IMG/VR virus record: IMGVR_UViG_3300037483_000275
Span: 1 to 57,372 of that record
Length of the DNA: 57,372 nt
Direction: 5' to 3' (one strand)
Source of the DNA: a virus
Lineage: Duplodnaviria; Caudoviricetes
Part shown: in pieces, positions 1-57,372 of the stretch
How the letters are laid out: every line of letters starts with the position of its first letter
How positions within the stretch are numbered: position 1 is the stretch's first letter
Position numbers and translations under genes: made by a program
Notes under the pieces: model-generated
Seen by the model: only the letters and a program-made list of their open reading frames with translations
The model's database searches: none
What the model was told of the DNA's origin: nothing

Positions 1-110
1 GCTCAGTGAACCACCGATGCGGCTCCAGAAAGAGACGAAGGACGGGTTGGAGTGGGTGGAGAACAACCCGCTGGAGGATCTGTTCGACCAGCCCAACCCG
101 GACATGAGCT
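1..110. repeat. Terminal direct repeat (circular assembly overlap), copy 1
   Basis: 1-110 is identical to 57255-57364; the portal reading frame continues across the junction. Confidence 0.97.
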
Positions 111-1891
111 GGACCGACCTCATGGACTTGACGTCGCTCTACCTCGACGGGACGGGGCTCTGTCTCTGGCACAAAATCAAGGACCGAGGCGGGAGAACAC
201 GACGGCTCTACCCGTACCATGCGCTCGAGTTCACGGTGGAAGCGGATCGGGACCGCATCTTCGGACGCTTCCGGCTCAACACATCAACCGGACAAGAGAT
301 ACTGGGTCCGGACGACGTCTGTTTTTTCAACTTCTGGAATCCCGCCTGGCTCTACAACGGCATCGCTCCGCTCAGTGTGGCCCTGACCGCGATCAACATC
401 GACGCGGACATGCAGACCGCGATTCGGTCGCTGATGATGCGGTCGATCAAGCCGGGGGTGATCTTTTCCACTGAACAGAACCTAACAACCGATCAGTACG
501 AGCGATTACGGATCGACGGGGACGCTCGGTGGGCTGGAGTCCAAAACATCGGCAACTGGATGTTGCTTGAGGGCGCGTTGAAGCCGTCCTTCCTCGACGC
601 GAATTTGAAAAATCTGGATCTGGGTCCGATCCACAAGGACATGGAAATCGCCATCTGTCAGGCATTCGGGATTCACCCCTTAGTCCCAGGAACACGGATT
701 GGCCTGGAGTCGTCGGGTGGGTTCGCGGATTCGCTCGGTCCTGCCGTCGAGATGTTATATGACCAGGCCATCCACCCGACGTGGAGACGTATCGCAACGG
801 TCGTCACCAATTCCCTGGTGCGTCCGGTGATCGAGGACCCGATGATTCGCGCGGCCTTTGTCCTCGATGACATCAAGGCGCTCCAGGACGACATGAAAGA
901 CCGCGCCGATGAAGCCGCCGCCGCTGGGAAGTTCTGGACCGTGAATGAGGGCCGCATCCACACCGAACAAGAGCCCTTCCCGCCGGGGGATCCCCGGGGG
1001 GAAATGCTTATCGATGGTGGAGGACAACCAGTTGAGGATGAAGACGACAATGAGCCGGAGGCGGGATCGGGAACCCCGGAGCCCGAGCCGGAAGATGAGG
1101 GCAAGGCGGTTGTGGGTCGGAGAGAGACGGCGCGACTGGCCGATAAAGCGCAACGCGAAGCCCAGGAGTTCGCGGTGGGGCTGGCCGTCCGCTCCCAGCT
1201 CGCCAAAGATGAACGCGCGGTCGAATTGGCGTTCCGGGATGAGTTCAAGGCTGATGATCCGATTGGGCTATCCAAGGCACAGGAAATCCTTCGCCGTATC
1301 GAGGAGGCCCTGACGATTCGGGTTCCCTCGTGGATCCAGGCGCTGGAACCTATCATCGGCAAAGTCGCGGAGTCCGGAGCAGAGAACGCCGTCCGGCTCT
1401 CAGGGATCGCCCGTGTGGTGCAACCCGGCATCGAGCGGTGGGCTCGAAACCGCACGGCCGAGGCTGTGACGCATATCACTGATACGACCCGGGAGACAAT
1501 CCGGGAGAAGATCGGCGCGGGTCTGTTAGCTGGAAAGCCGATCCGCATCATCAAGAAAGACATCCAAGACGCCGGGACATTCTCGAAGGAACGGGCCGGC
1601 ACGATCGCGATTACCGAAGTGACCCGCGCCCGCAATGGTGCCGCCCTGGAAACGATGAAGGCGCAGGCCGAGCGGTTAGGCGTGCCGGTGACCAAGGAAT
1701 GGCTCAACTCTCACGATACCAAAGTCCGGGAGACACACCGGGACCAGCCCACTGGAGTTGGCAGGGAACGTGTGTTACTGGACCAGATGTTCGGGAACGG
1801 CCTCCAGTTTCCAGGTGATGGGAATGGCCCGGCGTCCGAGTCCGTGAACTGCCGGTGTGCCGTGCTCTTTCATGTAGGGGAAACACCATGA
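1..1891 (+). CDS. HK97-family portal protein fused to C-terminal MuF/SPP1 gp7-like head morphogenesis domain (C-terminal part)
   Basis: Portal motifs (LFDQPNPDMS, GIAPLS, ICQAFGIHP, TVNEGR), acidic linker, then RAGTIAITE...KEWLNSHDTKVRETH...NCRC MuF motifs. Confidence 0.9.
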   Translation, partial: LSEPPMRLQKETKDGLEWVENNPLEDLFDQPNPDMSWTDLMDLTSLYLDGTGLCLWHKIKDRGGRTRRLYPYHALEFTVEADRDRIFGRFRLNTSTGQEILGPDDVCFFNFWNPAWLYNGIAPLSVALTAINIDADMQTAIRSLMMRSIKPGVIFSTEQNLTTDQYERLRIDGDARWAGVQNIGNWMLLEGALKPSFLDANLKNLDLGPIHKDMEIAICQAFGIHPLVPGTRIGLESSGGFADSLGPAVEMLYDQAIHPTWRRIATVVTNSLVRPVIEDPMIRAAFVLDDIKALQDDMKDRADEAAAAGKFWTVNEGRIHTEQEPFPPGDPRGEMLIDGGGQPVEDEDDNEPEAGSGTPEPEPEDEGKAVVGRRETARLADKAQREAQEFAVGLAVRSQLAKDERAVELAFRDEFKADDPIGLSKAQEILRRIEEALTIRVPSWIQALEPIIGKVAESGAENAVRLSGIARVVQPGIERWARNRTAEAVTHITDTTRETIREKIGAGLLAGKPIRIIKKDIQDAGTFSKERAGTIAITEVTRARNGAALETMKAQAERLGVPVTKEWLNSHDTKVRETHRDQPTGVGRERVLLDQMFGNGLQFPGDGNGPASESVNCRCAVLFHVGETP

Positions 1892-2640
1892 CCGTTACAA
1901 CGATGGTGAAGTCCTTTGCCCCTGTTCCATTCGAGACGAAGACAACGGACGATGCCACGCGAAGGATTACGGGCTTGGCGGCAGCGTGGTCCGTGGATCT
2001 CGGGGACGATGTGATTCACAAGGGAGCCTTTGCCAAAACTCTTGAACTGTGGACTCGCAAGAGGCGAACGATTCCCCTTGTGGACGGTCACCAGAGTTTC
2101 GGGTCTGTCATGAACGTCGTTGGCAAAATGGAGGGGGCCGCCGAGACGAACGACGGTCTGGAGGCCGAGTTCTCTCTATTGATCGATGATCCGCAAGCCG
2201 ATGCCGCCTACAAGCGCGCCAAGGCCGGAATGATTACCGGGCTCTCTATCGGTTACACCCCGGTGCGTTTTGACTTCAAGGATGAGGGTGAGAAGCGTAT
2301 CCGCCACCTGAAGGAAATCATACTGCACGAGGTCAGTCTGGTGGTATTTCCGATGAATCCTGACGCGCAGATCATGCGTGTCAAGCACGACTTTGGTCAG
2401 CTCCTGGCTGCGCTGACTGATGAACAGAAGTCCGAGCTGCGCGCTCTATTGGGTCCCGCGTCGCCTGACCCGGATCCAGTCTCACCGCCCTCGGTGCAGT
2501 ACGCCACCCCTGCCCAGATAGCCAAACTCAAAGCTGTCCTGGGTCAACTGAGATTTGAGACCGCGCCCTTGGCCCGTCTCGCTACCAATGGAGAAACGGA
2601 CCATGAGCACGAATACAGCGGGGATCGACGCCAAACGTAA
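1888..2640 (+). CDS. HK97-family prohead protease
   Basis: DLGDDVIHKGAF, LVDGH, GLSIGY, LHEVSLVVFPMNPDA motifs; ATGA overlap with portal stop. Confidence 0.93.
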   Translation: MTVTTMVKSFAPVPFETKTTDDATRRITGLAAAWSVDLGDDVIHKGAFAKTLELWTRKRRTIPLVDGHQSFGSVMNVVGKMEGAAETNDGLEAEFSLLIDDPQADAAYKRAKAGMITGLSIGYTPVRFDFKDEGEKRIRHLKEIILHEVSLVVFPMNPDAQIMRVKHDFGQLLAALTDEQKSELRALLGPASPDPDPVSPPSVQYATPAQIAKLKAVLGQLRFETAPLARLATNGETDHEHEYSGDRRQT

Positions 2641-3913
2641 GGAACATGCCGCGCTGTTGGCGGAACTGGAGGCGTACAACTCGAAGGACAACCTGAAGGA
2701 CGACGAGACTGTCCTGGCCAACAAAAAGGCCGAGGTCTGTCTCAAGCTGCAAGAAGAGATCGATGCGTGGGAGGTACGCGAGCGCATCCTCGCCAAAGGG
2801 CGGGAACTGGGCAAAGACTTACCCCTGCCCACGGGGAAGGTGCAGGAAGAGGACGAGAACCAGAAGACGCAGGACATCGCTGGGTTCATGACGCCGGGCG
2901 ACTACTTCGTCACGTCCCGTGAGTTCAAGAGCTTCCAAGCGGGGTTGGTCCGGGAAACCAACCCGTTCGGGATGCCCAAGCTATACCAGAGCAAGTCAGG
3001 CGGGTATCTCGTCCCGATCACCAAGGCCGAGCGGCACGCCTTCCAGTCCAAGGCATCGGACCTGACGCTCAATGCGGGTGTGATCGATCCCATGCGGCTC
3101 CCGGAGATTGTCCGGGCCACGGAATTCGACCAGCTCACCCTGCTCAGCGTCGTCAACACCAGCCCCACATCATCGCCGTCCATCACGTATCGCCGGGTGA
3201 ATCCCTTCGTCCGGGGCGCGGCTCCCGTGGCGCCGTCTGACCCGAAGCCCGACGCCACCGCGACGGTGGAACTCATCACTTGGAACGTGTTCACGCATGC
3301 GGTCACTCTAGTCGTGACCGAGCAGCAACTGGCGGATGCGTCCCAGGTCGTGAACGAGATCAACACCCACCTGCTCTATGACCTCGACAAGCTCACTGAA
3401 GAGCAGATGACCTATGGACCGGGTGGCGGCCAAAACCACACCGGATTTTTTGTGGACACGGGGATTACCGAAGCCCGCACGGTGTCCGGTGACACCCTCA
3501 TGGACAAGATCCGCCGGGCCATCACCGACATTCGCCGGAATGGCTATTCCCCGAACGTGGTCTACATGGATTCGCTGGACTGGGAAGCGATCGAACTCCA
3601 GAAAGTTGCCGCCTCGGATAACCGGTACGTCTGGGCCATCGTGCGCGACGTGCTGGGTGCCCGTATCTGGTCGCTTCGGGTGGTCGAAGGAAAGTCAGCC
3701 GAGAACAGCCTGACCGGCGAGCGCAACGTGCTGGTTGGGGACTTCAACCGCGGCGCGACTCGCTGGGTCCGTGAGGCGGTCGCGCTGGCGATGGGTTGGG
3801 TCAACGATCAGTTCCTCCGGAATGAGCGGACGATCCGAGCTGAGGGACGGGATGCGTTCGGCATCACCCGCCCGGGTGCCTTCAAGAAGATTCAGACCGA
3901 GGCCGGCAGCTAA
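2603..3913 (+). CDS. HK97-fold major capsid protein with N-terminal coiled-coil (delta) domain
   Basis: GGAG upstream of ATG 2603; GGYLVP, LVGDF, DQFLRNERTIRAEGR...RPGAF motifs; position after the protease. Confidence 0.93.
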   Translation: MSTNTAGIDAKRKEHAALLAELEAYNSKDNLKDDETVLANKKAEVCLKLQEEIDAWEVRERILAKGRELGKDLPLPTGKVQEEDENQKTQDIAGFMTPGDYFVTSREFKSFQAGLVRETNPFGMPKLYQSKSGGYLVPITKAERHAFQSKASDLTLNAGVIDPMRLPEIVRATEFDQLTLLSVVNTSPTSSPSITYRRVNPFVRGAAPVAPSDPKPDATATVELITWNVFTHAVTLVVTEQQLADASQVVNEINTHLLYDLDKLTEEQMTYGPGGGQNHTGFFVDTGITEARTVSGDTLMDKIRRAITDIRRNGYSPNVVYMDSLDWEAIELQKVAASDNRYVWAIVRDVLGARIWSLRVVEGKSAENSLTGERNVLVGDFNRGATRWVREAVALAMGWVNDQFLRNERTIRAEGRDAFGITRPGAFKKIQTEAGS

Positions 3914-3923
3914 TGCGGCTTCA

Positions 3924-3982
3924 CCGGGAAAGCACCGAGTGCCTGTGCTTTGGATTGGGCGGGGTTCGACTCCCCGCCCCGG
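3924..3982 (+). ncRNA. tRNA-like element (T-arm plus short acceptor-like stem, no D-arm)
   Basis: CCGGG/CCCGG outer stem, AAAGCAC/GTGCTTT hairpin, GGATTG linker, GCGGGG-TTCGACT-CCCCGC T-arm. Confidence 0.5.
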
Positions 3983-3986
3983 GTTT

Positions 3987-5819
3987 ATGAACCGTCTCGC
4001 ACGGGTCAAGGCACTGAAGGCGCATCGCCACAGCGGTGTGACCTACGGGCCGGGGGCGGAATACACCATCCCCCGGCACAAACTGGTGGCTTATGCCGGC
4101 CGGGGCTGGGTGCGGCTCGTGGAATCGTCGCTCTCGTGGCATGATCTTCCGGGCCGGGAACTGCGGATCACCCCGACGGGTGTTCACCCCCCGCCGGTCG
4201 TCGCCTGCTGCTGCATCTGGGACCATGCCAACGCCTTCGCCGTGGCCTTGCCCACCTGGCTTCCGGGTATCGATGCGCTGGTCGTAGCCGACGGGCCCTA
4301 TCGGGACACCGGACATCGAGGGCCGTCCTCAGATCATCTCCGGGACGTGTTGGCAAAGTGTCCCGTCCCAGTCCATGAGGTCCCATGGGATAAGGTCTGC
4401 TGGTCCGACCAGCCGACGAAGCGTACCGCGCTACTCAAGGAAGCGTCGCGGCTCTATCCCAACGCGACATTGGTCATCCTAGACGCGGACGAGCTGCTGA
4501 GCCACGCGCAAGTGCTTCGGGAGTTTGGTGCCGACGTGGGTTGGGTCCAGGTCACCAGTCCGCTGTATAACCGGCCAGCCGATCAGCCCCGTCTCTTCCG
4601 GGCACACCCGGAATTGCACTACGACCAGCGGCACCATTGGCTCTATCGTGGTGACCAATTCCTGGCCTCGCATCAGTACGGCGGAACCGGCGTGCTGCAT
4701 CAGTTGGTGCCGGTGCATCTGCATAACGAGCGGAATATGGGGCTCTCCCAGTCCCGGCTTCAGGCCAAACATCGCTATTCCGCCTCACGGTCATTGCGGG
4801 AATCGGGTGCCCGCGTCTCTCCACAGACCGCCAAAAGCGACCAGTCACTCACGGGCCGGGAGACGCTGCGGATTCTCCAGGTTGCCAATTACGACGTGGG
4901 CTTGGTGATCTATCGGCTCCATACCGCGATCAACTGCACCACACCCCATGCCTCGGTATTCGGGGTGCAGCGGAGCATGAACCCGTTTCACGTCCCGAGC
5001 CAGTATCAGACTGACAACCGGGACGGGCGGGTCAAGCTCCAAGAACTCGCGCGTGATGCGGACGTGGTGCATTGCCACTTGAACTATTTCCCAATCCAGC
5101 AACTCCGTCTCCCTGGTGGGAAACCGATTGTGATCCATCACCACGGGACGATGTTCCGTCGCAGTCCGTCTACCTGGGCCAGTCGGGACCGTCAAGCAGC
5201 CTTACGGCTGGTGAGCAACTTGGAATTGCTCCAGTACGGCACTGACCTGCACTGGCTCCCGAACCCCATGCCAGTCGCGGAGTACCGGAGACTCCGGAAA
5301 GGCTATGTCCCGGGTCCCGTGTTCCGGCTGGGCCACTCCCCGTCACGGCGACTGCGGAAGGCGACGGACGTACTGATTGCAGTCGTCAAGGAACTCCAGA
5401 AACAGGGATTGAAGATCGAACTGGTACTGATGGAAGGAATGCGGCACGAACAGGTCATCCGCACCAAGGCCACCTGTGATGCGCTCTTCGATTCTTTCTC
5501 GCTCGGGATCCAGTGTTCCGGGCTCGAAGCCGCGGCGATGGAGATGCCGGTGATCGCCGGCGACTCGCATGTCGCGAAGGAATACCGGGAACGGTTGGGA
5601 GCGGTGCCGTACACCTACGCCAATGAGGCAAACGAACTCAAAGACGTGATAGAACGACTGGTGACAGACCAGGACTACAGGCAAGCGGAAGCTGCGCGCG
5701 TCTCCACCTACTGCGTGACATTTCACGATGAGGCGGCTGTCGCTCTCCGCTACCTGGACCTCCTGGACAACGCGATCAGCTGGCGCAGTGGCCATAAAAT
5801 GGGACGGGTGCCGGCATGA
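3987..5819 (+). CDS. Two-domain glycosyltransferase (GT-A-like N-half, GT-B/GT4-like C-half) with a short N-terminal domain
   Basis: LVVADG and VILDADE (DxD) motifs; ADVVHCH, IVIHHHG and GLEAAAMEMPVI GT4-type motifs; ATG 3987 preferred to avoid overlapping the capsid gene. Confidence 0.8.
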   Translation: MNRLARVKALKAHRHSGVTYGPGAEYTIPRHKLVAYAGRGWVRLVESSLSWHDLPGRELRITPTGVHPPPVVACCCIWDHANAFAVALPTWLPGIDALVVADGPYRDTGHRGPSSDHLRDVLAKCPVPVHEVPWDKVCWSDQPTKRTALLKEASRLYPNATLVILDADELLSHAQVLREFGADVGWVQVTSPLYNRPADQPRLFRAHPELHYDQRHHWLYRGDQFLASHQYGGTGVLHQLVPVHLHNERNMGLSQSRLQAKHRYSASRSLRESGARVSPQTAKSDQSLTGRETLRILQVANYDVGLVIYRLHTAINCTTPHASVFGVQRSMNPFHVPSQYQTDNRDGRVKLQELARDADVVHCHLNYFPIQQLRLPGGKPIVIHHHGTMFRRSPSTWASRDRQAALRLVSNLELLQYGTDLHWLPNPMPVAEYRRLRKGYVPGPVFRLGHSPSRRLRKATDVLIAVVKELQKQGLKIELVLMEGMRHEQVIRTKATCDALFDSFSLGIQCSGLEAAAMEMPVIAGDSHVAKEYRERLGAVPYTYANEANELKDVIERLVTDQDYRQAEAARVSTYCVTFHDEAAVALRYLDLLDNAISWRSGHKMGRVPA

Positions 5820-6379
5820 GCGGGATGACAGCCGCTCGGCTCTCGGCAATTCGCGCCCGGCATCCCGGGGTGAAACACATCCGGGTGTTTGCGGAAACGG
5901 GGACCTATCTCGGCCAACGCGCTTCACTGGCGAAAGGACAATTCGACCGTGTCTACACCGTAGAACTTTCCGCCACGCTCTATGAGAACGCGAAACGGGC
6001 GCATGCGGAACGGGGCATCGTCTTCGAGCAGGGGGATAGCCGGAACGTGGTACGGCGATGGGCCCTTGAATTACTGGAACCCGTAGTCTGGTATCTCGAC
6101 GCCCACTGGTTCAACGGTAATAAAGCGGGACTGGTGTCAGAACGGGCGAAGGCGGGACAAGTGGCCGGTCAGGGTGAAGGGCTGCCGCTCTGGGAGGAGT
6201 TGGACGCGATTGCGGCTCGCCCGTATCGGGATGTGATTGTGGTGGACGACGTGCGGGACTTCGGGACCGAGCAACCGACGCCGGAATGGAAAGACGTCTC
6301 GCTCTCGAAGATAGCTTCCTTCTTTCCAGGACACCGGGAAGCGGTGGTCCTGCATGACCAAGCGGTCGTGTACCGATGA
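5816..6379 (+). CDS. Class I SAM-dependent methyltransferase-like protein
   Basis: VFAETGTYLG motif I, YTVELS, QGDS, WYLDAH, IVVDDVR. Confidence 0.7.
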   Translation: MSGMTAARLSAIRARHPGVKHIRVFAETGTYLGQRASLAKGQFDRVYTVELSATLYENAKRAHAERGIVFEQGDSRNVVRRWALELLEPVVWYLDAHWFNGNKAGLVSERAKAGQVAGQGEGLPLWEELDAIAARPYRDVIVVDDVRDFGTEQPTPEWKDVSLSKIASFFPGHREAVVLHDQAVVYR

Positions 6380-7113
6380 TCGTCTCCGTCCTCGTGCCCA
6401 CGTACAACCGGCCCGCATTTCTGGCGGAATGCCTGGCTTCCTTGGCGAAGCAGACGCTTCGGCGGGACGCATACGAAGTCCTGGTCCTAAATGATGGCGG
6501 GGACCCGGTACTGGAGGTGGCGCGGAACGCCGGTTTGCGGCAGTGGCAGTATCGGGACTTGCCTCACAAGGGCCAAAGCGGAGCATGTAACGCGGGACTG
6601 GCTTTAGCGCAGGGTGAGTACCTGACGGTGGCCCATGATGACGACTTGGTGCTGCCTGACAAACTCCTAACGCTGTCAGCGTCGATGCGGGACCGCGACG
6701 TGGTGTATGGCTTGCCCCAGTACACCGACATTCGCGGCATACCAACCTACATCCCGCCCCTACTCCGACCGTTTCAGGAGAAATATCCGGTCCTGACCTG
6801 GCAGGACATCGAAGCCGGGTCGGGACTCTGGGTCCATGGGACGGCCACGATGTATCGGACCTCGGTACTCAAGGACATCGGCGGATGGGATGAAGAGTTA
6901 CCCACGGCGGAAGAGTATGACCTGCACCTCCGGTTGCTCTACGCGGGCCATGCGTTTCATGCGGTGCCCCGCGAAGTCGTGACCTACCGAGCGGGTGGGA
7001 AGTCCAGGACGCCGGCCGTGCGAGCGCAACGGGCCGACGCCTTCACTCGGATTTACGCCAAGTTCGGGACCGATCGCGTGGCCTATAACGCAAAACTGAC
7101 GGAGGTCCAGTGA
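6376..7113 (+). CDS. Family 2 glycosyltransferase
   Basis: VSVLVPTYNR, VLNDGG, NAGLALAQGEYL..HDDD, GGWDE...EEYDLHLR. Confidence 0.92.
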   Translation: MIVSVLVPTYNRPAFLAECLASLAKQTLRRDAYEVLVLNDGGDPVLEVARNAGLRQWQYRDLPHKGQSGACNAGLALAQGEYLTVAHDDDLVLPDKLLTLSASMRDRDVVYGLPQYTDIRGIPTYIPPLLRPFQEKYPVLTWQDIEAGSGLWVHGTATMYRTSVLKDIGGWDEELPTAEEYDLHLRLLYAGHAFHAVPREVVTYRAGGKSRTPAVRAQRADAFTRIYAKFGTDRVAYNAKLTEVQ

Positions 7114-7697
7114 GTTTGCCCGTGTGGGCGGACCTGAGAGGCTACCAGCGCATCCCGTCTGATGTGGAGCAGGCGGTCTGCGAGGAGATTATCGCGGACG
7201 CCAAGGCGGGGATCGAGGCGTATGTCGGTTACCCCATCCTGGCCGTCACGCGGAGTTACGACCTAAAGCCGTCCTGTCATCCGGTCTACGGTAATCCCTT
7301 CGTCGTGCTGGTGACGCCGTCCTATCCGTTTCGGTTCACCGATGAGGCCGGGCACGGAGTAACGGACAATGAGGGGACCGCGCTGGACCTTGACGACCTC
7401 GACGTGTCTGGTCACATCGGGGTGATCCGCATGGCCGATGGCACGCGGTTTACCCAGCCCTGGTATCGGATCACGGCGTCTTTTGGATGGGACACCCATC
7501 CGGAGTATGCCGCCCGCATTGAGTCCCAATTCCGCCGGCTGATTCTGGAAACCGCGTCGGACTATTACCAGCGCCGGAACCCGAACCTCGCAACGCAATC
7601 CTCGGGTGGAGGGGTGAGCAACACCTACACCGTAACCGAGATCCCGGAACGGGTGAAGGTGATGGCCCGCGAAGTCAAACCCCCGAGGATGCGATGA
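7110..7697 (+). CDS. Head-tail connector (gp6-like adaptor)
   Basis: LRGYQRI...AGIEAYVG and LILETASDYYQRR motifs; synteny. Confidence 0.7.
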   Translation: MSLPVWADLRGYQRIPSDVEQAVCEEIIADAKAGIEAYVGYPILAVTRSYDLKPSCHPVYGNPFVVLVTPSYPFRFTDEAGHGVTDNEGTALDLDDLDVSGHIGVIRMADGTRFTQPWYRITASFGWDTHPEYAARIESQFRRLILETASDYYQRRNPNLATQSSGGGVSNTYTVTEIPERVKVMAREVKPPRMR

Positions 7698-8056
7698 GCG
7701 CGGGTCTCCGGGATCGTCAGTTGACGGTCTGCAACCCGGCGCCTGCCGCCCAGCAGGTCGTCAACGGCTTGCCCCAGCGGGTCTATCTCGCCACGCCTGC
7801 GACGTGGGGACGGATTGATCCACCCACCGGCCGGGAAGTGACAGCAGGGTTAGGCGCGGATCATCGGATCGATGGGGTGTGCTTGCTCCACCAGGACATG
7901 ACCGTCAGCCGCAATGGAGTGATTCGGGACGAGGACGGGGTGTACTGGGAAGTCCGCGCGGTGCAGACCCGGCGAGAGACAATGGAACAGCAGCTCTATC
8001 TGGAGCGGAGCGAGAAGCAGGCAGAGTACACCGTGATGGAAGTCGGTGAGTCGTGA
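7694..8056 (+). CDS. Head closure/head-tail joining protein (SPP1 gp16-like)
   Basis: MSAGLRDRQLT N-terminus, 120 aa, synteny. Confidence 0.7.
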   Translation: MSAGLRDRQLTVCNPAPAAQQVVNGLPQRVYLATPATWGRIDPPTGREVTAGLGADHRIDGVCLLHQDMTVSRNGVIRDEDGVYWEVRAVQTRRETMEQQLYLERSEKQAEYTVMEVGES

Positions 8057-8514
8057 GCTACATCTCGCACCGGCCTCAAGTGGGACAGTTGCTACGGCTC
8101 GCCAGTGAAGCGGGACTCCTCGCGGCCGCGAACCACTACCGAAACCGGATGGTCGAAGTTCTGCTACCCGGGTACACCTCGGGCGCGTTCTCGAATCGCC
8201 TGCAAGGCGTGGCCGGTTCTATCGCGGTGTCTCCTGTGACAGCAACCGGCGATGGGCTGGAAGTGCAGGTCGGGACCAACCAAGTGGGACCGAACGGCGC
8301 ACCCTATCCGGTCTTCTGGGAGCTCGGTCACCTCAACACGTTTACCCGGAAGTTTGAGCATCAACCCCGCTGGGAACCGACACTGATTGAAGAGATGGGA
8401 CCGATGCGGGAGCGGTTCATGGCCGCGTTCCGCGCCGTCGCGCAAGGGGCCTCTGGCTTTGCCCGGGTCGATCTCATCGCCGGGGCACGGCTCGATGTGG
8501 GGAGTGTGGGCTGA
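8053..8514 (+). CDS. HK97 gp10-like tail completion protein
   Basis: VQVGTN...YPVFWELG...PRWEP motif; synteny. Confidence 0.65.
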   Translation: MSYISHRPQVGQLLRLASEAGLLAAANHYRNRMVEVLLPGYTSGAFSNRLQGVAGSIAVSPVTATGDGLEVQVGTNQVGPNGAPYPVFWELGHLNTFTRKFEHQPRWEPTLIEEMGPMRERFMAAFRAVAQGASGFARVDLIAGARLDVGSVG

Positions 8515-9017
8515 TGCCGTCCGACTCGACCGAACTCCTGTACGACACCCTCCGGGACTGGCTGCTGGACTACGTCCCGGTCGAAGGCAACCCCTTGGCC
8601 GAACGGTTAGGCCCGTTGACAGGCCCCCGGCTCTACATCGTCCAAGCCCCGGACCAGCGGGAAGAGTCTGCTGGGGATCAGGGCTGGCCTTATGGGGTGA
8701 TGCGGCTGTCCGATTGGGGTGGGTTGCCGGGGGAACGAGGCTTGCGGCACCTGGTCATGCTGACACTCGATGTCTACGACTACCCCCGCCGCCAGTACTT
8801 CCGTGCGACAGGCATAGTCGATACCGCGCACCAAGCCTGCCTGCACTTTGTCGATGCGGACAGCTTCGGATTGTTGTTCGCCCGCGCCTCTGATATCCGG
8901 CGCATTGAAAGCCCGGTGCCGACGGCGCCGGTGATGGATCGGGAGCTCGTTCACCTCCGGCTCAACGTGCCATTCATCGTCTGGCCGGCCTATCTCACCA
9001 AAGCCAGCGTACCGTAA
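8514..9017 (+). CDS. Tail terminator-like protein
   Basis: RLYIVQAP...WPYGVM pattern; position immediately before the tail tube gene. Confidence 0.6.
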   Translation: MPSDSTELLYDTLRDWLLDYVPVEGNPLAERLGPLTGPRLYIVQAPDQREESAGDQGWPYGVMRLSDWGGLPGERGLRHLVMLTLDVYDYPRRQYFRATGIVDTAHQACLHFVDADSFGLLFARASDIRRIESPVPTAPVMDRELVHLRLNVPFIVWPAYLTKASVP

Positions 9018-9028
9018 GAGGAGGCTGT

Positions 9029-9619
9029 ATGGCACTCAGTGGGTATTACCCCGGATTCCCGAATGACATCGTGCTGGATCATGGCGCCTTGGCGATTGGC
9101 GACACGATCCTCGCGACATCCCGAGGCGGCTCACGGTTCACGCCCGGCACCCAGTACCGCCGCCCACCCTATGACGGCGAGCGGACGGAAGTCGAAGGCA
9201 TGCGCCGGATCGTCGGCTGGGAATCCATGTTCTCCGGGACCTGGTACTTCATCCCCAACCGGGTGCTGGATGCCATCGAGAACGGGCTGACCATCACCAC
9301 GCCCGGCGGCAACATCACCACGCTGTTCACGCCGGAAGACTGCAACCGGATGTTCCTGAGCACACAGTATCTCCTCAACACGCGGATCATCGGGAGCCGG
9401 ACCCAGGATACTGGCGACGTGGAGTACTTCCAGGTCCGCTTCCCCATGGCCGTGATCGATGGCGACTGGTCCATCGTCACGCTGGATAAAGACGAATGGA
9501 TGCTGGAAGGGGCGCAGTTCAAGGCCGTGCTCCCCTCAGCGGTGGCGGCGACGAACCCGAACGAGTGCCCCTATGTGTACGAGGTGCTGGTCGCGCACGG
9601 CATCATCCCGGAGAGCTGA
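9029..9619 (+). CDS. Major tail tube protein
   Basis: Strong GAGGAGG RBS; ILATSRGGSRF motif; synteny upstream of chaperone and tape measure genes. Confidence 0.7.
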   Translation: MALSGYYPGFPNDIVLDHGALAIGDTILATSRGGSRFTPGTQYRRPPYDGERTEVEGMRRIVGWESMFSGTWYFIPNRVLDAIENGLTITTPGGNITTLFTPEDCNRMFLSTQYLLNTRIIGSRTQDTGDVEYFQVRFPMAVIDGDWSIVTLDKDEWMLEGAQFKAVLPSAVAATNPNECPYVYEVLVAHGIIPES

Positions 9620-9927
9620 TGACGATCCCCAAGGCGGAGCCGCTGAGTTTCACGATTCCGGAGTTGGAGAAGACGGTTCAGCTTCGGCATATCACCCGGG
9701 GGACGCTGCGTCTGTTCGACCAGTGGCAGCGGGGCGAAGGGGGCGCGGACGTCGTCTGGCTGTTGGTCGGGCAGCTCGCGCCAGAGTTAACCGACGCGGA
9801 TCTGGATGTAGTGTCGTTCCTGACGGCCGTTCAGATGTGCCGCATGGTCAGCGACTACACCCAGAATGCGCTGCTCGAATTGGGAAAAGGCAACGGCGAC
9901 CTGGCGGCAAGCACACCATCAACCTGA
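9619..9927 (+). CDS. Tail assembly chaperone (G-like)
   Basis: Between tube and tape measure genes; slippery G GGA AAA near its 3' end. Confidence 0.75.
   Translation: MTIPKAEPLSFTIPELEKTVQLRHITRGTLRLFDQWQRGEGGADVVWLLVGQLAPELTDADLDVVSFLTAVQMCRMVSDYTQNALLELGKGNGDLAASTPST
9882..9888 (+). other. Programmed -1 ribosomal frameshift site (G GGA AAA) giving a GT-like fusion that ends at 10268
   Basis: X XXY YYZ heptamer correctly phased in the 9619 frame; the -1 frame is open to 10268, overlapping the tape measure start. Confidence 0.8.
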
Positions 9928-10264
9928 TCGACCCGGTGGATTATGCGGTGGCCCGGGTCGCCCATGCCTTCGCAACTGATTTCTGGACGGTGGCCGAGTG
10001 GCCCTGGGTGGATGTCAAAATCGCGGAACAGTCGGTAGAGGAATTGGAGTACGTCGCGAGCCTGCGGGCGGAACGGGACCGGATCGAGTTAGCCAACCTG
10101 CTTCGGGTCGGCATGTGGTCGGAGGATGGCCTTGGTCGCGCCGAACGGGCATGGGAACGGCAACTCCTCGTGGCTCCGAGGGAGTCTCAGCAACCCGCTG
10201 AGCGGACGGCGTGGCTCAAGTCGTTTCGTGATGCTGAAGCCCGTGGTAACTGGAGAAAAGCAAC

Positions 10265-12475
10265 GTGACTGTTCCGCTGTTTGAACTCGGCGTACCGATC
10301 CGCACCCTAGGCGAGCAGGAAGCCCTGGGCGCGTTCGCGCGCGTCGAGTCAGCGGGCAAGCGCGCTGCACTTTCTCTAGAGCAGAGCGCCAAGCAGGGGA
10401 CCCAGCGGGCCACAATCCAGTTCTCGCAGATGGGCGCGAACTCGCTACGCGCTCTCAACGCCGAGACGGCCAAAGCTCGACCGTCATTTGAGCGACAGGG
10501 GACTGAACTGGCGCGGAGCCTGACAGCGGGACTCCGGAGACAATTCGCCCGGCAGCAAGCCGAGATCCGGGAGGAACTGGCTCGGGGCCTCATCACCCCG
10601 GCTCAGGCGCAGGCCAGGGGCCGTGAGGCTGGCTTGGCGTTCAACCGCGGGGTACTCACCACCATCAGCCAGCAGGGTGCCGCGGGAGCCTTCGCCGGTC
10701 GGCAGGGTGGCGCCCTATTCGTCGGTCTGTCCAACCAGTTGCGCAACGTCGATCAAGCCGCATCCCGGGCGGGACGCGGTGGGATCCGAACGCTGACTAC
10801 GAACTTGGCCTCCCTGGCTGCGATGGAATTGGGGATCCGGGCCGGGCTCGGGTCCACCATCGGGATACTTGGTACCCTGGCTATCGGCTCCGCCCTGACA
10901 TTAGGCATTGTTGCGGGACTAGCGGCCATCGCCTTTGCCTTCGGCAAGATTCGGGACCGGGCGAAGGAGGCGGAAGAGCGGGTTAAGAAGACCATCGCGG
11001 CTGTTCAGGAGAGCAGCGAAGCCCTCAAGGGCATGCTGGCGGAACAGATGCCGCTGGAAACCGCACAGACAGCAGTAGGCACAGCAGAAGGGGCTTTGAA
11101 GCTAGCGGACTCCAAGTTTAAGAAGTTTGAGGCGGATCGCAAAACAGCGTTAGAGGAACTGACGGTTGCTCAGGGCAGACTCAATGCCATGCAGTCCGCT
11201 ATGGTGGTTCCGGTTGCGGAAATCGCCGCCCTGAATACTGCCACCAAGCGTCTGAGGGATGTTGAAACTGAACTCACCATTTCCCAGAATGAACAGACCG
11301 CAGCGAGTGCCAATCTTCGTGTAGCCCGGTTCAACCTCACCAAAGCCGAGAAAGAAGCCGCCGACCAGGCCGAACGACTCCGCAAGGAACAAGAGCAAGC
11401 AGCGGAAGCCCTGATAAGAGCCTACCGGGAGCAGATCCAAGCTCTGGCCGCTCTGGCCTCAGCGGGCATCGCCACCTCGGATGATCTGGCGCAGCTCGCC
11501 ACAATCCAAGAGCGACTGACTGCCGCCACGAAGGTCGGCACAGCCGAAGCGCGCGCACAAGCGCAAGCACTTCTTGAAGTGGTGCGGGCGGCTCGACTCT
11601 CCCGGCTCGAAGGCGCGTTGAAGCTCGGCGAGCTTGAACCCAAGCTGTCGAAGACATCGCCACCGGGCTCCTTGCCCGTGAAACGGGCTGCACCTCTTCT
11701 GACGGATGCGGACCTAGGCGAAAGAGGTTTCACCACCGCCATCAGGGCGGCGGATCTGTACTCAGCCCGACTGATGGCCGTTGCGTCAGCAATGGGCATT
11801 ACACTCGAACAAGCGGAAGCACTCACAGGGTTTTTTGATGGCTTGGTGGACTCTCTTGACCCAGTCAACCAAAAGATTGCCGTCCTGAGCACCGTCCTGA
11901 ATGGTGCCGCACAGGCATGGGTGGGATTCTGGGAGGGTGTCGGGTCTGGGGACTTGTCGGGCTTCGGGAATGTTATTGCTGGGTTTGCCAAACAAATGGC
12001 GGCTCTCTTCGCGCAGCAGGCAGCGGCGGCGGCTGTTCTGGCCATCACGCCGCCATTCTTAGGCGGTAATCCGGCCTACCTGGCTTTGGTGCCCAAGTTT
12101 CTGGCTGTCTCGGCAGGCTTCGCGGCGCTGGCCGGCGGGGCCGGTGGCAGCCGCAGTAGTGGAGGCGGCGGAGCGGGGGCGGGTTCCCGTGTCGACCATG
12201 CGGGTCGGCGTATTGACAATGCGGGTCGGCCTATCGACCAGCGCGATCGATTCCAGGAATTTCTGGACCAGCGCGAGCGATACCCTCTTCAGGCCACGCC
12301 CCGACTGCGCGGTCCGCAATTCGGGATACAAGCCGCCCAGGTCAAACCGCTCCAGCCGATTTCCGTTCAGGTGGGGCCGATCATCGGGGAGAATGACCCC
12401 GTGGCCCAGCGCACCATCGCCAGGATGACCGAGAAGGCCGCCGCGCGGGGCTATCAGATTGGCCGGGGCCGATGA
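10265..12475 (+). CDS. Tape measure protein
   Basis: 736 aa, Ala/Gly/Gln-rich, helical/coiled-coil, hydrophobic segments; follows the frameshift chaperone. Confidence 0.85.
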   Translation: MTVPLFELGVPIRTLGEQEALGAFARVESAGKRAALSLEQSAKQGTQRATIQFSQMGANSLRALNAETAKARPSFERQGTELARSLTAGLRRQFARQQAEIREELARGLITPAQAQARGREAGLAFNRGVLTTISQQGAAGAFAGRQGGALFVGLSNQLRNVDQAASRAGRGGIRTLTTNLASLAAMELGIRAGLGSTIGILGTLAIGSALTLGIVAGLAAIAFAFGKIRDRAKEAEERVKKTIAAVQESSEALKGMLAEQMPLETAQTAVGTAEGALKLADSKFKKFEADRKTALEELTVAQGRLNAMQSAMVVPVAEIAALNTATKRLRDVETELTISQNEQTAASANLRVARFNLTKAEKEAADQAERLRKEQEQAAEALIRAYREQIQALAALASAGIATSDDLAQLATIQERLTAATKVGTAEARAQAQALLEVVRAARLSRLEGALKLGELEPKLSKTSPPGSLPVKRAAPLLTDADLGERGFTTAIRAADLYSARLMAVASAMGITLEQAEALTGFFDGLVDSLDPVNQKIAVLSTVLNGAAQAWVGFWEGVGSGDLSGFGNVIAGFAKQMAALFAQQAAAAAVLAITPPFLGGNPAYLALVPKFLAVSAGFAALAGGAGGSRSSGGGGAGAGSRVDHAGRRIDNAGRPIDQRDRFQEFLDQRERYPLQATPRLRGPQFGIQAAQVKPLQPISVQVGPIIGENDPVAQRTIARMTEKAAARGYQIGRGR

Positions 12476-12951
12476 CTACCCGGATCACGTTCACCGACGA
12501 AGACGGGGCCGTCGTCTGTGAAACCGGCAAACCCAACCTCATGGACCGGCTCGCCGGGTTCGTCCCCTTGGTCCGGACGGTCGGCCCGGAAGGCGGGAAC
12601 CCGGTCGGGTTAGGCAACGGCATTACCTACGGCTGGGAACACCGGGTCGATTTCGGCTGTCGGTTCTCGCTGGAGCACATCCCGCAAGCTAAGCTCGAAG
12701 ACTTCCAGCGGCTGTATCTCTGGCTCCTGCGCGGCGTGCAGACGGCGGCGGGAACCGAAGGACGAGTCACACTAGAAACGGGGGATGTAGACGAGCACAC
12801 CTACGTCTGCCGGATCTGGCCCGGCTTTGAGCCCGCCCCCCCGGAACAACTTGACCGGAACGCCATCGAATACCGCATGACGCTGGAGCTGCTCAACACC
12901 GAGCAAGCCCGGATGGTGTGCAGTTATGACGAATCTGTGGGGTTGAGCTAA
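12472..12951 (+). CDS. Putative distal tail protein
   Basis: Synteny after tape measure gene and size only. Confidence 0.5.
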   Translation: MTTRITFTDEDGAVVCETGKPNLMDRLAGFVPLVRTVGPEGGNPVGLGNGITYGWEHRVDFGCRFSLEHIPQAKLEDFQRLYLWLLRGVQTAAGTEGRVTLETGDVDEHTYVCRIWPGFEPAPPEQLDRNAIEYRMTLELLNTEQARMVCSYDESVGLS

Positions 12952-14267
12952 TGGGGACGCTTCGCTACCGGGCACGGCTCCGAAGCCTGGACGACACGGA
13001 AGACTTATTCGTGGCGTGTTCCGTTCTGGACGGGATGAACCCCTATATCAAATCCGCCCCGCGATCCGATGGGCAGGAAGTCGACCCCGTGACCGGTCGG
13101 GTGACTCAGGGTGTCACCACCCTCGAAATCATCGACTGGTGGGGGCCGCTCTGCCTCTTCCCGCCGGACAGTGTGATCGCGGATACCGTCGTGGCGAGCG
13201 TCGCGGTCACGCCTACCACGGTCACGATGGCGGTTGGTGCTACCACCGTACTGACCGCTGTGGTACGGAATGCGGCAGGTCAGTTGCTGACTGGGAAGGT
13301 AGTGACTTGGGTTTCCGATACGCCCGCTGATGTCAGCGTTGGGCCTGATAGCGGCGATGACCCCCACCAGGTCACCATCACGGCGGAATCGGACGGGTCC
13401 GCAGAGATCACCGCGACGTGCGAAACGATTGACGCTGATCCTGTCACCGTTACGGTGCCAGTGACGGGTGTCGATCTGGTCTACTTTGCGGACAAGCTCG
13501 ACTCGGGGGCACGTAAGGCGACCGTGGGAGGGTTCGGCTGGCATAGTGAGATGACCAAGGCGCAGGTGGTGGTGAGTTCGGTCAATCCCTTTCCTGGAGA
13601 CACAGATAGTCTCCATTTCCCGTTTGAACCCACCAAGCCGAATATGCAGCAAGGGGTTGTGTTGGGCCAGAACCTAACGGAATTGTACTCCGGGTTCTAT
13701 CTCTACATTCCAGACGGGACAGAAGGTACGGGCTCAATCGCCTACAGTCACGGCCTCAACAATCCGCAGAATAATAAGTTTTTCCGCTGGTGGGATGGGA
13801 ACGCAGGAGGTGCCCAAGCTTCCTATGACAACTGGCGAATCAAATTCGGCTCCCAATTCCTCCGGAGCAGTATCGGCCTGTCCCAGATGAATCAGGACGG
13901 GCAATTCTTCTGGCGGAGCAGCACGGGGAGTAAGGTCGAATACATGCCGCCGCCCTATGGGTTGGACCCCTTTATCAGTGCCGCGGATCGTGGGACGTGG
14001 ATCAATGTGCAGGTCCATATGAAAGTCGCGTCGAGTCCCACGGCGTTTGATGGTGGGATGCAGATCCGACGCAATGGCGTGACGGTCTTCGATAAGATGG
14101 ATCAGAACACGTATGACCAGCAGGGATTCGGGAACTACATCAAGTGGGGGTATCTGCTCGGCGCGGCGAATGCCGGATGGACTGCCAAGACCGTAATGCA
14201 ACTCACACGATTTCGGATGGCGAACAGTTGGGCGGCGTGTGATCCCGACTCTGTAACAGACTGGTAA
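12951..14267 (+). CDS. Tail protein with Ig-like (Big_2) domain and C-terminal lectin/polysaccharide-lyase-like beta-sandwich
   Basis: VASVAVTPTTVTM...VRNAAGQLLTGKVVTW Ig motif; NNKFFRW and GTWINVQVH...DGGMQIRRNG. Confidence 0.6.
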   Translation: MGTLRYRARLRSLDDTEDLFVACSVLDGMNPYIKSAPRSDGQEVDPVTGRVTQGVTTLEIIDWWGPLCLFPPDSVIADTVVASVAVTPTTVTMAVGATTVLTAVVRNAAGQLLTGKVVTWVSDTPADVSVGPDSGDDPHQVTITAESDGSAEITATCETIDADPVTVTVPVTGVDLVYFADKLDSGARKATVGGFGWHSEMTKAQVVVSSVNPFPGDTDSLHFPFEPTKPNMQQGVVLGQNLTELYSGFYLYIPDGTEGTGSIAYSHGLNNPQNNKFFRWWDGNAGGAQASYDNWRIKFGSQFLRSSIGLSQMNQDGQFFWRSSTGSKVEYMPPPYGLDPFISAADRGTWINVQVHMKVASSPTAFDGGMQIRRNGVTVFDKMDQNTYDQQGFGNYIKWGYLLGAANAGWTAKTVMQLTRFRMANSWAACDPDSVTDW

Positions 14268-14282
14268 TCAAGGAAGGGTCCC

Positions 14283-15356
14283 ATGGCCTTTGTACCGACA
14301 GTCGTAGATGGCTTCGATAACTACCGCCGCGGTCGCGAACGGTGGACGATCGGGCAGGAGTTCATCGGAGGAGGATTTGACCCGCTCAGTCCCAGTTGGT
14401 CGCGCCATGCGTTTGGCCAAGGCGCGAACATTCTTGGGAGCAGCGCCCGGATTGAGATCCCGGGGAGGAGTGCCCAGATCATCGAAGTGGCGCTCCAGTA
14501 TAACGGGGCTTTTCAGCAATTTCTGCCTCTGCTGGCCTTCTACAAACTGGACGTGTCGACCTTTGAGCATGTGAGTGTGAAACTCAGCGATACGCGCCAT
14601 CCCTACATCGTCAGGGGCCAGAACAATGCGCTCCTCGTTGGTCCCACGGTTGGGCCGGATAAGGTGCTCGAGCTGGGCGTGTGGTACTGGCACCAATTCT
14701 ATGTCAAGATCCACCCAACCGCCGGGGAGGTGCGGTACTGGATCAATGGGAATCCCTGGCTTGAAGCTACGGGACTGAACACGTACCACTCCGGCGCCTC
14801 GACGCAGACGGCGGATTGCGGGGGTATCTCCCAGCAATTCGGGCCTGAAGTCCGTGCCGATGATGTGGTGTTCCAGGACGGAGAGCTAGGGGACTTTCAG
14901 GGTGACATGATCGTCTTGGGCAAGCGCCCAGCGGCACCGGGCTACATCTCCGAGTTTACCCCCGTGGGCGCCGCGACGGGATGGGAAGCGACGAACGAGA
15001 TCAACGCCGACGAAGACACGACCTATGACGGGTCCGACGTCCTTGGGGCGCGGAGTTCCTACGAGATCGCCAAGATTACCGAAGTCCCGGACTCTTCCAT
15101 CGTCCTAGCGGTCCAGCAAGCCTTCCGCCACCGCAAGGACCAGCCCGGTCCGCGATCAGTCATCCCGTTTATTCGGGTGGCATCGAATGAAATCTTAGGG
15201 GAGGAGCGGTTCCCGTCCGAGACGGCGTACATCACGCCCATTGAGGCGCCGCAATTGGAGCAGCCTGCCGGCGGAGCCTGGGGTACTGTGGGCGAGTTCA
15301 ATGCACTGGACGTCGAGGTTGGACAAGAAGTCGCGGACGGGGTAGGAGCATCATAG
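14283..15356 (+). CDS. Minor tail/virion protein with concanavalin/LamG-like fold
   Basis: VDGFD, WYWHQFYVKIHPTAGEVRYWING, ADDVVF motifs; tail module context. Confidence 0.55.
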   Translation: MAFVPTVVDGFDNYRRGRERWTIGQEFIGGGFDPLSPSWSRHAFGQGANILGSSARIEIPGRSAQIIEVALQYNGAFQQFLPLLAFYKLDVSTFEHVSVKLSDTRHPYIVRGQNNALLVGPTVGPDKVLELGVWYWHQFYVKIHPTAGEVRYWINGNPWLEATGLNTYHSGASTQTADCGGISQQFGPEVRADDVVFQDGELGDFQGDMIVLGKRPAAPGYISEFTPVGAATGWEATNEINADEDTTYDGSDVLGARSSYEIAKITEVPDSSIVLAVQQAFRHRKDQPGPRSVIPFIRVASNEILGEERFPSETAYITPIEAPQLEQPAGGAWGTVGEFNALDVEVGQEVADGVGAS

Positions 15357-15359
15357 CCC

Positions 15360-18254
15360 ATGGCTGAACAGCTCCGGGTGACGCAGCAGGGGGCTGAGGC
15401 CGTCATTGTCGACGAGGCCGAAGCCCGCGTCACGCAACAGGGCGCGGATGTCGCTGTCAAGGACTCGACGCCTGCGGAAGACAGGATCACCCAACAGGGT
15501 GCCGAGTCGGTGGTCCTCAAGGAACCCTCTCCGCTCCGGATCACGGCCCAAGGGTTAGACATTGTCCTCAAGCCTCTGCCGGATGTACCGGAAGAGGAAT
15601 GTATTCCGGTTGACGCCCGGATCATCACGACTCCCCTGAACGACGAAACCCTCCGTCCTCAGTTCCTTGGTCACAAGATGATTCTGGAGGTGACGGAATC
15701 CCCGCTCAGTGTGAACGAAGACGACGCGGTCTGGTCTATCATGGAAAGCGGGTATTGCACCCGGTCCACTTTACAGGATGCGCTGACCTGGGAGTTTGCG
15801 ATTGGGGATACCGATCGCGTCGAACGGGAGGCCAAGCTCTTCGCGGGCCCGGATCTCATTGTGGGCCAGCCGTCCGCGATCTTCGGGGGTCCGGTAGTCG
15901 GGGGATTTGGGGAGCTGCAAGATCGAGGGACGCCCCTCTTCCGGGTCTCCGCTGTTGAGGCCGAAGATTTTATTACCCTGGAATACGTTCAGGGTCCGAC
16001 CCCGCTGTCTGAATTGGGTCTTCTGTCGCTCAGTAATAGTTCCTACATCAACCAGATTGCCCTCCCCTTCGCGGAGATCAGCGACCGCTATCGCGAGTTT
16101 GACCGTTCCCACATCTACCCTAACATCGTGGTCGAGTTCTACGACCCGGAGTCCGGAGATCTTATCGCGTCCTCCTTCGGGGCGGTGCGCGAAGTCGTCG
16201 GCCAGTTTACGCCCATCTCGAAGCGCATCCCTGTCAGGTCGCGGGGGCTCCTTCCCTCACAACGGATCGATGACCGTCTGATTGACGGGGATGAGTTTAC
16301 GGTGGATTGGGGCGCGAGCCAGCCGTCCGTAGGAACCCGATTCTTGGTGTACATGTACGTCACGCAAGCCACGGAGCTCACGCCCTTCCACCTCGACGGA
16401 CATCCGGTTGATTTGGCAATCCAGGTCTATGATCCCTTGGGCATCCCCTATGACCAGGAGAGCGCAGACAACACCAAGGCATTGTTAGGCCCGTCCCTCC
16501 GGATTCTGCTACGCCCGACCAGCTCGGAGACCGCGCTAGAGGTACTGGAAAACTATCTCCACGGTCCTGCTGGATTCGCGTATCGTGTGGTGGAAGGGGT
16601 CCGGCACTTCTACCCGACGCGCTACCGGGATAGCGCCACGCCGAGTGAGACCTTGACGCTGGCTTCTCTCCGGGGAGAAGGAACACCCTATGATCTCTCA
16701 GACCAGAACATCATCACCCGGGTCATCTGGGAGGAGGTTGTTTTTCTGCTCTGGGAAAATACGGAAGACACCCCGCTCGACTCCCGGCCCTTGGATGGAC
16801 TGTTACCGCGTGAACGGAATACGCCCTTTACTCAGGCGGACAGCAACGCCGCTCTGAACATGGGCGAGCAAATCTATAGCTATCCCGGCTACATCCCGGA
16901 ACCGTTTCCCGTCAGTTTGAGCCTCCGCAACAGCTTCAAGCAGCGGGTGGCAGAGGAAATCTTTTTCCGCTGGGGACGGGGTGGAGCTGATGTCACACTG
17001 CCATGTCTCCGCGGGTTCGAGGCGCTGGTCGGGGAGTTTGTGGTCAATGAGCTGAACTACTCCCCGATTCCAGAAGCCGGGCAACTGCTCATCACGGTAC
17101 GACCGAAAGACTACCCGTCGCGTCGTCCCCGGCAAGTCCTACAAGTGGTGAAACGGAGCGAAAGCCCTGCTGGTCCCGATATAACATTCCAAGTGGTTGG
17201 ACCCGTCGCGGCTGATGTCGAGGACGCGACTGGCTTCCTGGTCGTTCCCACTATCACCATTGCGGCATCGGTGTCTGCGCCGAACAACGTAGCCGTGGTC
17301 ACGGTGACCAACTGGTCGGCTATCGTGCTGGTGTCGGGGAACCGGGTGGAGATGCAATGGGCCACGGCGTCGAGTGAGCCCGTGCAGTGGAATACCGCCG
17401 GCTCGCTCTTTGGTGGCACCGCCGGCGCCATCGGAACGCCGCTCCTACCTGCGGGATCGCATGTGTGGGCCCGTGCCCGTACCTGGAATACGGATGGGCG
17501 GTTCAGTGAGTGGTCTACTGTTGTCGATATACAACTCGACGCCTTGGACCCGCCCACTTCCTTTGTCGGGACCAGGATCGAGGACACGCTGGCCTTTGTG
17601 TTTACCTGGGTCAACGGAGAGCCCACCGAGCCGCTGGTCATCCGGTTTGCGAAGAGTTTGGACCAGGAATGGACGGAGATCGGATCACTGCCTGCCGGGA
17701 CTACGCGATTCGACTACGCGTTCGAGGAAGCCAACACGATCTACCGGGTCGAGATTTTCCACCGGCAATTACTGCCGGTGCTGAGTGAATCGCCCCACGT
17801 CGAAACCCAAGTCACGACCGGGACCACGATCCCCACCCTTGACGCTCCGCTCAATCCCGAAGCCACCACGGGCGGGGGCAATGCCATGCTCTGTGTGGAC
17901 GTGGGCGATCTCAATGCCGACCAGACGGTCTTCCAGTATGCCGCGGAGCAATCGGATGGGACCTTCGGGGCGTGGGTCACCTACGCGATCCTGTCTCACT
18001 CGGGGACTACGGTCTGTGGAACGGTGAGCGTGCCGCAAGAAACATCGGTGTTTGATCCGGCTCGGAATCGGTTCTACCAGCTCCAAGCCTATCACACAGC
18101 ACTCGGGTATGTGGACTCTGACCCAACCGACGCCATCACGGTAGACCCCTGGACCTTGGCTGGGCCGTCCGACTCCACCCCGGTCAGTCTCATCAGCGAT
18201 AACGGGGATACGCTCATTATCGATAGCGGCGATCCGCTCTACGGAGAGGTCTAG
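15360..18254 (+). CDS. Large tail tip/hub protein with FN3-like domains
   Basis: 964 aa; four N-terminal R(V/I)T(Q/A)QG repeats; VWARARTWN...FSEWS, LDPPT, LDAPLNP FN3-like motifs. Confidence 0.65.
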   Translation: MAEQLRVTQQGAEAVIVDEAEARVTQQGADVAVKDSTPAEDRITQQGAESVVLKEPSPLRITAQGLDIVLKPLPDVPEEECIPVDARIITTPLNDETLRPQFLGHKMILEVTESPLSVNEDDAVWSIMESGYCTRSTLQDALTWEFAIGDTDRVEREAKLFAGPDLIVGQPSAIFGGPVVGGFGELQDRGTPLFRVSAVEAEDFITLEYVQGPTPLSELGLLSLSNSSYINQIALPFAEISDRYREFDRSHIYPNIVVEFYDPESGDLIASSFGAVREVVGQFTPISKRIPVRSRGLLPSQRIDDRLIDGDEFTVDWGASQPSVGTRFLVYMYVTQATELTPFHLDGHPVDLAIQVYDPLGIPYDQESADNTKALLGPSLRILLRPTSSETALEVLENYLHGPAGFAYRVVEGVRHFYPTRYRDSATPSETLTLASLRGEGTPYDLSDQNIITRVIWEEVVFLLWENTEDTPLDSRPLDGLLPRERNTPFTQADSNAALNMGEQIYSYPGYIPEPFPVSLSLRNSFKQRVAEEIFFRWGRGGADVTLPCLRGFEALVGEFVVNELNYSPIPEAGQLLITVRPKDYPSRRPRQVLQVVKRSESPAGPDITFQVVGPVAADVEDATGFLVVPTITIAASVSAPNNVAVVTVTNWSAIVLVSGNRVEMQWATASSEPVQWNTAGSLFGGTAGAIGTPLLPAGSHVWARARTWNTDGRFSEWSTVVDIQLDALDPPTSFVGTRIEDTLAFVFTWVNGEPTEPLVIRFAKSLDQEWTEIGSLPAGTTRFDYAFEEANTIYRVEIFHRQLLPVLSESPHVETQVTTGTTIPTLDAPLNPEATTGGGNAMLCVDVGDLNADQTVFQYAAEQSDGTFGAWVTYAILSHSGTTVCGTVSVPQETSVFDPARNRFYQLQAYHTALGYVDSDPTDAITVDPWTLAGPSDSTPVSLISDNGDTLIIDSGDPLYGEV

Positions 18255-18256
18255 AT

Positions 18257-19564
18257 ATGGCTCTGTCTTTCCATCGTGACGAAGTCCCGCCCTCATCGGT
18301 GCATCCGATCGAGTACTACCTAACGACCGATCCCGCCAGTGATCCGGACAACAACGTGGCGGCGGATAAGCAGTGGCTCAAGACGGACAACCTTGCGACT
18401 CCAACCTGGTTCGAGTTGTACCGCCGGAACACCGTCAACACGGCCTGGATTCTGATCCGGGCGTGGACCAATGATCTGCCCTACGCGGAAGGAACGATCC
18501 TCATTGCGGATGGCGATGGACGACTGACTCCACTCCTGATTGGGGCGAGCGGGGAAATCCTCGTCTCCGATGGTGCGACACTGGCTTATGCGCCGAATAC
18601 ACCCGCGATCGAGATTCAGGATGCTGGGGTAGCCGTCGGTGTCCGGCCCGCGGTCAATCTAATCGAAGGGTCCAACGTCACCCTGACCATTGCGGACAAT
18701 GTGGGCGATGACCGGGTGGACGTGACGATTGCGGCATCGGGTGGCGGTGGGACGGTGGACATCGAAGACGAGGGAGCAGCCGAAGGGGCGGCGGATACCA
18801 TCGACTTTGTGGGCGCGGGGGTGAGCGTCACCTTCGCGGCTGGGCAAGCAACCGTGGACATCCCCGGTGGGGCCGCCGGAACGGTGGATATTGAGGACGA
18901 AGGCGCCGCAGAGGGGGCCGCAGACACGATTGATTTTGTCGGTGCGGGGGTCAGCGTTGCGTTTGCTGGAGGGGAGGCCACAGTCACGATCCCCGGTGGT
19001 GGCGGCGCATGGACCCAGGCAGTAGATGAGGACGGGACGTCGTTCGCCGGTTGGACCAGCATCTCGGGAACGTGGGCCAGTAACGGAACACAGATCACCC
19101 AGACCGACACAGCCGCCACGGATCGCCATGCCCACCTAACAGCAGTGGTGCCGAATGCAAGCGCCGTCCTGGAGGCTGATGTCAAGATCGTCTCCGGTGC
19201 GGGAACGCCGTCGCGAGTCGGTTTCGTGCTGGCCTACAATGCCACGCTGGCCGGTGCAACGATTGTCTACCTAGAAGGGGATAATACGTCGGGCCTTGAG
19301 GTCCAAGCCGATCGGGCAGTACAAGCGGAACTCTCCACCGTCTCGTTCACTTTCACCTACGGCACTTTCTACCACCTCAAGGTGTTGATCGCTGGCAGCT
19401 CCATGTCGGTCTGGGTAGACGATGTGCTCAAATTCTCCGCTACCAACAATGCGGACAACGCTGGCACGAACCGGGATACTCGGTATTTCGGACTGTACTC
19501 CTACCAGGCGTCAGTCCAATTCCAGAATATCGCACTCTACCGTCCTACGCTGCCAGGTGAGTAA
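18257..19564 (+). CDS. Tail fibre/receptor-binding protein
   Basis: Internal 43-aa repeats (TVDIEDEG...IDFVGAGV) and a C-terminal lectin-like beta-sandwich. Confidence 0.65.
   Translation: MALSFHRDEVPPSSVHPIEYYLTTDPASDPDNNVAADKQWLKTDNLATPTWFELYRRNTVNTAWILIRAWTNDLPYAEGTILIADGDGRLTPLLIGASGEILVSDGATLAYAPNTPAIEIQDAGVAVGVRPAVNLIEGSNVTLTIADNVGDDRVDVTIAASGGGGTVDIEDEGAAEGAADTIDFVGAGVSVTFAAGQATVDIPGGAAGTVDIEDEGAAEGAADTIDFVGAGVSVAFAGGEATVTIPGGGGAWTQAVDEDGTSFAGWTSISGTWASNGTQITQTDTAATDRHAHLTAVVPNASAVLEADVKIVSGAGTPSRVGFVLAYNATLAGATIVYLEGDNTSGLEVQADRAVQAELSTVSFTFTYGTFYHLKVLIAGSSMSVWVDDVLKFSATNNADNAGTNRDTRYFGLYSYQASVQFQNIALYRPTLPGE
18749..18958 (+). repeat. Coding repeat, 129-nt spacing, with a 27-aa identical block
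   Basis: GTVDIEDEGAAEGAADTIDFVGAGVSV encoded at 18749-18829 and 18878-18958. Confidence 0.9.
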
Positions 19565-19615
19565 TGCGCACCAGGAAACGGTGATGCCCACCACGCAAAC
19601 GACCCGGAGGGTGGG

Positions 19616-20794
19616 ATGAGCGAACGACAAGCGATGCGGGACTATCTCGACAGCCGGCTCGTCCTCATCCGAGCGGACGCCGATCTGATGAAACGCCGGT
19701 CCAGCTCGCCCACGGTGGATGAGGCCGCTGTCCGTCAGATGGCCCTGGTGGACGAAGCGCTGGCGGAGACGCCGAAGATCGAGACGTTGCCGCCTCAGGT
19801 GATCGAACGCCGGAGCGGGGCGGAACGCCGGAGCGGAAAGGACGTGGAGGGAATGTCAGGGAAACGAAGGGGTAAACGCCGGGGTAAGCCGTGGCAGGAA
19901 CCCGCCCCTCCACCTGTGGAGGAGCCGATACCCGAGCCCGAACTGCCACCCATCGAGGAGCCACTACCCGAGCCGCTACCAGAGCCCGAGCCCGAGCTGC
20001 CTCCACCGCCCACAGCCGGGATCATCTACCGGGATCGGTTCACGGGCCAGCAGCATGATCCGGCGACCAACGGATTCAGCTATGCGGCTCCGACCGCCGG
20101 CGCCGGTGCGCTGTTCGTGCTCCGGAAGGATGAGCAGGGCCGGGACGTCTACCGGCTCGACATCTCGGCCGATGGGAACGACAACCGGAACGAGCAGCGG
20201 TACAGCTTCCCGAAGAGAACGAAGCTCTTCGTCGGGTTCACGCGCCGGATGTCCCCGAACTTCACGCACGAGAATCTCGAGGGACCCGACAATTGGAAAC
20301 AGTTGCGACTCTTCAGCGAGCCATACGAGATCGCAGGCGGCATCCACACTGGATTCAGTTTGTTGCCGCAGGCCGATGGCAAGACGGCGTGTATCCTGTT
20401 TGAGTGCAAGAGCAATACCGCGACCGGAGGTCCACTCAACGTGTGCGACAACAAGGGCACATGGGACACCATTGCGTTGCCTGACAAGCTGGAGCGGTGG
20501 GGGTTCCTGGTTGAGCTGGCGACGGGACCGGGTAAGAAGGACGGGAGGATGCAGTTCTGGTTGAACGGCGTCGATCTGATGAAGAAGCAGATGGACAAGG
20601 TCCTAGCCCAAGGCGGAATCCCGTTCGATTGGAACGCCTTGGACATCTGGAACTATATGACCGGCGGACGGAACTACTTCGACCGGGGATTCTATCCCGG
20701 CTGGGATAACGCCGGATCGACGAACCCGGAGTTTCTGGATTATCACGAGTTCGTGCTGGCCGATGCTCCGCTGGCCGAATACATCATGCCGTGA
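19616..20794 (+). CDS. Protein with Pro/Glu linker and lectin/polysaccharide-lyase-like C-terminal domain
   Basis: (PE)n linker; NWKQLRL and KDGRMQFWLNG resemble the C-terminal domain of the 12951 ORF. Confidence 0.5.
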   Translation: MSERQAMRDYLDSRLVLIRADADLMKRRSSSPTVDEAAVRQMALVDEALAETPKIETLPPQVIERRSGAERRSGKDVEGMSGKRRGKRRGKPWQEPAPPPVEEPIPEPELPPIEEPLPEPLPEPEPELPPPPTAGIIYRDRFTGQQHDPATNGFSYAAPTAGAGALFVLRKDEQGRDVYRLDISADGNDNRNEQRYSFPKRTKLFVGFTRRMSPNFTHENLEGPDNWKQLRLFSEPYEIAGGIHTGFSLLPQADGKTACILFECKSNTATGGPLNVCDNKGTWDTIALPDKLERWGFLVELATGPGKKDGRMQFWLNGVDLMKKQMDKVLAQGGIPFDWNALDIWNYMTGGRNYFDRGFYPGWDNAGSTNPEFLDYHEFVLADAPLAEYIMP

Positions 20795-20866
20795 CCTGAT
20801 GCTGGAGAAGCGCGAGCCCTCGACCGGAGGAAACTGAGATGACGTTTGAGACCGTGGTAATCACCA

Positions 20867-21154
20867 TTGGCTAATTCGGACACGGCGTTTCCCGAACGGC
20901 GCCACCACGGATGGCGCGTCCAAGAAATCGGCGTACTGATCATGCTACTGGTCCAGCTCGCCGGGCTGATCTGGGGGGCGGCCACGCTCAAGAACGGCGT
21001 AGATCAAACAGCCGCCGTTGTACGCGAACTCCGCGGCGTCGTGAATCGCGTCGACGAACGTCAGCGAAGCGGGGAGATTGACGATGCCCGGCGCGACGGC
21101 CGGATGGATGCGATTCAGGGGATGCTCACGGAACTCCAAAAACGGGTTCGCTAA
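20867..21154 (+). CDS. Small membrane protein (1 TM plus coiled coil), lysis cassette
   Basis: IGVLIMLLVQLAGLIWGAA hydrophobic segment followed by coiled coil; TTG start uncertain. Confidence 0.5.
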   Translation: MANSDTAFPERRHHGWRVQEIGVLIMLLVQLAGLIWGAATLKNGVDQTAAVVRELRGVVNRVDERQRSGEIDDARRDGRMDAIQGMLTELQKRVR

Positions 21155-21169
21155 TCGGAGGTCGCCACG

Positions 21170-21523
21170 ATGATTCCCCCGAAGACGAAGACCGCACTGG
21201 AGAAGTTCTTGGGCATTCCGGGAGCCGTGGTGGCCATGCTCACGGTCCTGGTGCTAGGCTTTAAGTTCTGCGGTGTGGACTTGTTAGGCCCGGGGGATAA
21301 GCTCAAGCGGCATGAAGCGTATTCGCAGGGCTACCACCGCGCCATTGATTCCACGCGCCAGCACGATCAGCAAGACGATGTGGCGGATCGAGCGGTCATT
21401 GAAGGGCTCGCCCGGGGGGAATGCTTAGAGAACCCCTGTCGTCAGCTTGATGCCCAGAAGATGATCCGCTACTGCGTCAACCTGGGATACGAACGCTGCC
21501 GCCGATGGAGGGATAGTACGTGA
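21170..21523 (+). CDS. Membrane-anchored Cys-containing protein, lysis cassette
   Basis: GGAGG RBS, one TM segment, C-terminal Cys cluster. Confidence 0.5.
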   Translation: MIPPKTKTALEKFLGIPGAVVAMLTVLVLGFKFCGVDLLGPGDKLKRHEAYSQGYHRAIDSTRQHDQQDDVADRAVIEGLARGECLENPCRQLDAQKMIRYCVNLGYERCRRWRDST

Positions 21524-21837
21524 CGCCGGTCGAATCGGAGGAACCAATGCAGCTCTTGAAAGATGAAACTGGGTCCTGGTCGAGTGCCCGCTGTTCCTTC
21601 TGGCTCGCCCTGCTCTCGACCCTCGTGCTGGTCACGTGGGACGGCGCCTCGACCCGCTTCAGTGTGCCGGAGCCGGGCTACACGGTGCTGGGCGCCATCC
21701 TCACCATCACCGGCGTCTGGGCGGTGGGTCCCCGGATCGCGCAGTACCTCGGGCCGCAGTTAGGCGCGATTGTGAGTGCGATCGGGCAGACTAAACGCAG
21801 CAAGGAACCGGATCTGTACCATGACGATGAACGCTAA
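21520..21837 (+). CDS. Putative holin (2 TM)
   Basis: Two TM helices and charged C-terminus, directly upstream of the amidase; true start may be 21547. Confidence 0.6.
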   Translation: MTPVESEEPMQLLKDETGSWSSARCSFWLALLSTLVLVTWDGASTRFSVPEPGYTVLGAILTITGVWAVGPRIAQYLGPQLGAIVSAIGQTKRSKEPDLYHDDER

Positions 21838-22315
21838 CTGGGGGTCGCTCAAGGAAGCGCGCATCGGCATCGGCCTGCATTATGACGGGAGCCTCACCGA
21901 TCGGGGCGCGCTGGACTGGTTCTCGCACAAGGATTGCCGGGTCAGCTACACCTACCTGCTCTGGGACAACGGCAACATTCACCCGATCGCGCCGCGTACT
22001 GCCCGGGCATATCATATGGGCGTCTGTCGTCCCTCCTCGCCGGATCTCCAGTACCGGGACGCGAATTCGGCGCTCTACGGGCTCGCGCTCGCGGCCCGCC
22101 CGCCAGATACCGCCCTGCCCGCGCAAGTGGACTCGCTGGTCGCACTCTGCATTTCGCTCTTTCAGCAGCATGGGTGGAGTCGGGAAGAGACGTGGCGGAT
22201 CGTGGGGCACAGTTCGGAGTGCTGGCCGAGAAATCGCAAAATAGATCCAGTCGGCCCTGATCCCTTGCGGCCCGTGTTGAGTGTCGAGGAAGTCAGAAAG
22301 CGAGTACTCGGATGA
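21827..22315 (+). CDS. Endolysin, N-acetylmuramoyl-L-alanine amidase (Amidase_2)
   Basis: IGLHY, VSYTYL, RAYHMG, IVGHS...RKIDP zinc amidase motifs. Confidence 0.88.
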   Translation: MNANWGSLKEARIGIGLHYDGSLTDRGALDWFSHKDCRVSYTYLLWDNGNIHPIAPRTARAYHMGVCRPSSPDLQYRDANSALYGLALAARPPDTALPAQVDSLVALCISLFQQHGWSREETWRIVGHSSECWPRNRKIDPVGPDPLRPVLSVEEVRKRVLG

Positions 22316-22929
22316 CCGACAGTTGGGAGGTCCGCTGTGCGCGGGGTGGCTGGTGGGAAGACGCGCTGCTGCAACGCCAATCGTTCCCCGTCGCGCCGCG
22401 GAATGCGCTCTCGAATCTCGCGTATCCCCTGGTCGGTGGGTTGCTGTACTTCTCAGCGCCCTCGTGGACCTCGGATATCTTCGCGCTAATGCTGCTGGTG
22501 TTAGGCATCGGCTCCGGCCTCTATCACTGGTTCAAAAGCGCTGCCGCCAACAAGCTTGATCACTTGGGGATGTACGCCGTGTTTCTGGCACTCGTGACCT
22601 ACGCCGTCGCGGGACCGTCACCAGCAACGCCCTGGCTGATGCTGGGGTTCTCGGCTGTGGGCGCTCCGCTGTTTACCTACCGCCGGAAGACAGCCAACCT
22701 CAACATCCCCATGGGCCTCACGCTGGGAGTCTGCGCCCTGATTAGTCTGGTGCCTGGTGCGCCCGGTCATGCGGGGCTGGCGCTGGCGAGCGTGGGTGTC
22801 TTCGGGTTGGCGTTCCTCTGCTGGCGGTTGGACCGGACGCGGAAATTCCTCTTTCCGTTGTGGGGTCACGCGGCCTGGCACGGCCTAACGGCTGCTGCTA
22901 TTGGCCTCATGTACCAGGCGGTGGGATGA
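22312..22929 (+). CDS. Ceramidase-like (CREST superfamily) multi-TM membrane hydrolase
   Basis: NALSNLAY, GIGSGLYH (SxxxH), LDHLGM and GHAAWHGLTA (HxxWH); about 7 TM. Confidence 0.7.
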   Translation: MTDSWEVRCARGGWWEDALLQRQSFPVAPRNALSNLAYPLVGGLLYFSAPSWTSDIFALMLLVLGIGSGLYHWFKSAAANKLDHLGMYAVFLALVTYAVAGPSPATPWLMLGFSAVGAPLFTYRRKTANLNIPMGLTLGVCALISLVPGAPGHAGLALASVGVFGLAFLCWRLDRTRKFLFPLWGHAAWHGLTAAAIGLMYQAVG

Positions 22930-23603
22930 TGTGGGACTGGCGGCGGGTTGCGATCGCGGCGCTGGTGCTCCTCGTCCTGGGTTTCCTCGCCGGCCGGGCC
23001 AGTGTGCCCGAGGTGGACCTGACACGGTCGGATTCTCTCACGGTGACCAAGCCCGCCCATGACGCGCTCCGGGATAGCACCCGGCGGTTCGCGGATTCGG
23101 CTGTTGCGGCTGGCCGTGCGGATTCTATCGAGAATGCCCGGCTCGCCCGGGTTGCCGCATCAGCTCGTGCGGCAGGACAGCGAGCGGTCGAGGTCGCGGG
23201 TGTGCTGGCGCAACAACTGGATTCCGCCCGATCGGCGGCGGACTCGGTGCCGGTCCTAGTCGCTGTCAATGTCCTGCTGTCACAGGCGGTCGATAGTCTA
23301 GGAGCCGCGGCGGATTCGTTCAGTGTTGCCTACCAGCGGGAACAGCAGGTCTCCGCGACTTACCGGCTCGCCCTCGTGGCCCAAGGTGAACAAATCGCTC
23401 GTGACTCAGTTCGGCTGGAGGTCTATCAGTCCATCGTGGATGGACTCCGGAAAGCCGCGAAGGGCTGTCGTGTGCCGTTGACAAAACTTAGGTGCCCGAT
23501 GGTGACGGGTACGGCGGATATATCCGGAGGGGCGCTAGTGAGTGCAGTGTACCCAGTGTCGTCTCTGGTCGCGGTGGGTGTGTCCTATCGGGTTCTCAAG
23601 TAA
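22926..23603 (+). CDS. Putative spanin-like protein (N-terminal TM, Ala-rich coiled coil)
   Basis: N-terminal TM anchor and long coiled coil at the end of the lysis cassette. Confidence 0.45.
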   Translation: MMWDWRRVAIAALVLLVLGFLAGRASVPEVDLTRSDSLTVTKPAHDALRDSTRRFADSAVAAGRADSIENARLARVAASARAAGQRAVEVAGVLAQQLDSARSAADSVPVLVAVNVLLSQAVDSLGAAADSFSVAYQREQQVSATYRLALVAQGEQIARDSVRLEVYQSIVDGLRKAAKGCRVPLTKLRCPMVTGTADISGGALVSAVYPVSSLVAVGVSYRVLK

Positions 23604-23624
23604 CGCTAACACGAGGGTGTGACA

Positions 23625-24032
23625 ATGGCAGACTTTTCCAATTACGCTGAAACCGAAATTGCGGGCTGGGTGGCCGGAACGGCTGACCCGGATGTGGTGA
23701 GCGCCGGGCGTTTCCTCGCGCTATTTACGGCCGTCACCGACGCAGAAGTCGGAACCGGCACGGAAGTTTCCACCGGCGGCACTGCCTATGCCCGCGAAAA
23801 CCTATCGGGACAGATCAGCGTCACGGTGGGTGCAATCACCAACGCAGCGGACATTGAGTTCCCGGAGGCCACCGCGAGCTGGGGGACGGTCACCCATGCG
23901 GCCATCGTGGACTCGGCCTCTGGAGCGTTTAACGCCATTAGCACCATCAAGGCGTTGGCTGCGTCCAAGGCGATTGGCTCGGGCGATGTGTTCCGAGTTA
24001 AGGCGGGGGATTTAGACTTTGAGGTCCAGTGA
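23625..24032 (+). CDS. Small virion structural/decoration protein
   Basis: FSNYAE...LALFT...EVS...YAR...FPEATASWGTVTH pattern common in phage virion accessory proteins. Confidence 0.6.
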   Translation: MADFSNYAETEIAGWVAGTADPDVVSAGRFLALFTAVTDAEVGTGTEVSTGGTAYARENLSGQISVTVGAITNAADIEFPEATASWGTVTHAAIVDSASGAFNAISTIKALAASKAIGSGDVFRVKAGDLDFEVQ

Positions 24033-24090
24033 GTAGTAATTTATGCGTTGATGCTATATCTTTCTCCCGTGCCTTAACGGGAGCAAAGAC

Positions 24091-24900
24091 GTGGCTCAAC
24101 GGTTTGTCATTCCCGCCGATCTGCGGGACAGCATCATCGAGCAGTACCAGTCGGGCGTGGCCGTGCGGCAGATCGCCTTAGCCCACGGGTGGAAGCAGGA
24201 ACGCCTTTCGCGAGAGTTGCGGGCGTTAGGCGTTCGTATGCGCCGGCATGCCGGTCATCGGTTCCGGCCCCAAGAGGAGATCGCTATCGTGGCAGCCTAC
24301 CGGAAGGGGAAGAGTCTTCGGAGTATCGCGGCCCACTATGGGTCGTGTGAGGTAACAGTGCGCCGAGTACTCCGGCGACACCGAGTCCCCTTGCGGCCAC
24401 CGGGCGGGCAGAAGCCGTCCATATGGCGGTTTCCACGTCAGGTTGAGCGGGCCATTGCCTTGCGTAAGCAGGGCTTGAGCGAAGCGGCGATTGGTAAACG
24501 CCTCGGCGTCGAGCAGACAACCGTCAATCGCCTAATGCGGCGTCATGGGTTGGTAGGCAGAAAAGCCAAAGGCGAGGACCACGGCAACTGGAAGGGGGGA
24601 CGGCACGTCACGGCAATCGGGTACGTGCAAGTCCTCGTGGCGCTAAATGATCCCTATCGCAGCATGGCTAACTCCTCCGGTTACGTCATGGAGCATCGGT
24701 TAGTCATGGCGCAACAGTTAGGCCGGGCTCTTCGGAGAGAAGAGACTGTTCACCACGTCAATGGAGACCGGGCCGATAACCGACCCGAGAATTTGCAGCT
24801 GCGGATCGGCAAACACGGGAACGGAACGGCCTATGTTTGCGCCGACTGCGGTTCGCATAACATGCGGGCACTACCACTAGCTGCAACCGGTAGTACGTAA
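24091..24900 (+). CDS. HNH homing endonuclease with N-terminal HTH repeats
   Basis: Three HTH-like units, NWKGG, EHRLVM...ETVHHVNGDRADNRPENL. Confidence 0.88.
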   Translation: MAQRFVIPADLRDSIIEQYQSGVAVRQIALAHGWKQERLSRELRALGVRMRRHAGHRFRPQEEIAIVAAYRKGKSLRSIAAHYGSCEVTVRRVLRRHRVPLRPPGGQKPSIWRFPRQVERAIALRKQGLSEAAIGKRLGVEQTTVNRLMRRHGLVGRKAKGEDHGNWKGGRHVTAIGYVQVLVALNDPYRSMANSSGYVMEHRLVMAQQLGRALRREETVHHVNGDRADNRPENLQLRIGKHGNGTAYVCADCGSHNMRALPLAATGST

Positions 24901-24915
24901 CCCTGGCAGGGAGTA

Positions 24916-26475
24916 ATGATGGCTGACAGATGGCGCGTTCTCGGTCTTCTCGCCCTAGCGGCCTGCACGGCGCCCACCGATTCAGACCTCCAGAATCCCA
25001 CGCTCGCCGTGGGTTCCCCGGAGGCTCGCGCCTACATCGTGACGCTGGCCCGGGGTGTGGACGCGCAGTCCATTGCACACGCCCACGGGCTAACGCCACG
25101 GTTCGTCTACCGTTCGGCCCTGACGGGGTTCGCGGCGGAGATTCCGGACCAGGCCATCGAAGGGTTGCGGCGGAATCCCCTGGTCCAGTCTATCGAGTTA
25201 GATGGAATCGCCACAATACAGACTGACCAAGTGAATCCCCCCTCTTGGGGATTAGACCGGATTGACCAGCGCCTCCTGCCATTGAACCAGCTCTACGCCT
25301 ACGAAACCCAAGGTAGCGGAGTCACCGCTTACATCATCGACACGGGGATACACACTCATTCCGAATTCGCGGGGCGGCTCACCTCCGGATACGATTTTAT
25401 CGACAACGATGCGGATGCGGATGATTGTCATGGGCATGGGACCCATGTCGCGGGGACCGTGGCCGGGACCACGGTCGGCGTGGCGAAGCAAGCCAGTCTA
25501 GTCGCGGTGCGTGTGCTGGGGTGCAATGGGAGCGGGACGTGGTCCCAGGTGATTGCGGGAGTGGATTGGGTGGTGGCGAATGCCCGCCGCCCCGCTGTGG
25601 CGAATATGTCGCTGGGTGGTGGGCGGTTGGATGCGGTCAACTTGGCGGTGGATAATGCCGTGGTGGCGGGAATCGTCTTTGCTGTCGCGGCGGGCAATAA
25701 CGGGTCGAATGCGTGCAACCTCTCCCCGGCCGGCGCGGGGAATGCGCTGACAACGGGCGCCACTGACATCACCGATACCCGTGCCACGTTCTCCAATTTC
25801 GGAACCTGCCTGGATGTGTTTGCGCCTGGGGTGAACATCCGGTCGTCCGTGCAGAACGGCGGATATGAGAACTGGAACGGGACCTCCATGGCGACGCCCC
25901 ATGTCGCGGGCGTGGCCGCGCTGGAATTGGCGGCCTATCCTGCGGCGAGTGCGTTTGAAGTGAACGCGGCCATCAAGGGCTACGCGACGCCGGACCGGGT
26001 CGTGAATGCGGGGACCGGATCACCGAACCGTTTGCTGTTTAGCCTGATCACCACTTTTAGTCTGCCTGCTCCGGAGCCACCGACACCGCCGCTACCGCCG
26101 CTTCCACCCCCTCCTCCACCTTCCCCTTCCGTCGTGGTGCATATCGGGGATCTGGACGGGTCCGCGATGACAAAGCCTCGTGGCCATGGTCCTTGGAAAG
26201 TGTCGGTGTCTGTCCTAGTGCATGACGGCAACCATGCGCCGGTCGCCGGAGTCCAGTCAACCGGCAAGTTCGATGGGGCGCTGCACGCGTGTAGTACTGG
26301 ACCCGATGGACGATGCACCATGACCGCGGCCGTGTCGGCCAAGAAGGCGAGCGTCACGTTTGAGGCGGGTGGGATCTACTCCAAGGATGAGCGGGTCATC
26401 TTTTACGACTACAACCTCTATCATGATCCAGACGGTGACAGCGACGGACGCCGCCTAGTTGTACCGCGGATCTAA
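24916..26475 (+). CDS. S8 subtilisin-family (aqualysin/proteinase K-like) serine protease lipoprotein with I9 prodomain
   Basis: Lipobox LAAC; catalytic [26 protein letters not shown]; Pro-rich linker and C-terminal beta domain. Confidence 0.95.
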
Positions 26476-26476
26476 C

Positions 26477-26743
26477 GTGGCGACTTCGGATGACATCGGC
26501 GCGCTCCGCGCTCAGACCCTCGACGATGTGATGGCACACCTACGTGGAGAGATTCGGGCACGGCGGGCGCTCGCTGAGGATGTCGCGGCTCTCACGGAGA
26601 AGCTGGATACGTTAGGATCGCCGCTCTGGAAGCGGATCTGGTGGCGCATTGATGGCTATCAGTCGTGGTGGATTGTTGAACGACGCCGTGATCGACGGCC
26701 GTGGCATTGGTACGGCGGACCTGAGCGGCGTAAGGCGTCCTGA
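26477..26743 (+). CDS. Hypothetical protein
   Basis: Fills the gap between S8 and the 26743 ORF with TGATG coupling. Confidence 0.5.
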   Translation: MATSDDIGALRAQTLDDVMAHLRGEIRARRALAEDVAALTEKLDTLGSPLWKRIWWRIDGYQSWWIVERRRDRRPWHWYGGPERRKAS

Positions 26744-29520
26744 TGAGCGCGACGCTCTATTTTCGCACAGTATCTGTCAGCCTGTGGCACAACATTAGCC
26801 AGCTGTTTTCGCTCAAGGATGCCGGTCGCGGGGTCACGCCAGGAGATAGTCTCGTCGAAGGCGGAGGCACCAGCCCACCGCTGCTCTTGACGGAGACGAT
26901 CGGCACTGGAGCTGGCTCAACCCTCGGTACCACCACGGTCGCCGGAATGACCGCTGGTCGCTTGTTACCGACTGAGACCAACCCCCGGTTCTTCATCACT
27001 GCACCGCTCGCCGCAGACGTCACGATCATCGGGACCGTCTCCTTCGACGTGTACGCCCACGAATCGAGCATGAACGCGAACGCCACCGTCCGCGTGGCGC
27101 TCTATCGGGTGGACGAACAGGGCGGGCTCACGCTCATCGTCGACAGCTCCTTCGGCACGGAATTGGGCACCAGCAAGGCGCTCAAGAGTTGGACCGCCAG
27201 CCCGACCAGCACCGCGATGAAACGGGGGGATCGCTTTGCGGCCCTCGTCCTCTGGGATGATGCCGGCGCGATCACGATGGGCAACGGATTCACCTGCACA
27301 TTCACCTTCGGTGGCGAGAACGCGGATGCATCGGATTCCCGCATCAGCTTCACGGAAACCCCAACCTTCATCACAGCGGATCCATCGGGCTCCACCTACT
27401 ATCTCCGAGACACGGCGTCCGACATTAGCGGCGGGAAGGTCCTGAGCACGGTGCAGGGGAGCGGGACGGTGGAGGCGGTGCATACGACCCTGACGGGGCC
27501 GCTCACCTTCCCTGGCGACCAGTGGACATTGACGGCGGGCGGATCAGATGCGGAATGGTTCACGCCCGCTCTTGACGCCTTCACGCTCCAAGACGTGGTG
27601 CTGGCCGAGGTTCGCAACCGCGGCACGCTGTTGGCGGATAGGCTGGAGAATAGCGCGAGCCCATTTGATACGCTGGTCCTGGAATTGGCGGTGGTGGATG
27701 CGGACGGGACCAATCCCGTCGTCTGGGCGCGGAGCTATACCAGTACTACCGACACCGCTGACCCCAAAAAGCATTACCTCACTGGGCCGGCCTTGGCGGT
27801 GGGGCAAGGCAAGCGACTCCGGTTCCGGCCCTTCTCCGATGATTTCAGGCCGAGTGGGGATCAGGTCAGCGGGACCGATCGTACAATCCGCTATGACGGG
27901 ACCTCGACTTACGCCACGCGGCTGATCTTCACCCAGACCATTACCGAAGCATCCGGCGTCTCCTACGTTGATGGGGCCTGGAGCGCAACGGGTATTGGGG
28001 TCGCCTCGGTCATAGCATCCGCTCTCCGCAATGCGGCGGTTTCGGCGTTAGGCACTGGCTCGCTCACGACGGACGCGCAGCGGCTCCAATCCACCTCCGT
28101 CAGTTACACCGGTATTGGGACAGCGGCACTCGCGGGCCAACGACTCGCGTTAGGCGCGGCGACATGGGCGGGGACGGGGACGGCCGCCTTCAATGCCAGC
28201 GCACTCCGGAACGCGGCAGTCACGTATACCGGGACCGGCACCCACGCGCTTGCGGGTTCGATTCGCACAGGCGCCGTCGCGTCGTGGACTGGCATCGGCA
28301 CGCTCACCGTTGCATCCCAGGCGATGCGTTCGACCAGTTGGAGCGCGGCAGGCGTCGGGGCGTGGAGTGCCACAGGGCTCCGGGTGCAGTCTACCACCTG
28401 GAGCGGGCTCGGAACCGGCACCTCTGCCCTCACGGGCACACGGGTACAGTCGGGGATCTGGTCCGCGTTAGGCGTCGGCCTCTTCACGGCGACCGCCGAC
28501 CAGGGCGGTGCGTTCGTGGATGCAATCTGGACCGCGGCGGGCACCGGAACCCTGACGACGACGGGACAACGGGTCCAGAGTACCACCTGGTCCGGAACGG
28601 GCGTAGGAGCGTTTTCTGCTGCTGCTGTGCGGGTCCAGTCCTTGACATGGAGTGCCACCGGGGTCGGTCTCTTCTCGGCAACCGCGGGTCTGCTCCAATC
28701 CGCGGCCTGGTCTGGACTGGGCACTGGGACATGGACGACCATCGCAGTCCGGGTACAATCCAGCGCCTGGTCCGCTCTCGGCATCGGGTTGTGGTCCGCA
28801 ACTCCCAGCGCGATACGGACAGCGACGTGGTCCGCCGCTGGCGTGGGCACATGGTCCGCGTCTGCTCTTCGGCTGCAATCCGATTCCTGGTCCGGATTCG
28901 GGACGGGCACGTTTACGCCGGCGGGGTTGCGCGTCCAGTCTACGAGCTGGTCTGCTCTTGGCATCCTGACCTCTCGGATTGAAGCGGACCAGGGGGTCAA
29001 CTTCGTCGATGGTGTAGTGACGTGGACTGGCACGGGAACAGTGGCGGTCGTTGGTAGCTATATCGCCGCGGGGAGCGCGGCCTGGCTGGGACAGGGAACG
29101 TTCTTAACTATAGCGGGAGTTCTCCAGTCGGCCGCATGGACCAGCACGGGTATTGGCACTGCAACCTGGAGTGGGATACGGGTCGCGGATGCGGCCTGGA
29201 CTGGTTTAGGGATAGGGATCTTCTCGATAACCGCCGAGGCGACTTCCTATGTCGATGGAGTATGGTCCGGGATTGGGGTTGGCGTCGCGTCCTTCACCGC
29301 CTCACAGTTGGCGAGTGCGCAAGTCTCCTGGATCGGCATCGGGCTCTTTGATATTCTGCCTGTCACGGGCATCTCCATCCCCCGCGTGATCATCACGGTC
29401 GGATCGTCGTTGCAGCCCGTGTATGCGCGGGACTTGCCGTTACGGTCCACGTATGACCAAGCCCTCCTCCTCAGCCCCGAACAGGCAGGGGGCGACACCC
29501 TGACGCTCAAGGAGCCCTAA
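26743..29520 (+). CDS. Large virion fibre-like protein with ~20-aa Ser/Thr/Gly/Trp repeats
   Basis: C-terminal half made of RVQSxxWSxxGxGxxSAxxx-type 20-aa repeats. Confidence 0.65.
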   Translation: MSATLYFRTVSVSLWHNISQLFSLKDAGRGVTPGDSLVEGGGTSPPLLLTETIGTGAGSTLGTTTVAGMTAGRLLPTETNPRFFITAPLAADVTIIGTVSFDVYAHESSMNANATVRVALYRVDEQGGLTLIVDSSFGTELGTSKALKSWTASPTSTAMKRGDRFAALVLWDDAGAITMGNGFTCTFTFGGENADASDSRISFTETPTFITADPSGSTYYLRDTASDISGGKVLSTVQGSGTVEAVHTTLTGPLTFPGDQWTLTAGGSDAEWFTPALDAFTLQDVVLAEVRNRGTLLADRLENSASPFDTLVLELAVVDADGTNPVVWARSYTSTTDTADPKKHYLTGPALAVGQGKRLRFRPFSDDFRPSGDQVSGTDRTIRYDGTSTYATRLIFTQTITEASGVSYVDGAWSATGIGVASVIASALRNAAVSALGTGSLTTDAQRLQSTSVSYTGIGTAALAGQRLALGAATWAGTGTAAFNASALRNAAVTYTGTGTHALAGSIRTGAVASWTGIGTLTVASQAMRSTSWSAAGVGAWSATGLRVQSTTWSGLGTGTSALTGTRVQSGIWSALGVGLFTATADQGGAFVDAIWTAAGTGTLTTTGQRVQSTTWSGTGVGAFSAAAVRVQSLTWSATGVGLFSATAGLLQSAAWSGLGTGTWTTIAVRVQSSAWSALGIGLWSATPSAIRTATWSAAGVGTWSASALRLQSDSWSGFGTGTFTPAGLRVQSTSWSALGILTSRIEADQGVNFVDGVVTWTGTGTVAVVGSYIAAGSAAWLGQGTFLTIAGVLQSAAWTSTGIGTATWSGIRVADAAWTGLGIGIFSITAEATSYVDGVWSGIGVGVASFTASQLASAQVSWIGIGLFDILPVTGISIPRVIITVGSSLQPVYARDLPLRSTYDQALLLSPEQAGGDTLTLKEP

Positions 29521-29521
29521 A

Positions 29522-29824
29522 ATGCAAGCCGGGGAATATGGGATACTCTTGCGGTTCGAGACGGGACTCAGTCTTGCAGGGGTGGATAGTCTACAGCTCC
29601 TCCTGCGACGGCCCGATGGAACAACTGAGGAACTGATCGATGTTGATGTGGCAGACGAAGCCCTGGGAACCATTGAATACCGAACGGTGGAGGGCGATCT
29701 GACTATTCCGGGGGTGTACGAGCTCCAACTGATTGCGGATTTTGCGGCTGACCAGCAACTCCGCTCTCCGGTGCATCGGTTTCATGTGACGGAATCGCTA
29801 TCGGTGCTAGCTCCGGAATCGTGA
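29522..29824 (+). CDS. Small BppU/Ig-like virion protein
   Basis: RRPDG, GTIEYRTVEGDL..PGVYELQ pattern. Confidence 0.5.
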   Translation: MQAGEYGILLRFETGLSLAGVDSLQLLLRRPDGTTEELIDVDVADEALGTIEYRTVEGDLTIPGVYELQLIADFAADQQLRSPVHRFHVTESLSVLAPES

Positions 29825-29920
29825 CCTCCACGGTAGCGGGTGGGTGTGACAACCGGAGCCGGAGGGTCACCCCGATGAGCGGGGGTAGGGGCTCTGTCCG
29901 GTGGTCGTGGATCTCGGCCA

Positions 29921-30742
29921 TCAGACTTCACGGACCCAACGCCAGCAAAGGAGTGCTAGCCCGGCGCCGGCCAGTACGTCCACGACGTAATGCTCCCCCA
30001 AGTAGACTAGCGCCAGTCCCATCGCACCGGTATACACCCCTCCGACGATCATCCACGGGGTGCGCCATGCGCCGAGCATCGTCATGGTGGCGGCGGCGGC
30101 ATGCACCGATGGCATAGCGGCCACGTCATTGCCTCCCGCGACGGAGAGCCCATACTCGTAAAAGCCCGGTGTCAGCCCACCTAACAAGTCGGAGACCGGC
30201 CGGTAGACCGTCGGAAGCAGCCCCATCTGAGCTGCGATCCAGGGTGGCGCGGTTGAGCACAGGACATGTGTCAGGATGGAGAGCCCGAAGACACCGACCA
30301 TACCCAAGAGGACGGGCCGGAGCTGGGCTGGGCGGAAGCGCCAGAGAAGGAGCCCCAGTCCGGGGATCGCCAGAAAGTAGGAGAGATGGATGCCTAACGC
30401 CGCATAATCCCACCACTGGGGAGTCCCAGGGGAGTAGAACCGTTGCTGGAGCTGGACGGTCGGGATGATGGGCCCGGCCAGGATCTGATCGAGTACAATG
30501 GGATAGCGCACAAACACGGGGCCGATTACGTCCGCAATATCTCGCAGGTAGGCAAAGGCGAAAAAGGCCAGGATATAGACGGCCCAGAGGTTAAAGGTCC
30601 GGGATTGGCCCTTGATGCCGGTATAGGCGACGGGAATCACTAGGATCATTGCACTAAGCAGGGTCATGATGCCGCGCGGGATCATGAGCAGCGCCATCAG
30701 GGCCACGAGCAGGACGGTGCGGAAGAGGTCGGACTTTTTCAC
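29921..30742 (-). CDS. PAP2-family, Aur1/inositolphosphorylceramide-synthase-like membrane protein
   Basis: TAPPW, AAMPSVHAA and VYLGEHYVVDVLAG motifs; multiple TM. Confidence 0.85.
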   Translation of the reverse strand: MKKSDLFRTVLLVALMALLMIPRGIMTLLSAMILVIPVAYTGIKGQSRTFNLWAVYILAFFAFAYLRDIADVIGPVFVRYPIVLDQILAGPIIPTVQLQQRFYSPGTPQWWDYAALGIHLSYFLAIPGLGLLLWRFRPAQLRPVLLGMVGVFGLSILTHVLCSTAPPWIAAQMGLLPTVYRPVSDLLGGLTPGFYEYGLSVAGGNDVAAMPSVHAAAATMTMLGAWRTPWMIVGGVYTGAMGLALVYLGEHYVVDVLAGAGLALLCWRWVREV

Positions 30743-30846
30743 GGCACGTCCCCTGCCCCCTGGCCTATCAGGTTTTGTACTGTCACAAGGGGAGACATGG
30801 CGGCGCGGCGATAAACTGACGGCCGCTCATTTCGGCACATCCCTGG

Positions 30847-31110
30847 TCACCGGGGCTTCCCATCCCAGCAGTGTTCCCGATACCAGAGGCTGTCGCTGGG
30901 CCGGATCGTGGGGATACTGTCCTGCCAATCGAGGGCGATTCGAAGGGAGTCGAGAGCGGGTTGCCCCTGTTGGGACAAGGTTTGCCAGAGATTCACCCGC
31001 GACTCAGCCGCCCGGAGGAAGGATTCTTCGGAAGCAATACGGAGACACCGGGATTCTGTGCTTTCCCCACACCCCAGGATCATAAGAAACCAGACGCGTT
31101 TTGCTACCAT
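30847..31110 (-). CDS. Putative small lipoprotein
   Basis: MVAKRVWFLMILGC signal/lipobox-like N-terminus; same strand as repressor and PAP2 genes. Confidence 0.4.
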   Translation of the reverse strand: MVAKRVWFLMILGCGESTESRCLRIASEESFLRAAESRVNLWQTLSQQGQPALDSLRIALDWQDSIPTIRPSDSLWYREHCWDGKPR

Positions 31111-31276
31111 AAACCTATCAACTGTGGTAGTTGTGCGAATCGGGGAAAGGTTGAAGTTTGCATATAGCAAACGGTTACTGCATTTCGCTGCGTAGACGCT
31201 GCGCTTTTCTCTACTCTTGCTTCGGTATCCATTTGGGTTAAAATCGTCGGAGGTCCCAGTGAAGGATGTAGCCCCC

Positions 31277-31555
31277 ATGAGTTTTCGCGTCGTCTTTCGT
31301 GCCACTAAGGCGTTGCCCGATCTGAGCATGGAATTGGGTGACGTACTCGTCTGGGACACCAATTTTGCCCGGCCGTTCCGAGTTGTTCACGCCATTGAGC
31401 CCGACATGGGGGTCGTGGGTATGGCCGAAGCCAACGGGCATCTGGAGATGGTCAGCCACCAGTCCCGTGGTCGCGCCCTTCGTCTGGTCCGTGCCCCTCG
31501 GCTTCCTCTGCCGCTTCGGCTGCGCTCTCGCCATCCTTCGCATTCCGCAGGGTAG
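31277..31555 (+). CDS. Hypothetical protein, convergent with the repressor
   Basis: Protein-like composition and AAGGA upstream; 3' end overlaps the repressor 3' end. Confidence 0.35.
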   Translation: MSFRVVFRATKALPDLSMELGDVLVWDTNFARPFRVVHAIEPDMGVVGMAEANGHLEMVSHQSRGRALRLVRAPRLPLPLRLRSRHPSHSAG

Positions 31556-31898
31556 ATGATCGGCCATCGTCATGGCCGGCCCGGTAGGCTTGCTCCAACA
31601 GAAGGCGAGCCGCCCCGCTCCACCCGCGGAGGAGCCGCTGGACGTGCCGTGGCAAGGCGACGATGTGTCCCAGGCTTGGTATACTGTCCTCTGAGCCCTC
31701 CCCACGCAGCCACCATACCGGAACTCCGGTAGCCCGTTCCAAAGCCTTCCAGTAGGCGTTTGAGATCCGCCCGGTCTTGCCGAGTTCCCAATTTCCGATG
31801 GTCTCCTTATTCACGCCAATGATGTACGCGAGGTCGATTTGGGTGAGACCGGCGTGCCTTCGGGCGCGTAGAATCCGGCTGTCAGTTGGTGTCGGCAA
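31452..31898 (-). CDS. CI-like XRE-family HTH repressor
   Basis: RARRHAGLTQIDLAYIIGVNKETIGNWELG...VPVWWL; divergent from the early operon; AAGGGG before the TTG start. Confidence 0.88.
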   Translation of the reverse strand: MPTPTDSRILRARRHAGLTQIDLAYIIGVNKETIGNWELGKTGRISNAYWKALERATGVPVWWLRGEGSEDSIPSLGHIVALPRHVQRLLRGWSGAARLLLEQAYRAGHDDGRSSTLRNAKDGESAAEAAEEAEGHGPDEGRDHGTGG

Positions 31899-31907
31899 AT
31901 CGGCCCC

Positions 31908-31974
31908 TTGACGTACCGGGATACCGGTAATAATCTATACCGTCATTCCGGTACTTGATACCGGTTTCCCGGTA
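31908..31974. promoter_or_regulatory. Lysis/lysogeny switch: rightward promoter and inverted operator pair
   Basis: TTGACG-17-TAATCT (31908-31936); TACCGGGATACCGGTA (31914-31929) has an inverted copy at 31959-31974 (15/16 identity). Confidence 0.7.
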
Positions 31975-31992
31975 ACGGAGTCTAGTAACTCT

Positions 31993-32193
31993 ATGGCACT
32001 ACACAACATAGTCATTCTACCGCCCGCTCCACGGGGGAGCAAGAAGGGCTGGAAACTGATTTCAGCCAAAGTCCCCCCAGACACGAAAACCGCGCTGCTA
32101 GAACTGGTTCAGAAACGGGTAAAGCGCGAAGGCGATCTGATCCAAGAAGCAGTTGAGGATCTGCTCCGTCGCGAAGGCATCCTGGCGGCCTAA
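31993..32193 (+). CDS. Cro-position small DNA-binding protein (ribbon-helix-helix-like)
   Basis: LISAKVPPDTKTALLELV...LIQEAVEDLL strand-helix-helix pattern. Confidence 0.6.
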   Translation: MALHNIVILPPAPRGSKKGWKLISAKVPPDTKTALLELVQKRVKREGDLIQEAVEDLLRREGILAA

Positions 32194-32726
32194 TGTCTCA
32201 CAGCAGCCGTCCCACCGCCCCCATGATCCGGGACCACACCGCGACGGCAAACCCCGCGGCCAGGATCCAGGCCCCGATCACCCCCACGGATAACAGCACT
32301 CGGTCGCGCATGGGCTCCACAATGCTGGGCACCCGGCGCGTCCGTAAGCCACGCCAGCCGGCCCGGTGGGCAGTCGAAGCGGCCCGTCTCGTTGGGTATC
32401 AGCCGATGACCTGCGAGAAGCGGGTCCAGCTCGGCATTCACGAAGAGGTGGGACACTACGTCCGGGCCGCGCGGTTGTTCGGGGCTCCGGAGATCGCCAC
32501 CAAACTGGCCCAGCCTATCATGGACGCGCTCAACGAGGGACCGATTCTCCCGCTCGATGAAGCGTTGCGGAAGGCGCAGCGGGCAGATGCGCTTGAGGAA
32601 ATTGCAGAGACAGCCTTCCTCACGCATCCCACTCCGGATATGCGCAAGCTGCTGATCGAGGCGACGCGGAACCAGATCGCGACCTCGTGGGAATCGTTGC
32701 GGAGTCTGGAGGCCAACCGTGAGTGA
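32193..32726 (+). CDS. Hypothetical protein (CII position)
   Basis: Coupled to the upstream gene; helical; start uncertain. Confidence 0.5.
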   Translation: MSHSSRPTAPMIRDHTATANPAARIQAPITPTDNSTRSRMGSTMLGTRRVRKPRQPARWAVEAARLVGYQPMTCEKRVQLGIHEEVGHYVRAARLFGAPEIATKLAQPIMDALNEGPILPLDEALRKAQRADALEEIAETAFLTHPTPDMRKLLIEATRNQIATSWESLRSLEANRE

Positions 32727-33228
32727 TTCACAACGGGGCCTCTACCTCTGGTTGATGATCATTCTGTTCGGTGGGGCGGGACTGTTCGCGGTCGTGATGA
32801 CTGTGGTCATGCTCAAGACGCGCCGTGCCTTCCGGCTGGAGATCGACAAGGTGGACGCGCTACTGCGGGCCAAGAAGGAGGCCAACCAGTGATCCCTCCA
32901 ATGACTGCCCCACCGCCACCGCCGTCTACCGATGATTCAGCGTGGATTGATCCTGGCGTTGGTATTTGGCACCCGGTCGCGGCAATCGACTACGTCATCG
33001 CCTTTGGCATCGGTTACGCACTCGGCGCCGTCATCCTCTATGTGGCAGAGCTAGTCCGATGATCCTCCAACTGTTCGTCCTGGGGTTGATCCTCCACGTG
33101 TTGTTAGGCGGGTTGGCGGCGATGGTTCGGGGTATCCGGTGAAAACCCGTGACCCATGGGCCTATGCTCTCGTGGTATTCCTAGCAGTCATCGTGCTGGG
33201 CGTGGGACGGACCGCGGGGGTGTGGTGA
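32719..33228 (+). CDS. Chain of four tiny single-TM ORFs (32719-32892, 32889-33062, 33059-33142, 33139-33228)
   Basis: Translated by hand; each has a hydrophobic helix and is coupled to the next by GTGA/ATGA overlaps; below the ORF-track size cutoff. Confidence 0.6.
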
Positions 33229-33617
33229 GCGCCACGGCAAGTATCGAGCACGGGGTTAGAGCGTACCGCAAAGGCTGTCGGTGTGCAGAGTGTCGCGCGG
33301 GTCAAAGGGAGTATGTACAGGAACGGCGCAAACGGAATCCCGAGAAATTTGCACAGTACAACAAGAACAAGAAGCGCAACCCCGAGAAGGCTGCTCAGTG
33401 GAACAAGGAATGGCGTAAACGAAACCCGGATAAGGTACGGGCCTCAGCAGCGAAAGCACGAAAGCAGTGGAACAAGACACACCCGGAAGAGGCGGCACGT
33501 CGGTACGCCGCGTACCTGCAAAGGCGCGAGGACCGAGGCCAGCAACAGGCGGAGCATAGGCCATACCGCGATCGGATTAGCGATGCTCTCCGCGACTGGC
33601 CAGGAGACGACGAGTGA
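33225..33617 (+). CDS. Basic Zn-binding protein (HG..AY..GCRC..C motif)
   Basis: HGVRAYRKGCRCAECR followed by RNPEK repeats. Confidence 0.55.
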   Translation: MSATASIEHGVRAYRKGCRCAECRAGQREYVQERRKRNPEKFAQYNKNKKRNPEKAAQWNKEWRKRNPDKVRASAAKARKQWNKTHPEEAARRYAAYLQRREDRGQQQAEHRPYRDRISDALRDWPGDDE

Positions 33618-33796
33618 GCCACGTCAGCGACAATGACCCCACGCAATCGGAGCCCTGGTATGACGACGACGAGCCCGAGACGTACCAGTGCATCATCTGC
33701 GGGGAACAGGTCGAGGTCTTCGAGTTAGCGGAGAAGGACCCCCCGATTTGCGAGAACTGCAGCGACAGGGACGACCGATGGGAGGACTCGGAATAA
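33614..33796 (+). CDS. Small acidic Zn-ribbon protein
   Basis: CIIC...CENC. Confidence 0.5.
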   Translation: MSHVSDNDPTQSEPWYDDDEPETYQCIICGEQVEVFELAEKDPPICENCSDRDDRWEDSE

Positions 33797-33856
33797 AAGT
33801 ACCGGGCCAGCGGCTCCCGGTGCAAAGCCGCTACCAACGCATAAGGAATGATTCAC

Positions 33857-34645
33857 ATGGCAAAGGCAAAGGTCACGACGACAGAGGTTGAAGCCACCAT
33901 CCTTGAGGTCAAGCGGGAACGCCTGACGGTGTACGTCGTCGGGGAAACTCCGCTGATCCCGCACGCGATGGCGGCCAAGGCCAAGGAAGAATTACTGCTC
34001 CCCGGCCGACCGAAGAATCGAGCCGAGAAACTGTCCACCGCCAAGCACGATCCGATCGCGGAGTATCGGGACTGCTTCGACCGGGCACGGAAGCCCGAGG
34101 CGGCAACGGCGATTCTCGCGAAGGCGACATGGTTCAAGGGGGCCATGATGACGGCAGCCCTCGACCAGCCGGGCGTGTTCAAGTCCACCATCGGGCGGCT
34201 GTGCTGGGTCCACGGAGACTACAGCTCCGACATGATCCACCTGTACGGGATTCCTCAACTCAAGATGGACGTGGTGCGACAGGCTGGGCAGAACAAAGCA
34301 CCTGACATTCGGAGCCGTCCCTGCCTCGCCCGCTGGTGCTGCCAGATCACGGTGGGCTACAGCGTGCCGCTGATCGCGGAGCGCGACGTGGTGAATCTCC
34401 TGGCGGCGGGTGGGATTACTAGCGGCGTCGGTGACTGGCGGGTCCAGAAGGGTTCGGGGAGCTTCGGCCAGTACCGGCTTGCCACGGCGAATGATCCCGA
34501 AGTGAAAGAGATCATGCGGACGGGCGGGACGGCGACACAGCTCAAAGCCATCGAAGCGCCCGAGTACTACAACGAGGAAACCGCAGACCTGATGGAATGG
34601 TACCTCGAAGCCAGCGCCGCTCGCGGCCTGAGAAAGGTGTCCTGA
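33857..34645 (+). CDS. Solo RAMP/Cas7-like RRM protein, candidate RNA-guided effector
   Basis: LTVYVVGETPLIPH (beta1 plus TPL), ILAKATWFKGAMM (xPxxxxKG-like helix), C-terminal Gly-loop GITSGVGDWRVQKGSGSFGQY; AAGGA RBS. Confidence 0.75.
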   Translation: MAKAKVTTTEVEATILEVKRERLTVYVVGETPLIPHAMAAKAKEELLLPGRPKNRAEKLSTAKHDPIAEYRDCFDRARKPEAATAILAKATWFKGAMMTAALDQPGVFKSTIGRLCWVHGDYSSDMIHLYGIPQLKMDVVRQAGQNKAPDIRSRPCLARWCCQITVGYSVPLIAERDVVNLLAAGGITSGVGDWRVQKGSGSFGQYRLATANDPEVKEIMRTGGTATQLKAIEAPEYYNEETADLMEWYLEASAARGLRKVS

Positions 34646-34649
34646 TCCG

Positions 34650-35123
34650 ATGGAAGCCAGTAAGAAGGAACTGGTCCGGGTGCGGCTGGACGCCCTGGCC
34701 GAGAAGCACGACGGGCTGCTGACCCCCGAGATGGTGGTCGCGGATGCCAAGAACCCCAAGAGCCCGCTGCACGAGCACTTCGTGTGGGACACAAAGAAGG
34801 CCGCCGCCCAGCACTGGCTAGACACAGCCCGCATGCTGATTCGCAGTGTCCGGGTGGTGGTGGTGACCGAGCACAGCGTGTTGTCCTCGGTGGCTTATGT
34901 CCGGGACTCCAGTCTGCCGGGAGACCAGCAGGGCTATCGCTCCCTGGCCTCAATCAAGAGTGACCGGGACCGGGCGCGGGAGACGGTGATGGCGGAGTTC
35001 CTGCGGGCCGAAGGCGTGATGCGGCGGGCGCGGGAGATCGCGGAAGTACTCGACCTGAGCGAGGACGTGGACGAGATCATCGAGAAGATCGACACGACTC
35101 GACAGAAGGCGCAGACGGCATAA
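34650..35123 (+). CDS. Partner protein between the RAMP-like gene and the array
   Basis: LTPEMVVADAKNPKSPLHEHFVWD...ARMLIRSV; 4 nt after the RAMP-like stop. Confidence 0.7.
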   Translation: MEASKKELVRVRLDALAEKHDGLLTPEMVVADAKNPKSPLHEHFVWDTKKAAAQHWLDTARMLIRSVRVVVVTEHSVLSSVAYVRDSSLPGDQQGYRSLASIKSDRDRARETVMAEFLRAEGVMRRAREIAEVLDLSEDVDEIIEKIDTTRQKAQTA

Positions 35124-35132
35124 AGAAAAAAA

Positions 35133-35235
35133 GGGGGGTATAGGATCGCCCTCGGGTAAGGCTGTGATGAATTACTTGCGTCCTCGCAGTCTGGTTGGTT
35201 CCAACGCAAGGGAACTGCCCGGTTCTATACTCCTC
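35133..35235 (+). ncRNA. Structured leader RNA upstream of the array
   Basis: 13-bp closing stem (35133-45/35223-35), inner stem, two hairpins with complementary loops (CTTGCGT/ACGCAAG). Confidence 0.55.
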
Positions 35236-35253
35236 CCATTTCCCCATTTGCTG

Positions 35254-35688
35254 GGTTGATGCGGATAGGTCGGGACGGGTGTGGCAAGGTTTGTTCGGGT
35301 GCGGACTGGTAAGGCGGGGCGGGGAAAGGCCGTAGAGGTTAGGCGCGGGATGGACTGGTCAGGCAAGTCATGGTTAGGTGGGGTACGGAAGGGCTGATGA
35401 GGCGAGGCGCGGTTTGTTCGGGAACGGATGGGATGGGAAAGGTTGGGATAGGCAAGGACTGGCTGATGCGGACGGGGCAAGGACTGGCCGATGCGGACGG
35501 GGTAAGGACTGGCGCGTTTTGGATAGCCCAGGCGTGGTACGGAACGGTGCGGCTGAAGCGGTGAGGCGCGGATCGGATGGGCCAGGTACGGCGAGCTGAG
35601 GATTGGCTGATGCGGCAGAGGTAACGTTTGGACTGGTGAGGATGGGCTTGGAGAGGTCGGGACAGGCGCGGTTAGGAAAGGCCGATGT
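35254..35688 (+). repeat. Non-coding GG-H-NN pentamer array with 9-nt delimiters (candidate guide-RNA array)
   Basis: Delimiters at 35254, 35328, 35392, 35461, 35486, 35551, 35605, 35680 separate runs of 13, 11, 12, 3, 11, 9 and 13 GG-led units. Confidence 0.9.
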
Positions 35689-35705
35689 GGACGAGGGGGG
35701 TACGC

Positions 35706-35915
35706 ATGACACTCAACGACCGACTCATGAATTGGCTGGATAAGCAGACGGCGTATGCGTACTCCATCCTTGCCTACACCCTAAAGGGCGACTGGCACGT
35801 CGAAATCCACTACAGATCCGGTGCGCGAATCGACACCCAAGCCGCGACCCTGCGGCAAGCGGTCCTCGAAGCACGGCTGGAACGGGAGCGGAGCCGGAAG
35901 GTGGAGGCGGCGTGA
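35706..35915 (+). CDS. Hypothetical protein
   Basis: GAGGGGGG RBS at the end of the array; coupled to the next ORF. Confidence 0.55.
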   Translation: MTLNDRLMNWLDKQTAYAYSILAYTLKGDWHVEIHYRSGARIDTQAATLRQAVLEARLERERSRKVEAA

Positions 35916-36535
35916 GAGACTGGGGCGACGACGACGAGTATCTGGACCCCCTGGCCCGCGCTCGGCGCCAGACTGTCCGATGGCAACGCGCGTTTCTCGC
36001 TCTGGTGGTGATCTCGATCCTGACGCTGGTGTTGGTGGGCGCCTTGCTCCGGATGCTGGCCAGGCCGGAGGTCACGCCATGACCTGGCGACTTGACGCGG
36101 AGCTGGCGGCGATGGACGGCCGGATTGAACGGTCGGACCAGTGTCGCGGGGCGGAGCTGACCTACCGGATCGACTACCGGCATCTGGCGAAAGTGCTGCA
36201 AGTGCGGCCGGCGTATCTCGCGACCAAGCCCCGGCTCAAGTACGTCATTCCCGGATTGCGGATTGTCCGGGCGCCCAAGAAAGACGTGGAGGGTGTGCTA
36301 CCACTGAGGCGGGAGACGGCCTGATGCGCTGCGACAACTGGCATCGGAAGACGGTATGAAGCTGAGACGGATGTTTGCCTTCGTATCTCTGAATTGTCTG
36401 GCGCTCGCCGCCTTTATCGGAGCTGCCGCTCTGGGCGTGTCCTTCACGGTCAACATTCTCGTCATTATGGGTTTGTGCATGCCGGTGCTCTGGAATCTCA
36501 TATCGGATTGGCAGCAGGGTGAAAAACTATGGTGA
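35912..36535 (+). CDS. Small ORFs: TM protein 35912-36082, hypothetical 36079-36324, TM protein 36356-36535
   Basis: Hand translation; overlapping start/stop codons; hydrophobic helices. Confidence 0.5.
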
Positions 36536-36752
36536 GCGAAAGTGGCGGAACGGGCGAGACGATCAATCAAGATTGCCGGGGAGAGCGTCTAGCGAACCAT
36601 GCTCGGACGGGGCCAGTGGCCGTCACGCTCCCTTGCCGGTGGCGAATCGGGACTCCGGCACGTTCTGACGCCTAGCAGTAAGTGAGCCCGCTTACAGGGC
36701 GGGCTCGGGACCAGCAGGACCAACAGGCACAGGAAAGGTAGGGAATTACCGC

Positions 36753-37352
36753 ATGACTCACAAGCCCGATACCGCCGTTGCCACTGATAGCGGCAAGTCC
36801 TTCGATCCCCACCCCGAGGGTCAGTTCTCGGCTCAGTGCGTGGACTGCATCAACCTGGGTGAGAAGGTCGAGGAATACGCTGGCCAGTCCAAGAGCCTCC
36901 GGGCGAAAGTGGCCCTGGTGTTCCGGACAGGGGAAGCGCGGGAGGACGGCGAGCTGTACGAAATCAGCAAGGAATTTACTCTGAGCACCAACGAAAAGGG
37001 GAACCTGCGGAAGTTCCTGACATCATGGCGGGGGCGGAGCTTCACCGACCAGGAAGCGGAGCGGTTCGAGGTACATACCCTGGTCGGTGTTGCCGCCCTC
37101 ATCACCGTCGAACACAAGAAATCGCGGAACGATCGGAAGTACGGGAACATCGTGAGCATCACGCGGCTTCCGAAGGGGCTGGAACCGCCGGACGTCGGAG
37201 AATACGAGCGGCCGGAGTTCTGGGCTTCGCGGAAGAAAGAGTACGCGGACGAGGCGGCGAAGTTCCGGGCGGAGACGCAAGCCCCGCAAGGTGAACCGCT
37301 AAACGATTTCCCGGAAGCATTGGACGAGGGCGACGATGATCTCCCCTTCTGA
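36753..37352 (+). CDS. Phage ssDNA-binding protein-like (OB fold)
   Basis: PEGQF...LRKFLTSWRG...YGNIVSI and acidic DDDLPF C-terminal tail. Confidence 0.7.
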   Translation: MTHKPDTAVATDSGKSFDPHPEGQFSAQCVDCINLGEKVEEYAGQSKSLRAKVALVFRTGEAREDGELYEISKEFTLSTNEKGNLRKFLTSWRGRSFTDQEAERFEVHTLVGVAALITVEHKKSRNDRKYGNIVSITRLPKGLEPPDVGEYERPEFWASRKKEYADEAAKFRAETQAPQGEPLNDFPEALDEGDDDLPF

Positions 37353-38115
37353 AGTGGTTCACGCCTCCGAGTCTGGCCATTGGTACTGGCCCACGGGTCT
37401 CCCCGCGTACGCAGTCGAGGGAGCCAAGGGGGAAATGCGGCCCACCACGCTCCGGGATGCCCGGAAGCTCGGGCTCTTGCCCTCGGTGACCACGATCATC
37501 CGGACGGCCGCGTCTCCTGGTCTGGAGATTTGGAAGCAGAAACAGGTCTTGCTGGCGGCGCTGACCCTGCCCCGGTTGGATGGGGAGACAGACGACGCGC
37601 TCATTACCCGGATTCTGGACGACTCGAAACAACAAGTCCGGCAGGCGGCGGACATCGGGACCCAGATCCACGCCGCGGTGCAGGCGCATTACTCCGACGA
37701 GCCGATGACCCAGTACCCGGACATCGTGGACGCGGTGCGGCACGAACTGAAAGCGCACTACGGGGACTTGGCCTGGCCGCTGGATGCGGAACGATGTTTT
37801 GCCCACCCGCTGGGATACGGCGGCAAGGCGGATCTGCACAACCCGATGTTGGTCCTCGATGTGAAAACCAAGGACTTCGCGGATGCCCGGGAGTTGAGGG
37901 TCTACGACGAACAGGTCATGCAGCTTGCGGCCTACCGGGTAGGACTGGGGTTTCCCTACGCGCGGTGCGCGAATGTATTCGTGAGCACAACGAAACCCGG
38001 GTTGGTGTGGGTGGCGGAGCATCGGGGCGACGAGCTGGCGAAGGGCTGGGAGATGTTCGTGGCCCTGCTCCATTTCTGGCAAAATAAGACAAACCACCGG
38101 CCGAAGGCTGCATGA
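37336..38115 (+). CDS. PD-(D/E)XK exonuclease (Cas4-like/RecB family)
   Basis: LPSVTTII, GTQIH, YGGKADL...LDVKT, QLAAY. Confidence 0.85.
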   Translation: MISPSEVVHASESGHWYWPTGLPAYAVEGAKGEMRPTTLRDARKLGLLPSVTTIIRTAASPGLEIWKQKQVLLAALTLPRLDGETDDALITRILDDSKQQVRQAADIGTQIHAAVQAHYSDEPMTQYPDIVDAVRHELKAHYGDLAWPLDAERCFAHPLGYGGKADLHNPMLVLDVKTKDFADARELRVYDEQVMQLAAYRVGLGFPYARCANVFVSTTKPGLVWVAEHRGDELAKGWEMFVALLHFWQNKTNHRPKAA

Positions 38116-38399
38116 AAATCGGATCGGTTTCGATTCCTGATCCTGATGGCGAGGAATACCACGACCTGGCAGCATGGTACAGTGGGTTTGCCTACGCCGA
38201 GCACTACCGGCACGTCGTGTTGTCAGCGATCCGCGAAATGCTGCGCGCTGGGAATGCTATCGGGGGAAAGAAAATGACCGAGGCCAGACTAGAAGACGCC
38301 TCGCGCTCGCATCCACTGTACCTGGAATTTCTGGAGAAACACTTGCGGGGACGCATTCGATGGGAGCACGCGTTTCTGAGCCAAGGAGGAATGCGATGA
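38112..38399 (+). CDS. Hypothetical protein
   Basis: Coupled ORF after the exonuclease. Confidence 0.5.
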   Translation: MKIGSVSIPDPDGEEYHDLAAWYSGFAYAEHYRHVVLSAIREMLRAGNAIGGKKMTEARLEDASRSHPLYLEFLEKHLRGRIRWEHAFLSQGGMR

Positions 38400-38813
38400 C
38401 ATCGGTAGCCGAGCAGCAACTGTCGCTCCGGATCACCCGTCTCCTAGCGGACGTGCGGACACCGGTCCAGCGGTGGCGGGTCACGGCGAACGGGATGTAT
38501 CACGGCAGCTTCCCCGGCGCGAAGGCCACGACGGAAGCCGAAGCCCGAGCCTATGCGAAGTCGTTGTATCCCCAGCGATGGAATGACCAAACGTGGAATG
38601 TGGAGGCAGTGCGCTAGTGTCCTACTCGCATGATCCCCATGAGCGTGCTGTTGAGATCTCCGATAGATGGGATCGGTGGCATTCAAGGGGTTACTCTTTT
38701 AATCCAGAGAACGCCTACGTTGAACTTGCGCGGGCATATTTGGAACTTGAAGTCAGGTTTGGATTCGTCCAAAAGGAGCTAGACGTACTTAAGACCCGCT
38801 GGGAGGCTATCCG

Positions 38814-39209
38814 GTGAAACGGTTTTCGGGTGATGACCCTTCCGTCCTCCGACGCCGGACCCTGGAGGAGCAGACCGGGGATACGCCCCTGTTCGGGGAC
38901 TGGCCGGAACGACCCCCAGCCGGGAATGAACAACGGGAAATGGCTCTTCAGGGTACGACCGAGGCGCGGTTCCTGGCGTGGCTAGCAACGGCAGAGGGCG
39001 CTCGGTTCTACGTGGTGTTCTGCGGCCAGTTACTCAGCGATGCGCGAGACGGCCGGAGAGTGAGCGCCAAGTACGCCTGGGAAGTCGGGCGGCGGGAGAC
39101 GAAAGTAAAAGCCGACAATCGATTTCATGCGCTGGCGATCCGCCGGGCCGAAGAGGAGTACCCCGAGTTGCAGCAGCGAGCCGAGAAGCGGAAACGGAAA
39201 TCCGCATGA
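38814..39209 (+). CDS. Hypothetical protein
   Basis: GGGAGG RBS; coupled to the next ORF. Confidence 0.5.
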   Translation: MKRFSGDDPSVLRRRTLEEQTGDTPLFGDWPERPPAGNEQREMALQGTTEARFLAWLATAEGARFYVVFCGQLLSDARDGRRVSAKYAWEVGRRETKVKADNRFHALAIRRAEEEYPELQQRAEKRKRKSA

Positions 39210-39562
39210 TCCGGTGTTACTGTGGGGCTGAGATGGTACAGCGGACGACACGCTACGGTGTTGCCTACTGCTGCACGGCGCCAAACTGTGACGGCATTGT
39301 GGGTACCCATCGGAGAACGGGCCTTCCGATGGGGCTTCCCGCTGACAAAGCAACGCGGCAAGCTCGTAGGCAGGCGCATGAAGCTTTTGACCGACTGTGG
39401 GTCAAGGCGCGGGACAAGAGCGGAGCGCGGAAACGGGCGTACAAGTGGCTGGCGGAAGTCATGGGTCTCACCGAACACACGGCGCACATCGGGCACATGA
39501 CGAAAGACCAGTGTGAACGTGTCGTTCAGTTATGCGAGGCAAAGGCGCCACAGCCAGCCTAA
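39206..39562 (+). CDS. DUF3268-like zinc-finger protein
   Basis: CYCG...CDGIVGTH...RRQAHEAFDRLW...AYKWLA...HIG. Confidence 0.8.
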   Translation: MIRCYCGAEMVQRTTRYGVAYCCTAPNCDGIVGTHRRTGLPMGLPADKATRQARRQAHEAFDRLWVKARDKSGARKRAYKWLAEVMGLTEHTAHIGHMTKDQCERVVQLCEAKAPQPA

Positions 39563-39605
39563 CAAGTGTACCGTCGGGGTGGCTCCCCCCACCCGGCGGG
39601 TAGGG

Positions 39606-39669
39606 TCGCGTGCGGCCGATATAGTTTCGGCTGGGATTGACCGGTGCTGGTTCGACTCCAGCCACGCGA
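39606..39669 (+). ncRNA. tRNA-like element (7-bp acceptor plus 5-bp T-arm, no D-arm)
   Basis: TCGCGTG/CACGCGA, CGGCCGA/TCGGCTG hairpin, GGATTG linker, GCTGG-TTCGACT-CCAGC. Confidence 0.6.
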
Positions 39670-40015
39670 TTGAGTGGGTCCACCCACAGGAGGCGGTGAC
39701 ACCATGACGGAGCGGGGAAAAGTGTTGCTCCAGCGGGAAGGCGTGCGGCAATGGATGCGCCGCGGTAGTCCTATGATCCCCTACTCGATTGAAGTGGCGA
39801 TTTGTGCTGCCTTCCCACTCCCCCCTGAGCGGGTGCCCAACGTAGTACGTGAGGGACGTTTTGAGTACCGCTGCTGGGCGGGTGAAGTGCAGACCCGCTG
39901 GGCTGGCGAACGTGATGTAGATGATGGGTGGGAATCGTTCGAGCCTGGAGCGACAGAAGCGATTCGTACTGTGTTAGCCTGTCCCTGGGTCGAGCGTCCC
40001 GCCGAGGAGGAGTAG

Positions 40016-40369
40016 ATGGCTGAGAAGTCTGTGGTGGTAGAGCGTCCCCGCTCGCAAGCGGAACTGGTGAACCGTCTGACGGCTACACTAGTCGCCTTGC
40101 CATGGACCGTGGTGGGGCCGTACCAGATGCAGCCGGAAGAGGGTATCCCGGAGACGTGGGCGATTCACTGCATGGAGCTGCCGAACTGTGTGGTTTACTG
40201 CGAGACGGCGGCGAAGTGCGAGAAAGAGTGGCCCGATTGTCTCCACGCTTTCATGATGGCCTACGCGGCCTACGGGGAACTACCCCCGCGCCTGCCGGTT
40301 GGATTCTCTTATCTGGCTAACACCACCTACAACTCTGGTGGCATCGCCACTGTTAGGCTGACCGCATGA
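40016..40369 (+). CDS. HicB-like protein
   Basis: WAIHCMELPNCVVYCET...GELPP. Confidence 0.55.
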   Translation: MAEKSVVVERPRSQAELVNRLTATLVALPWTVVGPYQMQPEEGIPETWAIHCMELPNCVVYCETAAKCEKEWPDCLHAFMMAYAAYGELPPRLPVGFSYLANTTYNSGGIATVRLTA

Positions 40370-40784
40370 ACGATTCTAAGGTTGTGGTGAAGCGTCCGCG
40401 CCAGTCGGACCCTCGCGCTATTCGGTTTCGGGAGGCCAAAGCAGCGGCGGCGAAATGGGAAGCGGCGGTTGTGGCCCGAGATAAGGCTGGAGCCCGGGTC
40501 AAGGAAGCCAACGAGGCATTTGATAAGGTGGTTGCTTCGGCGGGAAGCCCGGAAGAGGCTAGCTATTTGGCCTCCCTCTGGAACGGTGCCGGGAAGTGAC
40601 AACGGCGTGGGGGCTTGACAAGGGAGTTGAGAATGCCAGAGGGGCGAAAGGCGTTTTTGCGTCTTTTCCCCATCGGTTTTCTGTTGAATCCCGTCTTTGT
40701 AACAGAGGACCGGCGACTTATTCGTCTAAAGGCCCCTCAAAAGGTGAGAATCCCCCGAGCGAATCGAATCTTAACTTGGGTGGT

Positions 40785-41249
40785 ATGGACACATCAGAGC
40801 CTCATGGTTTCCCGCCCAAGCGCTTAGAAGAAACGTTCTTAAAGTGGTGGCTGCGCCTGACTCCGGAAGAGGTCTGTCGATTCGCCTTGGCCTGCCACTT
40901 CCTTGGGGTTCTGCCTCAAGGTGGTTTCAACCATTACGTCAGTCTCCACCCCGACGACAATGCATGGCTGCTGGAGCAACAGCGCCTGCGCCAGCCTGTA
41001 CCGCCCCTGGCCCAGTTTGAGCGGCAAGAAATTCTTGAGCGGGACGGAGAGCAATGCAGGGTCTGCGGAACGACTGAGGGCCCGTTCGAGGTGGATCACA
41101 AGCGACCACGCTCGCGCGGCGGGGATAACAAGCCGTCAAACCTTTGGGTGCTTTGCATGCGCTGTAACTGCTCCAAGAGCGACAAGACGGTTGAAGAGTT
41201 TCTCGCCTGGCGGAAAGCGCAGAACCCCGGTACGGAGAGCGCGGCATGA
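40785..41249 (+). CDS. HNH endonuclease
   Basis: RDGEQCRVCG...EVDHKRPRSRGG...NLWVLCMRCNCSK; start uncertain (40596 or 40785). Confidence 0.88.
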   Translation: MDTSEPHGFPPKRLEETFLKWWLRLTPEEVCRFALACHFLGVLPQGGFNHYVSLHPDDNAWLLEQQRLRQPVPPLAQFERQEILERDGEQCRVCGTTEGPFEVDHKRPRSRGGDNKPSNLWVLCMRCNCSKSDKTVEEFLAWRKAQNPGTESAA

Positions 41250-41446
41250 CTCGCCGGGTCGAACTGGCGACCTCAGACGGACCCGACGTCCTGCTCTGGG
41301 ACGTGGCGGAAACTTGCCGCCAGCTCGGGGGCATTTCCCGCCGCACCCTGGAGCGGATGGACCTGAAGCCCGTCAAGATCGGTCGACGCACCTTCTATAA
41401 GCCCGAGGATGTGCGGGCGGTCGTCCGCCGGGAGAGCGCCGCATGA
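41246..41446 (+). CDS. xis: Excisionase-like HTH protein
   Basis: LLWDVAETCRQLGGISRRTL...PVKIGRRTFY; directly upstream of the integrase. Confidence 0.75.
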   Translation: MTRRVELATSDGPDVLLWDVAETCRQLGGISRRTLERMDLKPVKIGRRTFYKPEDVRAVVRRESAA

Positions 41447-42468
41447 GCCTCTACGTCGAACGAAAGCTCGGGACCATCGTCATTGACCGGTCGTTCCGTG
41501 GGGTGGGACGGATCAAGCGGGCCACGGGGACCAACGTTCTGAAGCGGGCCGAACGGTATGACCAGATGCTGTCCGACCTGTACGAACAGGACCGGCTGGA
41601 CGTACTGAAAGCCATCCGGGCGAAGGCCGTCAGCATTCGGGAAGTCTGGGCAGTCTGGCAGTCCGGGGACCGGCGGAAGCTCCCCACAATCGAGAGCGTG
41701 AAGAATCTGGATGCCACGAGCGCGACGTGGATCAAAGCGGCCGATTGCTCGGACGCCCACCGGCAGAACCATCGGAAGGCGTTCGCGGTACTACTGAAAG
41801 GCGAACCGGCCGGCGCCACGCTGGTCGACCTTCCCGCTCTCCTCAAGGCGTACAAGGGCCGGGCCAAAGGTCACGTCATGTTCAATCGGGTTCGGGCCAC
41901 CGTCTTGGCGTTTCTCCGGGACCAGCTCGGCCGGCGCCACCGGCTGTATGAGGAATGCATGGACCTTGCCGCCTGGCAGGAACACGCGGAGCCTGGGGTG
42001 AAACTGTCCGTGGACGAGTTGCGGGGCGTGGCGGAGCGCCTAGGAGGCCACGGGGGTATGGCGTGGGCGATGGTGCTATCCGGGATGCGCCGCGGGGAGT
42101 ACTGGGGCAAGTGGGACGTCCAGGAGGATCGCTACCGGATCTTCGGGACCAAGAGCAGGGCGAGCATCCGGGAAGTCCCGAACCTGGGACCGCTCATCCG
42201 GCCGATGCTGGGCTACCAAGCGTTCCGGGTCAAGCTGGGGAAAGCCCGGCCGGGGATGACCCCGCACGATTTCCGGCACACCTACATGCATTGGATGGAA
42301 CTGTCGGGGATCAGCCGGATCCGGCGGAAGATGTATCTAGGCCATCGGACGGGGGACGTGACGGCGATTTACGAACGGCACGAGGTGGACGGGTTTCTGA
42401 AGAGCGATGCCCGGCTGATGCTCGATTTCATCGGCCCGGTGCCTGCCGGAATCAGGCTGGTTAGCTAA
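41443..42468 (+). CDS. int: Tyrosine recombinase/integrase
   Basis: SGMRRGE, HDFRHT, LGH and AIY catalytic R-H-R-H-Y set. Confidence 0.93.
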   Translation: MSLYVERKLGTIVIDRSFRGVGRIKRATGTNVLKRAERYDQMLSDLYEQDRLDVLKAIRAKAVSIREVWAVWQSGDRRKLPTIESVKNLDATSATWIKAADCSDAHRQNHRKAFAVLLKGEPAGATLVDLPALLKAYKGRAKGHVMFNRVRATVLAFLRDQLGRRHRLYEECMDLAAWQEHAEPGVKLSVDELRGVAERLGGHGGMAWAMVLSGMRRGEYWGKWDVQEDRYRIFGTKSRASIREVPNLGPLIRPMLGYQAFRVKLGKARPGMTPHDFRHTYMHWMELSGISRIRRKMYLGHRTGDVTAIYERHEVDGFLKSDARLMLDFIGPVPAGIRLVS

Positions 42469-42521
42469 ATGCGTCCGACTTTCCCCACGGATAGCCTGAC
42501 CTGTGCCATGTTAAGTCTAAG

Positions 42522-42567
42522 TGCGCCGCGTAGGAATCGAACCTACAACCTAGTGATTAAGAGTCAG
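42522..42567 (-). other. attP core: 3' part of tRNA-Lys(CTT)
   Basis: Reverse complement TGA-CTCTTAA-TCA...GTAGG-TTCGATT-CCTAC-GCGGCGC-A gives anticodon arm, T-arm and acceptor 3' strand; no 5' half; ~50 nt after int. Confidence 0.85.
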
Positions 42568-42811
42568 TATAGGTACGTCTCTTCGCGTCGCACGGAGACG
42601 TATGTATACGCGCTCAGCCGCTTTAGGCCAGAGCCCGAACAAACACTAAAACGCCTCCACGCGTCCGAATCCGTCCCGAAACCACCCCGGAAGTCCCCAC
42701 GGATGGCGATGGGCCATGGTTACACGTGCAACATCGGTGTGTCCCCTCTCCGGAGCCACCGGTAATGCAGCCGTACCGCTCCCAGATCGACAGAACCGAC
42801 ACGAGGACCAC

Positions 42812-43252
42812 ATGAGTCTGAATTTACTGACAACGTTGACGGTGATTGAATGCGGCGAGTGCGGCGTCGCGTTCGCGATGGCGGATAGCTTCATCGCCCA
42901 ACGCCGGAAGGATCATCAGATTTGGTATTGCCCGAATGGGCATCAACGGTACTACTCCGGGGAGAATGAAGCGGAGCGGTTGAAACGCGAGCTGGAGGAT
43001 GAGAGGAGCCGGACCCGGTTCTATCGAGAGAGGCAGGAGGTTGAAGCCCGGAGCCGTGTCGCCGCAGAGCATCAGGCCCGCGCCTACAAAGGCGTCGCAA
43101 CCCGCGTCAAGCGTCGCATCGCCGTGGGGGTGTGTCCCTGCTGCAATCGCACATTCCAAGACTTGCAACGTCACATGAGCGGCCAGCATCCTGATTTTCG
43201 TCAAGGACTCGGGCTGATGCCGGCGTTCCCCGAGAAGGAGCCCCCGAAATGA
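42812..43252 (+). CDS. Zn-finger/coiled-coil protein
   Basis: CGEC, YCPNGH, CPCC...RHMSGQH; GAGG RBS. Confidence 0.65.
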   Translation: MSLNLLTTLTVIECGECGVAFAMADSFIAQRRKDHQIWYCPNGHQRYYSGENEAERLKRELEDERSRTRFYRERQEVEARSRVAAEHQARAYKGVATRVKRRIAVGVCPCCNRTFQDLQRHMSGQHPDFRQGLGLMPAFPEKEPPK

Positions 43253-44129
43253 AGATGCCGCTCTCCAGGTATGCGGTGCCGATTCTTGCTCGCATGGGGC
43301 GGTTTGGAGATTGGCTGCTGCACCGTCTCGGCTGGGTGACCTTCCGCAATGAGACGCGGCGGCATGCCCATGCGTCGGATTGCGTGGAGCCGCGCCCCGC
43401 GTTGCACCTGAGACCCCAGGGCTGGGTGAAGCGCTGCGAGACGTGCCAGATGCCGGTTGAGATCCACTTCGCATTCTGGGAGACGGATCAAGGTCACGTG
43501 CCGCCCGAAGTGGTGCTGTGGTTGGTGGAGGAAACGAAGGTCATCGCCAGACTGGAGGGAATCCTGTGCTGAACCGTCGCGGCTTTCTGCTGGGCCTCCC
43601 GGCAGCGATCTACGGGGCATATAAAACTGGATTGGCCGAACCAATTCCCACGCCTACACCGATGCCGACCCTGCTCATCCCGACGGTATTTACCGATGGG
43701 TACAACACGGGTTCCAGCGGTCACTGGTCGGTAGTCATGGACTGCGATTACTCCAACGGATGGGTGAATCAGCAAATCAATGTGCGGGTATCCTAACGTG
43801 ACCGTTCCTTCTCGGGAGCCCCTGATGGGACCCGACATACCGGAGTGGCTCGAAAAAGTACTCGCAAGGCCACGCGGGAGCGAATGGCCGATAACTCCCT
43901 ACCTGAATCCAGAGGCAGAATTTCGCGCATTGGCGTCTGGCGTCGCGGCGGGGACGCTGGACGGACTGGCCCGCGAGTGTGAGGCACGCGCAAAACCGAT
44001 CCTCGACGCGCTGGTTTACGGGCAACGGGAAGATGTGGTTGTAGTCACCAGCCAGGTTCGAGCCTACCGAACAATTCGGGACCGATGCTGGGAATTGGCC
44101 GCTGCGTTGCGGGCTGGGCGGGCGGCGTC

Positions 44130-44408
44130 GTGAGCCCCGAAACCCGTCCGATGCTGCACTACTGCGTTGGCGACATCGACGGGTACGCCATCATGGTGCA
44201 TGATGACCCAGACGGGCGTGTGCGGTGGGCCGCATCACTGCGGGCGTTGCCGGGATGCATCGCTCAGGGGGATAGCAGACAGGAGGCTCTCACAAAACTG
44301 CGCGCCATCTGGCCGCGGTATCGCGATCACTTAGAGCGCCACGGCTGCACAATCTCAGATCCTGACCCACCAAACCTAACCATTGGTGACGCGTGGGTGT
44401 CCGCGTGA
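44130..44408 (+). CDS. HicB-family protein
   Basis: WAASLRALPGCIAQGDSRQEAL. Confidence 0.75.
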   Translation: MSPETRPMLHYCVGDIDGYAIMVHDDPDGRVRWAASLRALPGCIAQGDSRQEALTKLRAIWPRYRDHLERHGCTISDPDPPNLTIGDAWVSA

Positions 44409-44950
44409 GTGGGAGCCCGGCAGCGACCCCCCGCTCGATTCTGGCGATTGACCCTGGTACCTCGGAGTCGGGCTGGTGCTTCTACCGTGGCGGCAGGGTG
44501 CTAGAGAGCGGTACGGAGCTGAACGAGAACGTACTGGATTTTCCCGCGCTCCCCTCATTCGACGGGGCACTGGTGGCGGTGGAGATGGTGGCAAGCTACG
44601 GGATGCCCGTCGGGCGCGAGGTATTCGAGACAGTGCTATTCACCGGGCGACTGGTTGAGCGGGCCGACGCGTGGAGGCACCCGACACAGCTCGTCTACCG
44701 GAAAGACGTCAAGCTCTACCTCTGTCAATCGGCGCGAGCGAAAGACGCGAATATCAAGCAAGCTCTGATCGACCTGTTAGGCCCGGTGGGTACCAAGGCC
44801 CAGCCCGGCCCGTTGTATGGCGTAAAGGGCCATACCTGGAGCGCGCTAGCCGTGGCAGCCTATGCGGATGCCCACCCCGAGAACGTGGAACCCGTGGCCG
44901 ACCGGGCGGGCAACGGTGGGTTGCTCCTGACCCCGAAGAGGACGACATGA
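44405..44950 (+). CDS. RuvC-like Holliday junction resolvase
   Basis: ILAIDPGTSESGW, VAVE, ALAVA. Confidence 0.75.
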   Translation: MSGSPAATPRSILAIDPGTSESGWCFYRGGRVLESGTELNENVLDFPALPSFDGALVAVEMVASYGMPVGREVFETVLFTGRLVERADAWRHPTQLVYRKDVKLYLCQSARAKDANIKQALIDLLGPVGTKAQPGPLYGVKGHTWSALAVAAYADAHPENVEPVADRAGNGGLLLTPKRTT

Positions 44951-45188
44951 GCCGTGAACAGCCGATCAGCGAGTGGGCGCGCGTCTTGCCCATGCTCTTT
45001 TGGGCGCGGGAGAGTTTCAGCCGATGGCAAGAGTTTACGCGGCGTTTGCAGATGTCCGTCAGTACGGATCGCTACGTCATAAATCACTCTGATGTGTGGC
45101 GGATCATCGAGCCCCGGCATATCCAGATGGTCGCGCAAGACTGCGGCTTTCCCCAGGACGCAGACCAAGCCGCGGAAGCGAGGGTGTT

Positions 45189-45554
45189 ATGAGAGGCCAT
45201 CGCAAAGTGCAGCGTCCCACCGGCGCCCGACGGTTCCCGAATACCGAGGACTCGGCACACTTGGACGTGGTGCGCCGGCTCCGCTGTCTAATCGCCTACA
45301 AGTATGCCCATATCCAGCGGTGGCGTGGTATCTACCCCAACCGGAAGCTGGAGACGATCGAAGTGCAGCACGTCTGCGACTCGCCGGCCGAAGCGCACCA
45401 CGTCAGGACGAAAGCCCGGGGCGGGCATGACCGGGAGACGGTGCCGTTATGCAGGGCCGCGCATTCTGAATTGCACCAGATCGGCGCGACAGCGTTTGAG
45501 TCTCGATGGAAGGTGGACTTGCGGGCGGTCGCGGCACGGATCGGGCAACAATGA
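45189..45554 (+). CDS. DUF968/HNH-like nuclease
   Basis: AEAHHVR...TVPLCRAAHSELHQIG. Confidence 0.7.
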   Translation: MRGHRKVQRPTGARRFPNTEDSAHLDVVRRLRCLIAYKYAHIQRWRGIYPNRKLETIEVQHVCDSPAEAHHVRTKARGGHDRETVPLCRAAHSELHQIGATAFESRWKVDLRAVAARIGQQ

Positions 45555-46324
45555 CCCAGCTCGTCCTGTCCCTCTTTCCGGGAATCGGTCTCCTGGATAT
45601 GGCGTTTGAAACCGAAGGGTTCTGTGTCGTGCGTGGGCCGGACCTGCTGTGGGGTGGAGACATCCGCCGGTTCCATCCGCCGGCCGGGAGGTTTGATGGG
45701 GTGATCGGTGGACCACCGTGCCAGCCGTTCTCGCAACTGGTTCACATGGTTCGCGCCAACGGATACGAGCCGAAACACCCCGACCTAATTCCCGAGTTTG
45801 AGCGAGTCGTAGCGGAGGCGAGGCCCGATTGGTTCCTGATGGAGGAGGTGCCGGCCGCTCCGCTGCCCCGCGTGCGGGGCTATCTCGTGAATGGCTATCG
45901 GCTCAACAACCGATGGGTGGGCGGAACACAGGAACGCAAACGGCAGATCAGCTTCGGCACACCAAGCGGGCGTCATCTGCCGCTGGAGCTCTCGGCACTA
46001 GAAGCGTTCGAGTGGGACTTCGCCGTCACCGGGGACGCGCGGACCCGGCCAGTCGCAATGCTCGCTGGCGGTAAGCGCAAGAGCGGCGGCAAAACCAGCA
46101 GCCTGAATCGCGGCGGTGGATCGCTGGAGTTCACGGAGATGTGCCGGCTGCAAGGACTTCCCCAGGACTTTCTCACGGAGTGTCCTTTCACGGTCACAGC
46201 CAAGAGGCAGATGGTGGGCAACGGTGTCCCCCTCCCGATGGGCCGCGCCGTAGCAAAGGCCGTTAAGCTGGCGTTAGGTCTAGACTCGTCGGAGAGTGCC
46301 GCGGCACGGATCGGGGCCCGGTGA
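45551..46324 (+). CDS. DNA (cytosine-5) methyltransferase
   Basis: SLFPGIG, GGPPCQPFS, FLMEEV, QERKR, RLQG, GNGVP. Confidence 0.92.
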   Translation: MTQLVLSLFPGIGLLDMAFETEGFCVVRGPDLLWGGDIRRFHPPAGRFDGVIGGPPCQPFSQLVHMVRANGYEPKHPDLIPEFERVVAEARPDWFLMEEVPAAPLPRVRGYLVNGYRLNNRWVGGTQERKRQISFGTPSGRHLPLELSALEAFEWDFAVTGDARTRPVAMLAGGKRKSGGKTSSLNRGGGSLEFTEMCRLQGLPQDFLTECPFTVTAKRQMVGNGVPLPMGRAVAKAVKLALGLDSSESAAARIGAR

Positions 46325-46530
46325 CCGTCTCCTGGCCCCTCCCCTGGGCTGAACGTGAGCAGCGGGACGCCGCGATTTGTCAGGTTTACGCCGATGCCCG
46401 ACAGCGGACCCGGCGACTCTCTGTGAGGCGAGCGAAGGCATTGTTACGGGACACAGCCGACAATCTGGCGAGTGAGTGGGGGTTATCGGTGGAGCGGATC
46501 CGGCAGATTGTCGGGGGGAGAACCAGGTGA
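46321..46530 (+). CDS. Small HTH protein
   Basis: LASEWGLSVERIRQIV. Confidence 0.55.
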   Translation: MTVSWPLPWAEREQRDAAICQVYADARQRTRRLSVRRAKALLRDTADNLASEWGLSVERIRQIVGGRTR

Positions 46531-47339
46531 GTGACCGAACGGGAATCGGCTGGACTGACGCAACGTGGAATCCGGCAACGGGATGCTCGCACGTCTCACC
46601 CGGCTGTCTGAACTGTTACGCCGAATTCCTATCCCTTCAGAAAGGCTGGTCAACGAAGCCGTGGACGGCACCAAACGCAGCCGAGAATGTCGTTCTCCAT
46701 CCGGATCGATTGGCGCAGCCGATGAGCTGGCGGAGGCCGCGGCGAGTCTTCGTCAACTCGATGAGCGACCTATTCCACGAGCAGATCCCCGACCACTTTA
46801 TTGACCGGGTGTTTTGGACGGCTCGCTTCACTCCTCAACACACCTACCAAGTGCTAACGAAGCGGCCCGAGCGAATGCGGGTATACCGTCCTCAATGGGC
46901 TAACCGATCGCTCGGGTTATTCGATCTCTGGCCTTTACCGAATGTCTGGCTGGGTGTGTCGGTTGAGGACCAGCGGCGACTCGGGGAACGCATTGGTCTT
47001 CTCTGTGAGACGTCGGCGGCAGTCCGCTTTCTCTCGTGCGAGCCCCTGTTAGGTCCGCTGGACTTCGCGAAGGTCGGGGGGATGGGCCCGTTGAAGGCTG
47101 GTCTGACCTCACCAGTCGCTGGGATGGACTGGGTCATCGTCGGGGGTGAGAGCGGGATCAAGCGGCGGGAGATGGACGTGTCTTGGCTCACCGGTGTTGT
47201 CGACCAGTGCCGGGCCGCGTCGGTGCCGGTATTCGTTAAGCAGGACTCTGGGCGGCTTCCTGGGAAACAAGGTCGCATCCCGGCGGAGTACTGGGTTCAG
47301 GGGTACCCGGAGCAGATTGTCGGGGGACGGGCCCGGTGA
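46527..47339 (+). CDS. DUF5131 / phage gp37-gp68 family radical-SAM-like protein
   Basis: IGWTDATWNPATGCSHVSPGCLNCYA, FVNSMSDLFHE, LTKRPER, EPLLGP, WVIVGGESG. Confidence 0.92.
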   Translation: MSDRTGIGWTDATWNPATGCSHVSPGCLNCYAEFLSLQKGWSTKPWTAPNAAENVVLHPDRLAQPMSWRRPRRVFVNSMSDLFHEQIPDHFIDRVFWTARFTPQHTYQVLTKRPERMRVYRPQWANRSLGLFDLWPLPNVWLGVSVEDQRRLGERIGLLCETSAAVRFLSCEPLLGPLDFAKVGGMGPLKAGLTSPVAGMDWVIVGGESGIKRREMDVSWLTGVVDQCRAASVPVFVKQDSGRLPGKQGRIPAEYWVQGYPEQIVGGRAR

Positions 47340-48400
47340 GCCCGCGGATTCGGACGATTAAACCCGAGTTTTGGACGGATAGTATCATGGTGCAATTGCC
47401 GCACCAAGCCCGGCTCTTCTTTATAGGGCTCTGGAGTATGGCCGATGACCATGGGTGGCTCCCCGATGAACCTGAGCGGCTACGACTCCAAATCCTGCCG
47501 GCCGAGAAGGCAGACACGTCGTCTCTTGTTGACCTGTTGGTGGCGGCGGGGAGACTTGAACAACACGAGTTCCAGGATGGGGAGCGGTGGTTGTACATCC
47601 CGGCTTGGAAGAAGCACCAGCGGGTTGACCATCCGAGCCCATCCCGGAAACCAACAACTCCCTCGCGAAAGCTCGCGATCCCACAAGAGGTGCGGCGGGC
47701 AGTGGCAACGAAGTACGGCTGTCGTCCAGGGGGCCAGAAGAAGGCAGCATGTTACTACTGTGGTGCCACTGGGCACATCTACTGGATGCGGTTGTCTGAT
47801 GGACGCCCCAGTTCGTGGGTGTATTTCTCGCTTGAGTTGGATCACTGCGAGCCAGAAAGTGCTGCTGGTCAAGCGGTTACGGAGAACATTGTCCTGGCGT
47901 GTCGCACCTGTAACCGTTCCAAAGGCACCCGCTCATTTGCGGATGTTCTGGGAGGTCTCGCGAACTTTCGCGAGCCATCGCGCCTGAATGGAAGGGAAAA
48001 GGAAGAGGAAGAGGAAATACAAACTACTGAGTGGCGGAAAACGTTCGAGTTAGCATGGTCTTCCTACCCGAAGCGTCCTGGGAACCCGAAGGAAAAAGCC
48101 TGGAAGGCATGGCAAGCCCGGCTAAAGGAAGGCGTGACTGCGGAGGCATTGTTCAATGGCGTAACGAAGTACGGGGCCATGTGCCGGCGAGAGAAAACTG
48201 AACCCCGATTCATCAAAATGGCCGCGACTTTCTTTGGACCAGATAAGCATTGGGAAACTGACTACACGCCTGTTGGGTCAGCTAAACCTCCTGAGACGCG
48301 CCACAGCCCGGCCTACCACGAGAAGTACAAACCGCCGGATGTTACGGAGACGGACCCGCGGGTATTGGGTCTAGTGAAGCAAGTGGGGAGGCCCGCATGA
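47336..48400 (+). CDS. Replication initiator with internal HNH-like domain
   Basis: RIRTIKPEFW N-terminus; CYYC...LDHCEP...NIVLACRTCNRSK; C-terminal FELAWSSYPKR...AWKAW domain. Confidence 0.75.
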   Translation: MSPRIRTIKPEFWTDSIMVQLPHQARLFFIGLWSMADDHGWLPDEPERLRLQILPAEKADTSSLVDLLVAAGRLEQHEFQDGERWLYIPAWKKHQRVDHPSPSRKPTTPSRKLAIPQEVRRAVATKYGCRPGGQKKAACYYCGATGHIYWMRLSDGRPSSWVYFSLELDHCEPESAAGQAVTENIVLACRTCNRSKGTRSFADVLGGLANFREPSRLNGREKEEEEEIQTTEWRKTFELAWSSYPKRPGNPKEKAWKAWQARLKEGVTAEALFNGVTKYGAMCRREKTEPRFIKMAATFFGPDKHWETDYTPVGSAKPPETRHSPAYHEKYKPPDVTETDPRVLGLVKQVGRPA

Positions 48401-48617
48401 GAATGCGTCTGCCGGGCTGTGACTACTGCCGCCAGTGCCTTACCGATTTTCGGTGGCGCAAGGTGAGTCCTCAGCACCCCGAACGGCTGTACTGTGACTG
48501 CCAGTGGGCCAAACGGCTCCGGGTCGTGGATTCTGAGCTCCTGGAGGACCTGAGGGCCGAGCAAGACGACATTGCGCGGGCTGAGCTGATGCGGCGGATG
48601 CAGCCGGTGAAGGCCGC

Positions 48618-48902
48618 GTGAAGCGACACAACCGGCGTAACCCAACAGACCAGCGGGTCATTCTGCGAGCCCGTGACTTGGTGGTCGCTGGCCAGAGCTG
48701 TGCCGCGGTGGGCCGCGTTCTGGGGTGCTGCGCCTCCAACGTGGCGTTCTGGAATCGGAAGTATGGCTGGCGCACCGAAGGCCGGGGATACGCCACCCGG
48801 AACCCTACGCCGGAACTGTGGCGCTGCTGTGGCCAAGTCCACCCGGTGGGTCCCTGCCGGGTGTGCGGGACGGTCCCCAACTGGGTGAAAACGGCTGAAT
48901 GA
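48618..48902 (+). CDS. HTH plus Zn-ribbon protein
   Basis: SCAAVGRVLGCCASNV HTH-like; CCG...CRVCG. Confidence 0.45.
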   Translation: MKRHNRRNPTDQRVILRARDLVVAGQSCAAVGRVLGCCASNVAFWNRKYGWRTEGRGYATRNPTPELWRCCGQVHPVGPCRVCGTVPNWVKTAE

Positions 48903-48942
48903 TATTACTCCACTTGCGGTATTACTGCGCTTGCGGTATTAT
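48903..48942 (+). promoter_or_regulatory. Sigma70-type promoter with 17-bp periodic direct repeats
   Basis: TTGCGG(48914)-17-TATTAT(48937); CTTGCGGTATTA twice and TATTA three times at 17-nt spacing. Confidence 0.6.
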
Positions 48943-49232
48943 GGTGGGGTCCTGAACAGCGAGCGTACCGTGGCCCGTCGCCAGATTGCCAACCAGAATG
49001 AATGCCCAGTCTGCCGCTGGCATGGAGAGCACCCCCGCACTGTGCGGTTCACGGTCGGTGATGGTGTCTGGCACACGGCCCCTGGTATTTGGATCGCGGG
49101 GCGTGGATCGCGAATCGAACGGGAAGTGGGATGTGACCCGGTCGAGGCAGGACGTCTGGCGCTCCATTCATGGGTTACGGGTTGCCACCTTCAGCAGCAG
49201 TTCGAGGCAGAGCGGGCCACGGTGGCGGCCTG

Positions 49233-49439
49233 ATGCTGACCGAAGCGCAGGCCGTGGTGCGGCTCCGCAAGGTGTTGGAGGCGGCGACGCAAACTGACGG
49301 CGGGGTGAAGGCGTGGGCCAAGGCAAAGCGGCTGCACTACAGCTACGTGTTAGCCATCCGCGACGGAGAGCGGCCCATGAGCGACAAGGTGGCAGCGACT
49401 ATTGGGTTGAAGCGGGTGCATGGTTGGGAGGACAAGTGA
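49233..49439 (+). CDS. Cro-like HTH protein
   Basis: GVKAWAKAKRLHYSYVLAIRDGERP...IAGL-type pattern (VAATIGL). Confidence 0.6.
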   Translation: MLTEAQAVVRLRKVLEAATQTDGGVKAWAKAKRLHYSYVLAIRDGERPMSDKVAATIGLKRVHGWEDK

Positions 49440-52400
49440 TTCACAAGTACAGGGGCGAGAAGCACGGGTTTCGTTTAGGGGATGTGGTTGAACTAAATAG
49501 CGAGTATCCGTACAAGCGCCAGCAGGGCCGACGCGGTTACGTCATTGGCTTCGGGCGGGTTGGTCCCCATGTGTATGTGCGACTCGATGGAAACAACCTG
49601 GGATACGGAGTCGGCGTACGGTTTTTGACTCTGGTGGCTCGTAATGGCGCCTAACACTGTGCGGGTGATCCGCTTCGAGCGGGAGGAGAAGTGAGCGAGA
49701 CAACGCTGATGGTTGGCTACGTCGTGATCGGCTTGGGGGTGATGTTCGCAGCAGCATGGTTTGGTGCTGAAGTGGCTGAGGCCATCGGAGCTGGCGCGGC
49801 ATGGCCGATTTTCCTGATCATGTCGCCGCTCCTCATTCTCATCGGGCTGGTGCACGTGGTGCGTGAACTCGGCCAGAAGCACGAGGCGCGGGTCCGCACC
49901 CGGCAGCGAGAAGCGCAACAAATTGAGTCCGAAGTTGATTTGTGGTTAGAATTGGGGCTTCCCCCGGGAGAACCGAAGGCATGAGCGACGCTGAGTGGAG
50001 ACGCGCAGTTGTGGCCTATAAAGCAGCGGATCGGCTGGTCTGCTCGGCAGCGAGAAAAGCTCTCCCGGTTGGGCGTCTCGTGACCTGGATGCATGGCGTA
50101 CACCGACGGCAGGCCGAGGTCGTATGGGCGGATCTGCTTTGGGGGTATCACACGTCCCGCGTCAGAGTCCGATCTTTCATAACCGGGAAGCAGTATTGGG
50201 TGCCAGTATCTACGCTTCTGCGGGGGCTCGATGCCTAGCCCCGTCGTGGACCCGGCCCTGCTGGAACTGCTGCGGGCAACGCCGGGATGTGGGAAAGCGA
50301 CTCCTGGTTTCGAGGCGCAATGGCCTAACGGGCACTCTGTCGCTGAGCACTGGATTGGGTGTGACGCCTGCCTAACGCTACTGGCCGCCGCCGTGGAGGA
50401 GCAGACCATTGCCCGGTGTCGGAAGGCCCAGGAGGAGGCACGCAAGAAAACCGGATGGAACCAAACCGATGCTGTCTCGGTCTGTGATGCCCTGCCCCGT
50501 CAGTGGGGGCCGGGATGAGTGGCCACCCAGAGTGGCCTGCTGGAATCTCTGATGGCCTAACGTTACCCTGCTCCCGTTGTGGGATAGTGCCTCACTTCGA
50601 CTATGCGGTGGATGGCCAATTCTGGAGAGACGTCGTGCCGAACGAATGGCATGTGGCGGTGCTGTGCCTGCCCTGCCTTGATGTGGTCGCAACTGAGCAT
50701 GGCCGGGATGTCGCTGCGGCACTCCGCTTCGTGCAATTCACTGGCATCGGTAAGACGGTTCTCCTCGGGCCAGCCTATACACATTACTATGAACCGCCTA
50801 ACGTTCAGGGGAGCGCCTGATGCCTGCGGCCCGCCCCCCGGAGTGGGGAGAACCCAGGTTGACGGATACCAACAACTGGGTGACGACCGCATCCTGCCGA
50901 TGCGAGGTATTCCTGTCATACGATAATCGGAAACTCGGGTGGTGCTGCGACTCCCACACCTTCGCGGACCTCGTCTCCGGGGAAGTCAAGTTGAGGGAAG
51001 CGATAAAAGGGGAAAGCCGGTGAGCGACGAACTATCCCGGTGTCAGCACGGGAGCGCGCTACGGGACGGGGCTGGCGAAAGGCTCGAACCGCCGTGCGGC
51101 TGCCGGGCTGAATCCGAGTACGACCGTCTCCGCGCGGTGAGCCCGGAGGATGCGCTCTATTTCAGCGCGATCAACGAGGAAATTGAGCGACTTGACCTAG
51201 CCATTGAGGTCGCGAGCCTTGCGAACTACAGCGAGATCAATCGTGTCACGTTGGAATGCCGTCGCAAAAACCTGATGGATGATCGTGAGGCCCTGTCGCG
51301 TCGTCTCCGGGAGCTGGTGGAGGACCGGGACCGGCTTGAGTGGCTGATGCCAGGATTGAGGCTTTCCCGCGAACTGATTGATGATGCGCGAAGCGTGACC
51401 CGGTCGGGGGCCATCCCATGAGCGAGCGAGAGCGCGAGGCGCTGGAGGCGGCGGAGCGCGCCGCGATAGCAGCTCTGCCCTGGTACACCCAGCGGCGCAA
51501 CGGACTATGGAAAATAGACGCTGAGGACTTGGACGCCGCCTGCCGGGCCTACGCTGCTGTCCTGGTGGGGACGACCCGAGAACCTAGCGAGGAGCGTGAC
51601 ATGCTTGAAGCGGCGTGGGGCATCATCGCAAACGCGGGCGGTGGTAACTGGGATCTCGAAACTCCAGAGTGGCGTGAAGCAGCGGTGAAGTGGCGAGAAC
51701 AGTATCACGCGGCTCTGTCCGGGGTGCCCGCCGTGGGGGAGAGCCCGCTGGCGAACCTAGGTGTTCCTGACCATCTCCTGCGGTCAGACATGTCCGCGAC
51801 AGAGTACGAGGTTAGGCGTCGGGCGCAGGCTCTGGGGGAGAGCCCGCCACCGCGCGAGCCCGACGATGAACGCAGAAACTCCCCATACGGGCCAACATGG
51901 GGCGCCAGCAGGCAAGCGGCAAAGTACTACGAGGACATGCGGCAAGGCGATCCGGTGCGCCCGCCACACAACATCATGTATCACGCGCTGGAAATGGCGT
52001 ATCGAATTGATAGCGTGTCGGGTTCGGCGCTGTCCCCCGAGGCGGTGGATCTCATTCGCCGGGAAGTGCTCGCGCTCCGCCCCTTCGTGGACACCTTCAC
52101 CTGCCGGGAGGAGTACGACGACACCGTGCAGATGATTCTCCAGCGCCTGGACGCACTGGCCGACGTGTCCCTCGAGACGGTGGAACGGGTAGCATGGGAA
52201 ACGCTGAAGATTCGCCGCGAGATGGCCGGGAAGGTCCCGAAAAATGATGACGCCGATGTTGTGGATTGCGTACTATCGGTCTTCCGCCGTCTCTCTGGGA
52301 GCGAGCCGTGACCGAGCTAAACCAGCGAGCGAACGAGATCGCCTTTAACTGCGAGGCGTGTGCGGTCCTCGTGGAAGGCGCACCGCTAATCCAGTATGGG

Positions 52401-54889
52401 CAGCAGGAGATCGCGAAGGTCCTGCGGGATGCGGTGGATATGATCCGCGAGTTACAGCAGCGTGTCTCTGGGAGGGAGCCCGCGTGACCGATGAACAACA
52501 TGTTTCTGAGAATGAGCGTCAACCGACGATCGTGGCGCTCATCCAAGTTGACGGTGAGGGCATAGAGCCGTGGTCGCAATGGTCGCTCAAGGGCCCGGGC
52601 TACGACTTCGTTCTGCCGCCTAGTTGGCCCCCGGCCAAGCTCAGCATCAATGGCAAGCCTCAATTCGAAATAGGTGTTGTATGGCCGTGACTCCTGAACA
52701 GCTGGCCCAGTGGAAGGCGCTGGCCGAACGGTTTGGCCAGGCGGCGGAAATAGCGCGCTCCAACATCTCAGCCAGTGTCACACTTCCATCCCGGAGCCGT
52801 GATTTTCGAGAAGTGTCGATTGCGGTCCCTGCCCTGATCGAGGCCCTGGAACAGGCCCAACGGGACACCGAACGGCTCGACTGGCTCGGCAACCAAGGGA
52901 ACGATATTGAGGTCGGTGCGGCATTCCTCTGGGGTGCTGGATACGACGACGAATCGTTTCGTGAGGCAATCGACGCAGCGATGGCGCGGGTATCTCCCCC
53001 CTCAGAGGAGCGCTGGTGATACAGCCAGCCTTGACCCCGGAAGAATGGGCCAGTTACCCGAAGGTGTATTTCCGCCGGCCCAGACGCCAAGATGGCCACG
53101 TCTATAATGAAGGCTATGGGGTAGAAATCGCTCCATCGGAAGATGGGGACGTGTTATGGGTCTGGGATGATTCATGGGCTGTGACGATCCAGCATGCCGA
53201 CCGGCACAAGCTGGCATCTGTTGCCTTAGCCCGACAACCCTACGGGTTTACCTGGGGTGACGTGGCGGCGCTCAAGGGCGTGGGAATGACCGACCTAGCC
53301 GACCGGGTGGCGGCACTTCTGCCCCCCTTAGAGGAGCGGACGGACCCATGACCAATTTCCCATTCGCGGCTTCCTGCCGTGTACTGGACGATGGGGCCGT
53401 CGAAGTCTCCGTCTCTGGGAAGATGCCCTTAGAACACGATGCACTGGCCGGTGCGATGATAGAAGTCAAGAGCGAGTTTGTCTTGCAGGGTCCGGAATGG
53501 GATGGCCTGATCCGGCGAGCGGAGGCCCAGCGCAACACAGCCTTCCGTCGGGATGCGGTTATCCAGGCAGTGCGACCCAATACGTTGCTGAGGGTACGCG
53601 AGGACGGGTCGGTCGAACTGTCGGTGCGGGTGGAAGCCGCAGATGATGTGCATCTTTATCGTGGGGAACGGTTCACGGCAACGGATGTCCTCACAGCAGA
53701 ACAGTGGGACCAACTCGTGGCGATTGTGGCAGAGGAGCGGACGGATGGCTGACCCAGTGATGTACGCTTGTCCGATCTGCTACGATACGGGAAAGCGGCG
53801 TCGCTATGAGGAAATCAAGCGGCACCTGAAGACCGTTCATGGGTGGAATGTCGCCACGTTTCTAGAATGGCTCGAATCTCTTTCGGGGGACCCCCGATGA
53901 ACGCCACCCAGCTACTGGCCCAACTGGGGCAAATCGCCCGCTGGCATGAAGAGCAGGCTCTTGATGCGGATCGTATGTCGGGAATACTCTATGGTGCGGA
54001 AAAGCCATGGCCGGATTGGCTGAGGAAAGGGGCGATGCACCGTGAATATGCGGCCTCGATTCGCGATGCCTTAGTGGTTCTCCGAGAACGGGTAGACACC
54101 CTGCCCAGTGGAGCGGATCGTGGCTGACACCCTGACCCCGCTGGAAGCTGCGGCGAAAGCCTTGTGGGACGCCCCTGGCAACATGTTCGCCACCTATGAG
54201 TTCGGGGAGGCCGACAACGCCACGAGGGTTCTGTATCTCATGCAGGCTCGGGCTGCGCTTACCGCAGCGATCGGAGCACTACCCGAACGGTTACAACTGG
54301 AGTTCGATGCGTTGCAGGGATTTAGTGCCGCTGAAATGATCAGTGGCATTCCATACATTGATCCTACCGTATTCGCTGTTGTGCCACGATCTAACTTGAT
54401 GCGTGCGTTTGGCTTGGAGGGAGACTGGCCATGGGAAGATCCCGCCAAATCGTGCTCAGATTGCCACGATGGTTACGGCACCACCGGTATTATGAGCCCC
54501 GACGGGTCTAACCGGCTCGTGTGCTGGAAGTGTCGCGAGAAGTACGCTTCTGGTGGCTTGGAGGGAGACCCGAGATGAGCGGCAAATACCGTGTTCCCGA
54601 TTCTGACGATGAACATCAGGTGCGCCACGTTCAGTTCCGCGGGGAGCCTGAACCTGGATCAGCGGAGAAGGGACACTGCTGGCACGTTGTAGGTGCCGAT
54701 GGTCCGTCTGAACGGGACATCCAAATGTATCGCTGTTGTTTCTGCGGCAAAGAGGAATGGTCTGAAGGGATCCAGATTCCTCCGTCTGGTCATGGCCGGT
54801 TCGGGCCTTGGTCTCAATGGATGGGTCACGGAGCCCACTGGCCGGGAACCTATCCCGTCCCTCCAGCCGGGGAGTGTCCTGAACGGTGA
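49436..54889 (+). other. Cluster of ~18 short, tightly coupled hypothetical ORFs (accessory region)
   Basis: Successive + strand ORFs with ATGA/GTGA overlaps (e.g. 49691, 49981, 50231, 51418, 53016, 53348, 54108); several Zn-finger motifs. Confidence 0.55.
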
Positions 54890-55167
54890 TTCCCTTTCCT
54901 GCGGCCCTGGACGCCTACGATGATCCCCGGATCCACCGGACGGAACGCCGGCTCTACCGGGTTGCCCTCACCTCCCTCGACTTCCAATCCTACCGCCCGC
55001 TGAAGCTCACCTACTTGAAGCGCAAAACCCACATCGCCATCCCCAACCTCTGCACCGCCCGCAAGACTCTAGTCAACCTCGGCTACCTCGAACGCCAGGG
55101 GAACAATTACCGTCTGTCTCTCAGCCTTCCCCAGTCGGAAACCGACCCATCTTATAGAGTGGCATAA
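54886..55167 (+). CDS. Winged-HTH-like protein
   Basis: ERRLY...KTLVNLGYLERQG..YRL. Confidence 0.5.
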   Translation: MIPFPAALDAYDDPRIHRTERRLYRVALTSLDFQSYRPLKLTYLKRKTHIAIPNLCTARKTLVNLGYLERQGNNYRLSLSLPQSETDPSYRVA

Positions 55168-55188
55168 CTACCAGTCTCATTCTTCGCG

Positions 55189-55626
55189 TTGAACTGTCTT
55201 AGCGTGTATTCGGACACCCACGCTAAGGCGGGCCAGTTGGACGCAGACGGGAACGGTAACGGGTTAGGCGGGGAATCTTCGCCTCAAACACCGACGAGGG
55301 CTGGCCCAAAGGGCGGGCAGCTCCGGGTGGGCAACCCCGGGAATAAGGGCGGTGGCCGGCCGCCCGATGTCTTCAAGCTCCGGATGCAGGCGCTGTCCAA
55401 CCGCGGGCTCCAGGCCCTTGAAGTCGCCAAGATCCTGGAAGACATCAACCATCCCCTCTACAAATGGGCGCTGGAATGGGCTACCGACCACGGGTATGGC
55501 AAGCCGATCCAGCGGATTGAGTCCACGGGTGCCGAAGGCGGCCCGATCCAGATTGAGGATGTCGCGGAAGCGCGGGAACGGATCCGGCACCGGCTCGCCC
55601 ATTTGATGCCGATGGAAACCAAGTGA
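55189..55626 (+). CDS. Terminase small subunit (putative)
   Basis: GNPGNKGGGRP, DHGYGKP, GAEGGPIQ; overlaps the terL start; start uncertain. Confidence 0.7.
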   Translation: MNCLSVYSDTHAKAGQLDADGNGNGLGGESSPQTPTRAGPKGGQLRVGNPGNKGGGRPPDVFKLRMQALSNRGLQALEVAKILEDINHPLYKWALEWATDHGYGKPIQRIESTGAEGGPIQIEDVAEARERIRHRLAHLMPMETK

Positions 55627-56927
55627 TGGCGCTGGCGATTGCCGCCCAGCTCGCCGCGATCGCCCCGGACCAACGCGACCCCTTTCTCGCCTCCCTTACC
55701 CCCCTCGAAGTCGTTGCACTCGAACACGACTGGCGACTCTGGGCTCGGTCCAATCAACTCCCGCCGACAGGGGACTGGACTGTCTGGTTGAACTTGGGAG
55801 GCCGGGGATCCGGCAAGACGTGGGTGGGCGCCAATTGGTCCATTGAGCAGGCCGAAACCCTGCCGGGGAGCATCGGGCATCTGATCGCCCCGACCGCCTC
55901 AGACATTCGGGACGTGATGGTCGAAGGGCCCAGCGGGGTGCTGGCCCTATCCCCACCCTGGTTCCGCCCGCTGTACGAGCCGTCCAAACGGCGCCTGACG
56001 TGGCCTAACGGGAGTATCGCCCGCCTGTTCTCGGCTGAGGAGCCGGAACGGTTACGGGGCCCGCAATGCCATTGGGGATGGTGCGACGAACCAGCGGCAT
56101 GGAAGTACGCCGAGGCGTGGGACCAGTTCCTCTTCGGTCTGAGACTCGGCCAGCGCCCCCGGGCCGTCGCCACCACGACCCCGAAACCCATTCATATCAT
56201 CCGGGAACTTCTGGCTCGGCCTGATACGGTCGTCACCCGTTCCCGTACTGCGGACAACATTGCCAACCTGGCGCCCGTCTTCCTGACCACGGTGGTCAGC
56301 CGGTACGAGGGCACGAGGCTGGGCCGACAGGAGCTTGAGGGCGAGCTACTGGAGGACGTCCCCGGCGCGTTGTGGACCCGGAAGCTCATTGACGACAACC
56401 GCAAGCCCGCTCACCCGACGCTCAACCGCATCATCATCGGCATAGACCCGGCGGCAACCTCCACCGAGGGGGCAGATGAAACCGGGATCGTGGTCGCGGG
56501 AACCTCGGGCGAAGGCCAGAACCGGCATGGCTGGGTACTGGCGGATGTGTCGGCTAGGATGGCCCCTATCGCGTGGGCTCGTGCCGCGATCAAAGAGTAC
56601 CGGGACCGCAAGGCTGACCGAATCGTGGCGGAAGTGAATAACGGCGGCGAGATGGTGGAATTGACCCTTCGCACCGTTGATCCCTCAGTGGCCTATACCG
56701 CGGTACATGCCTCCCGCGGGAAAGCCAAGCGCGCGGAACCCGTCTCGGCGCTCTACGAGCAGGGGAAAGTCCATCACGTCGGGTCATTCATCCCGTTAGA
56801 AGACCAGATGTGTAACTGGGTGCCGGATCTGGCCGACCAACAGAACAGCCCTGACCGGATGGACGCCCTGGTGTGGGCACTGACCGAGCTGATGGTCGAT
56901 AGCGGGCCGGAGGTCCGCATCCGGTGA
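55623..56927 (+). CDS. terL: Terminase large subunit
   Basis: GGRGSGKT Walker A, WCDE Walker B, TTTP, IGIDPA, DETGI, PDRMDALVW. Confidence 0.95.
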   Translation: MMALAIAAQLAAIAPDQRDPFLASLTPLEVVALEHDWRLWARSNQLPPTGDWTVWLNLGGRGSGKTWVGANWSIEQAETLPGSIGHLIAPTASDIRDVMVEGPSGVLALSPPWFRPLYEPSKRRLTWPNGSIARLFSAEEPERLRGPQCHWGWCDEPAAWKYAEAWDQFLFGLRLGQRPRAVATTTPKPIHIIRELLARPDTVVTRSRTADNIANLAPVFLTTVVSRYEGTRLGRQELEGELLEDVPGALWTRKLIDDNRKPAHPTLNRIIIGIDPAATSTEGADETGIVVAGTSGEGQNRHGWVLADVSARMAPIAWARAAIKEYRDRKADRIVAEVNNGGEMVELTLRTVDPSVAYTAVHASRGKAKRAEPVSALYEQGKVHHVGSFIPLEDQMCNWVPDLADQQNSPDRMDALVWALTELMVDSGPEVRIR

Positions 56928-57033
56928 TACACCTCCCGATTCCCCCGCAAGTATGGGACGGTGCGTGGCACTGTCTAGTGTATCATGTCGTCGCTGACGG
57001 ATTGGTCGCGTGTTGGTGTGACGGGGAGCTAAT

Positions 57034-57254
57034 ATGATCGGTACCTTCCCTCTCACCAAGCCCGGCCGGTTCACTAAAAACGGCCACCTGCCAAGTATTA
57101 AGGGCGGGATCACCGCATTTCCACCCGAGTTGTTCTTTGACTTCCCCGGTAACCCGTTTGACCTCCAAACTGCACGTGACCGGCTCATCATCGGCTACAA
57201 AGCCTATGCCTCGGTCCCGTTGGTCTATCGCTGCATGCGGATCCGGGCTGACAA
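57034..57254 (+). CDS. Portal protein, N-terminal part (joins 1..1891 across the circular junction)
   Basis: ATG at 57034 preceded by GGGGAG; AYASVPLVYRCMRIRADKLS is a typical HK97-portal N-terminal motif; in frame with 17..1891 (joined product 703 aa). Confidence 0.9.
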
Positions 57255-57364
57255 GCTCAGTGAACCACCGATGCGGCTCCAGAAAGAGACGAAGGACGGG
57301 TTGGAGTGGGTGGAGAACAACCCGCTGGAGGATCTGTTCGACCAGCCCAACCCGGACATGAGCT
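57255..57364. repeat. Terminal direct repeat copy 2, followed by adapter remnant AGATCGGA (57365-57372)
   Basis: Exact match to 1-110; AGATCGGA is the start of the Illumina adapter and creates an artefactual stop codon. Confidence 0.95.
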
Positions 57365-57372
57365 AGATCGGA

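Follow-up and report, generated by a model that had tools for sequence, protein, structure and literature searches.

What is encoded at positions 33857–35700 of an uncultivated phage genome, where a gene for a Cas7-like protein is followed by a partner gene and by a non-coding tract of GG-anchored pentamers, and what would such a tract do? The window analyzed here, i.e., the whole stretch of DNA under study, is an entire viral record of 57,372 nt (IMGVR_UViG_3300037483_000275). Its genes include those for the portal, prohead protease, terminase, amidase, and a CI-like repressor, as well as recombination and replication genes, and the host phage is an uncultivated, temperate-type, tailed one of environmental, high-GC character; by megablast, it had no match in 50,697 phage records. 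The locus sits in the early rightward operon, a location pointed out in an earlier note on this DNA. It comes right after the CI-like repressor and other early genes, and the pentamer tract is followed by the recombination and replication genes. No promoter or terminator was predicted within 33857–35700 by a consensus scan, and among the four sequencing runs listed, no RNA run contained the locus.

The earlier note had described a solo RAMP/Cas7-like protein and noted a likeness to VIPR (Viral Interference Programmable Repeat), described in 2026 (bioRxiv 10.64898/2026.04.26.720920, 10.64898/2026.04.26.720927), for which the survey reports seven types, 667 catalogued systems, and accessory families vap1–6 (bioRxiv 10.64898/2026.04.26.720920). 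Both parts of that proposal gained support: we consider the locus to be a VIPR system with a probability of roughly 0.88, because of the RAMP fold of the protein, its homology with the Vipr protein of Escherichia phage SUSP1, including the residues contacting the guanines, the conserved two-gene operon with an array, the absence of cas genes and CRISPR, and the location in a phage. The array is most likely a source of guide RNAs directed against competing genetic elements.

The Vipr protein and its partner

The vipr gene (33857–34645, plus strand) is an ORF for a 262-aa protein. An alternative start at 33848 would yield 265 aa; the start at 33857 is favored, since homologs begin with MAK or MSK. 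In the confident AF2 model (pLDDT 87.8, pTM 0.83), the protein has an RRM core with strand 1 at residues 19–29, a helical insertion at approximately 40–72, helix 1 at 90–101, which carries FKG, a long β-hairpin "thumb" at 127–170 (strands 127–139 and 151–170), the G-loop GVGDWRVQKGSGSFG at 190–204, and a clade-specific C-terminal helical part (approximately 213–255). Three RAMP hallmarks had been pointed out in it, namely, TPL, a KG helix, and a Gly-rich loop; they are real and conserved in 46 aligned homologs, where Pro32 of the TPL motif following strand 1 is retained at 90% or more, while Lys94 of the FKG motif, Gly190, Gly192, Asp193, Arg195, and Gly204 of the G-loop, and also Arg154 of the thumb are invariant.

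Comparison of the model with Cas7, Csm3, and Cmr4, suggested in the earlier note as a check, yielded an RRM/RAMP fold with type VII Cas7, Csm3, and Cmr4 as the best matches. In Foldseek, type VII Cas7 and Csm3 ranked highest (E from 3.8e-5 to 1e-4), and 38 PDB chains had E ≤ 0.001, all of them, among the matches listed, being Cas7-family subunits; the PDB library used ends on 2026-04-08 and listed no Vipr entry, so that the fold likeness is to Cas7-family structures. VIA-align, run without Foldseek, aligned 150 residues with Csm3 (9g9a_D; Z 9.0, rmsd 3.5), closely followed by Cmr4 (6s6b_I; Z 8.9); ranks 1–26 were all occupied by CRISPR RAMP subunits (Z from 9.0 to 6.3), the first other protein appearing at rank 27. 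The RRM core, the G-loop, and the thumb hairpin are shared with Csm3, Cmr4, type VII Cas7, and gRAMP domains (VIA-align Z from 9.0 to 8.0), although sequence identity to these Cas7-family subunits is just 9–17%.

Pfam yielded no match for this protein or for its partner. In a single-sequence search of the PDB, the sole match was 36pp_D, "SUSP1 Vipr protein" (E 1.2), and the profile of the 46-sequence family matched the same chain with E 1.5e-7 (34 bits, profile positions 145–199), the next match having E 1.2. This match spans the thumb base and the G-loop, only about 55 residues, and the N-terminal contact His17 lies outside the alignable part. Within the alignment, Arg154, Asp193, Trp194, and Arg195 pair, respectively, with Arg138, Asp177, Trp178, and Arg179 of SUSP1 Vipr, which, together with His17, form the G1/G2/Y3 contacts in the cryo-EM structure; substitutions D177A and R138A abolished silencing (bioRxiv 10.64898/2026.04.26.720927). 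As judged by the family profile and the predicted structure, the 262-aa protein is a Vipr-family RAMP.

The claimed 157-aa partner gene (34650–35123, plus strand) is indeed an ORF, and its homolog lies directly downstream of vipr in 73 out of 80 related viral loci. We regard it as a vap-like accessory gene; the protein falls into PHROG 15946, a group of unknown function (E 3.3e-13). The AF2 model (pLDDT 89.2, pTM 0.63) comprises an N-terminal α/β part (residues 5–102) and a C-terminal helical hairpin (106–156). VIA-align matches covered the hairpin alone, with Z up to 8.4 and many unrelated proteins among them; Foldseek found nothing at E ≤ 0.001, its weak matches including MarR/PadR-type winged-helix proteins (E 0.4–1.8); the profile search of the PDB gave nothing below E 0.084, and the ESM Atlas contained unnamed viral clusters only.

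Among the 72 other ORFs of the window, none matched a cas family (Pfam, E ≤ 1e-4), i.e., neither Cas5, Cas6, Cas10, Cas1, Cas2 nor any other cas gene was found there, and no CRISPR-like spaced repeats were seen in the window, consistent with the earlier reading that the genome has no cas1, cas2, cas6, or CRISPR.

The leader and the pentamer array

Between the stop codon of the accessory gene and the array lies a leader (35124–35259, plus strand), for which a three-way junction is predicted. The earlier note had called it folded, and this is borne out in part: the fold energy of 35124–35262 is −53.5 kcal/mol (z −2.52), with two out of 200 shuffled sequences folding equally well, and the leader is not alignable with that of L082, the closest relative with flanks. 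In and around the array, including the leader, Rfam detected no family and no hammerhead ribozyme, the two matches obtained being noise (E 8.2 and 9.3).

The array itself (35260–35682, plus strand) is non-coding and consists of 81 in-register pentamers, of which 65 start with GG (64 of them conforming to GGH) and 16 do not. The third base following GG is A, C, T, or G with frequencies 0.35, 0.29, 0.32, and 0.05, respectively (66 units), in agreement with the initial description as GGH with many GGA, and positions 4–5 are near-uniform in composition. G accounts for 48% of the tract on one strand, with a periodicity peak at 4.95 nt. When period-5 GG power was scanned over all 57,372 bases in 200-nt frames with 50-nt steps, the ten highest values (1.17–4.72) all came from frames starting at 35151–35601, and the best value elsewhere was 0.79. 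The period-5 power of 35260–35682 is 13.97 compared with the maximum of 1.93 in first-order Markov surrogates, none of 2000 reaching the observed value. The description of the tract as a non-coding GG-pentamer array unlike CRISPR is upheld by this periodicity and by the lack of CRISPR-like repeats.

A five-phase GG model applied to the whole window retrieved four abutting segments on the plus strand and none on the minus strand. In segment 1 (35260–35330), 12 out of 13 single-register pentamers are GGH-NN, and segment 2 (35331–35394) contains 12 pentamers, ten starting with GG; both end with GGC at a −1 junction. Segment 3 (35395–35553) keeps one register over 31 pentamers, of which 23 begin with GG, and segment 4 (35554–35682) has 25, of which 20 do. 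The register shift is −1 at all three junctions, which read GGC-Y-G-W-W-G, fitting the consensus class GGC[A/G]GT defined below. Published guides have approximately 9–16 repeats. Against the 13 and 12 pentamers of segments 1 and 2, segments 3 and 4 are longer than that and could be divided into shorter units solely at junction-like motifs, across which the register does not change. Two such motifs in segment 3 (35461 and 35486) lie within a 25-nt tandem duplication (35451–35513, plus strand; 2.5 copies with 94% matches, unit GGCAAGGACTGGCCGATGCGGACGG; Tandem Repeats Finder), and segment 4 has internal ones at 35605 and 35680. Beyond segment 4 come a G-rich stretch resembling a ribosome-binding site and the next gene (likely start at 35706). 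No non-repeat tail is shared between the array units of the window, which abut directly, and the self-structure of the array has z −1.24.

Related loci and published systems

Vipr relatives are encoded in 515 out of 524 IMG/VR stretches matching the pattern, and in one out of 19 cellular ones, on a 2.5-kb MAG contig; the clade is large, with 5,254 representatives at 50% identity matching the profile (E ≤ 0.001). Locus architecture was counted in 80 related viral loci. The earlier note had proposed examining homologs for downstream 5-nt GG arrays, and 75 out of 80 loci carry one on the same strand, 70 of these starting 400–750 nt after vipr. An upstream array is present as well in 13 loci, and ten of the 80 show any opposite-strand segment. 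The −1 register shift occurs at 510 out of 633 abutting segment junctions of the relatives, internal segments have length 4 mod 5 in 355 out of 543 cases (median 54 nt), and the junction consensus, derived from 421 distinct junctions, is GGCA|GG (the bar marking the junction) or GGC[A/G]GT.

In 103 locus pairs with alignable arrays, mismatch rates at pentamer positions 1–5 are 0.08, 0.09, 0.14, 0.22, and 0.26, respectively, compared with 0.10 in the flanking genes, a count that is partly circular, since the repeats align on their GGs. The array of the window could be aligned with none of the other arrays, even though the genes of the window are alignable with those of L082.

How do these features compare with the published systems? 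Staggered arrays, where neighboring vrRNAs overlap by 1 nt, are mentioned in the legend to fig. S18 of the survey (bioRxiv 10.64898/2026.04.26.720920). Like them, the locus of the window consists of a solo Vipr RAMP, a single accessory gene, and same-strand GG-anchored pentamers, its units abut with a 1-nt offset, i.e., the −1 register shift, and it is viral, with no cas genes and no CRISPR; it differs in that its third base is H rather than Y. In the available portion of the same text, small-RNA sequencing is stated to have confirmed the ribozyme and single-vrRNA architectures, and no such statement accompanies staggered arrays (bioRxiv 10.64898/2026.04.26.720920). Departures from the canonical repeat are also on record: variants NNNGG, YNNNG, and NNNNG are listed in the VIPR preprint, and 21 non-canonical clusters, in a second preprint.

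The type II system of SUSP1 (PDB:36pp) shares with the window the homologous protein with the thumb arginine and the G-loop Asp-Trp-Arg that contact G1, G2, and the third base, the 5-nt repeat step, the two-gene operon, and the location of arrays downstream of the genes. At the same time, SUSP1 Vipr has 202 aa, whereas the window protein has 262 aa with the extra C-terminal helical part; in SUSP1, each vrRNA is a transcript of its own, about 100 nt long and bearing an invariable 3′ tail or pseudoknot, whereas the units of the window are tail-less. The lack of a 3′ tail argues against the type II architecture but is compatible with the family, of which staggered arrays with no tails are a part. 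Further, SUSP1 repeats are GGY, the third-base pocket being described as excluding purines (bioRxiv 10.64898/2026.04.26.720927), whereas A, C, and T occur about equally often at this position in the window; with A at about one third of third positions, the pocket of this clade must differ. In comparison with class 1 CRISPR systems (type III and type VII), the locus has neither a repeat–spacer array nor other cas genes, and the Cas7 step of 6 nt on a free spacer contrasts with 5 nt and a fixed GG in the window.

Proposed mechanism and alternative explanations

Cas7 proteins polymerize along the guide RNA with a fixed step, and the same is true of SUSP1 Vipr. For the latter, cryo-EM has demonstrated one protomer per pentamer (bioRxiv 10.64898/2026.04.26.720927). 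By homology with SUSP1, the array would be transcribed together with the operon, and Vipr protomers would coat the RNA, one per pentamer. Arg154 of the thumb and Asp193, Trp194, and Arg195 of the G-loop would grip both guanines and turn the third base outward, displaying two variable bases per unit. A coated unit of about 10–14 pentamers would then read double-stranded DNA in steps in which NN pairs, one base of the target is passed over, and NN pairs again. The target, which most likely belongs to a competing phage, satellite, or prophage, would thereby no longer be transcribed; the partner protein probably assists at the DNA target.

The separation of guides in a tail-less array may be explained by the junctions themselves. 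In our interpretation, the 4-nt (or 9-nt) spacing at GGC-N-G junctions would break the filament register and thereby mark the end of one guide and the start of the next, and such punctuation would need no 3′ tail, ribozyme, or Cas6-type nuclease. A more general form of this idea is offered tentatively, and we regard it as more doubtful than probable: throughout the clade, guide boundaries may be purely a matter of register, with a base missing at each GGC-N-G junction, and the third-base preference may be tuned by the residue preceding GVGDWR, Ser189 in the window protein. One filament would stop and the next would start, the long operon transcript being parceled with no tail, ribozyme, or dedicated nuclease; Ser or Asn before GVGDWR would tolerate A, Met would prefer T, and Ile, Val, or Gln would prefer C.

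Rather than silencing rival DNA, a VIPR-family complex could act on RNA or regulate the phage's own or host genes in the lysis–lysogeny decision, as might suit a locus that adjoins the CI-like repressor and the early genes on their downstream side, a clade with an extra C-terminal helical part and a partner of no named family, and a family in which SUSP1 filaments pair, if incompletely, with single-stranded RNA as well (bioRxiv 10.64898/2026.04.26.720927). The seed scans of IMG/VR also found no competitor target: no hits were obtained with exact seeds comprising 18 or 20 specified bases, and the five seeds with 16 specified bases yielded 5, 22, 7, 57, and 5 hits, which match at the chance level outside the seed (best totals 20/26, 22/28, 20/24 with 4/8 outside the seed, and 20/26; for a 10-unit guide the seed alone already makes up 80% of specified bases). 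However, published VIPR systems act on double-stranded DNA of satellites and prophages, and self-matches are no better than chance, since six guides searched against the window under the NN-skip-one rule matched at best 61–72% of NN bases, and shuffled guides did equally well in 105–199 out of 200 trials. We consider such a function unlikely.

Even less probable, in our opinion, is that the tract works as DNA, e.g., as a G-rich protein-binding or G-quadruplex-prone element (an origin, pause, or recombination site) whose association with the RAMP gene would be incidental. While the G content on one strand and the position just before the recombination and replication genes would fit such an element, in 75 out of 80 loci the tract accompanies vipr on the same strand, with a constant position behind the partner gene; its period coincides with the step of 5 nt in the solved Vipr filament, whose guanine-binding residues are kept in the protein; and the variable positions 4–5 next to the fixed GG are predicted by a guide code, not by a structural DNA element. 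We give the least credit to a decaying or inactive VIPR remnant with a drifted array. The 16 pentamers lacking GG, the frequent A at the third position, and the 25-nt tandem duplication might be read as drift, but both genes are intact with the key residues conserved, internal degeneracy of vrRNAs is called frequent in the methods of the VIPR preprint, and A-tolerant third positions are common to whole lineages, including the closest relative L082, and hence look like a property of the clade rather than decay.

VIPR, a non-contiguous mode of RNA-guided DNA recognition proposed to be ancestral to CRISPR RAMPs, has already been published and surveyed, and the locus described here adds a member to it and opens no new class. 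Taken as a VIPR system, it is a clear-cut case in a high-GC phage of environmental origin, belonging to a very large clade whose staggered, tail-less arrays are given no RNA-sequencing confirmation in the available text of the VIPR preprint and whose third base is relaxed to A, C, or T. It may serve for testing two points, the way in which guides are produced from staggered arrays and the way in which third-base specificity is determined by Vipr proteins. If the tuning by the residue before GVGDWR is true, it would constitute a small "specificity code" that matches each Vipr to its own arrays and avoids capture by rival vrRNAs.

Fold and homology of the Vipr protein

The 262-aa product of vipr (33857–34645, plus strand; an alternative upstream ATG at 33848 lacks support from homologue N-termini) has no Pfam match, and its PHROGs match is an unnamed family alone. 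The confident AlphaFold2 model, built on a 46-sequence alignment (pLDDT 87.8, pTM 0.83), shows an RRM core and a helical insertion, then helix 1, the long beta-hairpin and the G-loop, and at the C-terminus an additional helical part; the three RAMP motifs described in the earlier note are present and conserved in homologues. The comparison with Cas7, Csm3 and Cmr4 that it had called for yields a RAMP fold. Foldseek gives 38 PDB matches at E ≤ 0.001, among the matches listed all Cas7-family subunits, with type VII Cas7 and Csm3 at the top (E 3.8e-5 to 1e-4); the PDB library, running to 2026-04-08, contributes no Vipr entry among the matches listed, and the likeness is one to CRISPR RAMPs. In an independent search with VIA-align, CRISPR RAMPs take up ranks 1–26, with Csm3 at Z 9.0 (rmsd 3.5 over 150 aligned residues) and Cmr4 at Z 8.9.

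A single-sequence search of the PDB has one match, 36pp_D, "SUSP1 Vipr protein" (E 1.2), from the type II VIPR system of Escherichia phage SUSP1; the family profile finds the same chain at E 1.5e-7 (next match, E 1.2), in an alignment spanning the thumb base through the G-loop. Residues R154, D193, W194, and R195 align to SUSP1 R138, D177, W178, and R179, respectively, and R154, D193, and R195 are invariant in 46 homologues. According to the published description of SUSP1 Vipr (10.64898/2026.04.26.720927), D177 and H17 bind G1, R138 and W178 hold G2, R179, C173 and others together make up the third-base pocket, and silencing is abolished in D177A or R138A.

By sequence matches, the family is very large: a word-indexed search finds 128 proteins at E ≤ 1e-3, and the profile matches 5,254 representatives at 50% identity at E ≤ 0.001, 2,832 at 1e-10, and 613 at 1e-30.

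The pentamer array and its genomic context

The partner ORF (34650–35123, plus strand, 157 aa) follows vipr. Its product has a confident AlphaFold2 model (pLDDT 89.2) with an N-terminal alpha/beta part and a helical hairpin; structure and sequence searches with it gave no informative match. Between this ORF and the array lies a 136-nt plus-strand leader. Its folding, claimed earlier, is somewhat better than that of shuffled sequences (z −2.52), and its sequence is not conserved in L082, the closest relative with flanks; we take the folded leader as unproven. The G-rich non-coding tract ends at about 35682; beyond it come a run of G resembling a ribosome-binding site and the next gene, a small one.

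The GG-phased non-coding pentamer array proposed from the sequence is confirmed, its period-5 signal being strong and unique in the record. The G and GG signals of the tract peak at 4.95 nt. When 200-nt windows over the entire record are ranked by period-5 GG power, the top ten all fall at 35151–35601 (1.17–4.72), with 0.79 as the best value outside; for 35260–35682 the power is 13.97, and 2000 first-order Markov surrogates reach 1.93 at most. The 5-nt period is not a coding one, and ORFs overlapping the tract have no family match.

The five-register GG model, run on both strands of the window, calls just four segments, all abutting and on the plus strand (35260–35330, 35331–35394, 35395–35553, and 35554–35682), each shifted by −1 relative to the preceding one. 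GG starts 65 of the 81 in-register pentamers, and GGH starts 64; G occupies position 1 in 94% and position 2 in 81%, base composition at positions 4 and 5 is near uniform, and the third base is A, C or T (0.35, 0.29, and 0.32). Of an 11-nt junction motif, eight copies lie in the array region and three more elsewhere on the plus strand; the minus strand has none. Segment 3 also contains a 25-nt tandem duplication (35451–35513; 2.5 copies, 94% matches) and has a 12-mer, GGTTTGTTCGGG, in common with segment 1 (35289–35300 and 35411–35422), which suggests that arrays grow through local duplication of units.

The window (57,372 bases, 61.6% G+C) is an entire virus record of IMG/VR; a search of 50,697 deposited phage genomes found no close relative. 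Its left half is taken up by genes for structure and lysis (portal, prohead protease, head-tail adaptor, Ig-domain structural protein, amidase). After a CI-like HTH repressor (31452–31898, minus strand), a rightward early operon leads from the VIPR locus to an exonuclease, HNH nucleases, an integrase-like protein, a Holliday-junction resolvase, a C5 methyltransferase, a replication initiator, and the large terminase. Neither cas genes nor CRISPR-like repeats were found in the window, as the earlier note had observed.

Several other features of the genome may be mentioned. A 60-aa zinc-ribbon-like ORF (33614–33796) with weak Pfam Zn_ribbon matches (E 6.5e-4 and above) lies directly upstream of vipr, and the replication-initiator homologue (47336–48400) has an HNH nuclease domain inserted mid-protein (residues ~135–205), between two parts matching initiator families. 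In the structural half (3735–7113, 24916–26475, 29921–30742 (−)), two glycosyltransferase-like genes, a subtilase-family S8 peptidase and a minus-strand PAP2-family phosphatase may be accessory (moron) genes. IMG/VR classes the record as linear and 72% complete; its first and last 110 bases (1–110 and 57255–57364) have the same sequence and its two ends each carry part of the portal gene (N-terminal part 57034–57366, remainder 17–1891), and thus the record looks circularly closed or terminally redundant, at ~57.26 kb.

Related loci and their arrays

A relative is encoded in 515 of 524 pattern-matched IMG/VR stretches; the sole cellular-genome relative found is on a 2.5-kb MAG contig. In 78 of the 80 viral loci retained, an ORF of 80 aa or more starts where vipr ends, and 73 of these ORFs encode homologues of the 157-aa partner, with E between 4e-47 and 3e-7. 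GG-pentamer segments occur on the vipr strand in 77/80 loci and on the other strand in 10/80. The proposed test of homologues for adjacent arrays came out positively, with a downstream array in 75/80 loci, which in 70 of the 75 starts 400–750 nt after vipr, i.e., right after the partner gene. Three loci have no array, one of them with a downstream sequence of just 356 bases. At 423 nt, the array of the window is typical, the median being 436 nt.

Some loci depart from this layout. Thirteen have an upstream array too (L009, L024, L025, L032, L035, L042, L045, L049, L052, L058, L060, L063, and L002), 11 of them with arrays on both sides of vipr, which recalls SUSP1 with one vrRNA (VIPR guide RNA) upstream and three downstream. 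The arrays of L008 and L014 begin 699 nt after vipr and extend beyond 3000 nt, past the end of the fetched stretch, for a length of no less than 2.3 kb with 34 called segments; that of L084, almost purely GGC-NN units, reaches at least 1.87 kb (3869–5735).

The relatives' arrays are built of abutting units (median internal unit 54 nt), 355 of the 543 internal ones having a length of 4 mod 5, and the register shift at junctions is −1 in 510/633 and −2 in 105/633. The consensus of 421 distinct junctions is GGYNH-GGCA|GGC or, where the first pentamer is degenerate, GGC[A/G]GTC; the three junctions of the window (GGC C GTAGA, GGC T GATGA, and GGC T GAAGC) match the second form. L082 (66% protein identity) also has a staggered GGH array, unrelated in sequence to that of the window, while the genes align at 67% over 1,168 nt. 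In 103 alignable locus pairs, mismatches per site at pentamer positions 1–5 are 0.08, 0.09, 0.14, 0.22, and 0.26, versus 0.10 in flanks; this count, in part circular since the GGs themselves guide the alignment of the repeats, agrees with a fixed scaffold and free guide positions.

In 78 loci or records with at least 20 GG units each, the preferred third base tracks the residue before GVGDWR (S189 in the window, at the SUSP1 C173 position), a pattern confounded by relatedness and with exceptions: with Ser or Asn, A is accepted (mostly 0.14–0.63); with Met, T is preferred (about 0.65–0.77); and with Ile, Val or Gln, mostly C (0.7–1.0).

Relation to VIPR systems and proposed function

As published, VIPR is defined by a Vipr RAMP and one accessory gene, vap, and occurs in seven types; most examples are viral or proviral, and cas genes and CRISPR arrays are absent. 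The vrRNAs consist of 9–16 YNNGG repeats (alternatively, NNNGG, YNNNG or NNNNG), whose NN bases read dsDNA with a one-base skip, silencing transcription of competing phages and satellites (10.64898/2026.04.26.720920). The same source describes "staggered arrays with overlapping vrRNAs", where neighbouring vrRNAs have one nucleotide in common; in its accessible text, small-RNA-sequencing confirmation is stated for the ribozyme-interspersed and single-vrRNA architectures only. VIPR has also been reported to decide phage–satellite competition (10.64898/2026.10.15.759431), and a metagenomic survey describes 99 period-5 VIPR-like clusters, 21 with non-canonical fixed triplets (10.64898/2026.10.21.760802).

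All testable VIPR family features were found in the window locus, which differs from type II in lacking its 3′ tail and from the YNNGG repeats in its relaxed third base (A, C, T). The evidence obtained directly here, namely the fold, homology, conserved contacts, three-part locus, array register structure, and phage context, supports the VIPR-like, RAMP-based RNA-guided system suggested in the earlier note. We estimate the probability that the locus belongs to the VIPR family at about 0.9: it is a staggered-array VIPR system whose third base is relaxed, and a further member of a family already known and surveyed.

By analogy with the SUSP1 work, the array would be transcribed together with the early operon, each pentamer would be bound by one Vipr protomer, sequestering GG and the third base and displaying NN, and target DNA would be read through gapped pairing, the likely result being transcriptional silencing of a rival element. 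Since A is accepted at the third base, the third-base pocket must be wider in the window's clade. With NN?NN scoring and a shuffled-guide null, as in 10.64898/2026.10.15.759431, no guide targets were found in the phage itself; seven seed patterns run on IMG/VR gave none either, matches outside the seeds being at chance. A search of RNA data sets for the locus found none that contains it. We further suggest that the one-base deficit at each junction may break the 5-nt register of the filament and so delimit the guides. The locus is a useful test case for the way in which staggered arrays are parcelled into guides.

What the first reader, a model, noticed from the sequence alone, without database searches (positions are those of the whole stretch)
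35254..35688. Array grammar: constant GG, variable trinucleotide, and 9-nt delimiters defining six guide-sized units
Seen: unit 1 (35263-35327) reads GGATA GGTCG GGACG GGTGT GGCAA GGTTT GTTCG GGTGC GGACT GGTAA GGCGG GGCGG GGAAA. The other units keep the same phase. Delimiters are GGTTGATGC, GGCCGTAGA, GGCTGATGA, GGCTGATGC, GGCCGATGC, GGCTGAAGC, GGCTGATGC and GGCCGATGT. Position 3 is almost never G and positions 4-5 vary freely. Every full unit has one non-GG pentamer (GT, GC or CG; two in the 35495 unit). Each unit has a distinct variable string, so information is interleaved with scaffold instead of stored as a contiguous spacer. The variable triplets of unit 1 concatenate to ATATCGACGTGTCAATTTTCG..., which contains TGTCAA (reverse of a -35 box); this may be chance.
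Basis: partly seen in the sequence, partly recalled or inferred. Interest (0 to 1): 0.88.

Follow-up and report, generated by a model that had tools for sequence, protein, structure and literature searches.

The report
Phage VIPR guide-RNA array
The five-letter GG repeat tract is the guide-RNA array of a VIPR system, a CRISPR-like, phage-borne RNA-guided DNA-binding system first described in 2026 preprints, so it is a real but already known kind of element.

Summary
Window 35254-35688 is a G-rich, non-coding tract with GG every 5 nt. Eight copies of a 9-nt delimiter cut it into six full units of 9-13 pentamers plus one 16-nt remnant.

It lies directly after two genes. The first (33848-34645) folds as a Cas7/Csm3-like RAMP. 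Its family profile hits the tested Vipr protein of Escherichia phage SUSP1, including the residues that hold the two G's. The second (34650-35123) is a small, possibly winged-helix partner.

Of 142 related loci, 117 carry a same-strand GG-pentamer array within 2.5 kb of the RAMP gene. These include cultured Mycobacterium and Gordonia phages.

This matches VIPR (bioRxiv 10.64898/2026.04.26.720920 and .720927): Vipr protein, vap gene, and vrRNAs of GGY/NN pentamers whose NN letters spell a DNA target with one skipped base.

Three things differ from the SUSP1 type. Position 3 is often A, there is a 9-nt delimiter instead of a ~40-nt structured tail, and the partner gene is unrelated to vap1.

I found no target in 1.4 Mb of local DNA, and no RNA data exist. 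This scan has noted VIPR on other DNA many times (532 notes). Verdict: new member of a known kind.

The parts
33848..34645 (+). vipr gene: Cas7/Csm3-like RAMP protein, 265 aa (262 aa if translation starts at the ATG at 33857)
   Evidence: AlphaFold2 on a 34-row alignment gave pLDDT 88.1 and pTM 0.83, with a long beta-hairpin (residues 129-173, the thumb) and a glycine-rich loop. Foldseek pdb top hits are all Csm3 or type VII Cas7, E 1.7e-5 and up. VIA-align wide gave Z 9.1-7, and the top 16 rows are all CRISPR RAMP subunits. The family profile hits SUSP1 Vipr.
34650..35123 (+). partner gene (vap-like accessory protein), 157 aa
   Evidence: It starts 4 nt after the vipr stop. An A2-profile homologue lies just downstream of vipr in 119 of 142 loci. 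The AF2 model has pLDDT 89.1: an N-terminal helix/strand domain plus a long C-terminal helical hairpin. The forkhead/winged-helix Foldseek matches are weak (E 0.07-0.1). It matches phrog_15946, unknown function. No similarity to SUSP1 vap1 (hhalign probability 0.13%).
35124..35253 (+). leader between the partner gene and the array, with a multibranch hairpin at about 35133-35235
   Evidence: RNA fold -53.5 kcal/mol, z -2.5, 2 of 200 shuffles as good. No sigma-70-like promoter or intrinsic terminator was found in 34600-36200. Its role is unknown.
35254..35688 (+). vrRNA array: 8 delimiters bounding 6 full units and 1 remnant, about 85 pentamer steps
   Evidence: No Rfam match.
35254..35262 (+). 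delimiter 1 (GGTTGATGC)
35263..35327 (+). unit 1, 13 pentamers
35328..35336 (+). delimiter 2 (GGCCGTAGA), with a -1 phase slip
35337..35391 (+). unit 2, 11 pentamers
35392..35400 (+). delimiter 3 (GGCTGATGA), with a -1 phase slip (the chain parse places the 4-nt step at 35387)
35401..35460 (+). unit 3, 12 pentamers
35461..35469 (+). delimiter 4 (GGCTGATGC)
35470..35485 (+). unit 4, a 16-nt remnant that is part of a 25-nt tandem duplication (35451-35513)
35486..35494 (+). delimiter 5 (GGCCGATGC)
35495..35550 (+). unit 5, one 6-nt step plus 10 pentamers
   Evidence: Weak in-frame match to rival vipr genes.
35551..35559 (+). delimiter 6 (GGCTGAAGC), with a -1 phase slip
35560..35604 (+). unit 6, 9 pentamers
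35605..35613 (+). delimiter 7 (GGCTGATGC)
35614..35679 (+). unit 7, one 6-nt step plus 12 pentamers
35680..35688 (+). delimiter 8 (GGCCGATGT), the end of the array; the next ORF starts at 35706

Best explanation
This is a complete VIPR (Viral Interference Programmable Repeat) locus in an uncultivated phage: the vipr gene (33848-34645), an accessory vap-like gene (34650-35123) and a + strand array of six to seven vrRNA units (35254-35688).

The mechanism below is inferred by homology with the SUSP1 system; none of it was shown here. The array is transcribed and cut at or near the 9-nt delimiters. One Vipr protomer binds each pentamer. The thumb and the glycine-rich loop lock G1, G2 and position 3 away from pairing. 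The exposed dinucleotides at positions 4-5 of 9-13 successive repeats pair with double-stranded DNA, skipping every third target base. The bound filament then silences transcription of the target, most likely a gene of a competing phage, prophage or satellite.

What was shown here: the grammar, the RAMP fold, the conserved GG-contact residues, and the conserved three-part synteny.
For: 1. Grammar. GG has a 5-nt period far above shuffles and is unique in the window. Positions 4-5 are near maximal entropy and position 3 is almost never G. Units hold 9-13 repeats, inside the published 9-16 range.

2. Protein fold. The 265-aa protein models with confidence (pLDDT 88.1). It matches Csm3/Cas7 RAMPs by Foldseek (E 1.7e-5) and by VIA-align (Z 9.1, rmsd 3.9, 154 residues aligned; 6 rows at Z 8.0-9.0 follow, all CRISPR RAMP subunits).

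3. Homology to the tested Vipr.
- The family profile finds one place in the phiSUSP1 genome (E 2.2e-7).
- That place is the 195-aa gene flanked by ~450- and ~530-nt intergenic regions, as the paper describes.
- hhalign gives 94.5% probability over 52 columns.
- The PDB sequence copy returns only '36pp_D SUSP1 Vipr protein', E 1.9e-5.
- In that alignment SUSP1 R138, D177, W178 and R179, the contacts for G1, G2 and Y3, align with R157, D196, W197 and R198 here.
- R157 and R198 are invariant and D196 is at least 90% conserved in 34 homologues. The scan pattern was G[VI]GD[WF]R.

4. Synteny.
- Of 142 loci with a homologue, 117 have a same-strand array within 2.5 kb, and 98 of the 113 loci with enough flank do. 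The 142 are 83 IMG/VR, 9 metagenome, 48 genome-contig and 2 cultured-phage loci; some are near-duplicates.
- By the same threshold, opposite-strand tracts occur in 17 loci (all 100-203 nt) and distant same-strand tracts in 4.
- The near arrays have a median length of 272 nt.
- Family-wide, position 3 is C 58%, T 27%, A 12%, G 3%, and positions 4-5 carry 1.97 and 1.99 bits.
- 4-nt steps recur mostly every 9-13 repeats.

5. The partner gene follows vipr in 119 of 142 loci.

6. The window is an IMG/VR virus record, and VIPR is described as mainly phage-borne.
Against: - There is no RNA evidence for this locus, so transcription, processing at the delimiters and binding to the protein are all inferred.
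- No DNA target was found for any of the six units under the 1-nt skip rule (or 0, 2 or 3) in 0.75 Mb and then 1.42 Mb of local DNA. The best scores were 71-78% of NN positions, and 14 to 60 of 60 shuffles scored as well.
- 340 units from related arrays also showed no excess over shuffles.
- The sequence link to SUSP1 Vipr covers only about 50 residues. The protein is 70 residues longer than SUSP1 Vipr.
- Position 3 is A in 24 of 62 GG pentamers, whereas the SUSP1 pocket is said to exclude purines.
- There is no room for a ~40-nt structured tail.
- The partner is not vap1, and its DNA-binding fold is not significant.
Confidence: 0.9

Rival explanations
1. The array is mainly a decoy or counter-weapon. 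Its units are not aimed at foreign genes for silencing by the phage's own Vipr. Instead they load onto rival phages' Vipr proteins, or target rival vipr genes, as described for solo vrRNAs of satellites and VIPR-null phages.
For: The abstract and outline of bioRxiv 10.64898/2026.10.15.759431 report solo vrRNAs that redirect or target rivals' VIPR. Unit 5, read by the 1-nt skip rule, has its best in-frame match (17 of 22) in the vipr genes of L006, L007, L009 and L011 just after the G-loop.
Against: The locus has its own vipr and partner genes directly upstream, so it is not a solo array. The unit 5 match is weak: 72 of 5000 shuffles do as well, before correcting for 12-24 tests. The other five units show nothing.
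Confidence: 0.06
2. A DNA-level element, such as a G-quadruplex or R-loop-forming origin, or a set of protein-binding iterons, that merely sits in the early or replication region.
For: There is strong G/C strand asymmetry (G 47.6%, C 15.4%). The tract lies upstream of recombination-type genes (an exonuclease phrog_298 match at 37336-38115). A short motif recurs 8 times.
Against: A strict 5.0-nt period does not fit the DNA helical repeat. Position 3 avoids G, which works against G-runs. The tract travels with the RAMP gene, on the same strand, across phages with different gene orders and a G+C content of 45-70%.
Confidence: 0.02
3. A neutral microsatellite-like tract made by slippage of one pentamer, or a degenerate CRISPR array.
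For: There is local duplication (25-nt period, 2.5 copies). Large internal duplications are visible in relatives such as L024.
Against: 15 of 16 dinucleotides occur at positions 4-5 with near-maximal entropy, which is not what slippage of one unit gives. The tract is conserved next to vipr in 117 of 142 loci. The 9-nt delimiters are far shorter than CRISPR repeats. The only Cas-like protein found is the Cas7-like Vipr itself, by fold: Pfam and PHROGs scans of ten ORFs in 33156-38617 named no Cas family.
Confidence: 0.02

Closest known systems
VIPR type II system of Escherichia phage SUSP1 (Vipr + vap1 + vrRNAs). Read from bioRxiv 10.64898/2026.04.26.720920: Results, Discussion and Methods sections 18, 20, 26, 27. 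Read from 10.64898/2026.04.26.720927: abstract and sections 5-6.
   Same: - A phage-borne two-gene locus.
- A RAMP protein with thumb and G-loop, with the GDWR G-loop motif and the thumb arginine conserved.
- Same-strand arrays of GG-anchored pentamers with hypervariable positions 4-5, 9-16 repeats per unit.
   Different: - The protein is 265 aa, against 195 aa.
- Sequence similarity is detectable only over about 50 residues.
- The partner is unrelated to vap1.
- Position 3 is A/C/T rather than C/T.
- Units are separated by a 9-nt delimiter, whereas each SUSP1 vrRNA ends in a ~40-nt structured tail.
VIPR 'staggered vrRNA arrays' (same preprint, fig. S18). Only the legend could be read; figures are not held and supplements are closed.
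   Same: Contiguous units with no long tail. Four of the seven spacings between delimiters are 5k-1 nt (74, 64, 69, 54). Family-wide, 4-nt steps recur mostly every 9-13 repeats. This fits neighbouring vrRNAs that overlap by 1 nt.
   Different: Three spacings here are exact multiples of 5 (25, 65, 75). The delimiter also carries a conserved non-GG pentamer (GATGC-like) that the legend does not mention. Whether the published staggered type is this clade cannot be told without the figure or tables.
Class 1 CRISPR Cas7 backbone on crRNA (types I, III, VII; Csm3/Cmr4)
   Same: The same fold family by two structure searches. In both, the protein polymerises along an RNA and a thumb periodically breaks the guide-target duplex (mechanism from the preprints).
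   Different: There is no CRISPR array, no Cas6, Cas5, Cas10 or Cas3, and no adaptation genes. The period is 5 nt with sequence-specific GG recognition, rather than 6 nt without sequence specificity. The guide is non-contiguous.

Membership tests
VIPR system (general) | Vipr protein: a minimal RAMP with an RRM core, a glycine-rich loop and a thumb hairpin | tested here: met
   AF2 model with pLDDT 88.1, hairpin at residues 129-173 and a glycine-rich stretch at 188-207. Foldseek to Csm3/Cas7, E 1.7e-5. VIA-align Z 9.1-7 to Cas7-family chains.
VIPR system (general) | Sequence homology to an experimentally characterised Vipr | tested here: met
   The A1 profile against the phiSUSP1 genome gave one hit, E 2.2e-7, in ALH47069.1. 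hhalign gave 94.5% probability and E 7.6e-8 over 52 columns. The PDB sequence search returned '36pp_D SUSP1 Vipr protein', E 1.9e-5. The match covers only the thumb-end to G-loop region.
VIPR system (general) | Conservation of the residues that hold G1, G2 and position 3 (SUSP1 R138, D177, W178, R179) | tested here: met
   They align with R157, D196, W197 and R198 (residue roles). R157 and R198 are invariant and D196 is at least 90% conserved in 34 homologues. W or F is allowed at 197 in the pattern used for the scan. H17 could not be aligned.
VIPR system (general) | Tandem GGY/NN (YNNGG) pentamers next to vipr, at least 4 repeats, typically 9-16 per vrRNA | tested here: met
   62 of 72 in-unit pentamers start with GG. 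Units hold 13, 11, 12, 11, 9 and 13 repeats, plus a 3-repeat remnant. Position 3 is A in 24 of 62, so the motif here is GGH. The preprint's Methods allow NNNGG variants.
VIPR system (general) | Hypervariable NN against a conserved scaffold | tested here: met
   Positions 4 and 5 carry 1.99 and 1.93 bits here, and 1.97 and 1.99 bits across the arrays of the 117 array-bearing loci. Position 3 carries 1.49 bits family-wide.
VIPR system (general) | Minimal locus of vipr plus a vap gene, with no CRISPR array and no further cas genes, mostly in viruses | tested here: met
   The ORF map and the Pfam and PHROGs scans of ten ORFs in 33156-38617 named no Cas family. The window is an IMG/VR virus record. 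The partner follows vipr in 119 of 142 loci.
VIPR system (general) | vrRNAs are expressed, processed and co-purify with Vipr | not testable with these tools
   No RNA run was listed for this DNA. The laid runs were DNA contigs only.
VIPR system (general) | NN strings match a natural DNA target under the 1-nt skip rule (at least 80% of NN positions) | tested here: inconclusive
   The best matches were 71-78% in 1.42 Mb of local DNA, no better than shuffles. A collection-scale search was not run (see Tried and rejected).
VIPR type II (SUSP1 / P. fulva clade) | Each vrRNA ends in an invariable, structured 3' tail of about 40 nt | tested here: not met
   Only 9 nt lie between units. The SUSP1 tails are visible and described.
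VIPR type II (SUSP1 / P. fulva clade) | vap1 accessory gene | tested here: not met
   hhalign of the partner profile against SUSP1 ALH47068.1 gave probability 0.13%.
CRISPR-Cas | Direct repeats of about 23-50 nt alternating with contiguous spacers, plus cas genes for processing, adaptation and interference | tested here: not met
   Delimiters are 9 nt and the 'spacers' are themselves pentamer repeats. Pfam and PHROGs named no Cas family among ten ORFs in 33156-38617. The repeat-length range is recalled, not from a call.

The most novel reading that the evidence does not exclude
This clade may be a distinct VIPR architecture. It comprises at least 501 IMG/VR matches, plus cluster-F-like Mycobacterium phages and Gordonia phages. 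In it, short delimiters (9 nt here; a 4-nt step in relatives) play the part of CRISPR repeats and bound each guide on both sides. The position-3 pocket has relaxed to accept A. At least one guide (unit 5) may be aimed at the vipr gene of rival phages.

If so, processing and filament capping would work differently from the tailed SUSP1 type. The system could also be studied in a cultivable actinobacterial host.
Probability: 0.3. Interest if true: 0.5.

Novelty: new member of a known kind. Interest (0 to 1): 0.3.

Why it matters
The kind of system is already in print, so this locus does not open a new question. It does add three things:
- It extends VIPR to a large, diverse clade. At least 501 matches were seen in IMG/VR, and the clade has prophage-like copies in many bacterial phyla.
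- It links VIPR to cultured Mycobacterium and Gordonia phages, where the biology could be tested by ordinary phage genetics.
- It shows a compact, delimiter-bounded array with a relaxed third scaffold position. That bears on how the RNAs are cut and how strictly the protein reads the scaffold.

It also shows that a reader working from raw sequence alone can recover the interleaved-code idea.

Tried and rejected
- **Rfam.** A scan of 34500-36500 at E up to 1 found nothing.
- **DNA similarity to phage records.** Nothing matched for the array or for 25-45 kb of the window.
- **Promoter and terminator scan.** None found in 34600-36200.
- **Early ideas dropped once the RAMP fold and the preprints were found.** These were a TRAP-like or CsrA-like RNA sponge, G-quadruplex or R-loop origin, iterons, Chi-like sites, and coding sequence. 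None explains the synteny with vipr.
- **Partner protein.** Foldseek gave no hit at E 0.001 or better (the best were forkhead domains at E 0.07-0.1). VIA-align matched only the generic C-terminal helical hairpin (Z about 8). A Cas11-like identity is therefore not shown.
- **Target search by script on local DNA only.**
  - Six units, skips 0-3, 0.75 Mb, 30 shuffles each: only the trivial self-match at skip 3.
  - Six units, with and without the delimiter pentamer, skip 1, 1.42 Mb with arrays masked, 60 shuffles: the best was 71-78%, and 14 to 60 of 60 shuffles reached the observed score.
  - 340 distinct units from related arrays, skips 0-2: no excess over shuffles. For example, at skip 1, 17 real units and 17 shuffled units reached 85% or more.
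- **Codon-wise reading of the units**. Best matches among session proteins fall in Vipr motifs, but that protein set is almost entirely Vipr and partner homologues, so this is expected. Only unit 5 (sense) stood out: 0 of 40 shuffles, then 72 of 5000. That is not significant after 12-24 tests.
- **Sequencing runs.** No RNA holder was listed. Laying 4 DNA runs showed only the probable source sample covering the array, and no variants in it.
- **Collection-scale gapped search.** A search of IMG/VR, metagenomes and genomes for the units' targets was not run.
- **Supplements and figures** of the VIPR preprints could not be seen. Their tables may already list this clade, its type and the actinophage members.

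Full report
**What is there.** The window is an IMG/VR virus record of 57,372 bp, 61.6% G+C, with most long ORFs on the + strand. Between the stop of a 157-aa ORF (35123) and the start of the next ORF (35706) lies a 582-nt gap. Its last 435 nt (35254-35688) are 47.6% G and 15.4% C.

GG recurs every 5 nt. The lag-5 autocorrelation of GG is 61, against 21.7 +/- 4.6 (largest 38) in 1000 shuffles. No other part of the window, on either strand, comes close. Fourier power is 3.42 at period 5 and 0.59 at period 3, while the two upstream genes show 9-10 at period 3. The tract is therefore not coding.

They bound units of 65, 55, 60, 16, 56, 45 and 66 nt. Allowing one mismatch, the delimiter consensus occurs 7 times in these 435 nt. 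The window-wide chance rate predicts about 0.4.

Inside the units, 62 of 72 pentamers begin with GG. Position 3 is A 24, T 21, C 16, G 1. Positions 4 and 5 carry 1.99 and 1.93 bits.

A best-chain parse places -1 phase slips at or beside three internal delimiters. The other delimiters keep phase only because they are followed by a 6-nt step. The 16-nt unit belongs to a 25-nt tandem duplication.

**The neighbours.** Pfam gave nothing useful for the two upstream genes. PHROGs placed them in two families of unknown function.

The 265-aa protein has more than 225 homologues in the large protein collection, all unnamed. Folded on a 34-row alignment it gives a confident model (pLDDT 88.1) with a long beta-hairpin and a glycine-rich loop. 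Foldseek against the PDB returns only Csm3 and type VII Cas7 chains at the top (E 1.7e-5 and up). An independent all-against-representatives alignment gives Z 9.1-7, and its top 16 rows are all CRISPR RAMP subunits.

The 157-aa partner models well (pLDDT 89.1) as a small helix/strand domain plus a long helical hairpin. Its matches are weak: forkhead/winged-helix at E 0.07-0.1, and a generic hairpin at Z about 8.

**Conservation.** Homologues of the RAMP gene at about 40% identity in three IMG/VR contigs all had a G-rich 5-periodic tract beside them. One of these is a 48% G+C phage in which the tract lies between the two genes.

An alignment-based scan found at least 501 relatives in IMG/VR, of which 80 were kept. 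Further scans found 9 in metagenomes and 48 in bacterial genome contigs from many phyla. A translated search found 32 cultured-phage records: 27 Mycobacterium and 5 Gordonia.

I examined 142 loci in total. These were 83 IMG/VR, 9 metagenome, 48 genome-contig and 2 cultured-phage loci. Some are near-duplicates, so they are not all independent.
- 117 have a same-strand array within 2.5 kb of the gene, and 98 of the 113 with enough flank do.
- The array lies downstream in 97 loci, on both sides in 15, and upstream only in 5.
- By the same threshold, short tracts (100-203 nt) occur on the opposite strand in 17 loci, and far from the gene in 4.
- The partner follows the RAMP gene in 119 loci.

The 15 loci with enough flank but no array by my threshold include L004, L094 and L095. 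Those show a recurring longer delimiter with weaker GG.

Family-wide, position 3 is C 58%, T 27%, A 12%, G 3%, and positions 4-5 carry 1.97 and 1.99 bits. 4-nt steps, mostly GGCA or GGCG, make up 869 of 9,467 steps. They recur mostly every 9-13 repeats, and 64% of 687 intervals fall within 9-16.

In Mycobacterium phage Quico the array fills the 400-nt gap before QUICO_57. In Gordonia phage Pipp it lies under annotated CDS 43.

**What is known.** A full-text search for 'pentanucleotide', 'bacteriophage' and 'Cas7' returned bioRxiv 10.64898/2026.04.26.720920. I read its abstract, Results, Discussion and Methods sections 18, 20, 26 and 27, plus passages with the supplementary figure legends.

It describes VIPR systems as follows:
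- The locus holds a minimal RAMP (Vipr), an accessory vap gene, and vrRNAs.
- Each vrRNA has 9-16 YNNGG repeats. GGY is conserved and NN is hypervariable.
- The NN letters specify a double-stranded DNA target, with one skipped base per repeat.
- Natural targets are competing phages, satellites and prophage regulators.
- Seven types are named. Their array architectures include staggered overlapping arrays, and their repeat variants include NNNGG.

The companion structure paper (abstract and sections 5-6) shows one protomer per repeat. It names the residues that hold G1, G2 and Y3.

A third preprint (abstract and outline only) reports solo vrRNAs aimed at rivals' vipr genes. A fourth (passages only) recovers 99 VIPR-like clusters from period-5 entropy patterns.

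**Membership.** The family profile finds one place in the phiSUSP1 genome (E 2.2e-7). That place is the 195-aa gene with long intergenic regions on both sides, matching the published locus.

hhalign gives 94.5% probability over 52 columns. The PDB sequence copy returns a single chain, named SUSP1 Vipr protein (E 1.9e-5).

In that alignment the SUSP1 residues R138, D177, W178 and R179 fall on R157, D196, W197 and R198 here. These are invariant or nearly invariant in the family.

The SUSP1 arrays read show the same pentamer grammar, but each is followed by a long structured tail.

The locus here therefore meets the general VIPR features I could test. It fails two features of the SUSP1-type (type II): the tail, and vap1. 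I cannot name its type, because the figures and tables are not available.

The 5k-1 spacings (74, 64, 69 and 54 nt here) and the family-wide 4-nt steps fit the legend of the 'staggered' arrays with 1-nt overlap. This is an inference from a legend only.

**Mechanism.** The following were shown here: the grammar, the fold, the conserved contact residues and the synteny.

The following are inferred from the SUSP1 work:
- The tract is transcribed on the + strand and cut at or near the delimiters.
- One protomer binds each pentamer.
- Positions 4-5 of 9-13 repeats read a DNA target with every third base skipped.
- Binding silences transcription of a rival element.

The frequent A at position 3 suggests a more permissive pocket than in SUSP1, where purines are said to be excluded.

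**Targets.** Using scripts only, I searched the units against the window and all fetched loci under skips 0-3, with shuffled controls. I also searched 340 related units under skips 0-2. Nothing exceeded the shuffles.

Earlier notes of this scan suggested reading guides codon-wise. I did that. Unit 5 matches 17 of 22 positions, in frame, just after the G-loop of the vipr genes of four related loci. However, 72 of 5000 shuffles do as well, so it is a hint only.

The local database is 1.4 Mb and contains no phage closer than 66% identity in Vipr. The negative result is therefore inconclusive.

**Expression.** No RNA run was listed, and only the probable source sample covers the array.

**Verdict.** The element is a new member of a known, very recently described kind. 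This scan has already noted VIPR on other DNA many times: 532 notes in at least 402 genomes. Interest is modest.

Noticed in passing
L086 (Mycobacterium phage Quico) 3118-4582; L087 (Gordonia phage Pipp) 3471-4771: Cultured actinophages carry the same three-part module. In Quico the array fills the gap before QUICO_57, and QUICO_58 is the partner. In Pipp the array lies under annotated CDS 43, which is probably not a real gene. The word 'mycobacteri' does not occur in the main text of the discovery preprint; its tables could not be seen.
   Followed up: partly
L093 5246-7424: A 2.2-kb GGC-pentamer array, by far the longest seen (median 272 nt), next to a 44%-identical vipr homologue in a metagenome contig.
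   Followed up: no
L004 5360-5800 (same contig as L095); L094: These loci fall below my GG threshold but show a recurring ~12-nt delimiter every 60-70 nt with weaker GG anchoring. This may be one of the degenerate repeat variants.
   Followed up: no
window 35124-35253: The leader between the partner gene and the array folds into a multibranch hairpin (-53.5 kcal/mol, z -2.5, 2 of 200 shuffles as good). Its role (promoter region, processing or stability element) is unknown.
   Followed up: partly
window, whole: The 9-mer GGCYGATGC with up to one mismatch occurs 87 times in the window, against 48.7 +/- 6.8 in dinucleotide shuffles. Most copies are on the + strand, and 80 of them lie outside the array. 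This may simply reflect codon usage, which shuffles do not keep.
   Followed up: no
window 35451-35513; L024 5249-5784: Arrays grow by duplication. There is a 25-nt tandem duplication here (2.5 copies, 94% matches), and a block of about 30 pentamers is repeated within L024.
   Followed up: no
15 of 142 related loci (e.g. L020, L030, L047, L059): These have arrays on both sides of the vipr gene, as in SUSP1 (one vrRNA upstream, three downstream).
   Followed up: no
window 36753-38115: Downstream genes include a phrog_862 protein of unknown function and a PD-(D/E)XK-type exonuclease match (phrog_298, E 6.4e-12). The VIPR locus therefore sits at the start of a recombination/early region.
   Followed up: no
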